Assembly: GCA_963666985.2 (NCBI GenBank)
Contig: CAXXIA010000002.1
Span: 1,952,001 to 2,016,000, forward strand
Direction: 5' to 3'
Origin: Spirochaetia bacterium
GTDB taxonomy: Bacteria; Spirochaetota; Spirochaetia; DSM-2461
DNA length: 64,000 nucleotides
Translations under genes and position numbers: made by a program
Notes under the pieces: model-generated
What the model was told of the DNA's origin: nothing
The model's input: only the letters and a program-made list of their open reading frames with translations
Databases searched by the model: none
Part shown: positions 1 to 64,000 of the stretch, piece after piece
Layout of the letters: every line of letters starts with the position of its first letter
Numbering within the stretch: the first letter of the stretch is position 1

Positions 1-490
1 TCCGATACATAGATTCAACAGTAGTTGGAACACTCTCGTTTCTATCTTAAACTTATCAATATAGGACTTTAGCTGACGTACGTTTCCGAGTTGGTCAGTG
101 AAAAGGTCGCCGTGTTCGGATGGTGTCATGACTGAATCGCAGAGATAGATCGGAAGCTCAATATCGGAGACGTGTGATAACAAATGTCGGATCGCACTCA
201 GGAAGTTGGTTCGTTCCGCCATCACAACGAGAGGGTTCAAGTCAAATTTTGCTATGTTGTTTAGTTTTTTCCAAGTCGTTCAGATTTACAAATCCCGCAT
301 TCAAATCGTTTCTTGTTGCCCAATCTTTGACTCTATTTATCGCCAGTACCAAGAACGTCCCAGACCCACACGCTGGACCTAGAAGGCGTTTTATCGGGTA
401 CCATTATACTCAACCGCATCCAGAATCCGCTCGGCGAGCCAATTATATGTATATTTCTCACTACAATCATGACGTACAGTCTCTTTCTCA
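1..490 (-). pseudogene. Frameshifted N6-adenine DNA methyltransferase (restriction-modification type) remnant, running off the window start
   Basis: Minus-strand translation across frameshifts gives VRHD..EKYTYNWLAERIL, RLLGPACGSGTFLVLAINR (SAM-binding motif I, normally DPACGSG), FDLNPLVVMAERTNFL and IELPIYLCDSVMTP. At least two frameshifts, near 395 and 268. Confidence 0.75.
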
Positions 491-1439
491 GAATTTTGTG
501 TGCATGGGAGTTCAAAAGCGGCGGAGACTTCTATTCCTGAAAATAAAGCCTTCTACGTTGGAGACAATACCATCTAATTGCCGTGATATGACGGACTTTG
601 GCAATTTCGGTACCGAAGACTTTAAGATCTCGTTTTGTGTTTGACGAATTCAAAGCCGCCAAATCATTGATCGAAACGACTTTTTGCCAACATCGATGGA
701 AAATAGACTCCGATTTTGGGGCACAGGTTTCCCGGATTCCTCGGCAATTTTTCCATCTTTGTATTCATCGGGTGGTATTTGTTGCTGTTTTTATGTCGTC
801 CAAGATTTGCTCTGGTTTGCGATTTTGTTTCGTCCCTTCCTTTCTTCTTCTTTGATTCTTCTGTCTTTTTTTAAGAAAAAAAGGAAGAAGAAAAAGAATT
901 AATAGGAATAGAAAAACTCCTTGGTGTTGCGTCGCGTGATTTGGATCAAGGCGGTTTCGGGGTGGTCATGAATCGGGAAGAAAACACGCCACCGGCGGTC
1001 CGGAAAAAGCTTCCTGGATTGTATGGGATGTCGCCGGGGACTTGGTGGTTCCGAGAAGTTTCCCCGGGGCCCACGGGCGAGCGCAGCGAGCTGTCGGCTC
1101 CGGCCGGGGCGGTGGGATTTACCTTGGACTTGAGGGATTCGTCCGTTCTGATAGCTTGCCCCGGCGCCGGAGCCCGGCCGAAGGCTGGGCAGAGGGGACG
1201 GGGGGTGAAGATTGAAAGACAACCAACGGGAAACTGCTGGCGGAGATAAGGGCTGATGCGCGAAGCGCTGCAGCCCGATGAAGCCGATGAGTGAGGAAAT
1301 TGGTCGTTAGCAGATCAACCGACTGGTGATGATGCATTGAAGGCAGCGATCCAATCCCCGCGAAAGAAGTAGACAGAGGCTTCGCTTCTGTCTACCCCGA
1401 AAGGGGCGAACTGGAATTCCCAGACTTCTATAGACACCT

Positions 1440-2258
1440 CTAGCTTGCAATAGAACCCTTTTCAAATTCAACCGGAGAGATCCCGCCAAGATGCTTGTGG
1501 CGACGCTTCCGGTTGTAAAATGCTTCAATATAATCGAACACATCAGACCGTGCTTCATCCCTTGTTCGATATGTCTTCCGGCGAATCCGTTCCTTCTTCA
1601 AACTACCAAAGAATGATTCCATGGCTGCATTGTCCCAGCAGTTTCCACGACGGCTCATACTTCTCTTCAGTCCGTTGTCACGACAGAATCTAATCCAGTC
1701 ACCGCTGTCAAATTGGCCGCCCTGATCGGAATGGATAAGGACTTTGTTTTTCGGGCGTCTCTTCCAAACAGCTGTCAGTAAGGCCTGGATAACCAGATCA
1801 CGATGAAGCGTGTTCTGCATGGACCAGCCGATGATTCTCCTGGAATAAAGATCCATGACAACTGCGAGATACAGCCAACCTTCATGAGTTCGAATATAGG
1901 TAATATCCGTTGTCCACGCAGTATCGGGTTCTTCTACATTAAAGTCCTGCTGGAGATGGTTCGGGGCAGCCTGGGACGGTTTTCCATACTTGAATCGACG
2001 CATCTTGAAGCCGACCATCGCCCTGATACCATGCTCTCGCATGATTCTGGCTACTCGATGGACGCTGCAGGATTCTCCGTCTTCCATCAAATCCTCATGG
2101 ATTCGTGGACTTCCGTAGACCTGATCGCTTTCTTCGTAGAAGTGGCGAATCTTCTTCAACAACCGAATGTCTTCAATCTTTCTCTCTGATTGAGGTTTTC
2201 TCAACCATGCATAGAATCCGCTTCGATTGACATCGAGAACCCGGCACATAGTCTTCAC
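1440..2258 (-). CDS. IS3 transposase OrfB (DDE integrase core)
   Basis: YGSPRI, WTTDITY, DLYSRRIIGW, HSDQG, GNCWDNAAMESFF motifs. Confidence 0.93.
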   Translation of the reverse strand: MKTMCRVLDVNRSGFYAWLRKPQSERKIEDIRLLKKIRHFYEESDQVYGSPRIHEDLMEDGESCSVHRVARIMREHGIRAMVGFKMRRFKYGKPSQAAPNHLQQDFNVEEPDTAWTTDITYIRTHEGWLYLAVVMDLYSRRIIGWSMQNTLHRDLVIQALLTAVWKRRPKNKVLIHSDQGGQFDSGDWIRFCRDNGLKRSMSRRGNCWDNAAMESFFGSLKKERIRRKTYRTRDEARSDVFDYIEAFYNRKRRHKHLGGISPVEFEKGSIAS

Positions 2259-2296
2259 TCTGAATTCAGCCCTGTAGTTTTTGATGAAGGCATATC

Positions 2297-2593
2297 TTAC
2301 TCGGACTGACTCGCGAAGTATGCCGCGGCTTTTTTTAAGATATCTCGCTCTTCCTGCACCCGCCGCAGCTCTGCTTTCAGCCTGGCATTCTCGACTTCAA
2401 GCTCCTTATTTGCTTTTGCCGATTCTGGTGCTTTTGGATTTCGAGAATCGGCCTTCAGCCACTTATAGAGGCTATGGGTTGAGACTCCTATACGCTCAGA
2501 GACTTCCTTGATGGAGTAGCCCCGCTCAACAACCTGGCCGACTGCTTCTGCCTTGAATTCGTCCGAATATCGCGGACTTCCCATGATGTACAC
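2297..2593 (-). CDS. IS3 transposase OrfA (HTH)
   Basis: [11 protein letters not shown]...[10 protein letters not shown]...[15 protein letters not shown]7G slippery site at 2329-2336 (minus strand) for -1 frameshifting into OrfB. Confidence 0.92.
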
Positions 2594-2643
2594 TCCTTCC
2601 TCATTTTGAGTTTAGCAGTGTCTATCAAAAGCTGGGAATTCCA

Positions 2644-3234
2644 GAGTTGAACCTTCGTATCAAACCGAAAAGCAGGATACGTCGGGACAAGCCTGATGCG
2701 CTGGATGTTCCACCAGGCCCCCACATTGTCTGGTCTATGGATTTCATGTCAGACGCATTAGCAAACGGCCGAGCCTTCCGGACTTTCAATGTGATTGATG
2801 ACTTCAATCGTGAAGGGTTGGCCGCCGACGTTGACTTCTCGCTGCCATCACTCCGAGTCATTCGAAGCTTGGAGAATATCATTGAATGGAAAGGGAAACC
2901 GAAGATGATCCGCTGCGACAATGGACCCGAATATATCAGCGCCGAAATCCTGAACTGGGCAGACAATAGAGGAATCGACCTGGTACATATCCAACCTGGG
3001 AAGCCAACCCAGAATGCTTTTGTTGAACGGTTCAATCGGACAGTCGACACGAATGGATGGGAGTTGGTGAATTTCGAATCGATCCAGCAAGCACAGCTTC
3101 TTGCGACTGAATGGCTATGGACTTACAATAACGAACGACCAAATTCAGCGGTCGGAGGAGTGCCTCCGAGAACGGTGAATCGGGTCACTTGAAAACCTCT
3201 ACTTCTGACGACGTTCAAGAATGGGGGGATTACA
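2644..3234 (+). pseudogene. 5'-truncated second IS3-family (IS407-like) transposase with its right end
   Basis: [43 protein letters not shown] motifs. It begins exactly at the end of the first IS. An IS3-like right end ATGGGGGGATTACA ends at 3234. Apparent compensating frameshifts near 3045-3060 (VDTNGW in place of VRHEW). Confidence 0.85.
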
Positions 3235-3295
3235 AGTTGCTTTTCAATCCGGGATGGTGTTCTTACTTGAGTCGGGATAAGATGCTTCAGGTACT

Positions 3296-4306
3296 ATGAT
3301 TATTAAAACTAAGGCATACCCTCGGGCCGCGCTCATCGGGAATCCGTCGGATGGGTATTTCGGAAAGACTATAGCGTTCACGTTTTCGAATTTTCAAACT
3401 GATGTAACCCTCTATCCTTCGGAAGAGATTCGGATTCTTCCCACGAAGAGGGACCGTTTTTCCTATGAAAATATCGATGAGTTCTCTCGGGATGTTTCGC
3501 ATTACGGCTACTACGGAGGAATCCGTGTTATTAAAGCTGCGATCGCACGATTTTTGCGGTATTGCAATGAGTGTGATCGAAAACCTAAGGGCGGTAATTT
3601 TACAATTCGCTGTCATACGTCCATTCCTCCGCACCTGGGACTGGCGGGGTCGAGTTCAATAATTACGGCTGTATTCCGCGCGTTGATGCGATTTTATGGG
3701 GTGGATATTCCCAAGGTTGAACTGCCTAATCTGGTATTGCGGGCCGAGTCTGAGGAGCTGGGGATCAGTGCGGGACTTCAGGATCGCGTGGCGCAGTGCT
3801 ATGAAGGTATAACGTATATGGATTTCGACGAGGGGCTGATCACCGGAAGGGGTTACGGTGAATACCTTCCCCTGCGGCCGCTTGTTTTGCCGAATCTCTA
3901 TTTGGCTTACAGCACGTTAAATGCCGAAACTTCGGATGTTGTGCATAATGATCTTCGGTATCGGTTCGACAAAGGTGATGCTGAAGTACGAGCCGCCATG
4001 AGGGAATTCGCCGCGCTGACGGAAAAGGTTAAGGCGATGTTCGATGGGGGAGATTTTTCTAACTTGTCGGATGTGATGAATGCGAATTTCGATCTGCGTT
4101 CGTCGATTTGCGCCATCAGCCGCCGCAATGCCGATTTGGTGGCCGCCGCCCGTTCGGTTGGAGCTTCGGCGAAATTTACCGGAAGCGGGGGCGCGATTAT
4201 CGGAACATATCGGGATGATGCGATGCTGGAAATCTTGAAGAGTGTAATGGTGGGTATCGGAGCCGATGTGCTTGTTCCCGAGATTGCCTGGCCGGCGGCG
4301 GACTGA
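3296..4306 (+). CDS. GHMP-family sugar kinase, glucuronokinase-like
   Basis: AYPRAALIGNPSDGYFGKTI N-terminus, IPPHLGLAGSSS ATP loop, AGLQDRVAQ and AKFTGSGGA. These match my recollection of plant glucuronokinase motifs. Confidence 0.8.
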   Translation: MIIKTKAYPRAALIGNPSDGYFGKTIAFTFSNFQTDVTLYPSEEIRILPTKRDRFSYENIDEFSRDVSHYGYYGGIRVIKAAIARFLRYCNECDRKPKGGNFTIRCHTSIPPHLGLAGSSSIITAVFRALMRFYGVDIPKVELPNLVLRAESEELGISAGLQDRVAQCYEGITYMDFDEGLITGRGYGEYLPLRPLVLPNLYLAYSTLNAETSDVVHNDLRYRFDKGDAEVRAAMREFAALTEKVKAMFDGGDFSNLSDVMNANFDLRSSICAISRRNADLVAAARSVGASAKFTGSGGAIIGTYRDDAMLEILKSVMVGIGADVLVPEIAWPAAD

Positions 4307-4577
4307 GGGAGAACGATCCGGCGAAGGGATGATGAGAACGCTACGGGGCGTCAGTGGCGGGCCGAGGAAGAATAGCGGAATAGTGGTTGATGTACAGCGC
4401 GGCGACGAAAGGGCGATGAAGGCATTCGGCGGCGGAGCGGCAGTGTATAAGAAGAACACCAAATTCGGAATGGGGTGATCGGATGGTTCAGCTCGCCTTC
4501 CGGGTGTCGGCTTCCGAAAGGGGCGAGGCATCGGCGGTTTGGCGTCAGGGGTCACTCCCAAAAAAGAAAAGGAAACA

Positions 4578-5453
4578 ATGATGATACGAAAAGCGGTTAT
4601 TCCCGCGGCGGGTTACGGCACCAGATTTTTGCCGGCCACGAAGTCGCAGCCCAAGGAAATGCTTCCCATCGTGGACACGCCGACGATTCAGTATGTGGTG
4701 CAGGAAGCCGTTGATTCAGGGATAAAGGATATTCTGATGATCATCGGGCGCGGAAAGCGGGCCATCGAGGAACATTTTTCGCGGAACTTCGAACTGGAGG
4801 CGGAGCTGAAGGCCAAGGGCAAGGAGGCCGAGCTGGCGCTGATCGATACTTTGCCGGCGGATGTGCGGATTCATTTCGTGTGGCAGCATGAACAGAACGG
4901 ACTGGGCGATGCGATTCGGTGCGCGCGGGATCATGTGGAGAACGAGCCGTTCGCGGTTCTTCTGGGCGATACGGTTCTGGAGTCCTTTGAGGCGCGGCCG
5001 GTAACGCGGCAGCTTATGGATGTGTATGCCGAGAAGGAAGAGCTGGTGATCGCTTTGGAAGAGGTTCCGGAAGAATTGGTCGGCCGCTACGGCATTGTTG
5101 ACGGGAATGATCTCGGAGGCGGGATTCTCACCGTTAAAGATATGATTGAGAAGCCCTCTCCCGAGGAAGCGCCGTCGAAATTGGCGGTGGCCTCACGATA
5201 TATTCTGCCGCCTGAAATCTTTAGTGCGCTGGATGTGGTGGAGCCGGGGAAGGGCGGAGAGATTCAGCTGACCGACGCGATTAGGATTTTGCTGGAGCAG
5301 CGCAATCTGTACGGCTGCCGGATTAACGGGCGGCGGCATGATTTGGGGAACAAGCTGGATTTCCTGAAGAGTTCGATTCTTTTCGCGCTGAAGCGGGATG
5401 ATTTGGGTCCGGATATCGCGGTGTGGATTAAACAAATGGCGGCGGAGTTATGA
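4578..5453 (+). CDS. galU: UTP--glucose-1-phosphate uridylyltransferase
   Basis: KAVIPAAGYGTRFLPATKSQPKEMLPIVD, GLGDAI, EKP, GEIQLTDAI. Start placed at ATG 4578 after AAGGAA. Confidence 0.92.
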   Translation: MMIRKAVIPAAGYGTRFLPATKSQPKEMLPIVDTPTIQYVVQEAVDSGIKDILMIIGRGKRAIEEHFSRNFELEAELKAKGKEAELALIDTLPADVRIHFVWQHEQNGLGDAIRCARDHVENEPFAVLLGDTVLESFEARPVTRQLMDVYAEKEELVIALEEVPEELVGRYGIVDGNDLGGGILTVKDMIEKPSPEEAPSKLAVASRYILPPEIFSALDVVEPGKGGEIQLTDAIRILLEQRNLYGCRINGRRHDLGNKLDFLKSSILFALKRDDLGPDIAVWIKQMAAEL

Positions 5454-5664
5454 GCTGTTGAAGTTCAAAGGAAAATGGCTGCGGGATCGGCTGTTGAGCG
5501 AATTGGCGAATTGAATAGGACTGCCGCCTGAATTGTTGATTGAGCGAAAATATGATTAGGCGGCTGATGAGATGAAAAGCTGTCTGAGACTTATGTGTGA
5601 CAATGTTGGATTAGGACGCCTATTTTCTACTGCCTCAATCTCTTTCCATGTTATTTTTGAGTTT

Positions 5665-6324
5665 TTATTTCGGATTCGTTCGAAAGGTGAATTTCGGCTC
5701 ATTTCCTTGAAAAAGCCGCCCGATGTTTTTCCGGTGGAGCCATGAAACGGCCAGGGCCGTAAGAATGAAAAAGCCAATGAGCCAAAAAGAAATTTCGCTT
5801 TGCCGTATCAGTTTCCAAATAAGAGTAAAAATCGGCAGAGTCCAGGCTGCCGCGAGCGATGCCAGGGAGACATAACGGCTTACGGCCAGAACTGAGATGA
5901 AAATAATCAGGCAAATAGGCGCAGCTTGAGGGAACATGGCGATAATTCCTCCGGCAGCGGAGGCGACACCTTTCCCTCCTCGGAAACCGAACCATAAGGG
6001 AAATGCGTGTCCAATAAGGATTCCTGACAGAGTGAGAATAGGGAAGAGCAGCGGAAAGTTTACCATTCCCATGAAAATTCGCGGTAGGCGTAAAACAGGT
6101 ATAAAACCTTTAGCCGCATCAAGAATCAGTACAATTACTGCGGCTTTCCAACCCAAGACGCGAAACACATTGGTTGATCCGGCATTTCCACTTCCTTCAT
6201 GTCTAATATCAAGACCTTTTATCAGATGACCGGCGATAACGGCAAAAGAAACGGAACCAATCATATAAGAAATAATGAAAAGCAGGATTCCTATAGCGAA
6301 TGCGGGAAGGTTTGAAAAGGTCAT
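5665..6324 (-). CDS. plsY: Acyl-phosphate:glycerol-3-phosphate acyltransferase
   Basis: [38 protein letters not shown] motifs. Confidence 0.93.
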
Positions 6325-7109
6325 TTTTTCTTTGGCAGCGGAATTAATATCGATGTGGAATCTCGGTATGATACATATTCCGGATTATTTCCAAATTTTT
6401 TTTTAGCGCTTTTTTCCAGAAGAGGGATTCCGCTGACAAAAAGAAGCAGCAATGTAATATAAAGCGGCCCCAGAACAACGAGCCAATTCCAACCGGAAAG
6501 TATTGGCGTAATTCCCATGAAGAGTCCCCACCAGAGAAGAATTTCTCCGAAATAATTCGGGTGACGGGAATATTTCCAAAATCCTGTATCTACCCAGCGC
6601 CCTGCATTTTCTTGGTTGTTTTTGAACCGAAATTTCTGTATGTCGGCCGCAAATTCAATAAAGAACCCAATAAGGAATAAAGAATAACCGATCCATTGCG
6701 TAAAGCCGAAAGGAGCGACAGATTCCGATGTTAGGTAAATCGTCAACGGAAGCATAATAATCCAAACCGAAACAGCCTGAAGAACCCAAAAGCGCAGGAA
6801 TGCAAAAAATTTGTCCCTTCTATCATCAAAACGGCTGTCCTTGCCAATAGCAATTATTCGGTAAAGCAAATACCCGCCCAGGCGAATTGCCCATATGAGA
6901 ACCAAGAGTGCCGGAATTATTCTTTCCAACATCCAAGGGGTGGCCAGGGAAAAAAATAGTACTATGGTTATAATTAAGAAGGATAAGCTGTAGCTCATAT
7001 CTGTGACCTTATCTGTTTTGAATAAAGCTGCAAACAGAAAAAATCCCATATTTACAATTAGGGATATTATTAAGGTTCCCAGTAATGGGCGAAGAAATAA
7101 AATATCCAT
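6321..7109 (-). CDS. DUF1295 / steroid 5-alpha-reductase-like membrane protein
   Basis: [40 protein letters not shown]. Start moved to ATG 7109 to avoid overlap with the divergent gene. Confidence 0.85.
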
Positions 7110-7172
7110 ATATATAAAATATAGGTATTTTATTGATGAAGTCAAATCAGGACCGGATTTAAGGAGGTTAAA

Positions 7173-9026
7173 ATGAACAATGCCACAGTCATCTCCGGCT
7201 ATCAAATATATCATGGTTTTCTCGCGGGATCTCGCAATATAGCATTACACAGGGAGTATCTTAACCGAATCAATGTTTTTCCTGTTCCCGACGGAGATAC
7301 CGGCAATAATATGGTCCGTACCATCGGAAATATTGCTGAGAAAATAGAAAAACGGTATTCGGCTTCTGAAGTCTTCGACCAGATTGCCAAACATGCGTTA
7401 CGCGGATCCCGTGGTAATTCAGGGATTATTCTTTCACAATACCTTAATGAAATAGCGGAACGATCTACCGGATATCAAAAATTAACAACCGGCGATTTTG
7501 GTTCCCTTCTCTTTCATTCGGTTCCGGCGGCTTATACCGCCATGGAAAACCCTCAAGAAGGAACTCTTCTTACGGTAATTCGATCTTGGGCTGAAGCCGT
7601 TTATGAGAAAAGCAGGACAGGCAAGAATTTCATCGAGATTTTTTCTCATGGATATGAACGAGCAAAACAAGCTCTTAAACGAACGCCGGAACAGTTGGAA
7701 GTTCTTAAAGAGAACAAGGTGCCGGATGCCGGAGCGTGGGGATTTGTCAGTTTCCTGGAGGGGGTACAGCGATATATAAAGGAAGGGGTAACCGCCGGAT
7801 ACCGGCATGTTCAGGAACTCTTCGGCTCTGGAGTAGAACGAGAAGAATCGAGCCTTCTGGCAAACATACCGGCACATTCATATTCAATCTCCACAGGATC
7901 AGATTTTCAGCCGCCTCAATTTCGCTATTGTACGGAAGTCTTTATCGATTCTCCTAATAATAACTCTTTTGAGCTGCGTTCTCAATTAAAGCATTTGGGA
8001 GATTCCCTGATTGTTGCCGGCGGGAAAAAACGAATTCGGATACATATTCATACTAATAATCCGGAACAAGTTGTGAAGATTGCCGGTAGAGTCGGATCAA
8101 TTCGGGAACAAAAAGTGGATGATATGCTGCGGCAGGAACAAGCTGTAAAAAATCCTTTAGGCCGAATTGCCGTTCTTACCGATTCAATCGCCGATATCCC
8201 TTTAGAAGAGAAAGATCGCTTGCAGATCCATGTTCTTCATCATTCTCTTCTTTGGGATGATGATGAATATCTGGATAGGCTTACGCTTTCTCCTGATGAG
8301 TTTTATATGATGCAAAGTCGGCGAGAGAGTAATCCGACATCTGCTGTTTTAGATATCGAACGGATTGAAATGGTTTATTCATTTCTTCTTGAACATTATG
8401 ATGGAATCATAGTTCTACCGGTGGCGAAAGAACTGAGCGGTTCTTGGCAGCAATTTTCACTGGCGGCAAAAAAAATTAATTCTCAGAAAAAAACGATATC
8501 TGTTATAGATACCTGTTTGAATTCCGCAGCGCAGGGTCTTTTGGTTCAGAAAATAGCCCAGTCGGCTTCGGAAGATAAGAATCTCGATCAACTTGTTCGG
8601 GAAGCGGAGGAGTTAAAGAGCCGTACCCGGATTTTTGTTGCTGTTGATACCCTTAAATATATGGTGAAGGGTGGCCGGGTACCGCCGGTATTGGGAAAGA
8701 TTGCCACTTTGCTTAATATGAAGCCGGTTATTTCCCTCAATTCGGATGGACGAGCACAAACTTTTGGTATTGCATTTTCCAATCGGGGACTCCAACGAAG
8801 AATCTCTCGGATTATTCAAAAACTCCAAGAGGAGAGTGGTATCGAAAAGTACTGTATCGTCCATGCCGGAGTTCCCGAAAAGGGAGAGCGATTTAAAGGA
8901 ATAATACAGCGGCTCATTGGAAGTCCTCCACAATATATAAGTGAGATATCTCCTATTGTGGGAATGCATTCCGGCAAGGGCGCGGTTGCCATTGGTGTAA
9001 TGACCACGAAGCCTAGCGTCCAATAG
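7173..9026 (+). CDS. Fatty acid kinase FakA (DAK2) - FakB (DegV) fusion
   Basis: N-terminal [35 protein letters not shown] and HIHTN; C-terminal DegV TDSIAD, LSGS, KGGR, HSGKGAV. Confidence 0.88.
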
Positions 9027-9104
9027 ATTGAGTATCAGCAGGGTGATGGTTTCTTGGGCTCGCTTAAGACTGGAGGGAAAATCTATAAATAAAGTTAGAG
9101 CACA

Positions 9105-10097
9105 TTATTCATGTCCGACAATCTTCTGGGGTGTATAGGGTTCCTCCAGAATTGATATGAGTGTTTCATCCAGCTTCAAATCGACGGCGGCGGCGGCATC
9201 ATCGAGATATTCGGGTTTTGTCGCACCGACGATAGGAGCCGCAACGGCCGGTTTGCTAAAATGCCAAGCCAAAGCTACCTGTGCGGGTTTTATCCCGAGT
9301 TTCGCCGCCGCTTCCCGAACCCGGTCCGCAACTTCCCATGATGTAATGTCTTTATAAAACTGATCCCCCATGGTGTCGGTTTTTGAGCGTGTGGTATTCC
9401 TGGCACCGTTTTGCGTACGGTTCCCCGCCAGAATCCCACGGGCCATTGGACTCCAGGGAAGAACCCCGACACCGGATTTAAGACAGTAAGGAATCATTTC
9501 CCTTTCTTCTTCCCTATACATGAGGTTGTAGTGGTTCTGCATGGAAATGAAACGGGTCCAGCCGTTGTGACGGGCCGTTTCCTGAGCTGTTGCAAACTGC
9601 CAGGCCCACATACTGCTGGCACCGATATAACGGGCCTTTCCCGCTTTTACGACATCGTGAAGAGTCTCCATGGTTTCTTCAATGGGGGTATGGGGATCCC
9701 ACCGGTGAATTTGATAGAGGTCGACATAGTCCATAGTCAAGTTTTTGAGGGATCGGTCGATCGAGTCCATAATATGTTTTCTCGACAATCCGCGGTCATT
9801 TCCGTCGACGGCTTTTGAGGAGCTATAGGGAAAGAACACTTTTGTAGCCACAACCACCTCTTCCCGACGGGCCATTTCCCGCAGAAGTTTCCCAGTGACT
9901 TTTTCACTTTCTCCATTGGAATACATGTCGGCGGTATCGAAGAAATTGATGCCGATATCCAAAGCTTTTTTCACACATGTCCGGGATTCATCGAGATCTT
10001 TTACCCAAGGACGCCATGAGGAGCTTCCGTAACTCATCATTCCCAGAGCGATACGCGAGATACGCAGCCCGCTTTTACCGAGGTTGGTATATTTCAT
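9105..10097 (-). CDS. Aldo/keto reductase
   Basis: GINFFDTADMYSNGESE, DYVDLYQIHRWD, GKARYIGAS, WSPMARG. Confidence 0.93.
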   Translation of the reverse strand: MKYTNLGKSGLRISRIALGMMSYGSSSWRPWVKDLDESRTCVKKALDIGINFFDTADMYSNGESEKVTGKLLREMARREEVVVATKVFFPYSSSKAVDGNDRGLSRKHIMDSIDRSLKNLTMDYVDLYQIHRWDPHTPIEETMETLHDVVKAGKARYIGASSMWAWQFATAQETARHNGWTRFISMQNHYNLMYREEEREMIPYCLKSGVGVLPWSPMARGILAGNRTQNGARNTTRSKTDTMGDQFYKDITSWEVADRVREAAAKLGIKPAQVALAWHFSKPAVAAPIVGATKPEYLDDAAAAVDLKLDETLISILEEPYTPQKIVGHE

Positions 10098-10409
10098 CGA
10101 AGGTCTCCTTTTAAATCTTATCGTAATTGTAATTATTTATTTTAAAATGAAAAAGTCATTTGTTGGCCGGTAATTTATTATTCTTCGGGCGGAATTATTC
10201 ACTAAGCAGTTTAGCGGCTTTTGTATAGAGAGTTTCTGAAAATATTACATAGTTCGCCTTTGCTTTCGGCGGTAGGAATGTTCAAAGAAATAATATTAGA
10301 GTAAAAAAATATTTTTTACTGTTTCATTTTGATTTATTCCGCCGGGAATTTGATACTCAGAATTCTCTTTTCTATACTTAAGCCAGATGTAGATTTCCGG
10401 GAGTTTATT

Positions 10410-11534
10410 GTGCCCATGGATATAGTTACGGTAATAACTCTGTACAATCTGGCTTTATGGGCCGGGATTGTCGCTTTTATTCATCTTTATTTTACTTCGT
10501 ATGAAAAAAGCGGGCTTCTTCAGCTTATTGTATCGTTCGCCGGGATTGGAGTTGGTTCTGTTTTTGCAAGTTTAGGAGAATTTCAATTTCTCCCATTAAG
10601 ACTATGGACAAGTATATCAATGATTTTGGCTGTAATTGGCTATTCCTATCTTTTAACCGGATTTCAGGCGTTGAATTATAAAAGGACAAACCTTGCCGGA
10701 AAAATTATGGCGGTATTGCTTTTGATCATCTTAGTCATTTCCTTCTTTACGGATTATTTTCTTATTGACCGCATACGGGCGGTGTCCTTTCATACTATGG
10801 CAAGTCTCTATATGTTTTTATCAGGCTTGGAAATTCTTAGTAAATATAGGATCGAGAAAATAAGAAGTCGAATTATTTTATTCCTTGTTCTTCTTTTCGG
10901 ATCCTGTATCTTCCTTTTAGGCACGATTGCTCTTTTAACGAAAGAAAATTATGTCCCTGCATTGGCACGAGGTTTTTCATTATTAATGATAACGCATTTT
11001 CTTATATCCGTTTTTACTTATGGTATGGTCAAAGAGAGAGCGGAGAAAAGACTTCAGAAAGCGGCAACGATTGATGCTCTTACCGGAATAGGAAATAGAA
11101 AATGGCTGCAAGATACAATTCCCGCCATCGCTAGAAATAAAGACTCCATACTCATGTTGGATATAGATAAATTTAAAAACATAAATGATACATATGGCCA
11201 TTTCTCCGGAGACGAAGTTCTTGTCACTGTTGTGGAAAGAATCCAAAAATATATTCGAGAGGGTGATCTCTTTGCCCGCTTCGGAGGAGAGGAATTCCTG
11301 ATTTTTATCCCAGGTATGAATCATAAGGAAATCTCTGTTTTTTGCGAAAGAATTTTATTATCGGTTCGGAATATTAGCTTTATTGGCAAATTGGCGGGAT
11401 GTTCGGTTACAATCAGTATTGGGATTTGCTGGAATAATGGGAAATTTAAAACGATTTCCGAAATGATGCAAAAGGCGGATGAAGCTTTGTATAAAGCTAA
11501 AGAAAACGGCAGAAATCGATTTGAATTCCATTGA
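10410..11534 (+). CDS. Membrane-bound diguanylate cyclase (GGDEF)
   Basis: About 7 TM segments, then DALTGIGN, DIDKFKNINDTYGH, I-site REGD and RFGGEEF. Start is 10410 (GTG) or 10416 (ATG). Confidence 0.9.
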   Translation: MPMDIVTVITLYNLALWAGIVAFIHLYFTSYEKSGLLQLIVSFAGIGVGSVFASLGEFQFLPLRLWTSISMILAVIGYSYLLTGFQALNYKRTNLAGKIMAVLLLIILVISFFTDYFLIDRIRAVSFHTMASLYMFLSGLEILSKYRIEKIRSRIILFLVLLFGSCIFLLGTIALLTKENYVPALARGFSLLMITHFLISVFTYGMVKERAEKRLQKAATIDALTGIGNRKWLQDTIPAIARNKDSILMLDIDKFKNINDTYGHFSGDEVLVTVVERIQKYIREGDLFARFGGEEFLIFIPGMNHKEISVFCERILLSVRNISFIGKLAGCSVTISIGICWNNGKFKTISEMMQKADEALYKAKENGRNRFEFH

Positions 11535-11706
11535 AATCAAAAAGAATAAAGGTTTTCTTCCGGAGAAAAATATTTCGAATCCGAACGAAAGCTTAGAAGA
11601 ATGTAAAGAATTTCCACGTTGATTACAAACAGAATCTCATATTGCATTAATTCGGCATTGGGCTGATTTATCGAAAAAAAAGGAGATTCTCATACTACTC
11701 GTTAAT

Positions 11707-12423
11707 TCATATTTTCTTTCTTCCTAATTGAAACAACCTTATGCCGATCATAATGAACCAAACAAAATAGAGTGGTCCGGCAATCATGGTGAAGATTATT
11801 TTCATTGGCGCGTAAAAAAGTCCGATAACAACACTCGCTAAGTCGAAACCGTGAGTAAAGAATCCAACCCAGCCGGCTGCCTTGCCGAACACAGCCGTTT
11901 TGAGCATGATGACTGAAAAAATAACGGCGCCCGATTCGATAAGAATGCCCCGGATGATTGCTCCGGTATTCACCCACATATCGGCGGCAAGCATCCCTTC
12001 ACAGGCGGCCAGAAGCTGGTTTCGCAATTCCGGAGAACTCGCGGCGTAGTATTTGTCGCATAAATGAAGAATCGAAGCCAAATTTATTCCCGAAACAAAA
12101 ACAGTAATGCCGGCAAGAGTTAAGAATAAAGCGATTTTGGAAATCAGCTCATAACCTTCTTTGAGTGCTTGATATAAACAAAAGAACAGCAGGTAATAAA
12201 AAGGTACAACAATAACGGAGATTATATCGAGTTGAATAAGTGCAAGAAATTTGTTTTCGTGAATCATTTCAAAGCATTTCAAAGCCGAATCAGGGTATCC
12301 GCCGTCGAGCAGAACCAATATCAATATGGTTGCTATGGAATAAAAAATGAATAGAACGGATGTCCATCCGCCTGCTTTGAATAAAATCCTGTTTGGTTTA
12401 TCAAATGCGCTATTTTCAATCAT
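11707..12423 (-). CDS. Membrane protein, DUF4386-like
   Basis: About 6 hydrophobic segments, RBS GGAG upstream. Family call is by general resemblance only. Confidence 0.6.
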   Translation of the reverse strand: MIENSAFDKPNRILFKAGGWTSVLFIFYSIATILILVLLDGGYPDSALKCFEMIHENKFLALIQLDIISVIVVPFYYLLFFCLYQALKEGYELISKIALFLTLAGITVFVSGINLASILHLCDKYYAASSPELRNQLLAACEGMLAADMWVNTGAIIRGILIESGAVIFSVIMLKTAVFGKAAGWVGFFTHGFDLASVVIGLFYAPMKIIFTMIAGPLYFVWFIMIGIRLFQLGRKKI

Positions 12424-12470
12424 TTCATTCTCCTCAATGGTTTAAAAAGCATTTTATATCGAGCGAAATG

Positions 12471-13136
12471 CTATTTGCTTTTTCCGTAGTTTGTACTCAA
12501 GGAAATAAGCAATTGGCCGCCGGAATAAAGGAAAGGGCCGAAGATCATCGGCATTATCTGCGGATAGGAATGAAGGGCGAACTCAACATCTCCCAGGTAG
12601 AGGCAAAGAGTTCCAATCGTTATGAGAATCGCTTGTGTTCGGGAAAATGCATGGCCGAAGAACGTTGAAACTCCTCTGGTAACAAGGAATGGAAGAAGCA
12701 ATCCGTAAATGAGTCCCGGTATTCTCATATCACCAAGATACGGCCAAAGGTAGCTCATCAGCCCGGTATACAAAGCCAGGGCTACTATCCCGACATAAAT
12801 ATCTTTTTTATGGAAACCGTTTAGAACGGTAAAGCCGATTGCGTATGTAAGATAAGCGGCAACGAAGATAATCAGTCCGCGGATAACCACGAAGGGATCG
12901 GTCATATCGACGTTCAGGAAGTCTCCGAGCAATGCAAGGGCAAGGCTGATAAGGACGATAATGCTGAGTTTTTTTGAAACCTCCTTCTTTCTGAAGGAGA
13001 GAAGGACGATGACCATGCAGAGTATTGTTATCACAGGCTGAACCACCGAAACCAAAGACAGGTTGTTGGTCCAGCGGGCCCACCAGTAAATCACGATACC
13101 GATAACGGCGAAGGGTACAGGAAGAAGATGCAGCAT
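12471..13136 (-). CDS. YhhN / lysoplasmalogenase-family membrane protein
   Basis: ALLGDFL, F..AYLTY, IPGLIY, LGD..FA and LYSGGQLLI patterns of the YhhN/TMEM86 family, with some conserved residues substituted. Confidence 0.7.
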   Translation of the reverse strand: MLHLLPVPFAVIGIVIYWWARWTNNLSLVSVVQPVITILCMVIVLLSFRKKEVSKKLSIIVLISLALALLGDFLNVDMTDPFVVIRGLIIFVAAYLTYAIGFTVLNGFHKKDIYVGIVALALYTGLMSYLWPYLGDMRIPGLIYGLLLPFLVTRGVSTFFGHAFSRTQAILITIGTLCLYLGDVEFALHSYPQIMPMIFGPFLYSGGQLLISLSTNYGKSK

Positions 13137-13297
13137 AGTCGACTCCTGAGAATATCTTCGATTAGTAAATTAAGAATATCGTTAAAAGCTGTTTGCGGGG
13201 AAGAATTTTCTTCATAAGTGATTCACTCTTATAGCGAGAATTGATGTTTAGAAAATCATTCTGGAAAAGGACGCTAAATCGAATATTAAGGACGATT

Positions 13298-14476
13298 TTA
13301 AAAATCGAGCTTTGTTGATCCCCTGGAGAGGGTGACCCATAAATGTTCTATGGTGAAGCGATAGCCTCCGCGGCGCCAGAGAGCAACAAGGCCCATCCAG
13401 ATTCCCACATTAAGTACGGCAAACACCAGCGCCGCACCCATGGTTTGATTCCACGCGGGCCATATGGAAGAAAGCAGCTTGGCGAATACCTCGGAGAGAG
13501 GCATCTGAAGGGCATAAACGGTAACGCTTATTCTTGCTACCTGCTGGGCGATATGCTGTTTATCTTTTCCGAATCCGGCTGATGCCAGCACCGTCCATGC
13601 GATGAGGGTGAAGACGCCCAACTCGAAGTAGGTCTTTGCGTACCAGAATAAATCCGCTCCATGGAGATTGGTTGGAAAAATCATCAGTCCCAGGATTCCA
13701 AGTCCCACAAGCGAGACGCCGAGAACCCAGGTAAATCGCGGAACTTTACCGTCTCGGGCCATGGCGAATCCGATTGTCGCTCCAACCAGGGTAAAGGCGA
13801 AGTAGGGGAGTATCGGATATGGTTCCGATGCCAGCGGGGAAAGGAGAAAGGCGCCGACATATTGCCGGGTTTCAAGAAGATGATCGTAGAGAGGAAAAGT
13901 AACCAATCGGAGCAGGCCCGAAATCATGAATACACCGGCCATGAGAAGACCAAGAAGCGTCGGGCGTTTGGATCGGTGCAGAAGCGGCAGTACCAGTGAA
14001 AGCAGTACAAGGCTCAAACCGATCATCTGAAGCGCCGTGCCCTGCACAAAGCGGCGAGGACTCCATTCGGCTCGTCCGTCTCTTATTAATTGGGCAACCA
14101 GTGTGTGCTGATGGATGCCGGTTTCGAAGTTCAAAGAAGGCGGGGCCGTCAGAATATTGTAGATGAGGTGCAGCAATACAATACCGATACCAACAAAGAA
14201 AATGTGACGTCCCGGTGTTCCGCGGCCTTTCCATTCTTCCCGGCCGGAACGGCGGAGTTCATAACGGTAGCTGTTGACGATTCCGGAAATGAGCGCGAAG
14301 ATTCCGCCCCACATTACCATCAGGCCGATAACGGCCAAATAAAACGGAGGATTGTTTAAATCGACGCTGTTAAGGTTGGCGTAGAAGTACACCGCGCAAT
14401 GCAGGAAGACAAGAGAAAGAATACTGCATCCTTTAAATGTATCGATTGAATGGATTCTGTTTGAGGCGTTTTGCAC
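13298..14476 (-). CDS. Polytopic membrane protein, acyltransferase-3 / HGSNAT (DUF1624)-like
   Basis: RIHSIDTFKG..L.FLH N-terminal motif, ALQMIG, YPILPYFAF. GTG start at 14476 with GAGGAG RBS. Confidence 0.65.
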   Translation of the reverse strand: MQNASNRIHSIDTFKGCSILSLVFLHCAVYFYANLNSVDLNNPPFYLAVIGLMVMWGGIFALISGIVNSYRYELRRSGREEWKGRGTPGRHIFFVGIGIVLLHLIYNILTAPPSLNFETGIHQHTLVAQLIRDGRAEWSPRRFVQGTALQMIGLSLVLLSLVLPLLHRSKRPTLLGLLMAGVFMISGLLRLVTFPLYDHLLETRQYVGAFLLSPLASEPYPILPYFAFTLVGATIGFAMARDGKVPRFTWVLGVSLVGLGILGLMIFPTNLHGADLFWYAKTYFELGVFTLIAWTVLASAGFGKDKQHIAQQVARISVTVYALQMPLSEVFAKLLSSIWPAWNQTMGAALVFAVLNVGIWMGLVALWRRGGYRFTIEHLWVTLSRGSTKLDF

Positions 14477-14622
14477 CGGGGACTCCTCTTGTGAATATCC
14501 GTTGATTGTAGCATGTCCGGATCGGCGCACTCATCGGAAGCTGCCGTCCGATCTTTCCACCTCCCCGGGCGGCGGAACGCAAAGAGGCAATAATGAGCAT
14601 GGCTGTAATTTCTCACATCCTT

Positions 14623-15162
14623 TCAGATAGCCGATGCGGCCAAAAGACCCATAATAGGAAGGAGGAGGCAGATAACGAACACACATCCGGCCAGAATGTT
14701 GATCCATTTTTTTACGGGACGGGTTACCCATAAATAAGTAAGAAGAGAAAGAAGCAAGGACTGAACCCAAACTTCGAGTTGGCCCGTCAAATGGGAATTC
14801 ATGGGCAATGAGGTATAAACCATACCCTCGATTGAACCCGGCGAGGGTCCGAATGTGGAGAGAATCCCGATAATCACCAGGACGGCCCACATTGAAAGCC
14901 ATCCTCTTGGACGTCCGAAGAACTCATGGCGCATCAGATAGAAAGCCGTACCGAAAAGCAGTCCGCGAATGGGCTGGAACAGAACGCCGGCTATAACCAG
15001 AGGATGGGTGAGCGGACGCATAAGAAGGCTCAGCGCGGTTTCCGTATAAATCGTACCGTAATCGAAGACCGCGGAGGACAGCGAACCCATGATAAAATAC
15101 GTTACCGTGTGGATAATGACTGTTTTGAGGGTAATTGGAAGGAAGCGATAATCCTTGTTCAA
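14623..15162 (-). CDS. Hypothetical membrane protein
   Basis: 179-aa hydrophobic ORF, TTG start with AGGAG RBS. Confidence 0.65.
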   Translation of the reverse strand: MNKDYRFLPITLKTVIIHTVTYFIMGSLSSAVFDYGTIYTETALSLLMRPLTHPLVIAGVLFQPIRGLLFGTAFYLMRHEFFGRPRGWLSMWAVLVIIGILSTFGPSPGSIEGMVYTSLPMNSHLTGQLEVWVQSLLLSLLTYLWVTRPVKKWINILAGCVFVICLLLPIMGLLAASAI

Positions 15163-15309
15163 GGGAATTCCTCCTATTGACCCAATATAGTGACATGAAG
15201 TTCATTCTGTAAAGCGTTGAATATTTTTATGCTTTTAACGAAAGTTCTGAAAAGCCGGTTTGATGGACGGCGCTCATACCGCCGCATAATAAAAAAGGAT
15301 GCCGATACC

Positions 15310-16440
15310 ATGCCCCGAAACGTTTCCGTCCGTCCGGTTAAAACCCGGAAAGACCTGAGCACCTTCCTCTCTCTTCCTTATAGACTCTATCGTCACGATT
15401 CTCTTTGGGCTCCGCCGATTCGCCTTTTTGAGCGGCGGGAATTCCGTAAAGGTTCAAATCCGGTTTTATCCCGATCTCCTCATACGCTTCTGATCGCCGA
15501 AGATTCGGACGGTATTCTCCGGGGCCGCATCATTGCGTATGAAGATCCCCGTTACAATGCTCATTACGGTGGAAAAACCGGATTCTTCGGTTTCTTCGAG
15601 GCCGATGATCCCGAATCTGCTGCGGCGCTTTTTGACACGGCCGAGAAGTGGTTCGCGAGTCGAGCTTTAACGGAAATATTGGGCCCCATCGACCCTGTGG
15701 CCGAGTGCTGGGGGTTCACGATTGACGGATTTGAAAAGCCGCCGGTTTTTATGTCGCCGTATAATCCGCCTTCTTATCCCGCGTGGATCGAGGCGGCGGG
15801 ATATCGGAAGGCCAAAGATCTGCTGGTTTACGAGGTGGATTCCAGGAAAGGATATGAAATCCCGCCGCGGTTTCAAACTTTTGAACAGAACTTCTTTTCT
15901 CGCAATCCCGGATTCTCGGTCCGCACTCTTAGAACCAAGAATTTTAACGACGATGTGAAGAGTATCGTAGACATATTGAACCTCGGTGTGGCGGATAACT
16001 GGGGTTTTGTGCCCGTAGAGGACGATGAACGCGACGCTATGGCGGAGAAACTAAAACTTGTTGTTGATCCTGCGGCGGTTTGGTTCATTGAAGATAAAGG
16101 ACGGCCTGTGGCGTGCTGTTTGGGCTTTCCTGATTTGAATATTCCTATTCGTGCCGGAAAAGGACGGCTGCTGCCGTTGGGTTGGCTGAACTTGATGAGA
16201 GCTCGGAGCGTCTTGGCGGATTATCGGCTCTGGGGCTTGGCGGTTCTCCCGGAGTATCAGGGCCGCGGTCTGGATGCTTTAATTTACATTAACCTCTACC
16301 GGGCGCTCTCGGTCCGAAAACCCGGTACTCGGCTGGAAGCAAATTACGTACTGGAAGACAACCCTCGTATTATAAATGCTTTGGAGAAACTCGGAATGGA
16401 GAAGATTAAGACCTATCGGGTTTTCAGGAAGAGCTTATAA
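15310..16440 (+). CDS. Double-GNAT acyltransferase, YghO / bacterial ceramide-synthase-like family
   Basis: DL..FL.LPY.LY..D..WAPP, NP, GRIIA, GFFGFFE.DD, GP, MSPYNPPSY and AVLPEYQGRGL. Confidence 0.75.
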   Translation: MPRNVSVRPVKTRKDLSTFLSLPYRLYRHDSLWAPPIRLFERREFRKGSNPVLSRSPHTLLIAEDSDGILRGRIIAYEDPRYNAHYGGKTGFFGFFEADDPESAAALFDTAEKWFASRALTEILGPIDPVAECWGFTIDGFEKPPVFMSPYNPPSYPAWIEAAGYRKAKDLLVYEVDSRKGYEIPPRFQTFEQNFFSRNPGFSVRTLRTKNFNDDVKSIVDILNLGVADNWGFVPVEDDERDAMAEKLKLVVDPAAVWFIEDKGRPVACCLGFPDLNIPIRAGKGRLLPLGWLNLMRARSVLADYRLWGLAVLPEYQGRGLDALIYINLYRALSVRKPGTRLEANYVLEDNPRIINALEKLGMEKIKTYRVFRKSL

Positions 16441-16663
16441 AGGGAGCCGGTGCGGTATTCCGCATAAAGTGTGGTGTCCCAGTATTTCTCTCACAGAGCG
16501 GCGGCTTATGGGAACGCATCGTTTTACGAAAGTGGCCAAAGAGACGTCAATATACCACCCATGGCCTCAATTCATTCTAATAAGCCGCCGTTTCGCCGTC
16601 TTGGAATTTCCGGGACACCGCAATAGCACACGTTCTTCAACCTCCCCTTTGCCCGGCATGGAC

Positions 16664-17455
16664 TTAGGGGGTTGGCCGATAAACCGCCGTTTGGCGTGAA
16701 ATAGCCGCGATTCTGCCGTCCGGACCGGTGACGATTCCATCTTCAATGAGAATCCCGCCGGTGATGTAATGGGTGCGGAAATCCGACCAGAGAACTTCAT
16801 GTTCCACAGTCCCGTTGATGTAGACCGACAATTCCAGAGTGGGAACCCAGGGCACTTCACCCAAAGCGGAGAAAATTGACGGAGGAAAGCAGTCGACAGC
16901 CAAATTCACGGCGGGAATATCGAATAACCGGGGATCTTTGAACCGTATCCATCCTTTCGTTATTCCCGGCCGGATCAATTCGTCCTTCGTCCATCCGTAT
17001 GTGGCGGGGTCTATACGGACACTTAAAATATCGTATATCGGTGTAGTTCCGGGGCGGGATCGTTCAATGCAGTCTTCTTCTTTCGCCGAGGGGAGATAAT
17101 CTCGGGAATCGGATAAATTTTCCGTCTCTCCTGATTTCGCGGAGAGAGTACAGAAAGTCCGCAGAACCTTTTTATCATCCTGTATCAGGCTGATTTCAAA
17201 ACGATCGAAATTTCGTGAAGTTGAAAGTTCCTCCACATGAACATCAATGCATCCCGGAGCGGTTCTGTCGAGGTAGTTTGCCGTTATCAGAAGGCTGCCT
17301 TTTTTTTCACTGTACCGAGAAGCGGCTTTGGCCGCCATGGCCAGGAGAAATCCCCCGTTTACATTGCCCAGATGCGTCCAGACTTCGGAAACCTCCGATT
17401 GCAGACGGTGGTCGCCTGTTTCACTGAAAACCAAGTTTTGATCGAAAACGTGCAT
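16664..17455 (-). CDS. Acyl-CoA thioesterase (TesB-like double hotdog fold)
   Basis: NGGFLLA, DCFPP, WVPTLELSV, EDG...GRIAAISRQ. Confidence 0.85.
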   Translation of the reverse strand: MHVFDQNLVFSETGDHRLQSEVSEVWTHLGNVNGGFLLAMAAKAASRYSEKKGSLLITANYLDRTAPGCIDVHVEELSTSRNFDRFEISLIQDDKKVLRTFCTLSAKSGETENLSDSRDYLPSAKEEDCIERSRPGTTPIYDILSVRIDPATYGWTKDELIRPGITKGWIRFKDPRLFDIPAVNLAVDCFPPSIFSALGEVPWVPTLELSVYINGTVEHEVLWSDFRTHYITGGILIEDGIVTGPDGRIAAISRQTAVYRPTP

Positions 17456-17513
17456 AGTATGTCCTTCATTGCCTGCTGATTAATGGAAGCATACGAATCC
17501 TGCCGGTAAATAA

Positions 17514-18494
17514 TCACTTTACCGAAAACAGAATAAGACCGGCTTTCATTTCAGCTTTGATTTTATTTCTCTCCAGCAGATACTCCAGATGGGAATGTGC
17601 CTCTCCCACCGCAAACCACTTTTGCGCTACGGGAAAATCTTCCCAGTTTTTCGCCCTGATGGACCAAGTCATTTCGGAAGCCACCTCATAGACAGTTGAT
17701 TCTGTTCGACTTTCCACAATGGCTAGGGCCTCATCAATCCTTTTTTGATGATGTTCCATCAGTTCGTCAATCCTTGTGGAAACATCGCCCTCAATCTGTC
17801 TGTGAGCGGAGAAGGTTCTTTGTATCTCCAATTCTTTTATTTTTTCCAGACTCCGAAGGTAGGAGCCGAGTGAATCCGGAACATCCGGCCAGGATGTTAT
17901 GTTGGGCGAAATACCGAAAAGGATGTGATCTCCACAAAAAAGGTATTGATTCTCTCCATCGTAAAGACAGATATGACCCGGTGTATGACCGGGAGTATGC
18001 AGAGATTTCAGAGAACATGTTCCCAAATCAATGATGTCTTTATCGTCAATCATTTCATATTCAATATTTTTATCCGGCAAATAAATCATTGCCGGATTCA
18101 GACTTTTATTCTTTTGAAGCTCTTCCTTGGAGAAACCGAATGAAAGAAAGCAATCGTCAATTTTCCGAAAATACTCCGGAGTTTTAAACCGGCGGTAAAT
18201 CTCATAATCGATACGGCCCATGTAAACCTTGCTGCTAGGGGAAGCGACGGCCGGAGCCAAACCCGCATGGTCGGAGTGCAGATGGGTAATAAGAATATCC
18301 GTGATATTCATATCCGCTTTTAGTTCCTGCAATCCGGCATTGAGTCCTTCAAGAGATTCTTTCATGTTAAAACCGGTATCAATAAGCAAATTCCGCTTTG
18401 AGCCTTTGATAAAGAAGCTGTTCAGATTTCTTAGGGGGTTTCCCGGAAGGGGGACATTTATGGAAAAGATATTTTCACTGAGCTGCTGAATCAA
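17514..18494 (-). CDS. MBL-fold metallo-hydrolase
   Basis: THLHSDHAG, TPGHTPGH, GDHIL. Confidence 0.9.
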   Translation of the reverse strand: MIQQLSENIFSINVPLPGNPLRNLNSFFIKGSKRNLLIDTGFNMKESLEGLNAGLQELKADMNITDILITHLHSDHAGLAPAVASPSSKVYMGRIDYEIYRRFKTPEYFRKIDDCFLSFGFSKEELQKNKSLNPAMIYLPDKNIEYEMIDDKDIIDLGTCSLKSLHTPGHTPGHICLYDGENQYLFCGDHILFGISPNITSWPDVPDSLGSYLRSLEKIKELEIQRTFSAHRQIEGDVSTRIDELMEHHQKRIDEALAIVESRTESTVYEVASEMTWSIRAKNWEDFPVAQKWFAVGEAHSHLEYLLERNKIKAEMKAGLILFSVK

Positions 18495-18877
18495 GATGAT
18501 CCTCCAAATCCAAATAGAGAATACAGGATGTCTTGATTTCCATAATTCTTCAATCGCTCCTTAGGAATCATGAGAACGCAGCTTATCTGAAGACAATTTC
18601 CACATTATCAAGTGGGTAAATCGATAAAACAACCAATCAAGGGGCACCCGTTCGACTATTCTCTGCGTACCCGGAACGATAAGATGCTTTTTCCCAGTAC
18701 TTTCATCCGAAGCCTTATACTTAAATTAGGATGTTATTTAAAGACGACTCATCAGTATTCATCCGGAAAGGAGGTATGTGAGGTATCGGCGAATTGGCCA
18801 TCCCTCAGATTTGCGCATCACGGAGAATCGTAATTCTCCCTGGGCCGTCACCGACGGTACGTTACGATTAAAAGGAC

Positions 18878-19996
18878 ATGTTGGTAAAAATCCGGGAATA
18901 CGGACATCGTGGGTTTCAGTACCTGAAAAAAAAATTACGTTTCCATGGCGAAGTGGGGCACAGTCTCTCATGGAAACCGGCCGCATTTATTATCGTTTCG
19001 GTGTGTTTGCCCCTTTCGCTCATGGGATTCCTGTCACTGCGGCAGATCAAGAGCATTGTAATCCAAGAACGATTCGAATCCATGGAATCCATACGCAATC
19101 AAGTCCTGGCCGATCTGCAATCTCTTCTCGAGGAATCCGCCGAAAGGGTATACAGGGACTTATTTTTAAGCGGCATACTTCTTACCTCATCGGAATGGAC
19201 GGACTACCTGGTCGGCCGGGAAAAAGGTATTCTTTCCGCCTACACGTTTAATTTCCAGTATGCACCGTTCCGGGGAGCGAATCCCGAGGGATTGCCCGGA
19301 GTTATCAGAGAAGATCTGCAAGAACGGGTATTCGCCGAAAACATAGAATTTCGAGAAATCGGAAATGACGACGGTACTTCCACATTGTGGGCTTTTGCCC
19401 TATTTCGTAATTCTGAAACCCGGTATTACGCCGTTTGGTCGTACGATTACGAATACATCAATGCTTTTCTTACCGACCGCTTGGAACACTACGGACAGTG
19501 GAGCCTTTTAAACAGCCGTTATCAAATATTGGGGGACAGTCGCAAGACACCCCAATGGTCGACGCGTTTGAATGAACAAACCCAAAGAATGCTGGACGGT
19601 TTTTTTGAAACGAAAATTTACGATGATCAAATTCACAGTTACGCCGCATTGGATCTCGGTGGTGAGTTTTTGTATTTGGACATCCAGATCCCGACGAACG
19701 TCGTCACGGCGGCTTCGAGAAACCTTCGGGCGAATCTCGTTTTTTTCGTCATTCTCTTCTTTATGCTGTCGGGTATTCTCAGCTGGACCGTCAAACGCAG
19801 TCTCATTCGTTGGGGAGAAGGGCTTATCATTCGTCGGGCTTTTTCCAAGGAAATGATTTTCTTCCCGAGGATGGAAGGGAATATCAGGAATCTTCAGGAA
19901 AAAATAAAATTCATTAAGGCCATGGACCAGCAGCTGGATTACGTCCTGAACGACTTGGAGGAGCTGAAGCGCAATATTCCGCCGGAGGATGCATGA
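18878..19996 (+). CDS. Two-TM protein with periplasmic (Cache-like) domain and short C-terminal coiled coil
   Basis: TM near aa 35-55 and aa 287-305. Stop overlaps the start of the next gene (ATGA). Confidence 0.65.
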   Translation: MLVKIREYGHRGFQYLKKKLRFHGEVGHSLSWKPAAFIIVSVCLPLSLMGFLSLRQIKSIVIQERFESMESIRNQVLADLQSLLEESAERVYRDLFLSGILLTSSEWTDYLVGREKGILSAYTFNFQYAPFRGANPEGLPGVIREDLQERVFAENIEFREIGNDDGTSTLWAFALFRNSETRYYAVWSYDYEYINAFLTDRLEHYGQWSLLNSRYQILGDSRKTPQWSTRLNEQTQRMLDGFFETKIYDDQIHSYAALDLGGEFLYLDIQIPTNVVTAASRNLRANLVFFVILFFMLSGILSWTVKRSLIRWGEGLIIRRAFSKEMIFFPRMEGNIRNLQEKIKFIKAMDQQLDYVLNDLEELKRNIPPEDA

Positions 19997-22900
19997 TTTT
20001 CTTTCGAAGATCGCGTGTAAACAGATTCTTCTTCACTTACCGGTACGACCTTCTTGCCTTCCTTCTTATTCTGCTCATTATCGTCTGGTACTATTTTCCT
20101 CTTTGGGAGAAAGGGCTGATTATCTTCAGCGATTTGGACTTCCCTCTTGATTCTTCCCGCTATCTTGAAGAAATTTTCGACCTATGGAATCCCCGATGGA
20201 ATACCGGAACGATGCTGAATCTGCCGCGCCTTATTTACGTTCTGCCTTCTTGGTTATTATCCCAATTCTTCGAAAGCCGCGGTGATATATTTCAGAAAGC
20301 TCTGATATTTCAAATTCTCATTACCAGTGCCATATCGATGTATTTATTCACGAAACGGATCGTTTCGGTAACCCTCGGACGCGATTTCGACTTTTTTAAG
20401 ACACTTGCTTTAATCGGTGGTTCACTTTTTTACACGATCAATCCCTGGATCATCACCCGAATCCAGCACTTGTATCTGCTGTGCGGCTACAGCTTATTTC
20501 CGCTTCTTCTCCTGTTTTTTTTCAATGCCTTCGATCCGCGCTACGCCGCGCAATTAATCCCCGATTATTCGGTCTTTCATATCAGGCCCTACAAACGGAC
20601 CCTCTGGGACCTTGCGATGGGCGGCTTGGTACTCTCCGTTCTGTCCGCCGCCATTCACTATTTTTTCTTTGCCCTCCTTTTTCTGGGCGGATTCTCGGTT
20701 CTCATGCTTCTGAAAATTCTCTGGGACAACAAAGGGGCCGGTCGACGAAGAAAAAACGCCATAGTCTTTTCGCTCATACTTAAGGCCGCCATCCTTGGCG
20801 GATTCACTCTTATTTTTTCCTTCTATTGGTTCGGTCCCTACTTCGCAGGGATTCTGACCGGAGCCCAGGCCAGTCAGCACAATATCAACGTTGTCGATAC
20901 GCTGGTTCAATTCAGCCGGCACAGTCAGCTTTTCAATGTCCTGCTGCTGAACAGCTATTGGTGGCCGATGTTCGACTTGAGATCTCTTTCTTTGGGTTTT
21001 TATGTTTCCGGCGCGATTATGATTCTCTTAGTTTTCATGGGTGCACTCTCTTGGGGACCAAGAAACCGTTTGGTGATGTTCTTCGCCGTTCTCACGGCGG
21101 GGCTGCTCATCTTGGCTACCGGAACACGGTTCTCTCCGGTGGCGAAACTGTTTATTCCTCTGGTAATGAAGACACCGATTTTCGGCAACATCTTTCGAGA
21201 CCCCAACAAACTGCTGGGACTGGCGGCCGTCGGCTACAGCGTTCTGATTACCGCGGCTCTGGAATCTCTCTTCGCATCCCGGTGGCTTACCCGTGCCGGT
21301 GCCGATTTGTTTAAGGTGGCGGTTGTTTTCTTTTTCGCTTTCGCGCTCTGGGGCTACATCAGTCCGTATCATCGGGAGTATGTTTCCCGATTCTATGCGG
21401 CAACCGAACCTCCGGAGGAGTATAAACGGGTTCAGGAATCTTTCAGTTCCGAAGGAAAAGTGCTGCACTTCCCCCTCTCGGAGGAGATGCTGCAGAGTCC
21501 GTCCGGAGTCGCCACTCCTTATTGGAACCTACTCAAGGATCCTCCTCGGGAGAAAGCGACCGGTGATTTTGCCGTTTACAGTTCTCTTAAAAACAGTTTT
21601 TTTCACCATGAAGGGAATCCGCCTGAAATCGGGGGGTACTTTCGATTCCTCCACCGGCTGTGGGATGAAGGTCTTACCCTGCGGACGGGAGAATTGCTGA
21701 AACCCCTTGCCGTTAACGAAATGGCCTACCGTGACGAGTATCAAGGACACGAGGGACGCCAGGATTTTCACAAGGATCTTCTCTCCCGCCAGATTGACCT
21801 CCGTCTGACGGATGAAATCGGTGATTTCAGCGTGTATTCCGTGGAGAATCCCATGATGGGACTCCGTGAATTGGATAATGAAGTCTATACACCCTACGGT
21901 TTTTCCCAACTGGTTACCTATTCCAGCCTCCCGGACTTTTCTTTGTCGAAGAGCGGCGTGATGTTCACCGACCAAAAAACCGGCAGCGACATTCTGGGAC
22001 ACATCGATAAGGAGGATTCCGTCGACGCCCGGTATTTCGAGGACATTTGGCTGAACAATCTTTCTCCGGAATATTACCTTTTCCCCTCAAGGATGGTAGA
22101 CCGCGGCAACGTATTCCTTGGCTGGGCCCAGACAATGTCGCTGAGCAGTGATTGGAGTTGGCATTTGGGTTCTCAGGATCTAGGACGGATTGCCGATTCC
22201 ATGGATTTTCATCAAGGGATGGTCGCCACATATGCCAGCAGTACCATTCATGTCCCACTTTATCACTGGGCCGACCTTCAGGGAGATTTGGTGATGAACT
22301 TCAATTCCATGCTGAGGCAGAATCTTTTCTTTAAGGCCGATAATCCTCAGCTGTTCGTTGTACGGGCTAATCCCTTGAGCCGCAGCAATAAAATTCCCAC
22401 CCTGCACGGAGAAATCGTCAAAGGAACGCCTAAAGCGATTTGGCAAGTGGCGAAATCCGGCCTTATCGACGCACGAAGTGATAATCCTTACCAGTTTCGC
22501 GTAAGGCTGTCCGGTCGCGGAGCCCATAACCTCCACGTTAAAGTTCGATTTTACGACGTGGAACATAAGGAAATGGGCCTAACCTATGTCATGGCTCCGG
22601 GTGAGCTGGTGGATTTCGACGAGATAGATTTTTATGGTGAATATGTAACCCCGGGCGGTGCCCGGTGGATGCGTATCGATCTTCTTTCATATCAGCGGGA
22701 GGAACAGGCGGTTTATTGGTGGATTCACGACGTGGAAATCATGGATCTCGTGGACTACAAGGAGGACAACAGTTTTCAGGTGGAATGGAATCAATCCGCC
22801 TTACCCTACGCGACCGAGGCCGACGTATATATCAGGGCGTTCAGTTCCGTTAAAGGCGGTATTCTTGAAGTCGCTTCGGATTCTCAGACTTATTCCATCG

Positions 22901-24420
22901 ATACGAAAAATCAATATCCTCAAGGATTTCACTGGCATAAAGCGGGACGATTCATCCTTGAACCGGGGATGAATCCCATCAGGGTGATTAATCGGGCGGG
23001 ATTCAACGGAGTGAACGCCTTGGCTGTGATTCCGGCGGCGGACCGCGACGCAACCCGCATGCCCGCTTTTTCCGCTTTGGCTCGGGCCCGTCTTTTCACG
23101 GTTTTTGAAGCCGAAAGCGATTTCTTTCAGGACGGACATCTTCAAACCACGAGATGTTATCCGGTGGCGAGTATGGGAGCGGTTGTGCGGGAAAGAGAAG
23201 GAATTCTTCGCCGTACCGTCGACATTCATCGTTCCGGATATTACCGTTTGACCTTTCAAGGCGGAGGTATTCCGGAAGCTTCGGGTTTGGAAGTAATGCT
23301 TAAGAATGAAGAGGGAACTGCTGTTTTGAGCCGGCAAATTCTCTGGGAGGAGACACACACCCTCACCGAACCGGCGGACGTTATCGCGTGGGAGCCCTCC
23401 AAACCGGAACTTCCCTATACCCGAAGCCGTTTTCCGATGAATAACGCTCTCCGGAACTATCAGCAGCTGTCGATATCGGATATTCCTCTCGCCCGCGGAC
23501 GCTACACCTTGGAACTCCGTTTGGAAACCCAAGGCCTCTCGCTTATCACTCCAGGTGATCTTCGATATTTCGATCCCTCCACCGTGCTTATTCCCGATTA
23601 TCAGGTTCCCGCGAGTATGGAAGACTGTTCAACATGTGAACGGATTCGACCGGACATGATGCGATTTCAATGGGAAGATAATGATCGCTCTCTTCGCCGC
23701 ATTATCATGGACTCCACCTGTTCCTGCGATTGGTATGTCGCTTCGTCGCAGAAAATTCCCGTAACACCGCTGCATGAATATCTCATACGGTTCGACGCGG
23801 TCTCCCGGGGAATACTGAAGCGCCACGGAAAAGTATTTTTTCTCGATGCCGACGGAATGATTATCAAGACCGAATACATCCGTGAAGTGGAAGAGGACAA
23901 AAAGGTCGAATGGAATCATTACGAACATCTGGCGACGGCTCCTTCGGACGCCGCGGCGATGCTGCTCCAATTTTGGGCCCGGGGAAACAAGCTGACCGAT
24001 GGCTGGCTGGATCTCCGCGGTTTGGATGTTTTTCCCTGGAACGATTTGTCCTATCTGGATTGGGTCTTCCTCCGGGAAGAGGCTCGTGCGCCGTTTACCG
24101 GCGAGAAGAGAAAGGAGCCGGACCGGGAGATTCTCGTTAATACGGAATATCCTCTCCTTCCGATGTGGCATTGGCGGGACGGACAGGGAAGTCGGCAGGG
24201 AGAGTACGCCGTCAACGGACTGACTCTCGGTTTTTTCACCAAGGAAGGAATAACCGAGGACTCCACACTTTTCATACCTCTTTCCAAAATCTATCGATTT
24301 GGATTGGCTCTTTTTATCTTGGGGATTCTCGGGTTGGTTCTCTTTGGAATGACGCCATTCCTGAAACGAACAAAACCGTTCCGCGCGGTTCGGGAACGGT
24401 TTGTTCGTCATTTGAAATAA
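19993..24420 (+). CDS. Large polytopic membrane protein, putative GT-C glycosyltransferase with extracytoplasmic carbohydrate-binding-like domains
   Basis: About 12-13 TM segments in aa 20-455, acidic first loop FSDLDFP, IFRDPNK motif, ~950-aa beta-rich region, C-terminal TM. This resembles the AftD/DUF3367/YfhO-type layout. Confidence 0.6.
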   Translation: MIFFRRSRVNRFFFTYRYDLLAFLLILLIIVWYYFPLWEKGLIIFSDLDFPLDSSRYLEEIFDLWNPRWNTGTMLNLPRLIYVLPSWLLSQFFESRGDIFQKALIFQILITSAISMYLFTKRIVSVTLGRDFDFFKTLALIGGSLFYTINPWIITRIQHLYLLCGYSLFPLLLLFFFNAFDPRYAAQLIPDYSVFHIRPYKRTLWDLAMGGLVLSVLSAAIHYFFFALLFLGGFSVLMLLKILWDNKGAGRRRKNAIVFSLILKAAILGGFTLIFSFYWFGPYFAGILTGAQASQHNINVVDTLVQFSRHSQLFNVLLLNSYWWPMFDLRSLSLGFYVSGAIMILLVFMGALSWGPRNRLVMFFAVLTAGLLILATGTRFSPVAKLFIPLVMKTPIFGNIFRDPNKLLGLAAVGYSVLITAALESLFASRWLTRAGADLFKVAVVFFFAFALWGYISPYHREYVSRFYAATEPPEEYKRVQESFSSEGKVLHFPLSEEMLQSPSGVATPYWNLLKDPPREKATGDFAVYSSLKNSFFHHEGNPPEIGGYFRFLHRLWDEGLTLRTGELLKPLAVNEMAYRDEYQGHEGRQDFHKDLLSRQIDLRLTDEIGDFSVYSVENPMMGLRELDNEVYTPYGFSQLVTYSSLPDFSLSKSGVMFTDQKTGSDILGHIDKEDSVDARYFEDIWLNNLSPEYYLFPSRMVDRGNVFLGWAQTMSLSSDWSWHLGSQDLGRIADSMDFHQGMVATYASSTIHVPLYHWADLQGDLVMNFNSMLRQNLFFKADNPQLFVVRANPLSRSNKIPTLHGEIVKGTPKAIWQVAKSGLIDARSDNPYQFRVRLSGRGAHNLHVKVRFYDVEHKEMGLTYVMAPGELVDFDEIDFYGEYVTPGGARWMRIDLLSYQREEQAVYWWIHDVEIMDLVDYKEDNSFQVEWNQSALPYATEADVYIRAFSSVKGGILEVASDSQTYSIDTKNQYPQGFHWHKAGRFILEPGMNPIRVINRAGFNGVNALAVIPAADRDATRMPAFSALARARLFTVFEAESDFFQDGHLQTTRCYPVASMGAVVREREGILRRTVDIHRSGYYRLTFQGGGIPEASGLEVMLKNEEGTAVLSRQILWEETHTLTEPADVIAWEPSKPELPYTRSRFPMNNALRNYQQLSISDIPLARGRYTLELRLETQGLSLITPGDLRYFDPSTVLIPDYQVPASMEDCSTCERIRPDMMRFQWEDNDRSLRRIIMDSTCSCDWYVASSQKIPVTPLHEYLIRFDAVSRGILKRHGKVFFLDADGMIIKTEYIREVEEDKKVEWNHYEHLATAPSDAAAMLLQFWARGNKLTDGWLDLRGLDVFPWNDLSYLDWVFLREEARAPFTGEKRKEPDREILVNTEYPLLPMWHWRDGQGSRQGEYAVNGLTLGFFTKEGITEDSTLFIPLSKIYRFGLALFILGILGLVLFGMTPFLKRTKPFRAVRERFVRHLK

Positions 24421-24423
24421 TCG

Positions 24424-26349
24424 TTAGTAGAACAACAGGCCGGTGTTACGGTATCCGGGCTTATCCACATACCAATCTTCGTAAGTTACACCTCGGCTCT
24501 CCACCCAGTCGGTGAAGTGGTTATAGACGTTGGCGATGTGGACATCGTCCTGGGGATACCGGAAGCTCACGGGTAAATGAATAGCCCAAGGCTGTTCGTC
24601 GACTGTCTTGTACATATAGTCCGTACCCAGAATGCTGTAATCATCAAAGGAACCGAAATACTCGAAATGCGCCAGGTCCGTCTGTGGTTTACCGGGCAGA
24701 TGTACCTCCCGTCCCCGTTCTCCATTACTCATAATAAAAGGATTGTAGGGAGCGAACCCTAATTCTTCCCGGGTAACGCCGTGGGAGAGACGTACGGTTA
24801 TCACCAAATATTCAATATTTTGGGGTGAATAATTTGCATTGGCATCTTCAAAAACCGGAATCACCGCATAGTCCTGGCGCTCTTCAACCCCGTTGGCGGC
24901 CAGCTTCATATAACCGACGGTGTCGCTGTATCCGGTGACGGACGCGACGGCGGAAGGATCTATCCCCAGTTCCACGGCAAAACCGTTTCGCATGCTGGCC
25001 ACGATGCCCTTAACGGCGAAGGTTCCTTTTAAGGCGATGATTTCACCATCGGCGTTGAACGATTCCTCCCAGTTGTAATCGATAACCAAGTCGTTGAAAT
25101 CATAGTCCCCCATGTATGGCCATAAATCTTCGTAGGCCAGGGTTCCGAATTCGCCTTTCGCCGGTGAGTAACTGATGGAATGAACAGCGTCTGATGTCGC
25201 CGCAAGAATCACCGATTCGTTTATGCTCGTTGTACCGCCGGGAGAGGACGTTGCGGCGGTGTCGTTTTTCGAGACCAACTGTGAATTATCAATAGCCGTT
25301 ATCGGGTTGGACGTTACGGAGAATACGGCGTCGTTGAAATCGTTGTCGCCTCCGGGGCGCCTAAGATCTTCAAAGGAGAGAACCACGCGTTCTTCGAAAT
25401 CGATTTGAACGACATGCTGGCGATATCCGGCGGAATCGGGATTGAAGTCCGAATAGGAATAGAACCGGTTGTTGCCGTTGGTTACGTCTTTGATGGTCGT
25501 GGAATACCCGTTGGCGATAAGAACCCAGCCTATGCTGGTGCCCGCCGGGAATCGGCCGATATGCACCTTATCACCGGAGATCAATCCACCTCCGGAACCG
25601 CTGTAGGAAACATTGGGGAAGATGATCGTCAAATCCCCGTCGGCCAAAGAGCCGGGGATGCCCTGTTCCGTCGGATAGGTGTAGTAAGCCAGAGTGTTGC
25701 GGTATCCCGCACCCTCATGAATGAATGTTACCCAGACTTCCGCTTCTTCCAGAAGATGTACCTCCGTTTCCTTGCCGTTGAGGTATTGCGGCCGGTAATC
25801 GGGTACGGGCTGGTACTCCGGGAGGGCGGCATTCAATTCACTGAGGAACGTTGTGCTCAGAACATCCCGACCGTCCAGATAATTGGGAACACCGGAACTG
25901 TTCCAGGAACCGAGTGTCTGGAAATCGGTGGAAGTACTATAGGCACTATTAGAAGCCGCGAGAGGGATTTGGGAACTTTCAGAAGCCGCGGCCGAGTAAT
26001 CGTGGAAAAAACGATTATTATTTTCCGTAAGTACAACGAAAGACGGAAGTCCTATGACCGCTGTCCGCAATTCAACTTCCGTAATATACGAGGCAAGATT
26101 GAGTTGACCTTCAAAGGCTCCTTCCTCATTGAAAAAACCTTGAAGAACCAGTGAGTCTTCCGAATAGATTTGGAATCCCGCCAGAGCCAAACCGCCTTTG
26201 ATGATCAGAGATGTCTGATCGGTGGTTTCATAATTAAAAGCGGTGTTGGTACTTTTGGAAGCCGCCGATCCGTCGTTGAAGGGATTCGTGCAGGCATTGC
26301 CCAGAATGATGATTCCAACCGTAATAATAACGATGATTATTTTGTTCAT
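24424..26349 (-). CDS. LruC-domain (DUF4114/DUF4842) lipoprotein
   Basis: Lipobox LGNA-C at aa 20, FIHEGAGYRN, FEDL....DNDFND, TLAYEDLWP..GDYDFNDLV, PYNPFI...RGREVHLPG, PWAI. Confidence 0.85.
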   Translation of the reverse strand: MNKIIIVIITVGIIILGNACTNPFNDGSAASKSTNTAFNYETTDQTSLIIKGGLALAGFQIYSEDSLVLQGFFNEEGAFEGQLNLASYITEVELRTAVIGLPSFVVLTENNNRFFHDYSAAASESSQIPLAASNSAYSTSTDFQTLGSWNSSGVPNYLDGRDVLSTTFLSELNAALPEYQPVPDYRPQYLNGKETEVHLLEEAEVWVTFIHEGAGYRNTLAYYTYPTEQGIPGSLADGDLTIIFPNVSYSGSGGGLISGDKVHIGRFPAGTSIGWVLIANGYSTTIKDVTNGNNRFYSYSDFNPDSAGYRQHVVQIDFEERVVLSFEDLRRPGGDNDFNDAVFSVTSNPITAIDNSQLVSKNDTAATSSPGGTTSINESVILAATSDAVHSISYSPAKGEFGTLAYEDLWPYMGDYDFNDLVIDYNWEESFNADGEIIALKGTFAVKGIVASMRNGFAVELGIDPSAVASVTGYSDTVGYMKLAANGVEERQDYAVIPVFEDANANYSPQNIEYLVITVRLSHGVTREELGFAPYNPFIMSNGERGREVHLPGKPQTDLAHFEYFGSFDDYSILGTDYMYKTVDEQPWAIHLPVSFRYPQDDVHIANVYNHFTDWVESRGVTYEDWYVDKPGYRNTGLLFY

Positions 26350-26393
26350 ATAGTGTTTCTCCGATCCTGCAAATAAGATGTATCTGGAGAAAA

Positions 26394-26408
26394 GCAACTA
26401 TCGTGCCA
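26394..26408 (-). promoter_or_regulatory. Sigma-54 (-24/-12) promoter of the LruC gene
   Basis: Minus strand TGGCACGATAGTTGC matches consensus TGGCAC-N5-TTGC, 45 bp upstream of ATG 26349. Confidence 0.85.
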
Positions 26409-26499
26409 GATGGCTCCGCGGCATTCAGAGGCGTCCGGCAGTCTCCGCCGGCTATAAGTTGGGTTTATCTGTATACAGTGTGAAGTTTATTTCACACCT

Positions 26500-27666
26500 T
26501 CATTTCATATGGAGCTGGATCAGGGTAACTTCATCTTCCCGAGGGACCAAATCTCGACTTGCAAATGCTTGATCGATGGTTTTGACCAAATCTTCCATCG
26601 TTCCATTTGCCGCCAAGTGATTTTTAATGATAAGCCGAAGATCCTGCTCGGTAAAATCATCTTCCAACTGTCCGACAGGATATATTCCGTCGGTGGTAAT
26701 AATGACTTGTTCACCAGTGTGAAGCGTTATTTCTCCATCCGACCATCGATGCTCCGGCTCCACGCCCAGCGGGAGGGCCTTTTGCCCGATAAGGAACAGC
26801 TGCCCGTTGGCGTAATGAATAAAGGGTGGCTGTCCCGCTTGAGCCACCTGAACGGTTCTTTCACCGGTGTGACAGAAAAGAACGGTAAGGGAAACGAATG
26901 ATTCTTCCGGCAGAAATCCCGGTCGACACAAGCGTTCATTAAGAATCCTCAGAACGTCGGAGGGATGAGAGAACTCCCCGAGCTGAGGTATCAGTTCGAC
27001 ATGAATCAATCCTTTCAGCAGCAACGCGGTGAGTGCGGAGGTAAGACCGGTACCGGCGACGTCGCCGAGAAGAACGGCGAACCTATGTTCGTCAATAGTG
27101 TGAATATCCCAATAATCACCGCCGAAAGGATAATCCGGACCTTGACTATGATATAAATCGAGCGAAACACCGCGAATCTCCGGGATTTCCTTGCTTCGAT
27201 AGATTTTCTGATAACGCAGGGCCCTTTCCCATTCCGCCTTTTGAAGTTTTTCCAGCCGGCGGCTGTTACGACGGTGGCGAAACAGTTCCAGACCGCGCTC
27301 GATTTGTATGAGAAGATTCTGCTTTTCCCAGGGTTTTTCCAAGAATCCGAATAGATTATAAGTGAGAAAATCCGGAATATCCGCGGTTGAAACGTACCCG
27401 GAAAGAACGATGGCAACCACATCCGGATGATTTTCGCTGATGTTTTTGAGCAATTCTCCGCCTTTAGTTCCCGGCATATTGAGGTCGGTAATCAGAACCG
27501 CGATTTCTTCTTTTTTCAGGATTTCCAACGCCTGAGAGACAACCAAGGCAATTTCTATCTTATGATTTCCTTCGGCCGCCCATGTCCGTAGATCGCGCTT
27601 CAAAGCCGTTAAAATTGCCGGTTCGTCATCAACAAGCAGAATCGTTTCGCCGCCTTTAGTTTTCAT
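26500..27666 (-). CDS. Response regulator fused to PP2C/SpoIIE phosphatase
   Basis: LLVDDE...ITDLNMP...KPW receiver; GGDYWD, GDVAGTG, TDG, EDEVT. Confidence 0.88.
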   Translation of the reverse strand: MKTKGGETILLVDDEPAILTALKRDLRTWAAEGNHKIEIALVVSQALEILKKEEIAVLITDLNMPGTKGGELLKNISENHPDVVAIVLSGYVSTADIPDFLTYNLFGFLEKPWEKQNLLIQIERGLELFRHRRNSRRLEKLQKAEWERALRYQKIYRSKEIPEIRGVSLDLYHSQGPDYPFGGDYWDIHTIDEHRFAVLLGDVAGTGLTSALTALLLKGLIHVELIPQLGEFSHPSDVLRILNERLCRPGFLPEESFVSLTVLFCHTGERTVQVAQAGQPPFIHYANGQLFLIGQKALPLGVEPEHRWSDGEITLHTGEQVIITTDGIYPVGQLEDDFTEQDLRLIIKNHLAANGTMEDLVKTIDQAFASRDLVPREDEVTLIQLHMK

Positions 27667-27676
27667 ATAATCTCCT

Positions 27677-29074
27677 CTATGCCCCTAACGGAAGAACCAC
27701 ACGGAATAAACTTCCCTTACCAAGGGTACTTTCCAATTCAATCTTTCCATGATGACGCTCCACAATGCCGTGGGAAATCGCCAACCCCAGTCCTGTTCCC
27801 TTATCGCCTTCTTTTGTCGTAAAAAAGGGCTCAAAAATTCGTTCCCGAACATCCTGGGGAATCCCTGCGCCGTCATCCTCAACTTCCAGGATTACCGCCG
27901 GAGGGTTTTGCCGAAGTCCGGTTCTGATTACGATGCGTCCCCGATCGGCGACAGCGTCGGCGGCGTTCAGGAGCAGATTTATCACCACTTGCTCCAGTTG
28001 ACCGGGATTCCCGAGAATCGGCGGCGTCTCCGAGAAAATCTTTTCTACGGTGCAGTGGTATTTAAGTTTGTTCCAAACCACCTGCAGGGAATCTTCGGCC
28101 ACGTCCGTTAAGGACACGGAAACGAAGCCCTCGTTTTCCTCACGAGCGAAAGTTTGGAGTCCTTTGACGATTTTACTGATTCTCCTGACTCCGGTTTCCG
28201 AATCCCGAAGAAGCGAGCGTATGTCTTCCTTGATAAATTCGAATTCTTCATCGGATTTGAGACGGATTATTTCCCGTCGGATGGTTTCCCTCGTTTTTTC
28301 CTCGGAACTGTTTTCCCATTGTGCATAGAGATCTAAAATTCGCGTGAAGGCCGTCACATACTCCGAGAGAGTTTGTGTGTTGCTCAGCAGGAAGCCCGTC
28401 GGATTATTGATTTCATGCGCTACACCGGCCGCCAGCCTGCCGATGGAGGCCATTTTAACCTGGTGGATCATTTGATTCTGGGCCTGTTCCAATTTGGTTA
28501 GGGATTCTTCAAGCTCCTTAGTGCGTTCGGCGACCCGACGCTCCAGTAGACGTGAATAGTCCTTAAGCTGACGATCCTTCAATTCGGCCGAATAAGCGTT
28601 GGCGATGATGCCGGATATGGTCTTCAGAAGTTCCAGATCTTTCTCTCGCCAGTGGCGAATCATGCAGTTCTCGTCAAAACCGATGAATCCCTTAATAACC
28701 CGTTCCATTTTCAAAGGATATACGAGCAGGGACTTAATCCCCTGGGGTTCGAGAATTGCCCGAAGATCGGGCGGGAGCAGCGTAATATCCTCGGAAAAAA
28801 CACGGCCGTCCTGTTCCAGCAAAGATTTCCAAGACGGAATCAATTCATACGGAATGCCCTGCAATTCTTCCTTTTGGGGCGGGATGCCGTTGTTACACCA
28901 TTCGAAAGCATTACTGGTGGTCAGTCCCTCATCATCGTCCACAAAGATATACACGCGGCTGACATTCAGGTGACGGCCGATTGTGTCCAAAACAGAATCA
29001 ATTCGGATGTTGAAGTTCTGCTGCTGGTTAATCAGGTTTAAAGCGATTTCCGAGAGCACCCGCAGATCTTTCAT
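27677..29074 (-). CDS. Cytoplasmic GAF-domain histidine kinase
   Basis: SRVYIF..FEWC..GFIGFD GAF; AGVAHEINNP; NLLLNA, DDGAG, FFTTK, GTGLGL. ATG 29074 overlaps the upstream stop. Confidence 0.92.
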   Translation of the reverse strand: MKDLRVLSEIALNLINQQQNFNIRIDSVLDTIGRHLNVSRVYIFVDDDEGLTTSNAFEWCNNGIPPQKEELQGIPYELIPSWKSLLEQDGRVFSEDITLLPPDLRAILEPQGIKSLLVYPLKMERVIKGFIGFDENCMIRHWREKDLELLKTISGIIANAYSAELKDRQLKDYSRLLERRVAERTKELEESLTKLEQAQNQMIHQVKMASIGRLAAGVAHEINNPTGFLLSNTQTLSEYVTAFTRILDLYAQWENSSEEKTRETIRREIIRLKSDEEFEFIKEDIRSLLRDSETGVRRISKIVKGLQTFAREENEGFVSVSLTDVAEDSLQVVWNKLKYHCTVEKIFSETPPILGNPGQLEQVVINLLLNAADAVADRGRIVIRTGLRQNPPAVILEVEDDGAGIPQDVRERIFEPFFTTKEGDKGTGLGLAISHGIVERHHGKIELESTLGKGSLFRVVLPLGA

Positions 29075-29466
29075 GAGATATTTTCTCCGTACTTGGCCGC
29101 GGCTTCCATCAGAATGCCGATCAAATGATCCTTCTCCCAAGGTTTGGGAATAAATCGAAAGATTTCAGCCTCGTTGATGGCTCCCACAAGGATGTCCATA
29201 TCGGTGAATCCCGAAATCATAATCCGAACGACCGACGGCCAGCGGTTCTTGATTTCCGTAAGAAGGCTGACTCCGTCGCGTTCGGGCATTTTGTGGTCCG
29301 ACATTACGATCATCGGCTGCGATGATTCCAATAGGGCGATGGCTTCGGCTGCGTTGGGTGCCGATTCAACGACGAACGGTTCTTTGCGCAGCTGGCGTTT
29401 GAGGGAGGCGAGCACCGCGGCATCGTCATCCACCAGCAGCAGGGTATAAGGTTCGGAAACATTCAT
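29071..29466 (-). CDS. Stand-alone response regulator receiver
   Basis: LLVDDD, SDHKMP, ISG, KPW. Confidence 0.9.
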   Translation of the reverse strand: MNVSEPYTLLLVDDDAAVLASLKRQLRKEPFVVESAPNAAEAIALLESSQPMIVMSDHKMPERDGVSLLTEIKNRWPSVVRIMISGFTDMDILVGAINEAEIFRFIPKPWEKDHLIGILMEAAAKYGENIS

Positions 29467-31097
29467 TCCATTCTCTCCTCTCCGGTCTCCTTCGGCGGCG
29501 GAAAGACCAGACGGAAGATCGTCCCGCGGCCGACTTCCGAATCAAGTTCTATTTCCCCGGAATGACTCTGGACGATACCCAGGGAGATGGAGAGTCCCAA
29601 GCCCGTCCCGGCATTTTTTTCTTTGGTGGAATAGAACGGTTCAAATATTCGTTTTTGCTCCTCCGGCGTTATTCCCGAACCATTGTCTTCAACTTCGACG
29701 CAAATGTTCCCGGAGGCTCTGCAAAAGGTTCGAACGGTGATGAGGCCCCGGTCTTCTTGGATCGCATCCGCCGCATTGACCAACATATTCACCAAGACTT
29801 GTTCCAACTGGTTGGCATTGGCAGAGATATCCGGTACGGGATTTAATTGTTCTTCCACCCGTGCCTTGTACTTCAATTTGTTCCAAACCAGTTTTAAGGA
29901 GTTCCTTACTACGTTGTTCAGGTTTACCGGTTCCCGGGTCAATTCGTCCTTTCGGGCGAAACTTCTCAGACTCTTAACGATTTCCGTTATTTTCGTAATA
30001 CCCGTTTGAGCGTCGGAGATCATGGATTTCAGATCCTCCGCGATAAAATCCATGTCTTCCTTTTTAATGAGCTCTTCGATTTCCCGATTCAAAGAATCGC
30101 GATCGGCGGAATCCGCGCAAGTATCCCGGCGTCTATAAAGTTCAATAAGGCGGTCATAGACCTCCAGATACTCTTTCAGGGTTTGTGAGTTGCTGTAGAG
30201 ATAACTCGCCGGATTGTTTATTTCATGGGCAATGCCCGCCGCCAGCTGTCCCAGAGAGGCCAGGCGTTCCTGCTGTATCATTTGATTTTGTGTTTCGGAG
30301 AGTTTCTTAAGAGAGTCTTTAAGCTCCCGTGTTCGTCGGTTAACCGTTTCTTCCAGAATTAGATTCTGGTTCTTGAGGTTCGATGTCATCCTGTTGAAGA
30401 TTTCTCCCAACTGTTCAAATTCCCGAGGAACATGTATCTCCACTTTTGCCGTTAAATCGCCGTTGGAAACGCGGGCGGTGGCGTCGGAGAGGTTCTTCAG
30501 AGGATTCTTAAACCAGAGATAAATCATGGATGTCACCACGACGGCGAAAAAAACGAACACGATGGTGACCGAAACAATCAGCTGGTAGCTTAATTTTCGA
30601 TATTCCTTGAGATAGTGTTTTTCATCGATAAGAACATCGAAAAGAAGGGAACCGTTTTTAATGATTTTAACGCCGTGCAGACCGTCGTGTTCATCAATGA
30701 AAACCATTTGACGGTCCGAAGAAGATATCTTGTCCGGCTCTTCGAGAAGCCAGTTATGGAAAAACGATTCCGGAAGCATCTCGGGACTATAGAGAATCTC
30801 ACCGCTTCGTGGATCCGCGAAGGCCGCACCGAGAACGGCCTCATTAAGCGGAAGGAGTTCCAGAATTTCGTTGAATCCCAAGTTGGAAAAATGACCGGAG
30901 GATAACGTCATATCGAGAGTTTCGGTCAGAAGCTCGATGCTGTGCCGCAGTTCCAGCCGCCCGTGGTTTTTCAGGATTTGATGAGAAAAACCCAAGACCG
31001 CCGAAAGACCGAGTACGGCGGCCAATGAGAGAACTATGAGAAGGCGCTGAATCAAAGTAAAATTGTGCACGGCCGATCCGGATCGTTTTTTCATCAT
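29463..31097 (-). CDS. Membrane HAMP-domain histidine kinase
   Basis: Two TMs, HAMP, AGIAHEINNP, N/G boxes. Confidence 0.92.
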   Translation of the reverse strand: MMKKRSGSAVHNFTLIQRLLIVLSLAAVLGLSAVLGFSHQILKNHGRLELRHSIELLTETLDMTLSSGHFSNLGFNEILELLPLNEAVLGAAFADPRSGEILYSPEMLPESFFHNWLLEEPDKISSSDRQMVFIDEHDGLHGVKIIKNGSLLFDVLIDEKHYLKEYRKLSYQLIVSVTIVFVFFAVVVTSMIYLWFKNPLKNLSDATARVSNGDLTAKVEIHVPREFEQLGEIFNRMTSNLKNQNLILEETVNRRTRELKDSLKKLSETQNQMIQQERLASLGQLAAGIAHEINNPASYLYSNSQTLKEYLEVYDRLIELYRRRDTCADSADRDSLNREIEELIKKEDMDFIAEDLKSMISDAQTGITKITEIVKSLRSFARKDELTREPVNLNNVVRNSLKLVWNKLKYKARVEEQLNPVPDISANANQLEQVLVNMLVNAADAIQEDRGLITVRTFCRASGNICVEVEDNGSGITPEEQKRIFEPFYSTKEKNAGTGLGLSISLGIVQSHSGEIELDSEVGRGTIFRLVFPPPKETGEERME

Positions 31098-31177
31098 CGA
31101 TAAAAGTCTAGTCTGCGTCTGTTTACGAAATCAAAACAATCTTTGATTTTACCGCCGGCATAAACGAAAGTTTTTCT

Positions 31178-32383
31178 ATGAAATATCTGTTGATGTTCTT
31201 GATGTTTCTTTTCGCCGAAGCTGCGGCGTTTGCGGAGATGGATGCCAATCTGATCGTTGAATTTGTGGGAGAAGATTTCGACAAAGTATCGATAAAGCCG
31301 GATAACACGCGATATCTGTCCATACTGGGTTCTTTCACTCCTCAGTTTGTCTGGAAACAGGGTCGGACTTTGGCGCTGTTAAACGTTCAAATTTATGGAG
31401 AGTTGGGATTGACCGATCCCGCGGATTCTTCGATTGTTTCCGGCAGTTTCGGACGAGAGGGACTCTGGCTGGCGCAAATCAAAGTAGACAGTTTTTTTCA
31501 TGCTTTTTTCGGCGAATCGGACTTCTACTTCAAGGGTGGCCGATACACGGCGGATTTACCGTGGCATTTTGGAGGATTATTTGAAACCGGGACAATTGAG
31601 GCCGGATGGTGGCCGGCTTTCGGGCCGAAAATTTTCTTTCAGCAAATTTGGTATAACTGGAATAAAGAAGATTTTTCCGACGCGGATAATCAATTAATCC
31701 ATTCTCTCGCATTGGATGTTCATTTCTCCGACAGCCGTCTTAAAGTGCGTTTTCCGTTCTCCTTTTCCGAAAACATGCTGGATTTAAGAGTGTTCCCTTC
31801 CGCTGCATATCAATATCATCAGGGGGTTTGGTTATGGGACCTCACGGGAGGTGTAGGCTGGCGGGAGAATATTTCGAAGGAGCAAGGGACGTGCTTCGGT
31901 TTGCGTTCGGAAGTCGAATGGGAATACATCCACGGTCATTCAACTTCGGTCTTGGTCGGTCTCATTTCGGCTTTTGATGAAAGCCGAAATAACTATAAAT
32001 GGGTATCTGTGGACAATAAATATTTCGAACAGCAGTATGGCAGCCATGTGGACTATTTGTACCAGGAAGCGGGAAACGTCGGAGGTCTGGTATCCTTGGG
32101 AGTTCGTCAAACGGGGACTTGGGATTATTCGGGAAACGGCCTTATGAAATTTTGGGTAGGAGGTTCCCTTCATTGGTCCTGGATTAATACCGCAGGAGAC
32201 GGCCATTATATCGGCACCGTCATCGGCGGGGATGTGCGATTCTACGACCTTATCGATGCAAACAGTCTCTTGGAACTCTATGCCAGTCTTCTGATTCCCG
32301 GAAATTACAGTACCGTCGGCGGAACTCAGCAGCGGAATCTCGGTGTCCAAATTATCATCAAGCTGCAGCAAACCCTCTACTGA
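31178..32383 (+). CDS. Putative outer-membrane beta-barrel protein
   Basis: Signal peptide ending AAAFA, aromatic/Gly-rich amphipathic strands, C-terminal aromatic residue (Y). Confidence 0.5.
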   Translation: MKYLLMFLMFLFAEAAAFAEMDANLIVEFVGEDFDKVSIKPDNTRYLSILGSFTPQFVWKQGRTLALLNVQIYGELGLTDPADSSIVSGSFGREGLWLAQIKVDSFFHAFFGESDFYFKGGRYTADLPWHFGGLFETGTIEAGWWPAFGPKIFFQQIWYNWNKEDFSDADNQLIHSLALDVHFSDSRLKVRFPFSFSENMLDLRVFPSAAYQYHQGVWLWDLTGGVGWRENISKEQGTCFGLRSEVEWEYIHGHSTSVLVGLISAFDESRNNYKWVSVDNKYFEQQYGSHVDYLYQEAGNVGGLVSLGVRQTGTWDYSGNGLMKFWVGGSLHWSWINTAGDGHYIGTVIGGDVRFYDLIDANSLLELYASLLIPGNYSTVGGTQQRNLGVQIIIKLQQTLY

Positions 32384-33798
32384 AGTCTTTTACCAATTTG
32401 AAAATAGGCGAGTCGGTTGTACAGTTGCCTCCGCGAGATTCCGAGGGAATCGGCTGCCCGGGACCGGTTGTTGTCATATTTTTTTAATACCGCTTCGAGA
32501 AACCGTTTTTCCGCCGCTTCAAGGTAAGATTTCAATGTATGGGTCAACATTCTTTCGTCCTGTTCCTCGGGAAATTCTTTATGAGGGGCGGACGGGATTT
32601 CGACCGAAGAGAGCGATGGAAGATCTTGCAAAGAAATTTGCGGTCCCGGGGCCAATGTTACGCATCGGGCAACGATGTTTTCCAATTCCCTGATGTTTCC
32701 GGGGAAATTATGGTCTTGCAGAGCAGCCAGAGCTTCTTCCGTGAATCCGTCAAGCGGTGTGTTCCGGACGTTTTTATATTTTTCCAGGAAATGAACGATC
32801 AGCAGGGCAATGTCGTCCCGACGATTCCGCAAAGGAGGCACCTCAAGGGTTAATGTTTCCAAACGAAAGAATAAATCCTGTCGGAAACTTCCGTCGGCCA
32901 CCATCTTCTTCAAATCCCGGTTGGTGGCGGCGATAACATGAACATCGCAGGTTCGCGGCCGACTGTCGCCCAGTCGCTCAAAGCTGCCGTCTTGGAGAAC
33001 ACGCAGCAGTTTTGCCTGTAGTTCCGGCGCCATTTCAGCAATCTCATCCAAGAACAGAGTCCCGTTATCCGCGAGTTCAAATTTACCTTTTCGGTGATTC
33101 TCCGCACCCGTAAAGGCGCCTTTGACATGACCGAACATCTCGCTTTCCAGAAGCTGGGGACTCAACGCCGCGCAATTGACCTTTATAAACGGCCCGTCCC
33201 GGCGAACGCTCCGGTGATGGAGGAAATCGGCCACCAATTCTTTGCCCGTGCCGCTTTCGCCCAGAATGAGCACAGGGAGCGGAGTGTCTTTGATTTGGGT
33301 GAGCTGCCGCATTAAGCGGTCCATGACCGCACTGCGGAAGATAATTCTATGGTTTCTATGCTGGTCGTCCAGCTGAGCTTCAAGCCGTTCCACTTTTTCC
33401 AGGAGTTCGGAATCCTGAATGATTCGCCGAACAACCTCTTCCAGCTCCACCATTTCGAATGGTTTACTCAGGTAGTCAACGGCTCCTTTCCGGATCATTC
33501 CCACGGCTTCCCGAACCTGGCTGTCGGCGGAAATGACAATCACCTTTCCTTTGGGATAACGGTCAAGAAAGCGGTTCAGGAGTTCTCGTCCGTCCAATTC
33601 GGGCATGTGCAGATCGGTAATCAGAAAATGAAAAAAAGACTTTTGAATGCGCTGTAAAGCTTCGGTGGATCGGGAATGATATTCCACCGCTTTATCTCGG
33701 AAAAAAGAGCTGCGGCTCATTTGCCTTTTAAGTGCCGAGAGATACTCCGGTTCGTCGTCTACGACGAGTATACGAAAATTCGGTGTTTCATCTCGCAT
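32377..33798 (-). CDS. Sigma-54-dependent NtrC-family response regulator
   Basis: Receiver, GESGTGKE, GAFTGA, LFLDEI, Fis-type HTH. Confidence 0.95.
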   Translation of the reverse strand: MRDETPNFRILVVDDEPEYLSALKRQMSRSSFFRDKAVEYHSRSTEALQRIQKSFFHFLITDLHMPELDGRELLNRFLDRYPKGKVIVISADSQVREAVGMIRKGAVDYLSKPFEMVELEEVVRRIIQDSELLEKVERLEAQLDDQHRNHRIIFRSAVMDRLMRQLTQIKDTPLPVLILGESGTGKELVADFLHHRSVRRDGPFIKVNCAALSPQLLESEMFGHVKGAFTGAENHRKGKFELADNGTLFLDEIAEMAPELQAKLLRVLQDGSFERLGDSRPRTCDVHVIAATNRDLKKMVADGSFRQDLFFRLETLTLEVPPLRNRRDDIALLIVHFLEKYKNVRNTPLDGFTEEALAALQDHNFPGNIRELENIVARCVTLAPGPQISLQDLPSLSSVEIPSAPHKEFPEEQDERMLTHTLKSYLEAAEKRFLEAVLKKYDNNRSRAADSLGISRRQLYNRLAYFQIGKRLQ

Positions 33799-33883
33799 TC
33801 CGATTCCTCGAATACTATCATAAGATTTAGGAGGTTAACTAATCAACAAACAGCGTCGAAAGAATGCCCGAGGGGTTCGTGCG

Positions 33884-35098
33884 TTGCTGCTGCGTCATCA
33901 GGCTCGAATTTTCCCCTTTTTAGACATCGCCCTTAATGCATTCAACTATCTCTATCATATCTACGTCTCGTGGTATCTCGTACCGGGAAACTACGGTATT
34001 CTCAACGCCCTTTTGGGCTTGTCCGTTATCCTTATGGTCTCGGGCATCGCTTTTCAGAATTTCATGGCCCGAAATCGGTCCGCTTCAGGGGATGTTCCGG
34101 TTCGGGGAAGGATCTTTTTTTCAGGACTGGCCATCTGGGGGGGGATTCCTCCCGTCCTCCTGCTGGGCGGTTCGTTTTGGATAGCGGAATTCACCCGAAG
34201 CTCTTTCAAATCGGTTCTTTTGCTGTCGCTTCTTTATATCATCCATCTGACACTCAGCGCGCTGCGTGGAATTATCCAGGGGAAACGGCATTTCTTGGCT
34301 CTTAATGTCAGTTTCTACATCGAGGTCGGCGTGAAACTGACGCTGCTGTATTTTCTCCTTCCCATCTATCGGTCGGTGGAAATCGCCTTGGCCGTCATCG
34401 TTATCGGCATGGCAGCGTCGCTGATTCACGCCTTTTTCTTTCTCCGTTCTCAAGGAGAGTTTCAGCCTTCGGAGTCTTCCGAACTCTCACGGACCATCAG
34501 GCTCACCGTTATCATGCAGGGCGTCTCCATTCTTTACGCCGCCAACTTGGTTCTTTATCTGTTTACATCTTTGGACATCCTTTTGGTTAATTATCGCTTT
34601 CCGAAAGATGCCGGCATGTTTGCCGTTCTACAGAAATACGGTCAGATCAGCTTCTTCGCCGGATCAAGCCTTATGACCGTTATGCTGCCCAGTCTCGGAG
34701 CCAGTCTTCCGTCCATGAAGAATTTCTCCGGTGTCCTCAGGCGCTTCGCCCTTATCCTCCTTTCCGGTTTGGTTGCCATGATCCTTGCTTACCGTTTCGT
34801 TCTTCCCTGGACCGTGAAGCCCATTTTCGGGGAGGCCTATGCCGCCGCCGCCGATTATCTGGTGCTTTCGGGGCTTACTTATGCGTTTCTGGTGATTGCT
34901 CTGTTCTTCTCAACATCCTTGATTGCGCTGAATAAAAAAGTTTACGTACCCATTCTCGCACTGGGGGCTCTGCTGCTCATTCCCGGCCTGCTCATTGTTC
35001 CTGCGCCGGTGATTAATGTGTTCAAGATGCAGATCGGGATTTATCTCACCCTTGCCCTTGTGCTGGGAATCGTCGTTATAAAGGAGGTCCGTTTATGA
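33884..35098 (+). CDS. Wzx/MOP-type oligosaccharide flippase
   Basis: About 12 TMs, NYLYH, YG.LNAL, RGIIQG..F, DILLV; first gene of a glycosyltransferase operon. Confidence 0.75.
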   Translation: MLLRHQARIFPFLDIALNAFNYLYHIYVSWYLVPGNYGILNALLGLSVILMVSGIAFQNFMARNRSASGDVPVRGRIFFSGLAIWGGIPPVLLLGGSFWIAEFTRSSFKSVLLLSLLYIIHLTLSALRGIIQGKRHFLALNVSFYIEVGVKLTLLYFLLPIYRSVEIALAVIVIGMAASLIHAFFFLRSQGEFQPSESSELSRTIRLTVIMQGVSILYAANLVLYLFTSLDILLVNYRFPKDAGMFAVLQKYGQISFFAGSSLMTVMLPSLGASLPSMKNFSGVLRRFALILLSGLVAMILAYRFVLPWTVKPIFGEAYAAAADYLVLSGLTYAFLVIALFFSTSLIALNKKVYVPILALGALLLIPGLLIVPAPVINVFKMQIGIYLTLALVLGIVVIKEVRL

Positions 35099-36339
35099 AA
35101 TCAGTCGTATTGGAACCGGATAATCGAGTCACGTTGCTCTTCTTGTCTTGGAGGGATATCAAAGCACCGAAAATGGGTGGGGCGGAACTCTACACTCATG
35201 AGATGATGGTCCGGAGCGACCGGAAAGCCTGGCGCATCATCCATTTTTCCCCGGGCGTTCAGGGACTTTCGGATGATGAGGTGATTGACGGTATCCGATA
35301 TCTGAGGGCGGGGGGCATCCTGTCGGTTATCTGGAAAGCCCGTCGGTTCTATAAGGTTAACCGGGAACGAATCCGTTTCGTTATTGACCAGTGCAACAGT
35401 CATCGATTCTTCACCCGGTTCTGGGTGCCGGCGAAAAAACGTGTGTTTTTCATCCATCAGCTCACCCGGGAAATATGGACAATCCAGGCGCCTTTCCCCA
35501 TCGGGTTCATTGGCCGATTGACCGAGAACCCTCTTCTGAAACTTTCACGCAGGGATCCGACTATCGCCGTGTCGCCGTCGACGAAACAGGATCTGCTGGA
35601 TGTAGGATTCTCCGACGCTCTGACCGCTGTTATTCCCGAGGGCTTGGATTTCGAGGTCTGGCCTCCCGAACGATGGCTAGAAAAAGCCGATCCGTCGGTG
35701 TTCGTGTATGTCGGGAGGTATTCCACCTATAAAGGGATCGATGTTGCTCTTCAGGCTTACTTTATCGCCAAAAAAACCCACCCGAGCATCCGGTTCTGGG
35801 TGCTCGGCAAGAGGAATGAAGACTATATCACCCGTCATTTGGCACCGCTTTGTAAGAGGGCCTCGCTCACTCAGGCGGCACCGGGATGGAACAACCCTCC
35901 TTTTGAGACGGTAGCTCCGGAATCCGCCGACGTTATATATTGGGGATTTGTTTCGGAGCAGGAGAAATTGGAGAGAATGTCCCGGGCCAGGCTGCTGATC
36001 TTCCCGTCGATTCGTGAGGGCTGGGGACTGATTATCTCCGAAGCCGCGGCCGTCGGCACGCCCAGCGTAGTCTTCGATGCACCGGGATCCCGGGACGCCG
36101 TGGATAAAGGAAATGCCGGATATCTCTGTGAAACACGGTCGCCGGAGTGTTTCGCCCGACAGATGATTTTGGCCATCGAGGATACTGCCGGTTATGAAGA
36201 TATGCGCTCCCGGGCCCATCGTTTCGCTTCGGTGTTACACTGGGATCGTACCGGTGCGGCCATGGACGCGTTCTTCAACGACTTGCTGAACGGCCGGGAG
36301 CCCGGACATTCCACAACCCTACAGGCTGATTATGATTAA
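35095..36339 (+). CDS. Glycosyltransferase family 4
   Basis: WRDIKAPKMGGAE, VGR...KG, PSIREGWGLIISEAAAVGTP. Confidence 0.9.
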   Translation: MKSVVLEPDNRVTLLFLSWRDIKAPKMGGAELYTHEMMVRSDRKAWRIIHFSPGVQGLSDDEVIDGIRYLRAGGILSVIWKARRFYKVNRERIRFVIDQCNSHRFFTRFWVPAKKRVFFIHQLTREIWTIQAPFPIGFIGRLTENPLLKLSRRDPTIAVSPSTKQDLLDVGFSDALTAVIPEGLDFEVWPPERWLEKADPSVFVYVGRYSTYKGIDVALQAYFIAKKTHPSIRFWVLGKRNEDYITRHLAPLCKRASLTQAAPGWNNPPFETVAPESADVIYWGFVSEQEKLERMSRARLLIFPSIREGWGLIISEAAAVGTPSVVFDAPGSRDAVDKGNAGYLCETRSPECFARQMILAIEDTAGYEDMRSRAHRFASVLHWDRTGAAMDAFFNDLLNGREPGHSTTLQADYD

Positions 36340-37249
36340 GAAACCGGCTGAAACTCTTCAGTCATCCGTTAGCTCACCGGTGTTGGGCATTGCCTTTTCC
36401 TGCTTTAACAATGGGGAAACCGCCGGAAAGTGTCTTGCCAGCTGCATTGCTCAGAGCTGGAAAAATCTTGTTATTGAGGCGGCCGACGACGGTTCGACCG
36501 ACAACACGGTCGAAATCTTAATGCGAACCTCGGGAGATGATTCACGGGTGCATGTCCTGGAACTGTCTCATGGTGAACGCGGCGTGGCACGTAAAGCCGC
36601 CATCGACGCCTTGAGGGAAAAAGGATGCGATTACCTGTTGTTCATTGATTCTGATATGGAATTGGCCTCCGATCTTTGCGAACTCTGCTTGGAGAACTTA
36701 GCTGTTCACCCGGAGATAGGCGCTTTAGTGATTCCCGAGATTCCCTGGAGCGAATCGACGAATTTCTTTACCCGGGTTAAAATTTTCGAACGTTCGATTT
36801 TAAACAATGCCGGGAAACGTATCGGACGATTTTCCATCGAGGCGGCCAGATTCTGGCGGTTTCCTGTTTATGACCTTTCGGGCGGCATCAGCGAAACTCA
36901 GATCGCCTTCGAGGAGACCCAGCCGACGATTCGTTATCTGGACCAGGGAGGAATCGTCCGGCGGGCGGTTTTCACCGGTATGAAGCATAATGAAGGGTAT
37001 AACACGTTCAAGGCGATCATGGATAAGAAACGCTACTATTTCGATGCCATGCAGGGAACGATTACAGAGGAACGACAAGGCTTCTTTAAGGCCCTCTCTC
37101 GCTGGTATTTCTTTCGGCCGGTACTCTATCGTCCCTCCAACATGCTTCGTTATCTCCGCCATCCCGTTCTGGCATTGGCGATGTTTTATATGTATTTCCG
37201 ATTGAGCTTCGCGGCATTCGGAGCCTGGATGCGCAAGCGGAAGGGATAG
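36332..37249 (+). CDS. Glycosyltransferase family 2
   Basis: DDGSTDNT and FIDSD (DxD). Confidence 0.85.
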   Translation: MIKKPAETLQSSVSSPVLGIAFSCFNNGETAGKCLASCIAQSWKNLVIEAADDGSTDNTVEILMRTSGDDSRVHVLELSHGERGVARKAAIDALREKGCDYLLFIDSDMELASDLCELCLENLAVHPEIGALVIPEIPWSESTNFFTRVKIFERSILNNAGKRIGRFSIEAARFWRFPVYDLSGGISETQIAFEETQPTIRYLDQGGIVRRAVFTGMKHNEGYNTFKAIMDKKRYYFDAMQGTITEERQGFFKALSRWYFFRPVLYRPSNMLRYLRHPVLALAMFYMYFRLSFAAFGAWMRKRKG

Positions 37250-37290
37250 GACTTCGGACTGTGGTCCGACCAAAGGACCGGGAGGTTCCC

Positions 37291-37860
37291 TTATTCCCAG
37301 ATTAAGAATGGGCCGGTTCCATTCTCATGAATCTTCTTTCCATTATTCCCGATATGCCGGGAGGACGGCGAAGCGGCCAGCACCGAACCCGACGGTCCGC
37401 ATAGGACAACCGGTGTGTCGGCGGACTCGACAAGGTTCACCGCGTCTTTTTCTTCGAAACAGAAATTTCCCCGGTGTTTTAAAAGTTCGGCGTATTCCAG
37501 CGCCTGTAAAATTAAGTCTTTGGCTTCCTGGTTCACTCGCCAAGGTTTTGTTATGAACCGGAAAACCTCACCCCGATTAATCGCCGAGAGGATCATCGGA
37601 ATCTGTGCGTGGCCGGAGAGGACGATGCGTACCGTTCGAGGTGAAATTTCCTTGACCTTCTCAAGAAGAACCAAGCCGTTCATATCCGCCATCAGCAGAT
37701 CGCTGACCAGAACATCAATGTTCCGATCGGCGAGAATGGTGAGGGCTTCTTCCGGACTTGTAGTAAAAATTTGTTCAAAAGATTCGTTTCTCAGAAGGCG
37801 CTTGAGGGAGTCGAGGACCGGGAGTTCGTCGTCGACGAACAGAACTTTACTCCGTTCCAT
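37291..37860 (-). CDS. Response regulator receiver with short C-terminal extension
   Basis: LFVDDE, VSDLLM, LSG, KPW. Confidence 0.88.
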   Translation of the reverse strand: MERSKVLFVDDELPVLDSLKRLLRNESFEQIFTTSPEEALTILADRNIDVLVSDLLMADMNGLVLLEKVKEISPRTVRIVLSGHAQIPMILSAINRGEVFRFITKPWRVNQEAKDLILQALEYAELLKHRGNFCFEEKDAVNLVESADTPVVLCGPSGSVLAASPSSRHIGNNGKKIHENGTGPFLIWE

Positions 37861-38962
37861 ATGATACTCCTCGATTCATCTTCGGGATTGTACGGATCGA
37901 TCGGAGGAAGCGGAGCGAATCGCGGATGATGTCGACGTGGGAACCTTCCCGATCGATACAGACTACCGGCATCTGCAGAACCCTGAAACGAAGTTTGCGT
38001 GCCAGATACATCATTTCCAGGTCGATGGCCAATCCGTTCTCTTCATGGAGATGATGGAGAATATGGCGGGCGGCCACCGCGTTCATGGCCTTTAGACCGG
38101 TTTGTGAATCGTAAACTCCGGGGGGCAGCAGGCGGGATGTCAGTCTCCTCTTACCGAAACTCATCAAGCGGCGAATGGGAGGCCTGTTTTCGGCTGTGAG
38201 ATCCTTTGTCCCCACAACCATGTCGTAATATCCTTCCCTCAGGATGTTGATCATCTTCGAGATATCCTCGATACGGAATGAGTCGTCGGCATCCGCAAAC
38301 ACAAGGATATCGGCCTTAATCGACTGTATCCCCTGAATGTAAGTTCCCGCCTTTCTCGTATTCTTTTGGAGATTCTGAAGGGAGAAAAAAGGTTCCCTGT
38401 GCACGATGTTCACATCTTCACTTTCCTGGGCGATGATATGGTCGATAACCTTCTGCGTGTTGTCCGCGCTTCCGTCGTTGATGAAATAGATCGTGGTGTT
38501 GAGAAACGCCTTTTCCATAAAAACGCGAAGTTTCTTCAAGAAACTGTAGACGTTCTCGATGCGGGCTTCTTCGTTGTAAACGGGAAGAATGACCGCGATG
38601 TCGTTCCGCACCGAAGAGTATTCCTGATGCATCAGTGTTTCGACTTTCTCCAAAAGCTGTTCCGGATATTCGGATCTCCAGTAAAGCAAAGAAACCGGCC
38701 CATATCCGGGGATGTTTCGGAGGAATCCGGTTTTGTTTTTTGTGATGTAATCTTCAATGAATAGAAGTGGGATATCCGGACGCATTCCTCGAACTTTCGC
38801 GGCGGTATCAGCAATCGCCGCATCGTCGTTTCGGTCGATGATGACGGCATTCACCTCATCGCCGAGTTCGGATGTTTCATTGAGGCTTACGTCGAAAAAC
38901 GACAAGATTTTGTTATAGGGAATGGCTCTATCTCCGTCTGAAACCACAGAAATAGCAGACAT
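37847..38962 (-). CDS. GT2 polyprenol-phosphate glycosyltransferase-like protein with an extra N-terminal domain
   Basis: ILPVYNE, INDGSAD, DADD, DSQTGLKA (DPM/DPG-synthase-like). GGAGGTG RBS before ATG 38962. Confidence 0.82.
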   Translation of the reverse strand: MSAISVVSDGDRAIPYNKILSFFDVSLNETSELGDEVNAVIIDRNDDAAIADTAAKVRGMRPDIPLLFIEDYITKNKTGFLRNIPGYGPVSLLYWRSEYPEQLLEKVETLMHQEYSSVRNDIAVILPVYNEEARIENVYSFLKKLRVFMEKAFLNTTIYFINDGSADNTQKVIDHIIAQESEDVNIVHREPFFSLQNLQKNTRKAGTYIQGIQSIKADILVFADADDSFRIEDISKMINILREGYYDMVVGTKDLTAENRPPIRRLMSFGKRRLTSRLLPPGVYDSQTGLKAMNAVAARHILHHLHEENGLAIDLEMMYLARKLRFRVLQMPVVCIDREGSHVDIIRDSLRFLRSIRTIPKMNRGVSYGTE

Positions 38963-39274
38963 TTTTACACCTCCGCTAAAAGCGTAATTCATCATTTTAC
39001 AGGAAACAATACGTCATTTTTCCAGCGGAAATAATTATTGGATGGAGGGATTCGACGAATTGTCTTCCGGAGTATCGAAAATCATGCAAAGACTCGAACC
39101 AAATCTTCTTCCGATCGCCTTATGCACCCGTGTTCGCCGAAAATTCGGAAATTTCAGTCCGGGACGGCTTTATCAGTCCTGCCGATGCGGGCCGATGGCT
39201 TCGGGAAGAACCTCCGTACGGCAGTACCCGGCATAAAAAGATATGGTACGCCGCGAATCCGCCCATATGCCGAT

Positions 39275-40363
39275 TCAATTATCTTGTGCCGATCGTTTGA
39301 GTGAATCGCCGCGTCCCCAATCAACGGTGAGTCCTGCCTGCCGTGCAATGTCATTATAGAGTTCCGGGAGTTCATCCTTGGAAGAGTCTGCGGTAATGCT
39401 TTTTTTCCCCGGAAAAAGATTGTATTGAGACCTGAACGACTGAGGTGTAAAGCACGGCATAAGAACATTGGCTCCCGCCAGAAGTCCCTCGACGCGATAA
39501 TCCGCGTCCATACTGCCGAGAGCCGTTGTTGTCGGCATCCATGCGCTGCGGGTTAGCAGCCGGGTGAGCGCGATAACACGCAGTGTCAGAGGTACATCCC
39601 CAGCCGGTTCGTTTCGCAGAGGCGTCGCCGGATGGGGAATAAAGGGACCGATTCCGATCATGTCGAAATCAAACTCGTGAAAGTAGGCTATATCATGAGC
39701 GATATGGGATATTGTCTGACCCGGCACGCCGACCATAATGCCGCTCCCCGTTTGGTACCCCAAATCCCGTAAATCCCGGAGCGCTTGAAGCCGAGTTTCT
39801 ACGCTTCGATTTTCATGAAGGGAGGCATAAAGCGATTCATCGACAGCTTCAATACGAAGGAGATAGCGGTCCGCTCCGGCCTCTCTCCACTCGGCATAAT
39901 CGGAGCGCGGCCTTTCTCCCGCGGAGAGTGTTACGGCCATTCCGGTTTCGGTTTTTATTCGTTTGACAACATCTGAGAGCCGAGAGGCCGGCGTGGCGCC
40001 TTCTCCCGACTGAAGCACAACGGTTCGTATTCCCGCATTCGCTATTCGGCGGGCCGCCGCGGCGATATGATCCGCCGACATGTGATATCGCTTTAGTGCC
40101 CGATTCTTTCGGTTCAGACCGCAGTAAAAACATGTGTTGCCGCAGATGTTTGAAAATTCAATAAGTCCACGGATAAGCATCCGCGGTCCGCACGCCTCAT
40201 TCCTCATCTTTCTCGCTTCGGCGAGAAGAATCTCATGTTCCTCCGGGCCCCCCGCCCGCAGCAGAAGTTCTATATCGGATATGGATGGCGGCGGTTTCGG
40301 ATTATTCTGCGAACGGATGCCGCGGATTCGGTCGAGAGCGGCGATATAGTCTTTTCGTATCAT
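39275..40363 (-). CDS. hydE: [FeFe]-hydrogenase maturase HydE-type radical SAM protein
   Basis: RGLIEFSNICGNTCFYCG, LQSGE, GIGPFIPHP.TP, GANVLMP, Y.LFPGK. Confidence 0.85.
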   Translation of the reverse strand: MIRKDYIAALDRIRGIRSQNNPKPPPSISDIELLLRAGGPEEHEILLAEARKMRNEACGPRMLIRGLIEFSNICGNTCFYCGLNRKNRALKRYHMSADHIAAAARRIANAGIRTVVLQSGEGATPASRLSDVVKRIKTETGMAVTLSAGERPRSDYAEWREAGADRYLLRIEAVDESLYASLHENRSVETRLQALRDLRDLGYQTGSGIMVGVPGQTISHIAHDIAYFHEFDFDMIGIGPFIPHPATPLRNEPAGDVPLTLRVIALTRLLTRSAWMPTTTALGSMDADYRVEGLLAGANVLMPCFTPQSFRSQYNLFPGKKSITADSSKDELPELYNDIARQAGLTVDWGRGDSLKRSAQDN

Positions 40364-41664
40364 GCTCCGACCCGGCTGTTTGTTTTGTTTTCAATGGCAT
40401 GCCTGTAAGCCTCCAGCGCCGCCGGGAACGGCGAAAGAGTCCGTTCAACAACGCCCTGCAGCGTGGAAATCGCAATGCCGTAATTGGTCATGGCAACACC
40501 GGCGGACCGGGCCTGCTCGATACGCCATAACATTTCGCGGCGGGTGAGGGTACATCCTCCGCAGTGAATTATCAGCCGATACCGGGAAAGATCCTCAGGG
40601 TAGTCTTTTCCGGCATAATGATCGATTTCGAGATGAATCCCGGAAAATTGCCGAAGCCATCGGGGAATCTTGACTCGGCCGATATCGTCCGCCAAGGGAT
40701 GATGCGAGCATGCTTCCGAAATGAGAATTCTATCTCCCTCTTTGAGTAAAGACAGCACCGCCGCGCCTTCCGCCAAATAGGAAATGTTCCCTTTATAGCG
40801 GGAGAACAAAATGGAAAAGGTTGTGCACGGAACATTGGACGGGGTGTCAGCGGTCATTTTCAGAACGATTTGCGAATCGCAGACAACCAGATCGGGCGGA
40901 TTCTTCAGGCAGGAGAGGTAGGCCGGGAACTCCCGTTCCTTAACAACGGTTACCGCGGCGTCGCTGTCGAGGGCGTCCCGTATCGACTGTACCTGCGGCA
41001 GTATGAGACGTCCTTTCGGGGCCTGGAGGTCGATCGGTACGATGAGAGCGACCACCGGGAGTCCTTTGCCGACGGGAAGCAGATCTCCCAGAATGGCCGG
41101 AGGGTTAAGAAAATCATCGGGGCATACCGCGATCAGATTTTTTTTCAGTTCCAGAATAATCGTTTCACGGAGATGAGCCGCCTCGGAGGCCGTGCGGCGC
41201 TCATTGGTTACCGAAGTACTTTCCATAATGTAAGAGCTTTTTTTTTCGAGCTCTTCAATCCATGTTTTGCTCGGTTTTTTCAGGTCCGTCTTGTTGATGA
41301 CAAAGATGATTGGAATCTTCCGATCTTTACAGGCTTCAATAATTTTCTCTTCAAAAGGAGTCCATACGTCGCTTTCGAGAATGATTAAAGCCACATCAGA
41401 TGCGGAAAGAGCCATGGTTGTTTTTTCGACGCGAAGAGCACCTAAAGACGATTCATCATCAATTCCCGCGGTATCCAGAAAAACAACGGGACCCAGCGGA
41501 AGCAGTTCCATCGATTTATAAACAACGTCGGTGGTTGTTCCTTCCGTGGAGGAAACAATAGAGGCGGGCTGATCGGCTATTGTATTGAGGAAGCTTGATT
41601 TGCCCGTGTTTGTTCTTCCGAAAATTCCGATATGCAGGCGAAGGGATTTGGGTGTTTTCATCAT
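40360..41664 (-). CDS. hydF: [FeFe]-hydrogenase maturation GTPase
   Basis: GRTNTGKSS, GTTTD, DTAG, NKTD, APKGRLILPQ, EACSHH, HCGGC. Confidence 0.95.
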   Translation of the reverse strand: MMKTPKSLRLHIGIFGRTNTGKSSFLNTIADQPASIVSSTEGTTTDVVYKSMELLPLGPVVFLDTAGIDDESSLGALRVEKTTMALSASDVALIILESDVWTPFEEKIIEACKDRKIPIIFVINKTDLKKPSKTWIEELEKKSSYIMESTSVTNERRTASEAAHLRETIILELKKNLIAVCPDDFLNPPAILGDLLPVGKGLPVVALIVPIDLQAPKGRLILPQVQSIRDALDSDAAVTVVKEREFPAYLSCLKNPPDLVVCDSQIVLKMTADTPSNVPCTTFSILFSRYKGNISYLAEGAAVLSLLKEGDRILISEACSHHPLADDIGRVKIPRWLRQFSGIHLEIDHYAGKDYPEDLSRYRLIIHCGGCTLTRREMLWRIEQARSAGVAMTNYGIAISTLQGVVERTLSPFPAALEAYRHAIENKTNSRVGA

Positions 41665-41676
41665 TGCGGGGTTTCC

Positions 41677-43083
41677 TTAATCTTGATATCCGAGAGCCGA
41701 AAGCGCCGCCGGAGAAAATGATTTTTCAATAATGCTTCCGTCCAGTTTTTGTTCGAGGAATACGCGGAGAAACGGACGTTCCTCTTTGGGAGTGGAAATG
41801 TACTCCGTAACGAGTTTTGCCGTTTCCGTGTATCCGATATGAGGAATGAGCGCGGTAAGCACCATCGGTTCGCGGTCCAGCAAATCTCCGCAGACCTCCG
41901 GCGATGCGTCGATAAGAACAATGTGGGACCGCAGCATGATGTCGGCATTGCGGAGCAGCTTGAGCGCTTCGATGAACGTATCCGCGATGAGCGGGAGAAA
42001 TTCGTTTATTTGAAGAGTTCCCCCCGCCGAAGCTTCCGCGATAAGAGCCATATCGGCTTTTGCTTTCATGGCGGCTTGAATAACCGCTTCCGGAATCACC
42101 GGATTCACCTTGCCCGGCATAATCGATGAACCGACCTGAACGGCGGGCAGCTTTATTTCACCGGTAAAAGAAAGGAATCGCAGATCACGGGCCGCCTTTT
42201 GAAGATTTACGGCATGGGCGGTGATAATACCGGCGACTTCCACCAGCGAATCGGAATTGGCCGTTTGGTCCACTAAATTTTCCGCCCGGGCCAAACCGTA
42301 TCCGGTCAGTTCGCGTAAATTTTCAATTACTCGGAAAATATATCGTTTCGGCGCGGTGAGTCCCGTGCCGACCGCGGTACCGCCTATATTGACGACGCGC
42401 AGTCGTTCTTCGCATTTGAACGTGCGCCACCGGTCGCGGCCGAAAGCTTCCGAATATGAAGAGAAGATCGTGCCCAGCGTCATGGGCACGGCCGCTTGCC
42501 ACTCGGTTCTTCCGGTTGTAACAATGTGCGCGAAAGCCTTTTCTTTCTCCTGAAAGGCTCCTTGGAGCGCCTCCGTCGTACCGGCCAGTTTCCGAATCAA
42601 TTCGATAAGGCAGATTTTCAAGGCGCTTGGAAAGGTGTCGTTTGTCGATTGGTGAAGGTTCACGTGGGCTAGAGGATCGACGCCGTCATCTCCGTAGTCA
42701 CCGGGCCGCCGCCCCAGGAAAAGATTCGCCTGATTGGCGATAACCTCGTTGATGTTCATATTCAAGGACGTTCCCGCTCCGCCCTGGAGAGCGTCCACGG
42801 GAAACTCTTCATCCAATTCATGGGAAAGTATCCGGTCGCAGGCGTTTCTAATAGCCTCCGCCCTTCGGCCGTCCAGATAATTCAGTTCGTAATTTGTTTT
42901 CGCACAGGCCTTTTTAACAAGGGCATACGCACGAATCAGATGCGGATCCACCGGCCGGCCGGCGAGGGGAAAATTTTCAACCGCCCGAGCCGTATGGATG
43001 CCCCATAACGCGGAGGCGGGAATGTTTTTTTTCCCAAGGGTATCCGATTCTTCTCTGTAATGAGATTCTGTGTCGTCTTTCAC
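41677..43083 (-). CDS. aspA: Aspartate ammonia-lyase family protein
   Basis: QGGAGTS.NMN.NEV, QSTND, GGTAVGTG, GSSIMPGKVNP. Confidence 0.85.
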   Translation of the reverse strand: MKDDTESHYREESDTLGKKNIPASALWGIHTARAVENFPLAGRPVDPHLIRAYALVKKACAKTNYELNYLDGRRAEAIRNACDRILSHELDEEFPVDALQGGAGTSLNMNINEVIANQANLFLGRRPGDYGDDGVDPLAHVNLHQSTNDTFPSALKICLIELIRKLAGTTEALQGAFQEKEKAFAHIVTTGRTEWQAAVPMTLGTIFSSYSEAFGRDRWRTFKCEERLRVVNIGGTAVGTGLTAPKRYIFRVIENLRELTGYGLARAENLVDQTANSDSLVEVAGIITAHAVNLQKAARDLRFLSFTGEIKLPAVQVGSSIMPGKVNPVIPEAVIQAAMKAKADMALIAEASAGGTLQINEFLPLIADTFIEALKLLRNADIMLRSHIVLIDASPEVCGDLLDREPMVLTALIPHIGYTETAKLVTEYISTPKEERPFLRVFLEQKLDGSIIEKSFSPAALSALGYQD

Positions 43084-43910
43084 GTTTTCCCTCTTTGATG
43101 CGGCGCTTCACACCTGTGTTCCCGCGACGCGGATGAGATTTGAGAGCGCATGATGGATTCTTCGATTTGGGCGACATTCTCCGCAAAGGCCGAAGCGGTT
43201 CGTTGACGCGGGCGTTCCAGAGTGATGGCGATGTCGTGAACTATGGTTCCTTCGTTCATCGTAAGAACCCTGTCCGCTAAGAGAACCGCTTCTCCGATGT
43301 CATGGGTAACAAGAAAAATCGTCGGCTGCCGTTCCTTCCATAACCGATCCAGTTCTTGCTGAAGCTGCAAGCGCGTAAAGGCGTCGAGAGCGCCGAACGG
43401 TTCATCCAAAAGCCATAAGGAGCGGTTCTGGCATAATGCCCGTGCAAGATTAATGCGCTGTGCCATCCCCCCGGAAAGATGGCGCGGATAGGATGCAAGC
43501 CGCTTTTCCATGTGTACAAGAGTCGCGGCGTCCCGAATACGTCTGCGGGCATCCTCTTCCGGCACGTGTTCGGAGCGAAGAGCCAGCAGCAGATTTTTTT
43601 CAACCGTAAGCCAGGGAAGCAGCCTGGCATCCTGGAAGACCAGAGCCGAGACACCGCGGGCCCGATCCTGCCGAACCCCTTCAAATTCGATTGTTCCGTC
43701 ATTGGGTGTACGCAGACCGGCGATAAGACGAAGTAAAGACGTTTTTCCGCAGCCGCTGGAACCGACAATGGCTGTAAACCCGCCCGCATCGACACGAAGA
43801 GAAAGGGCGTTGACCGCCGTAACAGGATTGGAGCCATTCTCGTAGATGCATGTAAGATGGCGGAGATTTACGGCAATCAAAGGCGCTCCTTTGATTGCTC
43901 GGCCGTCCAC
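43080..43910 (-). CDS. ABC transporter ATPase (NitT/TauT/SsuB type)
   Basis: GSSGCGKT, LSGGMAQR, LLDEPFGALD. Confidence 0.93.
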   Translation of the reverse strand: MDGRAIKGAPLIAVNLRHLTCIYENGSNPVTAVNALSLRVDAGGFTAIVGSSGCGKTSLLRLIAGLRTPNDGTIEFEGVRQDRARGVSALVFQDARLLPWLTVEKNLLLALRSEHVPEEDARRRIRDAATLVHMEKRLASYPRHLSGGMAQRINLARALCQNRSLWLLDEPFGALDAFTRLQLQQELDRLWKERQPTIFLVTHDIGEAVLLADRVLTMNEGTIVHDIAITLERPRQRTASAFAENVAQIEESIMRSQISSASREHRCEAPHQRGKT

Positions 43911-44671
43911 GGAGAAAGGCGGAGCGTTATCGCGCCGAGTATGCCCTCAAAGATAAATCCCAGCACCCCAATCGCCAGAATGCCGACCAGAACGCGGTCG
44001 GTTCTCGCCATTTCCTGTGAGTCCAAGATGAGATATCCAAGCCCCGAAGCGGCGGCAAAAAGTTCGGCTCCGACCAAAGCGCGCCAAGAATATCCGAAAC
44101 CGATGCGTAAGCCCGTTACTATGTGGGGAAAGGCGCCGGGAAGAAGAATAAAGCGAAGGCGATCAAATCCGGAGAGATTCAGGGTTGCCGCCAGTTCGTG
44201 CCATCGGGTATCAACCTGTTGAAAACCGTCAAAGGCGTTTAAGAATATGGGAAAAAAAGCGGCTAATACTATAACGGCGATCTTCGAACTTTCGCCTATA
44301 CCGAACCAAAGGATGAGCAGCGGAATAAGGGCCAGCGGCGGAGTTGCCCGCAGAAATGAGAGAAGAAACGAACTTCGTTCCATCCAGCGGATTCTCCGGT
44401 GAAGAAACAGAGCCAAGGGAAGGGCAATGGAAACAGTTATGCCGTATCCGATAAAGACGCGGCGAAGACTGACGGCAATATGATGCGGCAGCGACCCGGA
44501 GAGAGTTAACCTCCATCCTTCGCGCAGAACCTTTTCCGGCGAAGGAATCAAATAGTCATTTATAAGTTCCAATTTGGAAAGAAGACCCCACAGCAGGAGC
44601 AGCATTAGCGGCAGCCATGATTTTCTTATAAGAGTTGAAAATCTTAAAGGAGATCTCCGAAACAACGTCAT
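43877..44671 (-). CDS. ABC transporter permease (NitT/TauT/SsuC type)
   Basis: PPLALIPLLILWFGIGE, LVGAEL.AA.SGLG. Confidence 0.93.
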   Translation of the reverse strand: MTLFRRSPLRFSTLIRKSWLPLMLLLLWGLLSKLELINDYLIPSPEKVLREGWRLTLSGSLPHHIAVSLRRVFIGYGITVSIALPLALFLHRRIRWMERSSFLLSFLRATPPLALIPLLILWFGIGESSKIAVIVLAAFFPIFLNAFDGFQQVDTRWHELAATLNLSGFDRLRFILLPGAFPHIVTGLRIGFGYSWRALVGAELFAAASGLGYLILDSQEMARTDRVLVGILAIGVLGFIFEGILGAITLRLSPWTAEQSKERL

Positions 44672-44681
44672 TTTTGACTAT

Positions 44682-45647
44682 CTACCGGCCCAAGGCGGAG
44701 GGCAAAATGAAATCGTCCGGATTCACTTCCCGTTCGATCATACCCTGCCGAAGAAGAAACCGTATGTCATCGTTCATGCTCGCCACGTCTTCCGGAGAAA
44801 GACTGAGTGTAAAATCGGACCAGTCGTAAAGCATGCGGGCATCGTCCATACTGATTTCATGCTCCGCGGCGCCGATTGCGAGGGCCTCTTCGGTATTGAG
44901 CTCAATGTAATCCATGGCTTTTTCTTGAACGGAGATATACCGGCTTATAAGTTCCGGATATTCATTCCAAAACTCCGGACGCACTCCAACCACAAGTTTC
45001 GGAATCGCATAGCCTTCGGCCGTTGCGAGAAGACGGCAGCCTGCCTCTTTGTTCCGGATAATAAGGCTTGCCGCCTGCAGTGCCGCATCAACTTGGCCGT
45101 CCAGCAGCGCCGCCCGAGACTGCGGAAGACCCATGGAAAAAAATTCGATGTCCGATTCCGTAAGACCTTCCGAGGCCAGGGCCGCGATAAGAATCTGATG
45201 AAGCACCGTTCCTTTGGGACCGGCAACTTTCGCTCCCCGTAATTCGGCAATTGTTTGAGGACCGTTCGGACCCGTCATGATGCCGAAAGTTTTTTGCGGA
45301 CGGCTGAATCCGGATGCGATAAGAACCTGATTCCCCGCGGCATTCGCCAGAACAACCGAAGTACTGTTGATAACGGAGGCAATATCGAGAGAGCCTGCGG
45401 CCATTGCTTCCGCCTGGCGGGCTCCGGAGGTTATTTCGTGCCAGTTAATTGTAATTTCATCGTCTTCAAATTCTTGTTCGAGCAATCCTTGTTCCTTCAT
45501 GATGATGATGGGCAGGTTGAAGGGAGAGGTAACATAGGAAACGTTTATTGCAGTCGGCTTCGGATTTATTTCAGCCCGGCCTGCCGAAACAAAAAGGAAG
45601 AGTGCCGCGGAAACCGTCAGAATGATAAAAATGCCGTTTTTCTTCAT
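44682..45647 (-). CDS. ABC substrate-binding protein (SsuA/NMT1/THI5-like)
   Basis: Signal peptide, SGA...AMAAGSLD, L.G.KVAGPKGT, ALLDGQVDAA. Confidence 0.88.
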   Translation of the reverse strand: MKKNGIFIILTVSAALFLFVSAGRAEINPKPTAINVSYVTSPFNLPIIIMKEQGLLEQEFEDDEITINWHEITSGARQAEAMAAGSLDIASVINSTSVVLANAAGNQVLIASGFSRPQKTFGIMTGPNGPQTIAELRGAKVAGPKGTVLHQILIAALASEGLTESDIEFFSMGLPQSRAALLDGQVDAALQAASLIIRNKEAGCRLLATAEGYAIPKLVVGVRPEFWNEYPELISRYISVQEKAMDYIELNTEEALAIGAAEHEISMDDARMLYDWSDFTLSLSPEDVASMNDDIRFLLRQGMIEREVNPDDFILPSALGR

Positions 45648-45690
45648 GGTAAAGATCCTTCATATCCGCATCTGCGGGATTTTAATTGAG

Positions 45691-45939
45691 TTAGAGTTTT
45701 GCGAGAGTTGATTTCACCGTGACATCGGGTATCATTCCGATTTTGCCGGTTAAATCTCCGATTTTGTCCGTTGACGCGTCGACGATCAGCGTAATGATAT
45801 TCAGGTTTCTTTCCCGATACGGGAGGCCCAATCGGCCGATAATGATTTCACCGAATTGGGATAATAACGAATTAACTTCGGCTACGGATGAGGCTCTGTT
45901 CTTGACGATAATCGCGATAACTCCTACGGCTTTCTGCAT
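45691..45939 (-). CDS. TM1266-family iron-only hydrogenase system putative regulator
   Basis: 82 aa, VIAIIV...VNSLLS....IIGRLGLPY...LTGKIG..PDVTVK. AAGGAG RBS. Confidence 0.88.
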   Translation of the reverse strand: MQKAVGVIAIIVKNRASSVAEVNSLLSQFGEIIIGRLGLPYRERNLNIITLIVDASTDKIGDLTGKIGMIPDVTVKSTLAKL

Positions 45940-46013
45940 AAGACATCTCCTTTCCGGCAATGGAATCGGAGCGATCGCACAATCGCGTATCGCCATTTTT
46001 CCATGACCAAATG

Positions 46014-46169
46014 AACCTGAGGGAAAAGGATAATGTGCTTTGATTAGAAAGGTCGCAGAGTATCCGCCCGCCGCAATTCCGCACGCATATTGCGGCCATT
46101 CCGGCATCGTGGATTGATGAGAAACTCAATTACGACCCTCGGCTTCAGACGGTATCCTTACCTCAGGCT
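46014..46169 (-). ncRNA. Candidate structured leader RNA upstream of the hyd maturation operon
   Basis: Nested helices: AGCCUGAGG/CCUCAGGUU, AAGGAUA/UAUCCUU, AGGGUCGUA/UGCGACCUU, GAGU/ACUC, GCCGCAAU/AUUGCGGC. Confidence 0.5.
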
Positions 46170-46433
46170 GTATGTCGGATTTCTATACCGTTTCTGAGAA
46201 CGGTATGCGAATCGCTGTATTAGCTTTGCAGTATCGGGAAAAAATAGCAAGAAGAAAATCGAATCGGTTCGGTATTTCCCGCATCTTCGACGATTCAATC
46301 CGAAATTCAGAGCATTTAAGTCCGAATCGATCACCGGGGCGGCCTGTTGGATCACGGCAATTTTCTTCAACGGTAATTCCGCACCATGAAATCAAACAGC
46401 ACCGGAATCTACAAATTTATCCGTGAATTACTG

Positions 46434-46464
46434 AAAAAAGCCGGTGCCCCAAAGACACCGGCTT
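46434..46464 (-). terminator. Rho-independent terminator after gnd
   Basis: AAGCCGGTG-loop-CACCGGCTT followed by a T-run on the minus strand. Confidence 0.75.
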
Positions 46465-46540
46465 CAATTCATCTCTTCAATTCATCTCTTCAATTCGTGC
46501 GTCGTATGTCGTACGTCGCACGCGTTATCGGGATTGCTTC

Positions 46541-48049
<1,509 letters not shown>

Positions 48050-48086
48050 ATCCAACTCCTCTTCGAATCTCCACATATATTTTAGT

Positions 48087-48330
48087 GGGGGGAGCACCCC
48101 CCTCGCTTCGGAACCGTCCGCCGTCCTAGCCTCCGGCGGCACCGGCGCTTTTTAGCGGCTTGGTTGCCCGCCGCCGCTCCGCGCCTCGGTTCCTCCGCTG
48201 CCCCCCTGGGGGCTTTAGCAAACATTCAGAAAAATTCAGATTTGGCGTGTAGTCAAGGCGCATCAAGCACAGAAAGCGGAGCGTACTTTTGTACGTGAGC
48301 ATTTCGAGCATTGTCGCAACACCGAGTTAC
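48087..48330. repeat. Two adjacent palindromic REP/MITE-like elements
   Basis: GGGGGGAGC...GCTGCCCCCC with internal GGAACCG/CGGTTCC (48087-48206). The second element has core CGTAC-TTTT-GTACG (48282-48295). Confidence 0.5.
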
Positions 48331-48388
48331 CGGGATCGTTCCTCATTTCATTGCGGTACGACCCTTTCTTCACGTCAAAGGTCATTTT

Positions 48389-49660
48389 TCAATCCTTGAA
48401 TCGGCTCTCATGAGCCCACAGCCCCAGAGCCGGATTCCCCACGAAAAAAATCTCCTCGCCGTCCACCGTATTCCATCCGGTTTTCAGCTTTTTCACATCG
48501 TATTTCTCCAGAAGCGGACCCACTTCGGCGTAATTGAATCCCACGCCTTCGGTTTCTTTCCGGCTCAAATGCCCCGGCGCGTAGGTTATGGAAAAGCGGC
48601 CTTCGGAGGAGCCATGAACCAGATGCGCCGCGGCGCTCAGATTCGAACCGATGTCCTCGTTTTCTTCCACGGCCTTCAGCGTGTTCGGCGTGCCCTTATA
48701 CCCGTACTTGCGAATCAGGGCGTCGATTTCCTTATCCTCGCCGAACTCCTTCACTCCCGGTGCCATCACGATCAGCTCGCCGCCGTCGGCCATGGCCATG
48801 CGCGTTCGGTAGATGGATTTATTGCCCAGCCAGGTGCTGCGGAACTCTTCGGGTTCCAGATACACCACGCATTTCCGAATCGGCTTTTCCACCATGGTGA
48901 AGTTCACCTTAACGGCCAAATCGGCGGCCTTTTCAAAACATTCCCGGCCGTCTCCGATGAAAAGACCGCGCAGAACCAGAGCTCCGTCTTCATCAGGTCC
49001 CAGCACCGTGAGCGCCCAGAGAATCGGCAAATGGGAACCGAAATGATCGTAAGCGTAATCCAGAACGGCCCGAACAGGCGTGTCGGCTCGGCCCATCATC
49101 CGTTCCATGCCGTGCACCGCGCCCAGAAAGTGGCTCTTGTGAATCCCCTCGCTGCCGCCGACACCCACGAAGATGTTCTTCGTATAGTTGGCCATTCCCA
49201 CCACTTCATGCGGCACCACCTGACCCGGCGAAAACACCAAGTCGTGTCCCCCCTCGGCCAGAAGGGTATTCACCTGGGCGGGCCATTCGTAATCCAGTTT
49301 TCCTTCGGAGACTTCTTTCATGAATGAACCTGGAACCACGCCCAAAGTCGTTAAATCGGTGCGCCATTTGTGCTCGCGGAAGAGATCGTGGGAAACACCC
49401 GGAAACATTCGGTCCATCTCAGGCTCGGTCATGGCCGTATGGGTTCCCAGCGCGGGCATGATATCCGTAACGGCGGGCCCGTAATACTCCACAAGATCCG
49501 CCGTTAACTCTCCGGCCCGGGAATAGAACCGGGTAATGTCCGGGGGAATGGCCAGCACTTTTTTCCGCTCGCCGATTCGTCCCAGAGCCTCGAAGAGGCC
49601 CGCTTTCATCTCTTCGCGGCTGATAACGGCATCCTCACCGCCGCGCTCAAAATACATCAT
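48389..49660 (-). CDS. LarA/DUF2088-family racemase/epimerase (probable aldonate 2-epimerase)
   Basis: PPDITR, ALGTH, PHEVVGMANYTKN; uronate and gnd context. Confidence 0.78.
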   Translation of the reverse strand: MMYFERGGEDAVISREEMKAGLFEALGRIGERKKVLAIPPDITRFYSRAGELTADLVEYYGPAVTDIMPALGTHTAMTEPEMDRMFPGVSHDLFREHKWRTDLTTLGVVPGSFMKEVSEGKLDYEWPAQVNTLLAEGGHDLVFSPGQVVPHEVVGMANYTKNIFVGVGGSEGIHKSHFLGAVHGMERMMGRADTPVRAVLDYAYDHFGSHLPILWALTVLGPDEDGALVLRGLFIGDGRECFEKAADLAVKVNFTMVEKPIRKCVVYLEPEEFRSTWLGNKSIYRTRMAMADGGELIVMAPGVKEFGEDKEIDALIRKYGYKGTPNTLKAVEENEDIGSNLSAAAHLVHGSSEGRFSITYAPGHLSRKETEGVGFNYAEVGPLLEKYDVKKLKTGWNTVDGEEIFFVGNPALGLWAHESRFKD

Positions 49661-49701
49661 GAAATTGCTCCTTCAGGTTGGGCTCGTCCGGCAGGCCCTG
49701 C

Positions 49702-50586
49702 CTAAACCCAAGGCGGATTTTCAGGCAGGGCCGCGTCGAACTCCGCAAGAAGTTTTTCCTGATAGCTCCCGGCGTACGCCCCTTCAAAAAACCGTCTCAT
49801 GGCCTCATCCCGGAATCTGTTCCAACTGTTCTCTTCCGAACCGGGAATTATGGGATAGAACAGAACGCCGTTGGCCTGCGCCGCCTTCAAATCGCCGGGG
49901 GCGTCTCCAATCATCATAATTTTTTCTTTGTCGTATTTCCCTACGGCCGCGAACTCCAGATGCTGCGTTTTGGTACCCCGTTCCTGACCGGCGATGATGC
50001 GGACGAATTTCGCGATATCGTGCTCGGCCCATTCCCGTTCCAAATCGCCGGTGGGAGTCTGGCTTACAACCATCAGATCCGCCTTGGGAGCGGCCGCTTC
50101 GAGAATCCCGGGAACCTGAGGGTAGGGCGGAAGGTTTCGAACGATTTTCGCGATGGCGTCGGTGGCGTCCCTGCTCCAGGCCAAGGCTCTTTGCAGGTCG
50201 GGATGTGGGTTCCGGGAGACTTCCTCTTCCAGGGTGGACTGGCTGAGTTTGCTTTCCCGCTTCGTCCATTCCTTTACTTCGGCCACCGACGGTACGGCGA
50301 TATGCCTGGCCTTGACTTCGCTGCGTTCGGATAAGAGTTCGATAACGCGAATGGCGGCCAGGAAACGATTCACGCCTCTGGTTTTTGAATAGAGATTCAC
50401 GAATTCCAGCGTTTCTCTCGTGATGGTTGAGGCGCCCTGCATGTCGTAGTTGTTCACGAACGCCGGACAGAAGCATTCCTTCTGCTTAATCTCCATGCTG
50501 TCGAAGACACAGCCGTCGGAGTCGAAACCGATGAAAAATTCTTTTTCGGGCCTGAGGTTTTTGAGTTCCTGAACCAAATCGCTCAT
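49702..50586 (-). CDS. HAD-superfamily hydrolase/phosphotransferase
   Basis: DSDGC motif I, VSQT, K, MIGDAPGD motif IV. Confidence 0.88.
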   Translation of the reverse strand: MSDLVQELKNLRPEKEFFIGFDSDGCVFDSMEIKQKECFCPAFVNNYDMQGASTITRETLEFVNLYSKTRGVNRFLAAIRVIELLSERSEVKARHIAVPSVAEVKEWTKRESKLSQSTLEEEVSRNPHPDLQRALAWSRDATDAIAKIVRNLPPYPQVPGILEAAAPKADLMVVSQTPTGDLEREWAEHDIAKFVRIIAGQERGTKTQHLEFAAVGKYDKEKIMMIGDAPGDLKAAQANGVLFYPIIPGSEENSWNRFRDEAMRRFFEGAYAGSYQEKLLAEFDAALPENPPWV

Positions 50587-50618
50587 TTCGTTTCCTTGCG
50601 ATAATCGATATATTTCGA

Positions 50619-50647
50619 AACCTAGCTTATGTCGAAGCCTTCGTCAA
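50619..50647 (-). promoter_or_regulatory. Putative sigma-70 promoter of the HAD-larA-gnd operon
   Basis: TTGACG-17 bp-TAGGTT, followed by TTTCGAAA. Confidence 0.5.
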
Positions 50648-50811
50648 GAGTGAATGATGTTTCCGCATTCCGAGATTCGGGAAAAACGATCCTGCGGAAA
50701 AGCTTAAGTTCTTCTTTCTTTTAACTTTAACCGCTTCAATCATAAGAGGGAAAGAGAGACTTTTTGTTCAATTATTTGACTTTTACTAAACGTCAATTAA
50801 GAATAAATTTA

Positions 50812-52767
50812 ATGAAAAACAATAATTCCGCTAAATCTGTTTCTTTGAGCCGGCAGTTTCTCGCGGTTGCCCTTCTTTCAACCATCCCGCTTTTTCTCTT
50901 GATTGTTTTATCCAATTTGGCGTTTCTCTTCGGATCCCGAAGAATGCTGGAGATTCAAGTGGAGAACGCCACGACGGCCCTGCACGGCACAATAGAAATT
51001 CAATTGGAAAACAGTATCCGTGCCTATCTTCGATCCAAAGTGGAAATGGCGATGAATTTGCTTGATGACGCTTTGGAAAGCGGCGAGGATTTGGAAAAAG
51101 TCATTAATACCCTCAAGACAATTGAAATAGGAAAGAGCGGGTATTTTTACGGCTTGGATTCACAAGGCGTTATTGTCTTTCATATCGATCCGGAACTGAT
51201 CGGGACCAGTTTGGCCGATTTGCCTTTGGGAAAAGCGCAATTGAGCCAAAAGTACGGATATTACGAATATGATTGGCAGAATCCCATGGAGACGACTTCT
51301 CATTCCAAAGCTCTTTACATGGAATACAACGAGAAGCTTGATTGGATTATTACGGCAACTTCTTACAGGGAAGAGTTCGCTTACATGGTGGACAGGGATG
51401 CCATACTTCGCATTGTTCAAAACAGCACCGTCGGTTATTCGGGTTATTCGTATGTTTTTGACAACAGCGGCGAGGTTGTAGCCCATCCCTTTTTCAGCAC
51501 TAAGGAAGAAATTGATGCCGCCGTGGGTTCCGAGGAGTATAAGGAACTTATCAATCAATTTTTTTCCCAGAAAGAAGGCTTCTCCGGATATAAGTGGCTC
51601 AACTATGAAAAAGAAGTTGATAGGTCGAAAATGGTGTACTTGAAATACCTTCCCGATTTCGATTGGATTGTCGGAACAGCTGTTTTTCAATCTGAAATCA
51701 ATCGCCCGATTCTTATCTTGGTTATCATCGATCTGACCGTTGCGGCCGTGATGGGACTTTTTCTTACCCGGTATATCTTCCGGGTTAATAAGGCGGTGAC
51801 CACACAGATTGAACGAATCTCCGACGGATTGGAATTGGGAAGAATGGGGAATCTGGGGGTTCGGATTGAGGAGTCCGGTCCGAAAGAGCTTCGAACCATT
51901 ACCGGAAACGTCAACTTTTTCATTGAAAATCTGGAAACGCGAACCCGTGAGCTTGAAGATCTCAATACATCTTTGGAGGATCGTGTGCGGATGCGGACTC
52001 AGGAACTTGCCGTTGCCTCACAGCGGCTCGTCGAGTCCGAGAAGCAGGCCTTAACCTCCCGTCTGGTGGCCGGAGTGGCTCATGAAATCAATACGCCGGT
52101 GGGGATTGCCCTTACCTCGGTTACTTTCGCGGGCGAGTGTTTAACTTCTCTCGGCAGGGAAGAATCTCTCGATACATCGGAGGAGGAAGCGGGAGATTCT
52201 TTTAATGTGATTCAGGAAGCAATTGAAATTGCGGAGAAAAATCTTAAACGGGCCGGCGGATTGATTCAGTCTTTTAAAAATGTTTCTTCCGATCAGTTGA
52301 GCTTGAATAAACGAACTTTTCATTTGCCCGAGGTTGTTGACGATATTATCGTGTCCATGAAATCGATGGTTCGGAAACAAAATGTCGATATTTCGGTCGA
52401 CATTCCGGATATCGTATTGGACAGCTATCCCGGGGTGTTTACGCATGTTTTGGGGAATTTGATTAATAATTCCTTGAAGCACGGCTTTGTTGATGAGCGG
52501 AAAGGAGAGATTCGGATTTCCGCAAAACAAGATGGAGAGAAGATCATCTTCGAATATCGGGATAACGGAATAGGCATTTCGAAGAACTTGGAAGGTTCCA
52601 TTTTCGATCCCTTTATAACATCACAAAGGAATGCCGGAAGTATCGGACTGGGAATGAATATTGTGAAAAACCTGGTTGTTGAAAAACTCAAAGGTACGAT
52701 CGATGTGGAGAGTTCTCCGGGGGAATACACCCGATTCATCATTGAATTTCCATATGTTTCCGGATAA
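50812..52767 (+). CDS. Cache-domain sensor histidine kinase
   Basis: TM, IGKSGYFY / VGYSGYSY Cache repeats, TM, HAMP, AGVAHEINTP, NSLKHG, DNGIG. Confidence 0.92.
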   Translation: MKNNNSAKSVSLSRQFLAVALLSTIPLFLLIVLSNLAFLFGSRRMLEIQVENATTALHGTIEIQLENSIRAYLRSKVEMAMNLLDDALESGEDLEKVINTLKTIEIGKSGYFYGLDSQGVIVFHIDPELIGTSLADLPLGKAQLSQKYGYYEYDWQNPMETTSHSKALYMEYNEKLDWIITATSYREEFAYMVDRDAILRIVQNSTVGYSGYSYVFDNSGEVVAHPFFSTKEEIDAAVGSEEYKELINQFFSQKEGFSGYKWLNYEKEVDRSKMVYLKYLPDFDWIVGTAVFQSEINRPILILVIIDLTVAAVMGLFLTRYIFRVNKAVTTQIERISDGLELGRMGNLGVRIEESGPKELRTITGNVNFFIENLETRTRELEDLNTSLEDRVRMRTQELAVASQRLVESEKQALTSRLVAGVAHEINTPVGIALTSVTFAGECLTSLGREESLDTSEEEAGDSFNVIQEAIEIAEKNLKRAGGLIQSFKNVSSDQLSLNKRTFHLPEVVDDIIVSMKSMVRKQNVDISVDIPDIVLDSYPGVFTHVLGNLINNSLKHGFVDERKGEIRISAKQDGEKIIFEYRDNGIGISKNLEGSIFDPFITSQRNAGSIGLGMNIVKNLVVEKLKGTIDVESSPGEYTRFIIEFPYVSG

Positions 52768-52786
52768 GCGTAGTTTTTAAAGTTTT

Positions 52787-54955
52787 TCAGGTTTTAAATT
52801 GCTCCACTTCGCCGGAAAGAATCTTCGTATTGCCGCTCAGGCTGCCGACATTGCCCGATATCTCGGACATTGATGAGAGTATGGAATCGCTGCTTACGGA
52901 GATTTCATCCGTATAGCTTTTAGCGGTTTGCGTGAGTTCCAGTAATGTGTTGATATTCGCCGTTATATCGTCGGTCCCGATTTTCATGGTTTTCGTTGTG
53001 TTTGAAAGGTTCGTGCAAAGGTCGTTTATCGCCGAAATTGCAATGAGAATCTGATCGCTTCCCGCGGACATTTCGTTGCTCATAAGATTAATTTCGGTAA
53101 AAGCCGACGCGAAACCTTTGATATCGGAGATCATATTCAGCATGACTTTCTGCAGCTCTTGAGAAGAGCTGCTTGAAATCTGAATTTGATTCACGATGGT
53201 TTTAACTTCCTGGGTTATCTTCCGGGAGGAAACGGAAGAATCTTCAGCCAGTTTTCGTATTTCGCCGGCGACGACGGCAAATCCCTTTCCGGCTTCTCCG
53301 GCATGAGCGGCTTCTACGGCGGCATTCATAGCCAAAAGATTGGTTTGTTCCGCTATATTGGAAATGATATCGGTCATTTCTCTGATGGAATCGATGTTCG
53401 TCGTTACTTGCTGAATGGAATTATATGTATCATTCAGCATGCTGTTGCTTATATCGGCGGTTTCAAGCAAGTCATCCGATACCTTTTTATTTCGGGATGT
53501 CGTTTCCGCCATGCTCTTAAGAGAGGAGAACATTTCCTCGATGGCCGTAGTTGATTCTTCCACCGCCATGGATTGAGTGTGTGCCTGATTCGTCAGTTCA
53601 TCAATATTCGTTTCGATTTGATGTGTCAGCGAACCCGCATTTTCAGATTGTGTTACGAGATTCTTAATAAGGTTCATTATTGAATTGATGCTGCCATGGA
53701 TCTTGTTAATCTCGGACGAGGTATGTTTCGTTGATTCATTAAGCTGTAATTCCAGCGAATGATTTGTTTCGACGGATTTGATGATATTGTTCACCATATC
53801 ACGCAAGTTTTTGGTGAATTTATTAAATGAAAGCGCAATTCTCCCCACTTCGTTTTTTGATTGAATATTGAGAGTTCTTGTCAGATCACCTTTACCGCTT
53901 GCGATGGCATTCAGTTCGGATTCAATTCTTGTTAAAGGCTTAACGATTATTTTATTGGCAACAACGATTATAAGAATTACAGAAAGAATTAAAGCAACGG
54001 TTATGATAATAATGAGAAAGAGCCGTATTGTAGATATTCTTTGAAATAAGTGATTTAAAGACCCTCTGTAGAAGAAGTACCAGTCGTTTGCTTTATTGCC
54101 TTCATACCCTTCCATTTTTTTTGCAATATAGAGATTCTCCGTACCCCCGTAGCTGCGTATAAAATTAAAATCATTGTTTTTAACTCTCTCAACGTAGGGC
54201 ACCAAGACATCTCGGCCTTTGTCGGTAAAAACAAGAGTTTCATCCGGATGCGCAATCATATTTCCCGTATCATCAATGATGAAAATGTATTCCGAATCGG
54301 CAAAATAGGATTGTTTGCCGAATCTTTCCGTGAAATATGTCATTTTCGGAGCGAGCCCGACAGCTCCAATCAGGTTGTTTTCATATTTAATGGGAACCGC
54401 AATGACGACAATGGGTGTGCCGCTCAATAAACTGGCATAAACATCGCTTATATAGTATTCCTTACCTTCCCGCATGGCCTGTGAGTAATTTTTGTCTTGC
54501 GCGAGTCCGATGGCATGCGTTCCCCCCGCGCTGATAAAAATGCTTCCGTCGGGAATGTCCTTCCTTTCTCCATCGACATCGATTGAAACAGGCCGATTCC
54601 GATTATGAAAAGATAGGGCAATGACATTTTCGTAATACGGCTGCTCTTCAAGAACTCTTTTCATTACAGCGGCGGCTTTGCCGTATTGATCCGTATTTTG
54701 AGGATCAAGGCATGAGTTGACGATGAAGGAATCGGCCGCCAGGGTTTCCGCCAGAATTATTTGATCGTCTATCCATGTTTTCAGGCCTTTTTCTATATCC
54801 GCGGTAATCGTCTGACCTAATTCCGTAGTTGTTTCATAAAGAGTTTCTTTTACAATCTTGTTAAATCCGATCCCAATAAAAAGAAATGACATCAATAATA
54901 CCGGAACGGCACTCAAAATCACACCAAAGATTACACTTCCGCGACATTCCTTCAT
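52787..54955 (-). CDS. Methyl-accepting chemotaxis protein (dCache)
   Basis: [37 protein letters not shown]. Confidence 0.95.
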
Positions 54956-55276
54956 GAATGTGCTCCTTATAACTTAATTTTAGAATAGAGATTGCCTGTT
55001 TACCAACGGCACGTTTATTTTTCCGTATTTGATTTCTGTGAAAACAATTAAAGAATCCTTATAAGAGAACGCGTGTAAAATAATCGCGATGACGGGGGAT
55101 CGTTTCGTAATCCGGGCGGTATTAAGCCTCTGTTGAGAAGCTTTTCGGCCGTTTGCCGATCCATTTCCGCCTATGGACTTGGCAACATAATGATTTGGAA
55201 GTAGCTATTTACTTTTAATTCTTGTGAGATAAGACTTGTTAAAGTGTCTGTGAAGGTAAACCACTTGCAGGGGGAG

Positions 55277-56251
55277 ATGATGAAAAGAAGGATTTTCTCC
55301 GCGTTTGCTCTGTTGATGGCCGCTTCCATCCTTTTCCTTAACGGCTTGAGCTGTAAAAAAGGGAATAACGCCCTTATAGGTTTTATTCCAATGACAATGA
55401 ATAATGAATATTTCATTACTATGGTGAATGCCGCCGAACAAGAAGCGGAAAGGCTGGGCGTTCGTTTGATGGTTGATTCGGGTGATTCTCATCGTTCCGC
55501 GAATGCGCAGCTGATGATTGCCGAAGAAATGATTCAACATAAAGTCGATGCGATCTGTCTTGTTCCCAGTTCTTCCAGTTCCGCGCTTGCCGTGTTGACC
55601 TTAGCCTCCGCAAAGAAAATCCCGGTAATCAACATTGATACAAAAATCAATGAAGTCATGATTATGCAGTCCGGATTGCAGGCGGTTCCATTTATCGGTA
55701 CGGATAACTACACCGGTGCGGCGATGGGCGCTGATTATGCCGTGAGAAAGTTGAATATCATGGGGAAGAAAGTTGTGATTCTCACCGGAATAGAGGGGCA
55801 ATTGAATGCAAGCGATCGTCGAAACGGTTTTGTCGATAATGCAACGGGAATTGAAGTCGTGCATGAACAGACGGCAAATTGGGAAATGGATCAAGGTTAT
55901 GAAGTTGTAAAAACAGTATTGGAAAGGAATCCCGATATTGATTTCATATCGTGCGGTAACGACGGAATGGCCTTGGGAGCCGTTCAAGCGGTAAAAGAAG
56001 CCGGAAAATCCGATTCCATCATGATCTTCGGGTATGATGCCGTTCCTGCGGCATTGGACGCAATTGAAATGGGCGATATGGTCGCAACGGTAGCTCAGTT
56101 TCCCGCCGAAATGGGAATACTCGGAGTTCAAACCGCTTTAAATATGATAAAAGGCGAGGCTGTTGAACTCACAACATATACCAAGACGGAAGTTATTGAT
56201 AAAGAGAATGTCGGGGTATTTAAAGAGTATTTAAAGCAGTTTTCCAAATAA
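55277..56251 (+). CDS. Sugar ABC-type substrate-binding lipoprotein (RbsB-like), orphan
   Basis: Lipobox GLS-C, NEYF, IGTDN, RRNGF, ANW, NDGMALG, ATVAQFP. Confidence 0.88.
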   Translation: MMKRRIFSAFALLMAASILFLNGLSCKKGNNALIGFIPMTMNNEYFITMVNAAEQEAERLGVRLMVDSGDSHRSANAQLMIAEEMIQHKVDAICLVPSSSSSALAVLTLASAKKIPVINIDTKINEVMIMQSGLQAVPFIGTDNYTGAAMGADYAVRKLNIMGKKVVILTGIEGQLNASDRRNGFVDNATGIEVVHEQTANWEMDQGYEVVKTVLERNPDIDFISCGNDGMALGAVQAVKEAGKSDSIMIFGYDAVPAALDAIEMGDMVATVAQFPAEMGILGVQTALNMIKGEAVELTTYTKTEVIDKENVGVFKEYLKQFSK

Positions 56252-56307
56252 TCCGGCGAACCCCGGAAGAACGTTTTGTTGGGGTGTATTTACCGAAATC
56301 CAATTTC

Positions 56308-56682
56308 TCAGGCTTTAAGCAATGCGCCGACGGCGGCCGAAATAACAGCCGGATCATCTCCGTTTTGAATACCGCGAACACCGACGGCATAGACGGCTTT
56401 TGCCGTTTTTTCCGCAGCATCATCTTCGGCCGTGATGTGTTCCAGAAGCCATTCGACGACTTCCTCCGGGTCCGTTCCGTCGGCAACGAGCTTAAGTCCT
56501 TCACTGAAGAACTCAGGGAGAGATCCGTCTTCCGTCATGGACTCAAGTGCAAGAAGTCCGTCTTTGGCCGCACAATCTCTCGCACGGGCGATGTGTCCGA
56601 TTACTTCAACAGTTCGTTCCCGATCCATAAGTCCGGGGTTGATTGTGTCCGGAAAATCATCCGGCCAGGGAAAATCACTCAT
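56308..56682 (-). CDS. Small soluble protein resembling the MotA cytoplasmic domain
   Basis: AAKDGLLALE....FFSEGLKLVADGTDPE, AVGVRGIQNGDDP; no TM segments. GAGAGG RBS. Confidence 0.6.
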   Translation of the reverse strand: MSDFPWPDDFPDTINPGLMDRERTVEVIGHIARARDCAAKDGLLALESMTEDGSLPEFFSEGLKLVADGTDPEEVVEWLLEHITAEDDAAEKTAKAVYAVGVRGIQNGDDPAVISAAVGALLKA

Positions 56683-56808
56683 CGCTTACCTCTCGCCATA
56701 ATGGATTTCATTGAGTCTTCCAAAAAGGATATCGTAGAAGAATGTGGAAGTCGAATAAATCGCACGTATTCGTGTTTCGCTTTTCAAAAGCGACTGAAAC
56801 AGCGGGAA

Positions 56809-56850
56809 TTGACAGCGCTGTGGTTTCGTTTTATTGTGATGAACGAAACC
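56809..56850 (+). promoter_or_regulatory. Sigma-70 promoter with overlapping operator palindrome
   Basis: TTGACA (56809)-17 bp-TATTGT (56832), overlapped by GGTTTCGTT-N11-AACGAAACC (56822-56850). Confidence 0.75.
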
Positions 56851-56878
56851 ACAAGAAACCTTTCGGAGTCCGAAATCC

Positions 56879-57652
56879 ATGGCCCTGATAGAACGTCATA
56901 ATACGATTCTCAAGACTGTCGAGCGGCTTCGAACCGTCTCGGTGCAGGAACTGAGAGAGCGATTGGACGTTTCCGATGTTACAATACGCAAGGATTTAAC
57001 CTTTTTGGAAGAACAGGGTCTTATCCTTCGAACTCATGGCGGCGCCCGTTTGGCCGAAGACATCAACCGGATGCGCACGCTGGCTTTGAGAGAGCGGGAA
57101 AATCCGAATACCAAGAGAACGATCGCCCGCAGAGCTCTCCGCATCATTGAGGAAGGCGACACGATTTATTTGGATTCGGGATCCACATGCCAAGCTTTGG
57201 CCGAACAGATCCGGGATGCCGGCCGCACCGTTCGGATTATCACGAACGCCCTTCCCATTATGAACATTCTGGCCCCCGCCGAGAGTGTCAGTATTTTTAC
57301 CATCGGCGGTTCCTTTCGCCGGGAAGCCGGATCTTTCATCGGTCCGCTGTCGCTGGCGAATTTGAAAGACTATCAAATTGAAACCGGTTTTGTCGGAACC
57401 ACGGGCTTCAACGCCCACGGAGTCTTTTCGAGTCAAAACGTTATCGAGAGTCAGTTGAAGAAAGCCGTTCTGGCCTCGTCCCGAAGACGCATTATTCTGG
57501 CCGATTCCACCAAGGCCGATGTGCGGGCTTTCAGCGTGTTCGCCCGTCCCGGAGACGTGGATATTCTCATTACGGACACCGGCTGCCCGTATGAAAAACA
57601 GCTCAAGAAAGCCGGTTTGGAAGTCATCATCGCCAAAGAAGAGGAGAATTAA
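56879..57652 (+). CDS. DeoR/GlpR-family transcriptional regulator
   Basis: VSDVTIRKDL...RTHGGA, LDSGST, ITNA, ADSTK. Confidence 0.95.
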   Translation: MALIERHNTILKTVERLRTVSVQELRERLDVSDVTIRKDLTFLEEQGLILRTHGGARLAEDINRMRTLALRERENPNTKRTIARRALRIIEEGDTIYLDSGSTCQALAEQIRDAGRTVRIITNALPIMNILAPAESVSIFTIGGSFRREAGSFIGPLSLANLKDYQIETGFVGTTGFNAHGVFSSQNVIESQLKKAVLASSRRRIILADSTKADVRAFSVFARPGDVDILITDTGCPYEKQLKKAGLEVIIAKEEEN

Positions 57653-57655
57653 AGA

Positions 57656-58876
57656 ATGAACGGGAATGCCATCGTCGCTCAGTCCGGAGGACCAACGGCC
57701 GTTATCAACGCCTCGGCCGCCGGAGTGATTCATGCCGCCATGGAAGCACCGGTTATTGATCGGGTGTTCGCGGCGCATAACGGAATTCTGGGTGTGCTCA
57801 ACGAGGAGATCTACGATCTGGGGAAGGAAGAGAAATCCGTTCTGGAAGAACTCCGCTGGTCGCCGGCTTCGGCTTTGGGTTCCTGCCGGCATAAGGTGAA
57901 AACCGATGAGGAGCGGCAGAGGATAATCGACGTATTCAAGAAACATAACATCCGGTACTTCTTCTACATCGGCGGCAACGATTCCATGGACACGGCCGAC
58001 AAAGTCTCCAAGCTCGCGCGGAAAACCGGCTACGAAATGCGCGCCGTGGGGGTTCCCAAAACAATCGATAACGACTTGGCGGAAACCGACCACTGCCCGG
58101 GTTACGGTTCGGTGATTAAATATCTGGCCGCGATGACCATGGAGGCGGGCCGCGACACCGAAGCCATGTACACCGCCGATACCGTGAATGTCATTGAGGC
58201 CATGGGCCGGAACGCCGGATGGATCGCCGCGGGATGCGCCCTTGCCAGACGAAACGAAGAGGACGCGCCGCATATTATCCTGCTGCCGGAAGTTCCCTTT
58301 AGTCGGGCCGCGTTCGCGGCGAAGGTTCGCCATTATCTGGAGAAAATCGGCCGCTGCGTCATCGTGGTTTCGGAAGGAACGAAATACCCCGACGGATCGT
58401 TTCTGTCTGAGATGAAAGGCGATTTCGCCAAGGACGCCTTCGGACATGTTCAGCTCGGCGGCGCCGCGCAGGCCGTTCAGGCCCTCGTTCAGGAAGATTG
58501 TAAAGTCAAAGCCCGCATCGCCATGCCCAGCACCATACAGCGGACGGGGGCGCACTTTGCCAGTTTAACGGACAACGAGGAGGCTTACGGATCGGGCCGC
58601 CGCGCGGTTCAGGCCGCCCTGGAAGGCGTAACCGACAAAATGATTACCCTGGTTCGGGAATCCGAAAAACCGTACCGATGCGGATACGGACTGGCCGACC
58701 TCTCGGCCGTGGCCAACGGCGAGAAATATTTTCCGAAGGAATGGATTACCGATGACGGCTTTTTCGTTACCGATGATTTTATTCGATACGCACGGCCGCT
58801 GATTCAGGGAGAAACCAAGCCGCCGATGCAGGACGGCCTGCCGCGGTACGTGCGGACGGCGAAGAACTTCGTATAG
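57656..58876 (+). CDS. pfp: Phosphofructokinase, probably pyrophosphate-dependent
   Basis: QSGGP, GGNDSMDT (Asp at the PPi-specifying position), PKTIDND (Lys), MGR. Confidence 0.85.
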   Translation: MNGNAIVAQSGGPTAVINASAAGVIHAAMEAPVIDRVFAAHNGILGVLNEEIYDLGKEEKSVLEELRWSPASALGSCRHKVKTDEERQRIIDVFKKHNIRYFFYIGGNDSMDTADKVSKLARKTGYEMRAVGVPKTIDNDLAETDHCPGYGSVIKYLAAMTMEAGRDTEAMYTADTVNVIEAMGRNAGWIAAGCALARRNEEDAPHIILLPEVPFSRAAFAAKVRHYLEKIGRCVIVVSEGTKYPDGSFLSEMKGDFAKDAFGHVQLGGAAQAVQALVQEDCKVKARIAMPSTIQRTGAHFASLTDNEEAYGSGRRAVQAALEGVTDKMITLVRESEKPYRCGYGLADLSAVANGEKYFPKEWITDDGFFVTDDFIRYARPLIQGETKPPMQDGLPRYVRTAKNFV

Positions 58877-59031
58877 GCCCCCCGGGAGGGCCCTGCCGGT
58901 TACGGGCAGGCCATGTTAGGTCCGGGTAGGCTCGGGTATGGCCGACTATGGCCGGGGAGGTCCGGCTATGACCGGGGAGTGCAAGCCGGGGAGAGACTTG
59001 GATTAAGCTTGAATCGGATCGGGGAGCGTTC

Positions 59032-59127
59032 TTAGGCGAAAGAAAATTTCGTCTGAATCACCGGCCTTAGGCGAAGAAAAAGTTCGTCAAAGTTCCCCGA
59101 TTTAGAGGCATAAAGAGTTCGCCTGAC
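59032..59127. repeat. Three imperfect tandem units at 35-bp period
   Basis: TTAGGCGAAAGAAAATTTCGTCTGAA (59032), TTAGGCGAAGAAAAAGTTCGTCAAAG (59067), TTAGAGGCATAAAGAGTTCGCCTGAC (59102). Confidence 0.6.
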
Positions 59128-59174
59128 GGCACTGCCGTCAAACGGAAGAATAGGAATATAAAAGGAGCAAAAAC

Positions 59175-60029
59175 ATGGTCCCGTTCAAAATCGATTTAAC
59201 CGATAAAGTCGCCGCCGTTACCGGCGGGGGCGGCGTTCTCTGCGGCGCTTTCGCCAAGGCTCTTGCCGAGTGCGGCGCGAAAACGGCCGTACTTGATTTG
59301 AGAAAAGAAGCCGCCGACGCCGTCGCGGCCGAAATCACCGCGGCCGGAGGCACCGCCATGGGCGTGGCCGCGAACGTCCTGGAAACCGAAAGCCTTGAAG
59401 CGGCCCGCGCGGAAATAGAAAAAGCGTTCGGCCCGGTGGACATCCTTATAAACGGCGCCGGCGGGAATCATCCCAAAGGCACCACCAGCAAGGAATACCT
59501 GCTTCCCGAACAGCTGAAAGAAAAAGTCGAAGGACTCACCACGTTTTTCGACCTCGATCCCCAAGGAATCCAATTCGTCTTCAACCTGAATTTTCTGGGC
59601 ACCCTCCTGCCCACCCAGGCCTTCGCCCGCGGCATGGCCGAAAAAGGCGCGGGCGCCATCATCAATGTTTCCAGCATGAACGCCTTTACGCCGCTGACCA
59701 AAATCCCCGCCTATTCGGGAGCCAAAGCCGCCGTGAGCAACTTCACCCGCTGGCTGGCGGTTCATTTTTCCAAGGTGGGCGTTCGCGTCAATGCCATCGC
59801 ACCGGGCTTTTTTCTCACCGATCAGAACCGTTCCCTCATGACCAAGGAAGACGGCTCCTGGTCCGATCGCGCCGTTACCATCCTCAACCACATCCCCTTG
59901 GACCGCCTCGGAAAACCCGAAGATCTGCTGGGCACCCTCCTGTGGCTGGTGGACGAAAAAGCCGCGGGTTATGTTAACGGTACGGTTATTCCTGTGGACG
60001 GCGGATTCTCCGCATTCTCCGGCGTATAG
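59175..60029 (+). CDS. uxuB: SDR-family D-mannonate oxidoreductase (fructuronate reductase)
   Basis: TGGGGVLC, NGAGGNHP, PLTKIPAYSGAK, DGGFSAFSGV; adjacent to uxaC. Confidence 0.85.
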   Translation: MVPFKIDLTDKVAAVTGGGGVLCGAFAKALAECGAKTAVLDLRKEAADAVAAEITAAGGTAMGVAANVLETESLEAARAEIEKAFGPVDILINGAGGNHPKGTTSKEYLLPEQLKEKVEGLTTFFDLDPQGIQFVFNLNFLGTLLPTQAFARGMAEKGAGAIINVSSMNAFTPLTKIPAYSGAKAAVSNFTRWLAVHFSKVGVRVNAIAPGFFLTDQNRSLMTKEDGSWSDRAVTILNHIPLDRLGKPEDLLGTLLWLVDEKAAGYVNGTVIPVDGGFSAFSGV

Positions 60030-60112
60030 CCTGACCCCCGGGGCCCCAATCCCCGGGGGCGAAGCCCAACGGCCGACGCCGGCCTGTGGAATCAAAGAGA
60101 AGGAGATTGAGT

Positions 60113-61528
60113 ATGAAACCATTCATGGGCGAGGACTTCCTCCTCAGCACCGAAACGGCCCGGAGACTCTACCATGAAGTCGCCGCCGATCTGCCCATCA
60201 TCGACTATCACAACCATCTGCCGCCGGCGGATATCGCGGGAAACAGGCGGTTCGGTAATCTTTTTGAAGCCTGGCTCGAAGGCGACCATTATAAATGGCG
60301 GGGCATGCGTACCGCCGGCGTCGAAGAGCGCTTCTGCACCGGAGACGCTTCCCCGAGGGAGAAATTCGATGCCTGGGCGCGAACCGTTCCCCATACCCTG
60401 GGCAATCCTCTCTATCACTGGACCCATCTGGAACTTCGGCGCTACTTCGGCATTGAAGATCTTCTCTCGCCGGCCACAGCCGATGCAATCTGGAATGCGG
60501 CCAACGCCAAACTGGCGCAAAGCGATTACACCGCCCGGGGGTTGCTGAAAATGCAGAACGTGAAAATTGTCTGCACCACCGACGATCCCTCCGATACCCT
60601 GGAACACCAAGAGGCCCATGCCGAGGCCGGTTCACCGGATGTGAAGATGTTTCCGGCGTTCCGCCCGGATAAGATTCATAACTTCGGAAACCTGAACACC
60701 TGGAAAGCCTATGTTGAACGGCTGGGAAACTCCGCGGGCAGCGGCATTACTTGCTGGGAAGATCTCCTGGAAGTTCTGATGGTTCGCCACGCCTTTTTCC
60801 ACAGCCGCGGCTGCCGCGTATCCGATCACGGCGTGGAATTCGTTCCGGGAATCCCCTGGACTCCGGAGCAGGCGGATAAGGTTCTAAAGAAAGCCCTTGG
60901 CGGCACCATGCCGAGTGAAGAGGAAATCCTTCTCTTCCGGGGCGCCGTAATGGAGAGCTGCGGACGCATGGACGCGGCGGCCGGCTGGGTAATGCAGATT
61001 CACATGGGTGCTTTGCGGAACGTGAATCCCCGCCGCATGGCCCAGCTCGGTCCGGACACAGGCTTCGACGTTATCGGCGATTTCCCTCAAGCTTCAGGCT
61101 TGGCCCGTCATCTCGGCGCCTTGGCCGAAGACGACATGCTTCCGAAAACCATCCTTTATGTTTTGAATCCCGCGGATAATGAAATGATCGGGACGATGAT
61201 CGGTGCCTTTCAGGGAGACACCCCCGGAAAGATTCAGTTCGGTTCCGGGTGGTGGTTCAACGATCAGAAAGACGGCATGATTCGGCAACTAACAGCCCTG
61301 GCCAACTTGGGGCTTCTCTCCCGGTTCGTGGGCATGCTGACCGACAGCCGGAGCTTCCTTTCCTATCCCAGGCATGAGTATTTCCGCCGCATCCTCTGCG
61401 AACAGATCGGCGGCTGGGTTGAAAACGGCGAAATCCCGAACGATCCGGCCCTGCTTGATCCCATGATTGAGGGTATTTGCTATAAGAACGCCCGGGACTA
61501 TTTTAATTTTGGAGAAGATGAATCATGA
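60113..61528 (+). CDS. uxaC: Uronate isomerase
   Basis: PIIDYHNHL, DHYKWR, GNPLYHW.HLEL, GSGWWFNDQ, TDSRSFLSYPRHEYFRR. Confidence 0.96.
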   Translation: MKPFMGEDFLLSTETARRLYHEVAADLPIIDYHNHLPPADIAGNRRFGNLFEAWLEGDHYKWRGMRTAGVEERFCTGDASPREKFDAWARTVPHTLGNPLYHWTHLELRRYFGIEDLLSPATADAIWNAANAKLAQSDYTARGLLKMQNVKIVCTTDDPSDTLEHQEAHAEAGSPDVKMFPAFRPDKIHNFGNLNTWKAYVERLGNSAGSGITCWEDLLEVLMVRHAFFHSRGCRVSDHGVEFVPGIPWTPEQADKVLKKALGGTMPSEEEILLFRGAVMESCGRMDAAAGWVMQIHMGALRNVNPRRMAQLGPDTGFDVIGDFPQASGLARHLGALAEDDMLPKTILYVLNPADNEMIGTMIGAFQGDTPGKIQFGSGWWFNDQKDGMIRQLTALANLGLLSRFVGMLTDSRSFLSYPRHEYFRRILCEQIGGWVENGEIPNDPALLDPMIEGICYKNARDYFNFGEDES

Positions 61529-62772
61529 GACTTGAAAAATACACCATGGGCTGCGGCGACCGCTTCGCTCGGGAAGCCTCGGCCCAGCTTGCCGCTTATG
61601 AAAAAACGGCCGCCGAAGGCCGAATCGTCGTTCCCGTCTGGAATAAATCAAACCGCGAACACGATATTGTCGGTTCCGAACCGCCTTCGGTCGGCAAAGC
61701 CGCCGAAGCGGCCGTAACCGCCGCGAACTGGATGCACGGCTGGCACGTTGATGCCGACCACATCGGCCTGAAAACCGTCGACCGCTATCTTGAGTCTTCC
61801 GATTTTTTCACCATGGATGTGGCCGACGGCATCGGAGGTGAGGTGGATGATTCCGATGTCGCCTACTTTCTGAAAAAGCGTTCCAACCTCGTCGGAGAAT
61901 CCGTGAATATCGCCGGGCTTCCCGAACCCATCGTTATCCCTCGGGATAAAGCCGAACAGATCGTGCGAAAATATCTTCCGGCGGTGAAGGCGGCCGGAGC
62001 GATTTACCGGCACATCCTCAACGCCCAAGGGGAAGGAGCCTTTATCCCTGAAATCTCCATGGATGAAACCGATATCCCTCAAGGGCCCGCCGAGCTTCTT
62101 CTTATCCTCGCGGCCGTCGCCGACGAGGATATTCCGATACAGACCATCGCTCCCCGGTTTTCCGGACGCTTCAATAAAGGCGTTGAATACATCGGCGATC
62201 CGGCCGCCTTCGGAGCCGAGTTCGAAGCCGATATTCTTGTTCTTCGTTATGCCGTCGAAGCCTTCGGACTCCCGGAGAACCTCAAGCTCAGCGTCCATTC
62301 GGGATCGGATAAATTCGCCATCTACCCCGAAATCGGCAGACTCATCCGCAAGCATGATGCGGGAGTCCACGTGAAAACCGCGGGAACCACCTGGCTTGAA
62401 GAAGTTATCGGTCTGGCCGAAGCCGGAGGAAGCGGTCTGGATTTGGCGAAAAACGTCTACGCGGAAGCATACTGCAAAAGAGAGGAACTCTGCGCGCCCT
62501 ATGCCGAGGTTATCGACATCGAAGATTCCCGGCTTCCCTTACCGGACGAGGTGAACGGCTGGGACGCCGAACACTTTGTGCGGACGATGCGGCATGTTCC
62601 CGATGAACTCTACAACCCGGATTTCCGGCAGCTTATCCACGTCGGCTATAAAGTCGCCGCCAAAATGGGAGACCGGTATCTCGGCGCTTTGGAAGAGCAC
62701 CGGGAAGCGGTTTCCCGAAACGTGACGGAGAACCTGTACGATCGCCACCTGAAGCCTCTGTTTCTGGACTGA
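61525..62772 (+). CDS. uxaE: Tagaturonate/fructuronate epimerase family
   Basis: GDRF, DADH, EISMDET, APRF.G.F.KGV.Y.GD, KLSVHSGSDKF, HVKTAGTTWLE. Confidence 0.88.
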   Translation: MRLEKYTMGCGDRFAREASAQLAAYEKTAAEGRIVVPVWNKSNREHDIVGSEPPSVGKAAEAAVTAANWMHGWHVDADHIGLKTVDRYLESSDFFTMDVADGIGGEVDDSDVAYFLKKRSNLVGESVNIAGLPEPIVIPRDKAEQIVRKYLPAVKAAGAIYRHILNAQGEGAFIPEISMDETDIPQGPAELLLILAAVADEDIPIQTIAPRFSGRFNKGVEYIGDPAAFGAEFEADILVLRYAVEAFGLPENLKLSVHSGSDKFAIYPEIGRLIRKHDAGVHVKTAGTTWLEEVIGLAEAGGSGLDLAKNVYAEAYCKREELCAPYAEVIDIEDSRLPLPDEVNGWDAEHFVRTMRHVPDELYNPDFRQLIHVGYKVAAKMGDRYLGALEEHREAVSRNVTENLYDRHLKPLFLD

Positions 62773-63018
62773 GAAAAGGCTGAAAAACGCGGCGGCGTTG
62801 GCCTGCCGGTGCGGGCACTCGTTCGGGAACTTTCGCCGGAAGGTCGCAATAGGCCGGGGTGCGGCGCATGAATCTTGAGCCTGCGCTCAGGCCCGGAATA
62901 ATCGCCGATAGCACAGCCTTTTTTGAAGCCGGGGCGCAAAATATTCGAACACTATTCGAAGTCCGCGCTTTCCGGCATCAGGAACCGTGAGTATCCACGT
63001 CCGGTCGAATGCCGCTCC

Positions 63019-64000
63019 TTACTTTTCTTCCGGATACAGCACCGCTTCAACGTAGTTCGAATCATCGAGGTAGCGGCGGGCACTCGCGCTGAGAACTTCC
63101 GGGGTGAGCGTATCATAAAGCGCCGGCCGGTCTTCCATGTCGTGAATGTTCTGACCGGTGACGACCGCGAAGACGATTTGCCCCAACCACCAGGAGTTCA
63201 TCTCAAGGCTTTTCTCAAAACTTCTCTTCTGGCTCGCCGCGGTATCCGCGGCGTATTTTTCTTCCGGAAGCGCTGTGCGCCAGGAGCAGACGAGTTCCTT
63301 GACGCGGCCTGTCAGCTCATCGACGCGTTCGGGAGCGCAGGAATACTGCACGATAAAACGGTAATCGGTAATCGGCATGGATTTCAGATGTGCGTAAACA
63401 CCCACCGAGTAGGTTCCGCCGGAATCCTCGCGGATGGTGTTGGTGAACATCATCTCCATGGCGGCCGCGAGGGATTGAAGCCTGTAGCGTTCCTGAAAGG
63501 AGCCGTTCCAATCGCCGGTCCAGATTTGCGTAACGATGCTTAAGGGTTCGCTTCCCGCATTGAGTGAAACGTCTCGGACGCCCTCCACGTTCCGCATGCC
63601 GCGGTCCCGCCACAATTCTCGTGAACCGAATCCCGCGCCCGCGAAGCGGGCTTCGTTTTCCATAACGAAACCGGCCCGGGAGGCCGGGCGGGATGAGGGA
63701 AGAGAACTGCCGTCGATGGAGGAGGGGAGAGAGGCTATCCACGTTTTTACGAGCGGTTCCAGTTCTTCGGCCGTTACATCACCGATGAAGATGTAAGTGA
63801 AGTCGCCGGCGTCGGCAAATCTGTCACGGTAGATATCCAGAGCCGTATCCAGATCGGCTTGGCCCAGATCATCCAAAGTGATGGGACGAATCCGGGGATG
63901 ATCGCTGAAGACGGTTTCCCAGACCAGATCGTCATAAAGGGTTTTCGGCGAAGATGCGCGGTTCCGCAGGCTTTCGGCCGTTCGGTTCATGAAGGCATTC
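63019..64000 (-). CDS. M16-family (insulinase-like) zinc peptidase, C-terminal part; gene extends beyond the window
   Basis: DRFADAGDFTYIFIGD, IREDSGGTYS, NSWW..I, A.RYL C-terminal M16 patterns. Confidence 0.8.
   Translation of the reverse strand, partial: NAFMNRTAESLRNRASSPKTLYDDLVWETVFSDHPRIRPITLDDLGQADLDTALDIYRDRFADAGDFTYIFIGDVTAEELEPLVKTWIASLPSSIDGSSLPSSRPASRAGFVMENEARFAGAGFGSRELWRDRGMRNVEGVRDVSLNAGSEPLSIVTQIWTGDWNGSFQERYRLQSLAAAMEMMFTNTIREDSGGTYSVGVYAHLKSMPITDYRFIVQYSCAPERVDELTGRVKELVCSWRTALPEEKYAADTAASQKRSFEKSLEMNSWWLGQIVFAVVTGQNIHDMEDRPALYDTLTPEVLSASARRYLDDSNYVEAVLYPEEK

Follow-up and report, generated by a model that had tools for sequence, protein, structure and literature searches.

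A hydrogenase maturation operon that carries an ABC importer in a spirochaete genome without hydG

Genes of the operon

Seven minus-strand genes occupy positions 39275 to 45939 of the window (the whole 64,000-nucleotide stretch of DNA that was analysed), all with intact open reading frames and arranged as the operon that an earlier, sequence-only reading had described. The first gene (45691..45939) encodes a small protein of the TM1266 family, a putative regulator of hydrogenase maturation (TIGR03959, 105.3 bits against a cut-off of 60.8; PF21699). Three genes of an ABC importer follow: a substrate-binding protein of the SsuA/NMT1 fold (44682..45647), a permease resembling SsuC and TauC (43877..44671; PF00528), and an SsuB-like ATPase (43080..43910; PF00005). 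The remaining genes are an aspartate ammonia-lyase-like (aspA-like) gene of the hyd-operon type (41677..43083), hydF (40360..41664) for the H-cluster maturation GTPase and scaffold, and hydE (39275..40363) for the radical SAM maturase that acts on the HydG product. Counted from TM1266, the intergenic gaps are 43, 10, -34, -4, 12 and -4 bases, and the next gene downstream of the operon is 279 bases away. A single 11,969-base contig from a second strain, sequenced in another study, spans 39256-46446 with 117 differing letters and one gap. An Rfam scan of 38000-47500 (E<=1) found no riboswitch or known RNA, the same scan of seven related loci found only tRNAs, and promoter and terminator scans stayed at chance level (7 versus 6.8 and 9 versus 10.0, respectively).

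The NCBIfam cut-offs are passed by HydE (TIGR03956, 318.9 bits against 254.6) and HydF (TIGR03918, 505.2 against 325.55) as well as TM1266, and are missed by the aspA-like protein (NF008909, 487.8 against 510) and the three transporter proteins (TIGR01728, 139.6 against 163.5; NF008470, 162.2 against 347; NF008420, 212 against 395). For HydE, the scores of rival families lie far under their own cut-offs (PylB 140.5, BioB 84.3), and the closest solved structures are those of Thermotoga maritima HydE (E = 2e-84). The protein has the radical SAM motif CX3CX2C together with V105, L157, M224, M291 and K309, residues named in PMC11826987. Two further positions, chosen from the alignment and not from that paper's list, are unusual: C in place of N293 sets this HydE apart from all others, and F in place of Y306 from nearly all. 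To judge from its sequence, HydE of the window is intact and keeps the residues that handle the synthon, the mononuclear HydG product. HydF has its GTPase motifs, with CSH at 319 and HCGGC at 367, in a CxH...HCxxC arrangement that we take to be the HydF cluster motif. The aspA-like gene retains the catalytic loop GSSIMPGKVN but scores 380.9 against a cut-off of 681.2 in TIGR00839. A link between aspA and hydF is already in the literature (PMC11736057), and the aspA-like product is likely the ammonium source for the dithiomethylamine bridge.

The binding protein, present in single copy, is modelled with a pLDDT of 92.8, and its best fold match is SsuA (Foldseek E = 6e-23, TM 0.79-0.81). The importer resembles the SsuABC and TauABC sulfonate and taurine importers in fold, three-gene layout, and best sequence and structure matches. 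It differs from them in its low identity (21-22%), in falling below all family cut-offs (besides TIGR01728, NF008588 with 73.1 against 299 and TIGR01729 with 41.3 against 304.25), in cleft-motif residues, several cleft segments of the SsuA/TauA alignment being affected, and in lying in an operon with no desulfonation gene. The cut-offs for SaoABP-type ABC transporters are likewise missed (NF040729, 193.7 against 360; NF040733, 138.1 against 295). With respect to ThiXYZ and other importers of thiamin precursors, a PF09084 match of 49 bits is present, and neither a TPP riboswitch nor thi genes were found beside the operon. Matches in the ESM Atlas belong to generic SsuA/NMT1 clusters only, and a by-name search for clostridial relatives returned mostly Acidaminococcaceae-type proteins. 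The binding protein is a separate clade within the SsuA/NMT1 fold.

Absence of hydG and presence of HydA in the genome

The sequence-only reading had remarked that neither hydG nor hydA lies in the window. Both statements hold, and the first extends to the whole assembly (93.1% complete, three contigs without end overlaps, all 20 tRNA types). The sole match of the HydG profile in the genome is hydE itself (39.3 bits against 312.15), and three HydG query proteins matched only hydE. Examination of the 29 radical SAM genes of the genome revealed no hydG, thiH or other candidate; no replacement is recognisable among them, three small genes and one of SPASM type being without clear family. A search of the genome for hypF, as an alternative cyanide source, gave no match. 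Second copies of hydE or hydF, which the earlier reading had considered, were not found in the genome, and searches for hydG remnants near hydG-less operons yielded only cross-matches to hydE. In two genomes of the same genus TM1266 is directly followed by hydG, in the position held here by the importer.

HydA is encoded elsewhere, with seven PF02906 matches in six [FeFe]-hydrogenase genes. Three of these are large, and a frameshift splits one of the three; both intact large genes have the second and third H-cluster motifs, and the first was matched in one. The first observation, of a maturation operon without hydG, is thus confirmed in stronger form than first made.

It could be argued that these hydrogenases are never matured, or that HydE and HydF build some other cofactor, the operon being a relic or repurposed. 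The frameshift, the two unusual HydE positions and two Cohaesibacter genomes that retain HydA and yielded no hydF or hydG (importer and FmdE-fold partner, discussed below, are present there) would fit such a history. We regard it as very improbable, given seven intact reading frames, HydE and HydF scores above equivalog cut-offs with motifs kept, and dN/dS values of about 0.05-0.14, a sign of purifying selection, for hydE, hydF and the binding-protein gene in pairs of hydG-less genomes; HydA is moreover present in all five hydG-less genomes checked, with 2 to 7 matches each. The suggestion in the earlier reading that a different cofactor is made finds no support, as the residues of the solved enzyme are conserved in HydE and H-cluster motifs occur in the HydA genes.

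Distribution of the importer and hydG

Among 301 genomes of the same class that are at least 92% complete, 103 have hydE over the cut-off. The importer was found without hydG in 15 of these and with hydG in 16; 72 have hydG and no importer, and none lacks both (7, 5, 40 and 0 when counted by genus), although related genomes are not independent and many are MAGs. All 15 hydG-less genomes, from seven genera, carry the binding-protein clade, and strong importer matches are confined to hydE genomes (31 of 31, with none in 193 genomes without hydE). In the family sample the importer occurs in 4/5 hydG-less hydE genomes versus 3/36 that bear hydG. The link is weaker in Negativicutes, where hydG is absent from 22 of 57 genomes with the importer and 22 of 159 without it (odds ratio 3.9). 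The anti-correlation that the sequence-only reading had proposed to look for therefore exists: loss of hydG depends on the importer across genomes, exclusively so in the class and as an enrichment in Negativicutes. Strict exclusivity does not hold, since 16 of the 31 importer genomes of the class keep hydG, and of 80 importer loci in GTDB, 21 have hydE within 10 kb and two of these 21 also have hydG within 10 kb.

That hydG is merely missing from the assemblies is scarcely credible. The present genome scores 93.1% complete and lies in three contigs, 13 of the 15 hydG-less class genomes are in 50-360 contigs, and the class search (E<=1e-70) would miss small fragments. Against this, all 20 tRNA types are present here, and completeness scores reach only 92-95% in same-genus genomes of one or two contigs, which puts 93% near the ceiling; none of the 72 comparable importer-less genomes has lost hydG, and hydG is also absent from two one-contig genomes, G311 and G089, the latter with the order hydA-importer-hydE-aspA-hydF.

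Twenty-two Negativicutes have hydE and neither hydG nor an importer of this clade (the one-contig G458 among them has only a 2.8e-6 importer match), and hydE and hydF are still conserved in them; for this reason another hydG-free route exists. Genes beside hydE in these genomes, considered as replacements, are housekeeping genes or encode lineage-specific secreted proteins, and no shared replacement gene was found near hydE in 40 stretches examined. Such genomes lend some credit to a second alternative, in which the importer carries an ordinary feedstock that aids maturation (a sulfonate or other sulfur compound, an amine, or a metal chelate), CO and cyanide come by a separate route, and the correlation stems from common descent, a common niche or joint transfer of the operon genes. 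The nearest named families are indeed sulfonate and taurine importers; five Clostridium acetogens are hydG-less (PMC9431212), active hydrogenases without maturases have been reported (PMC11216029), and identity between the HydE of the window and those of same-genus relatives reaches only 41-42%, which points to a possible transfer of the operon in one piece. We nonetheless judge this explanation unlikely. All 72 hydE genomes of the class without the importer have hydG, and no replacement gene was found to be shared near hydE in the 40 stretches. The link also persists in three phyla and in genomes with importer and hydE at distant sites, as in genus g23 and in G053. The position between TM1266 and aspA that hydG occupies in L010 is a stretch of 285 bases in G053, whose importer lies elsewhere. 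Cluster sulfur derives from the cysteine of the HydG product, according to PMC11256358, and hence cells supplied with sulfur would still need hydG. The sulfur or amine precursor offered in the earlier reading fits less well than the HydG product because hydG, not hydE or hydF, is what goes missing.

The clade is also found in bacteria without [FeFe]-hydrogenase, and a transporter serving hydrogenase alone is not supported. It occurs with an FmdE-fold gene and without a HydA match in five of ten genomes tested, and on plasmids of E. coli and Azospirillum; in the tree, branches of hydrogenase-free carriers are mixed with hydE-linked ones. The FmdE-fold partner is absent from the present genome and had no match by sequence in Pfam, NCBIfam or the PDB. 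Iron-uptake neighbours, considered as a hint to the ligand, are not enriched (3/31 partner-gene loci versus 5/58 others, counts that include the query source loci and wrongly place L357 among the partner-bearing ones). The L357 open reading frame presumably encodes a luciferase-like oxidoreductase, to go by its appearance.

Hydrogenase-free carriers bear on a third alternative, by which the importer carries a simpler, stable cyanide-supplying anion (a ferrocyanide-type metal-cyanide complex, thiocyanate, cyanate or cyanide) and Fe(CO)2(CN)cysteinate is assembled inside the cell without HydG, a bypass with no cross-feeding of synthon. Carriers with the FmdE-fold gene would have a use for such a ligand, the phyletic pattern fits equally, the instability of complex B is avoided, and SsuA-type folds bind small anions; HydE and HydF without HydG gave about 1% activation, doubled by added CO or cyanide (PMC9431212). 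Yet the operon has no CO source or assembly protein, the FmdE-fold gene is missing here, iron-uptake neighbours are not enriched, and three large HydA genes would be poorly served by 1% activity. This alternative seems to us improbable, if one to be taken seriously.

Proposed import of the HydG product

The explanation to which we incline, with confidence just above even, is that the operon serves to make the H-cluster without HydG: the ABC importer would supply HydE, from outside the cell, with the HydG product or with a stable Fe(CO)(CN) equivalent. HydG-bearing neighbours would release the iron-carbonyl-cyanide unit, either as complex B (Fe(CO)2(CN)cysteinate) or in a more stable carrier, or it would arise from decay of their hydrogenases, and the binding protein, the proposed receptor of the precursor, would capture it. 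HydE would turn the imported unit into a diiron unit, HydF would build in the bridge, using ammonium supplied by AspA, and the finished product would mature the HydA proteins of the genome. We infer all three of the ligand's identity as a HydG-type unit, the source of that unit and the activity of the hydrogenases. The phyletic pattern thus favours the uptake of HydG product that the sequence-only reading had put forward, shorn of strict exclusivity and of a role confined to hydrogenase.

As in the HydE/HydF/HydG maturation of T. maritima and Clostridium, genuine hydE, hydF, TM1266 and aspA-like genes share one operon, with HydA elsewhere; the lack of hydG, and an importer in its place, are the differences. 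A semi-synthetic precedent is described in the available text of PMC11256358, where HydE and HydF suffice to mature HydA in vitro when the mononuclear synthon is supplied as syn-B. That compound was made chemically, and no natural source or transporter is described in the same text, which calls HydG inefficient. It also gives complex B a half-life of minutes, with syn-B persisting for hours in water, and cites a direct hand-over from HydG to HydE. The short life of complex B, the direct hand-over and the retention of hydG by half of the importer genomes count against import of a built unit.

Importers of the NMT1/SsuA fold that salvage cofactors (ThiXYZ, thiamin-binding protein, PqqT) follow a comparable logic, the importer covering a lost biosynthetic step. 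They belong to the same fold class but are only 13-16% identical to the present protein; no riboswitch was found here, and we know of no salvage importer for an organometallic intermediate such as the cargo proposed here. Our literature search found no paper linking an importer to hydG absence. In Clostridium acetogens, hydE and hydF are likewise present, and five of the eight species examined yielded no hydG; this was left unexplained, an atypical radical SAM enzyme or free CO and cyanide being proposed and a transporter not discussed (PMC9431212). How active [FeFe]-hydrogenase arises in organisms with missing maturases is a question raised in published work (PMC9431212, PMC11216029), to which the present operon brings a concrete, testable handle of three genes and a chemically makeable ligand.

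More broadly, and with somewhat less than even confidence, anaerobes may trade an Fe-carbonyl-cyanide unit made by HydG-bearing cells as a shared good. The ABC clade would be its uptake system, allowing gut, sediment and bioreactor bacteria of at least three phyla to drop hydG; carriers of the FmdE-fold partner would use the same cargo in another way, and in Cohaesibacter the partner might replace further maturases. If import is true, the transporter would offer a means of feeding synthetic H-cluster precursors to engineered cells, HydG being skipped. The findings suggest that some microbes may obtain the iron-carbon monoxide-cyanide starter unit from their neighbours. If so, such cells would need an Fe(CO)(CN) compound much as others need a vitamin; hydrogen metabolism in fermenters would then be bound up with the cells around them, and the poor solitary growth of some anaerobes could find an explanation here.

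The hydrogenase maturation operon and its genome

The seven genes of the operon at 39275..45939 (TM1266, binding protein, permease, ATPase, aspA-like, hydF and hydE) all lie on the minus strand, as first described, with successive gaps of 43, 10, -34, -4, 12 and -4 bases, a spacing that suggests co-transcription. Against NCBIfam, HydE, HydF and TM1266 clear the cut-offs of their families; the aspA-like gene and each of the three transporter genes fall short of every named family's threshold. In a strain from a second study the block (39256-46446) occurs on a single contig with 117 differences, and the flank diverges just below hydE. The downstream cluster in the window (32377-38995; two response regulators, glycosyltransferases and a flippase-like gene) is not next to hydE in that strain.

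In same-genus genomes G006 and G011 the gene order is TM1266-hydG-hydE, and a small regulator gene adjoining hydG is noted in part of an earlier report (PMC6391272); in G000, the genome under study, the importer and not hydG comes after TM1266. The genome has another TM1266-like gene beyond the window (G000:C2:2433375-2433670; 49% identity), directly behind an ABC importer that reads as FecBCD-like and away from any hyd gene. TM1266 proteins may act as sensors of a metal or a metal complex and accompany importers.

The G000 assembly comprises 4.86 Mb in 3 contigs and is 93.1% complete (congeners assembled in one or two contigs reach 92-95%), with tRNAs of all 20 types; judged by its nearest relatives, it belongs to a spirochaete. 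The absence of hydG extends from the window to this whole genome: the HydG model matches hydE alone (39.3 bits), as do HydG proteins from three relatives, and none of 29 radical SAM genes is HydG- or ThiH-like. hydE, hydF and the binding-protein gene each occur once, and a search for hypF found none. hydA, missing from the window, is present elsewhere, with 7 matches within 6 genes. By reading, three large genes lie in apparent bifurcating operons and the three others, weaker matches, look sensory. One large gene is frameshift-split (G000:C2:2729100-2730891), which may be a sequencing error; adjoining ORFs look broken too. The genome probably encodes nitrogenase, since nifB (G000:C1:708223-709623) passes its cut-off.

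Loss of hydG in genomes with and without the importer

Three samples were scored for hydE, hydG and the binding protein; in all of them, hydG fragments weaker than 1e-70 would escape, and the non-independence of kin makes the p-values look stronger than they are. The class sample (301 genomes at least 92% complete, G000 included) gave matches to hydE (E<=1e-50) in 108, to hydG in 90 and to the binding protein in 34. Each of the 31 strong binding-protein matches comes from a genome with hydE, each of three weak ones (1e-66) from a genome without it. Among 103 genomes with hydE over the cut-off, 15 have the importer without hydG (14 without G000), 16 have both, none has neither and 72 have hydG alone. 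With five sub-cut-off hydE rows included the counts are 15, 16, 3 and 74 (Fisher p 2e-7), and by genus 7, 5, 0 and 40 (p 6e-6). The seven importer-bearing, hydG-less genera are spread over five families, each with hydG-bearing members.

The sequence-only reading had proposed testing whether importer and hydG anti-correlate. Loss of hydG depends sharply on the importer across genomes; 16 of the 31 importer genomes nonetheless keep hydG. Incompleteness does not explain why hydG is missing in 15/31 importer and 0/72 importer-less genomes, although hydG in the 72 is shielded from separate loss because it is often beside hydE.

A sample of 65 genomes from the family of G063, which probably overlaps the class sample, has hydE in 41. 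The importer is found in 3 of the 36 that bear hydG and in 4 of the 5 that lack it, one of the four being the centre genome, picked for that state; in the fifth, hydE is cut by a contig end. Of 241 Negativicutes genomes at least 95% complete, 216 have hydE. Those that lack hydG number 22 among the 57 with the importer and 22 among the 159 importer-less ones (odds ratio 3.9, p 2e-4).

The 22 Negativicutes with neither hydG nor the importer keep hydE and hydF conserved; 9 of 11 inspected by eye in the hydE region share common neighbours and look like one lineage, and the one-contig G458 has no importer homologue. Lineage L219-L228 (e.g. G458:C1:2024000-2043000), which keeps hydE, hydF and HydA under selection without hydG or importer, is read as a second HydG bypass.

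The remaining pathway appears intact where hydG is lost. Aligned HydE sequences of genomes without hydG agree with those of genomes with it at residues named in part of PMC11826987: M224, M291 and L157 in 31/31 rows, V105 in 30/31, and K309 in 19/31 versus 27/33. Across seven pairs of genes taken from hydG-less genomes, dN/dS is ~0.05-0.21 (dS saturated in one), and HydA is present in 5/5 such genomes checked.

Neighbourhoods of the binding-protein clade

Among the best 80 of 159 GTDB binding-protein loci, hydE lies within 10 kb in 21, including Spirochaetia, and hydG is also present in 2 of those; a small FmdE-fold gene occurs in 25, once together with hydE. Eighty metagenome loci, mostly short, have hyd genes in 9, hydG in none and the small gene in 18. 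The genomes behind the first 50 of the GTDB loci include 33 with hydF (completeness not stated); among these, hydG is over the cut-off in 13, a fragment in 2 and without a match in 18.

A one-contig Desulfobacterium chromosome carries hydA-importer-hydE-aspA-hydF, and one Negativicutes genome importer-hydF-aspA, both without hydG. G049 and G130 have TM1266-importer-hydG-hydE, the state expected before hydG loss. In G053, TM1266 is followed by 285 bases, aspA, hydE and hydF; L010 has hydG in the corresponding gap, and the importer of G053 lies elsewhere. Genus g23 and G173 have the binding protein alone, with the cognate permease elsewhere in 4/4. The sole hydG-bearing member of g23, G153, has hydG apart from its other hyd genes (G153:C2:221318-222727; 908 bits, against mostly 400-520 in the class), possibly regained by transfer. 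Just upstream of the importer, two genomes of genus g105 that lack hydG encode a beta-eliminating lyase of the tyrosine phenol-lyase/tryptophanase family (L239:5542-6918, L250:2911-4287).

The product of the small gene has an FmdE fold (Z 13.6, rmsd 2.9, 140 residues) and matched no Pfam or NCBIfam model; part of PMC2954224 describes the FmdE family as often adjoining metal transporters. Single or paired (one copy with a YHG motif), it follows the importer in proteobacteria, some spirochaetes and E. coli plasmids (L039:10957-12043, L034, L047, L061, L354:10038-13473), and was not found in G000. Two Cohaesibacter genomes combine a 620-residue HydA, the importer and this gene (G047:C11:827466-828320, G052:C31:179875-180729), with no match to hydF or hydG.

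Cargo of the importer

HydG makes Fe(CO)2(CN)cysteinate (complex B), the substrate of HydE, and synthetic complex B stands in for HydG in vitro, as given in part of PMC11256358; parts of PMC11736057 report that neither HydG nor HydE is needed when a ready-made diiron complex is supplied, that AspA supplies ammonium and that aspA is known beside hydF. Because hydE is kept and hydG lost, the imported compound should enter upstream of HydE. The binding protein has an SsuA fold, a class that includes thiamin-precursor and PQQ binders, and since those of the clade have no conserved cysteine, an intact anion would fit better than bare metal.

That the importer makes HydG dispensable, by delivering the synthon, a carrier of it or a simpler cyanide source, seems to us quite probable; for the synthon itself or a stable carrier we lean only slightly towards yes. 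Complex B lasts minutes and its synthetic counterpart hours (PMC11256358, in part). A simpler cyanide source carried in place of the synthon is an unlikely cargo.

A transporter for hydrogenase alone is not supported: 5/10 tested carriers of the clade have no HydA match, and six E. coli plasmid records and one Azospirillum plasmid record carry it with the small gene, so that the clade evidently also serves bacteria without [FeFe]-hydrogenase. A tree of 137 binding proteins (FastTree, duplicates included, midpoint-rooted, topology only) intermixes hydE-linked and partner-linked members, which makes a strictly hydrogenase-specific cargo doubtful and one ligand with two uses likelier than two ligands.

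Passages of earlier papers describe 5/8 Clostridium acetogens with hydE and hydF and without hydG, there left unexplained (PMC9431212), and archaea that have the enzyme mostly without maturases, with an alternative pathway assumed (PMC11216029). A literature search, with subscription papers largely outside its reach, found no report tying an ABC importer to hydG loss, and PMC12905484 offered nothing of relevance. Salvage importers as such are of a known kind; an organometallic cargo for one would be new. Together, the operon and the genomic dependence point to a so far undescribed bypass of HydG by import.
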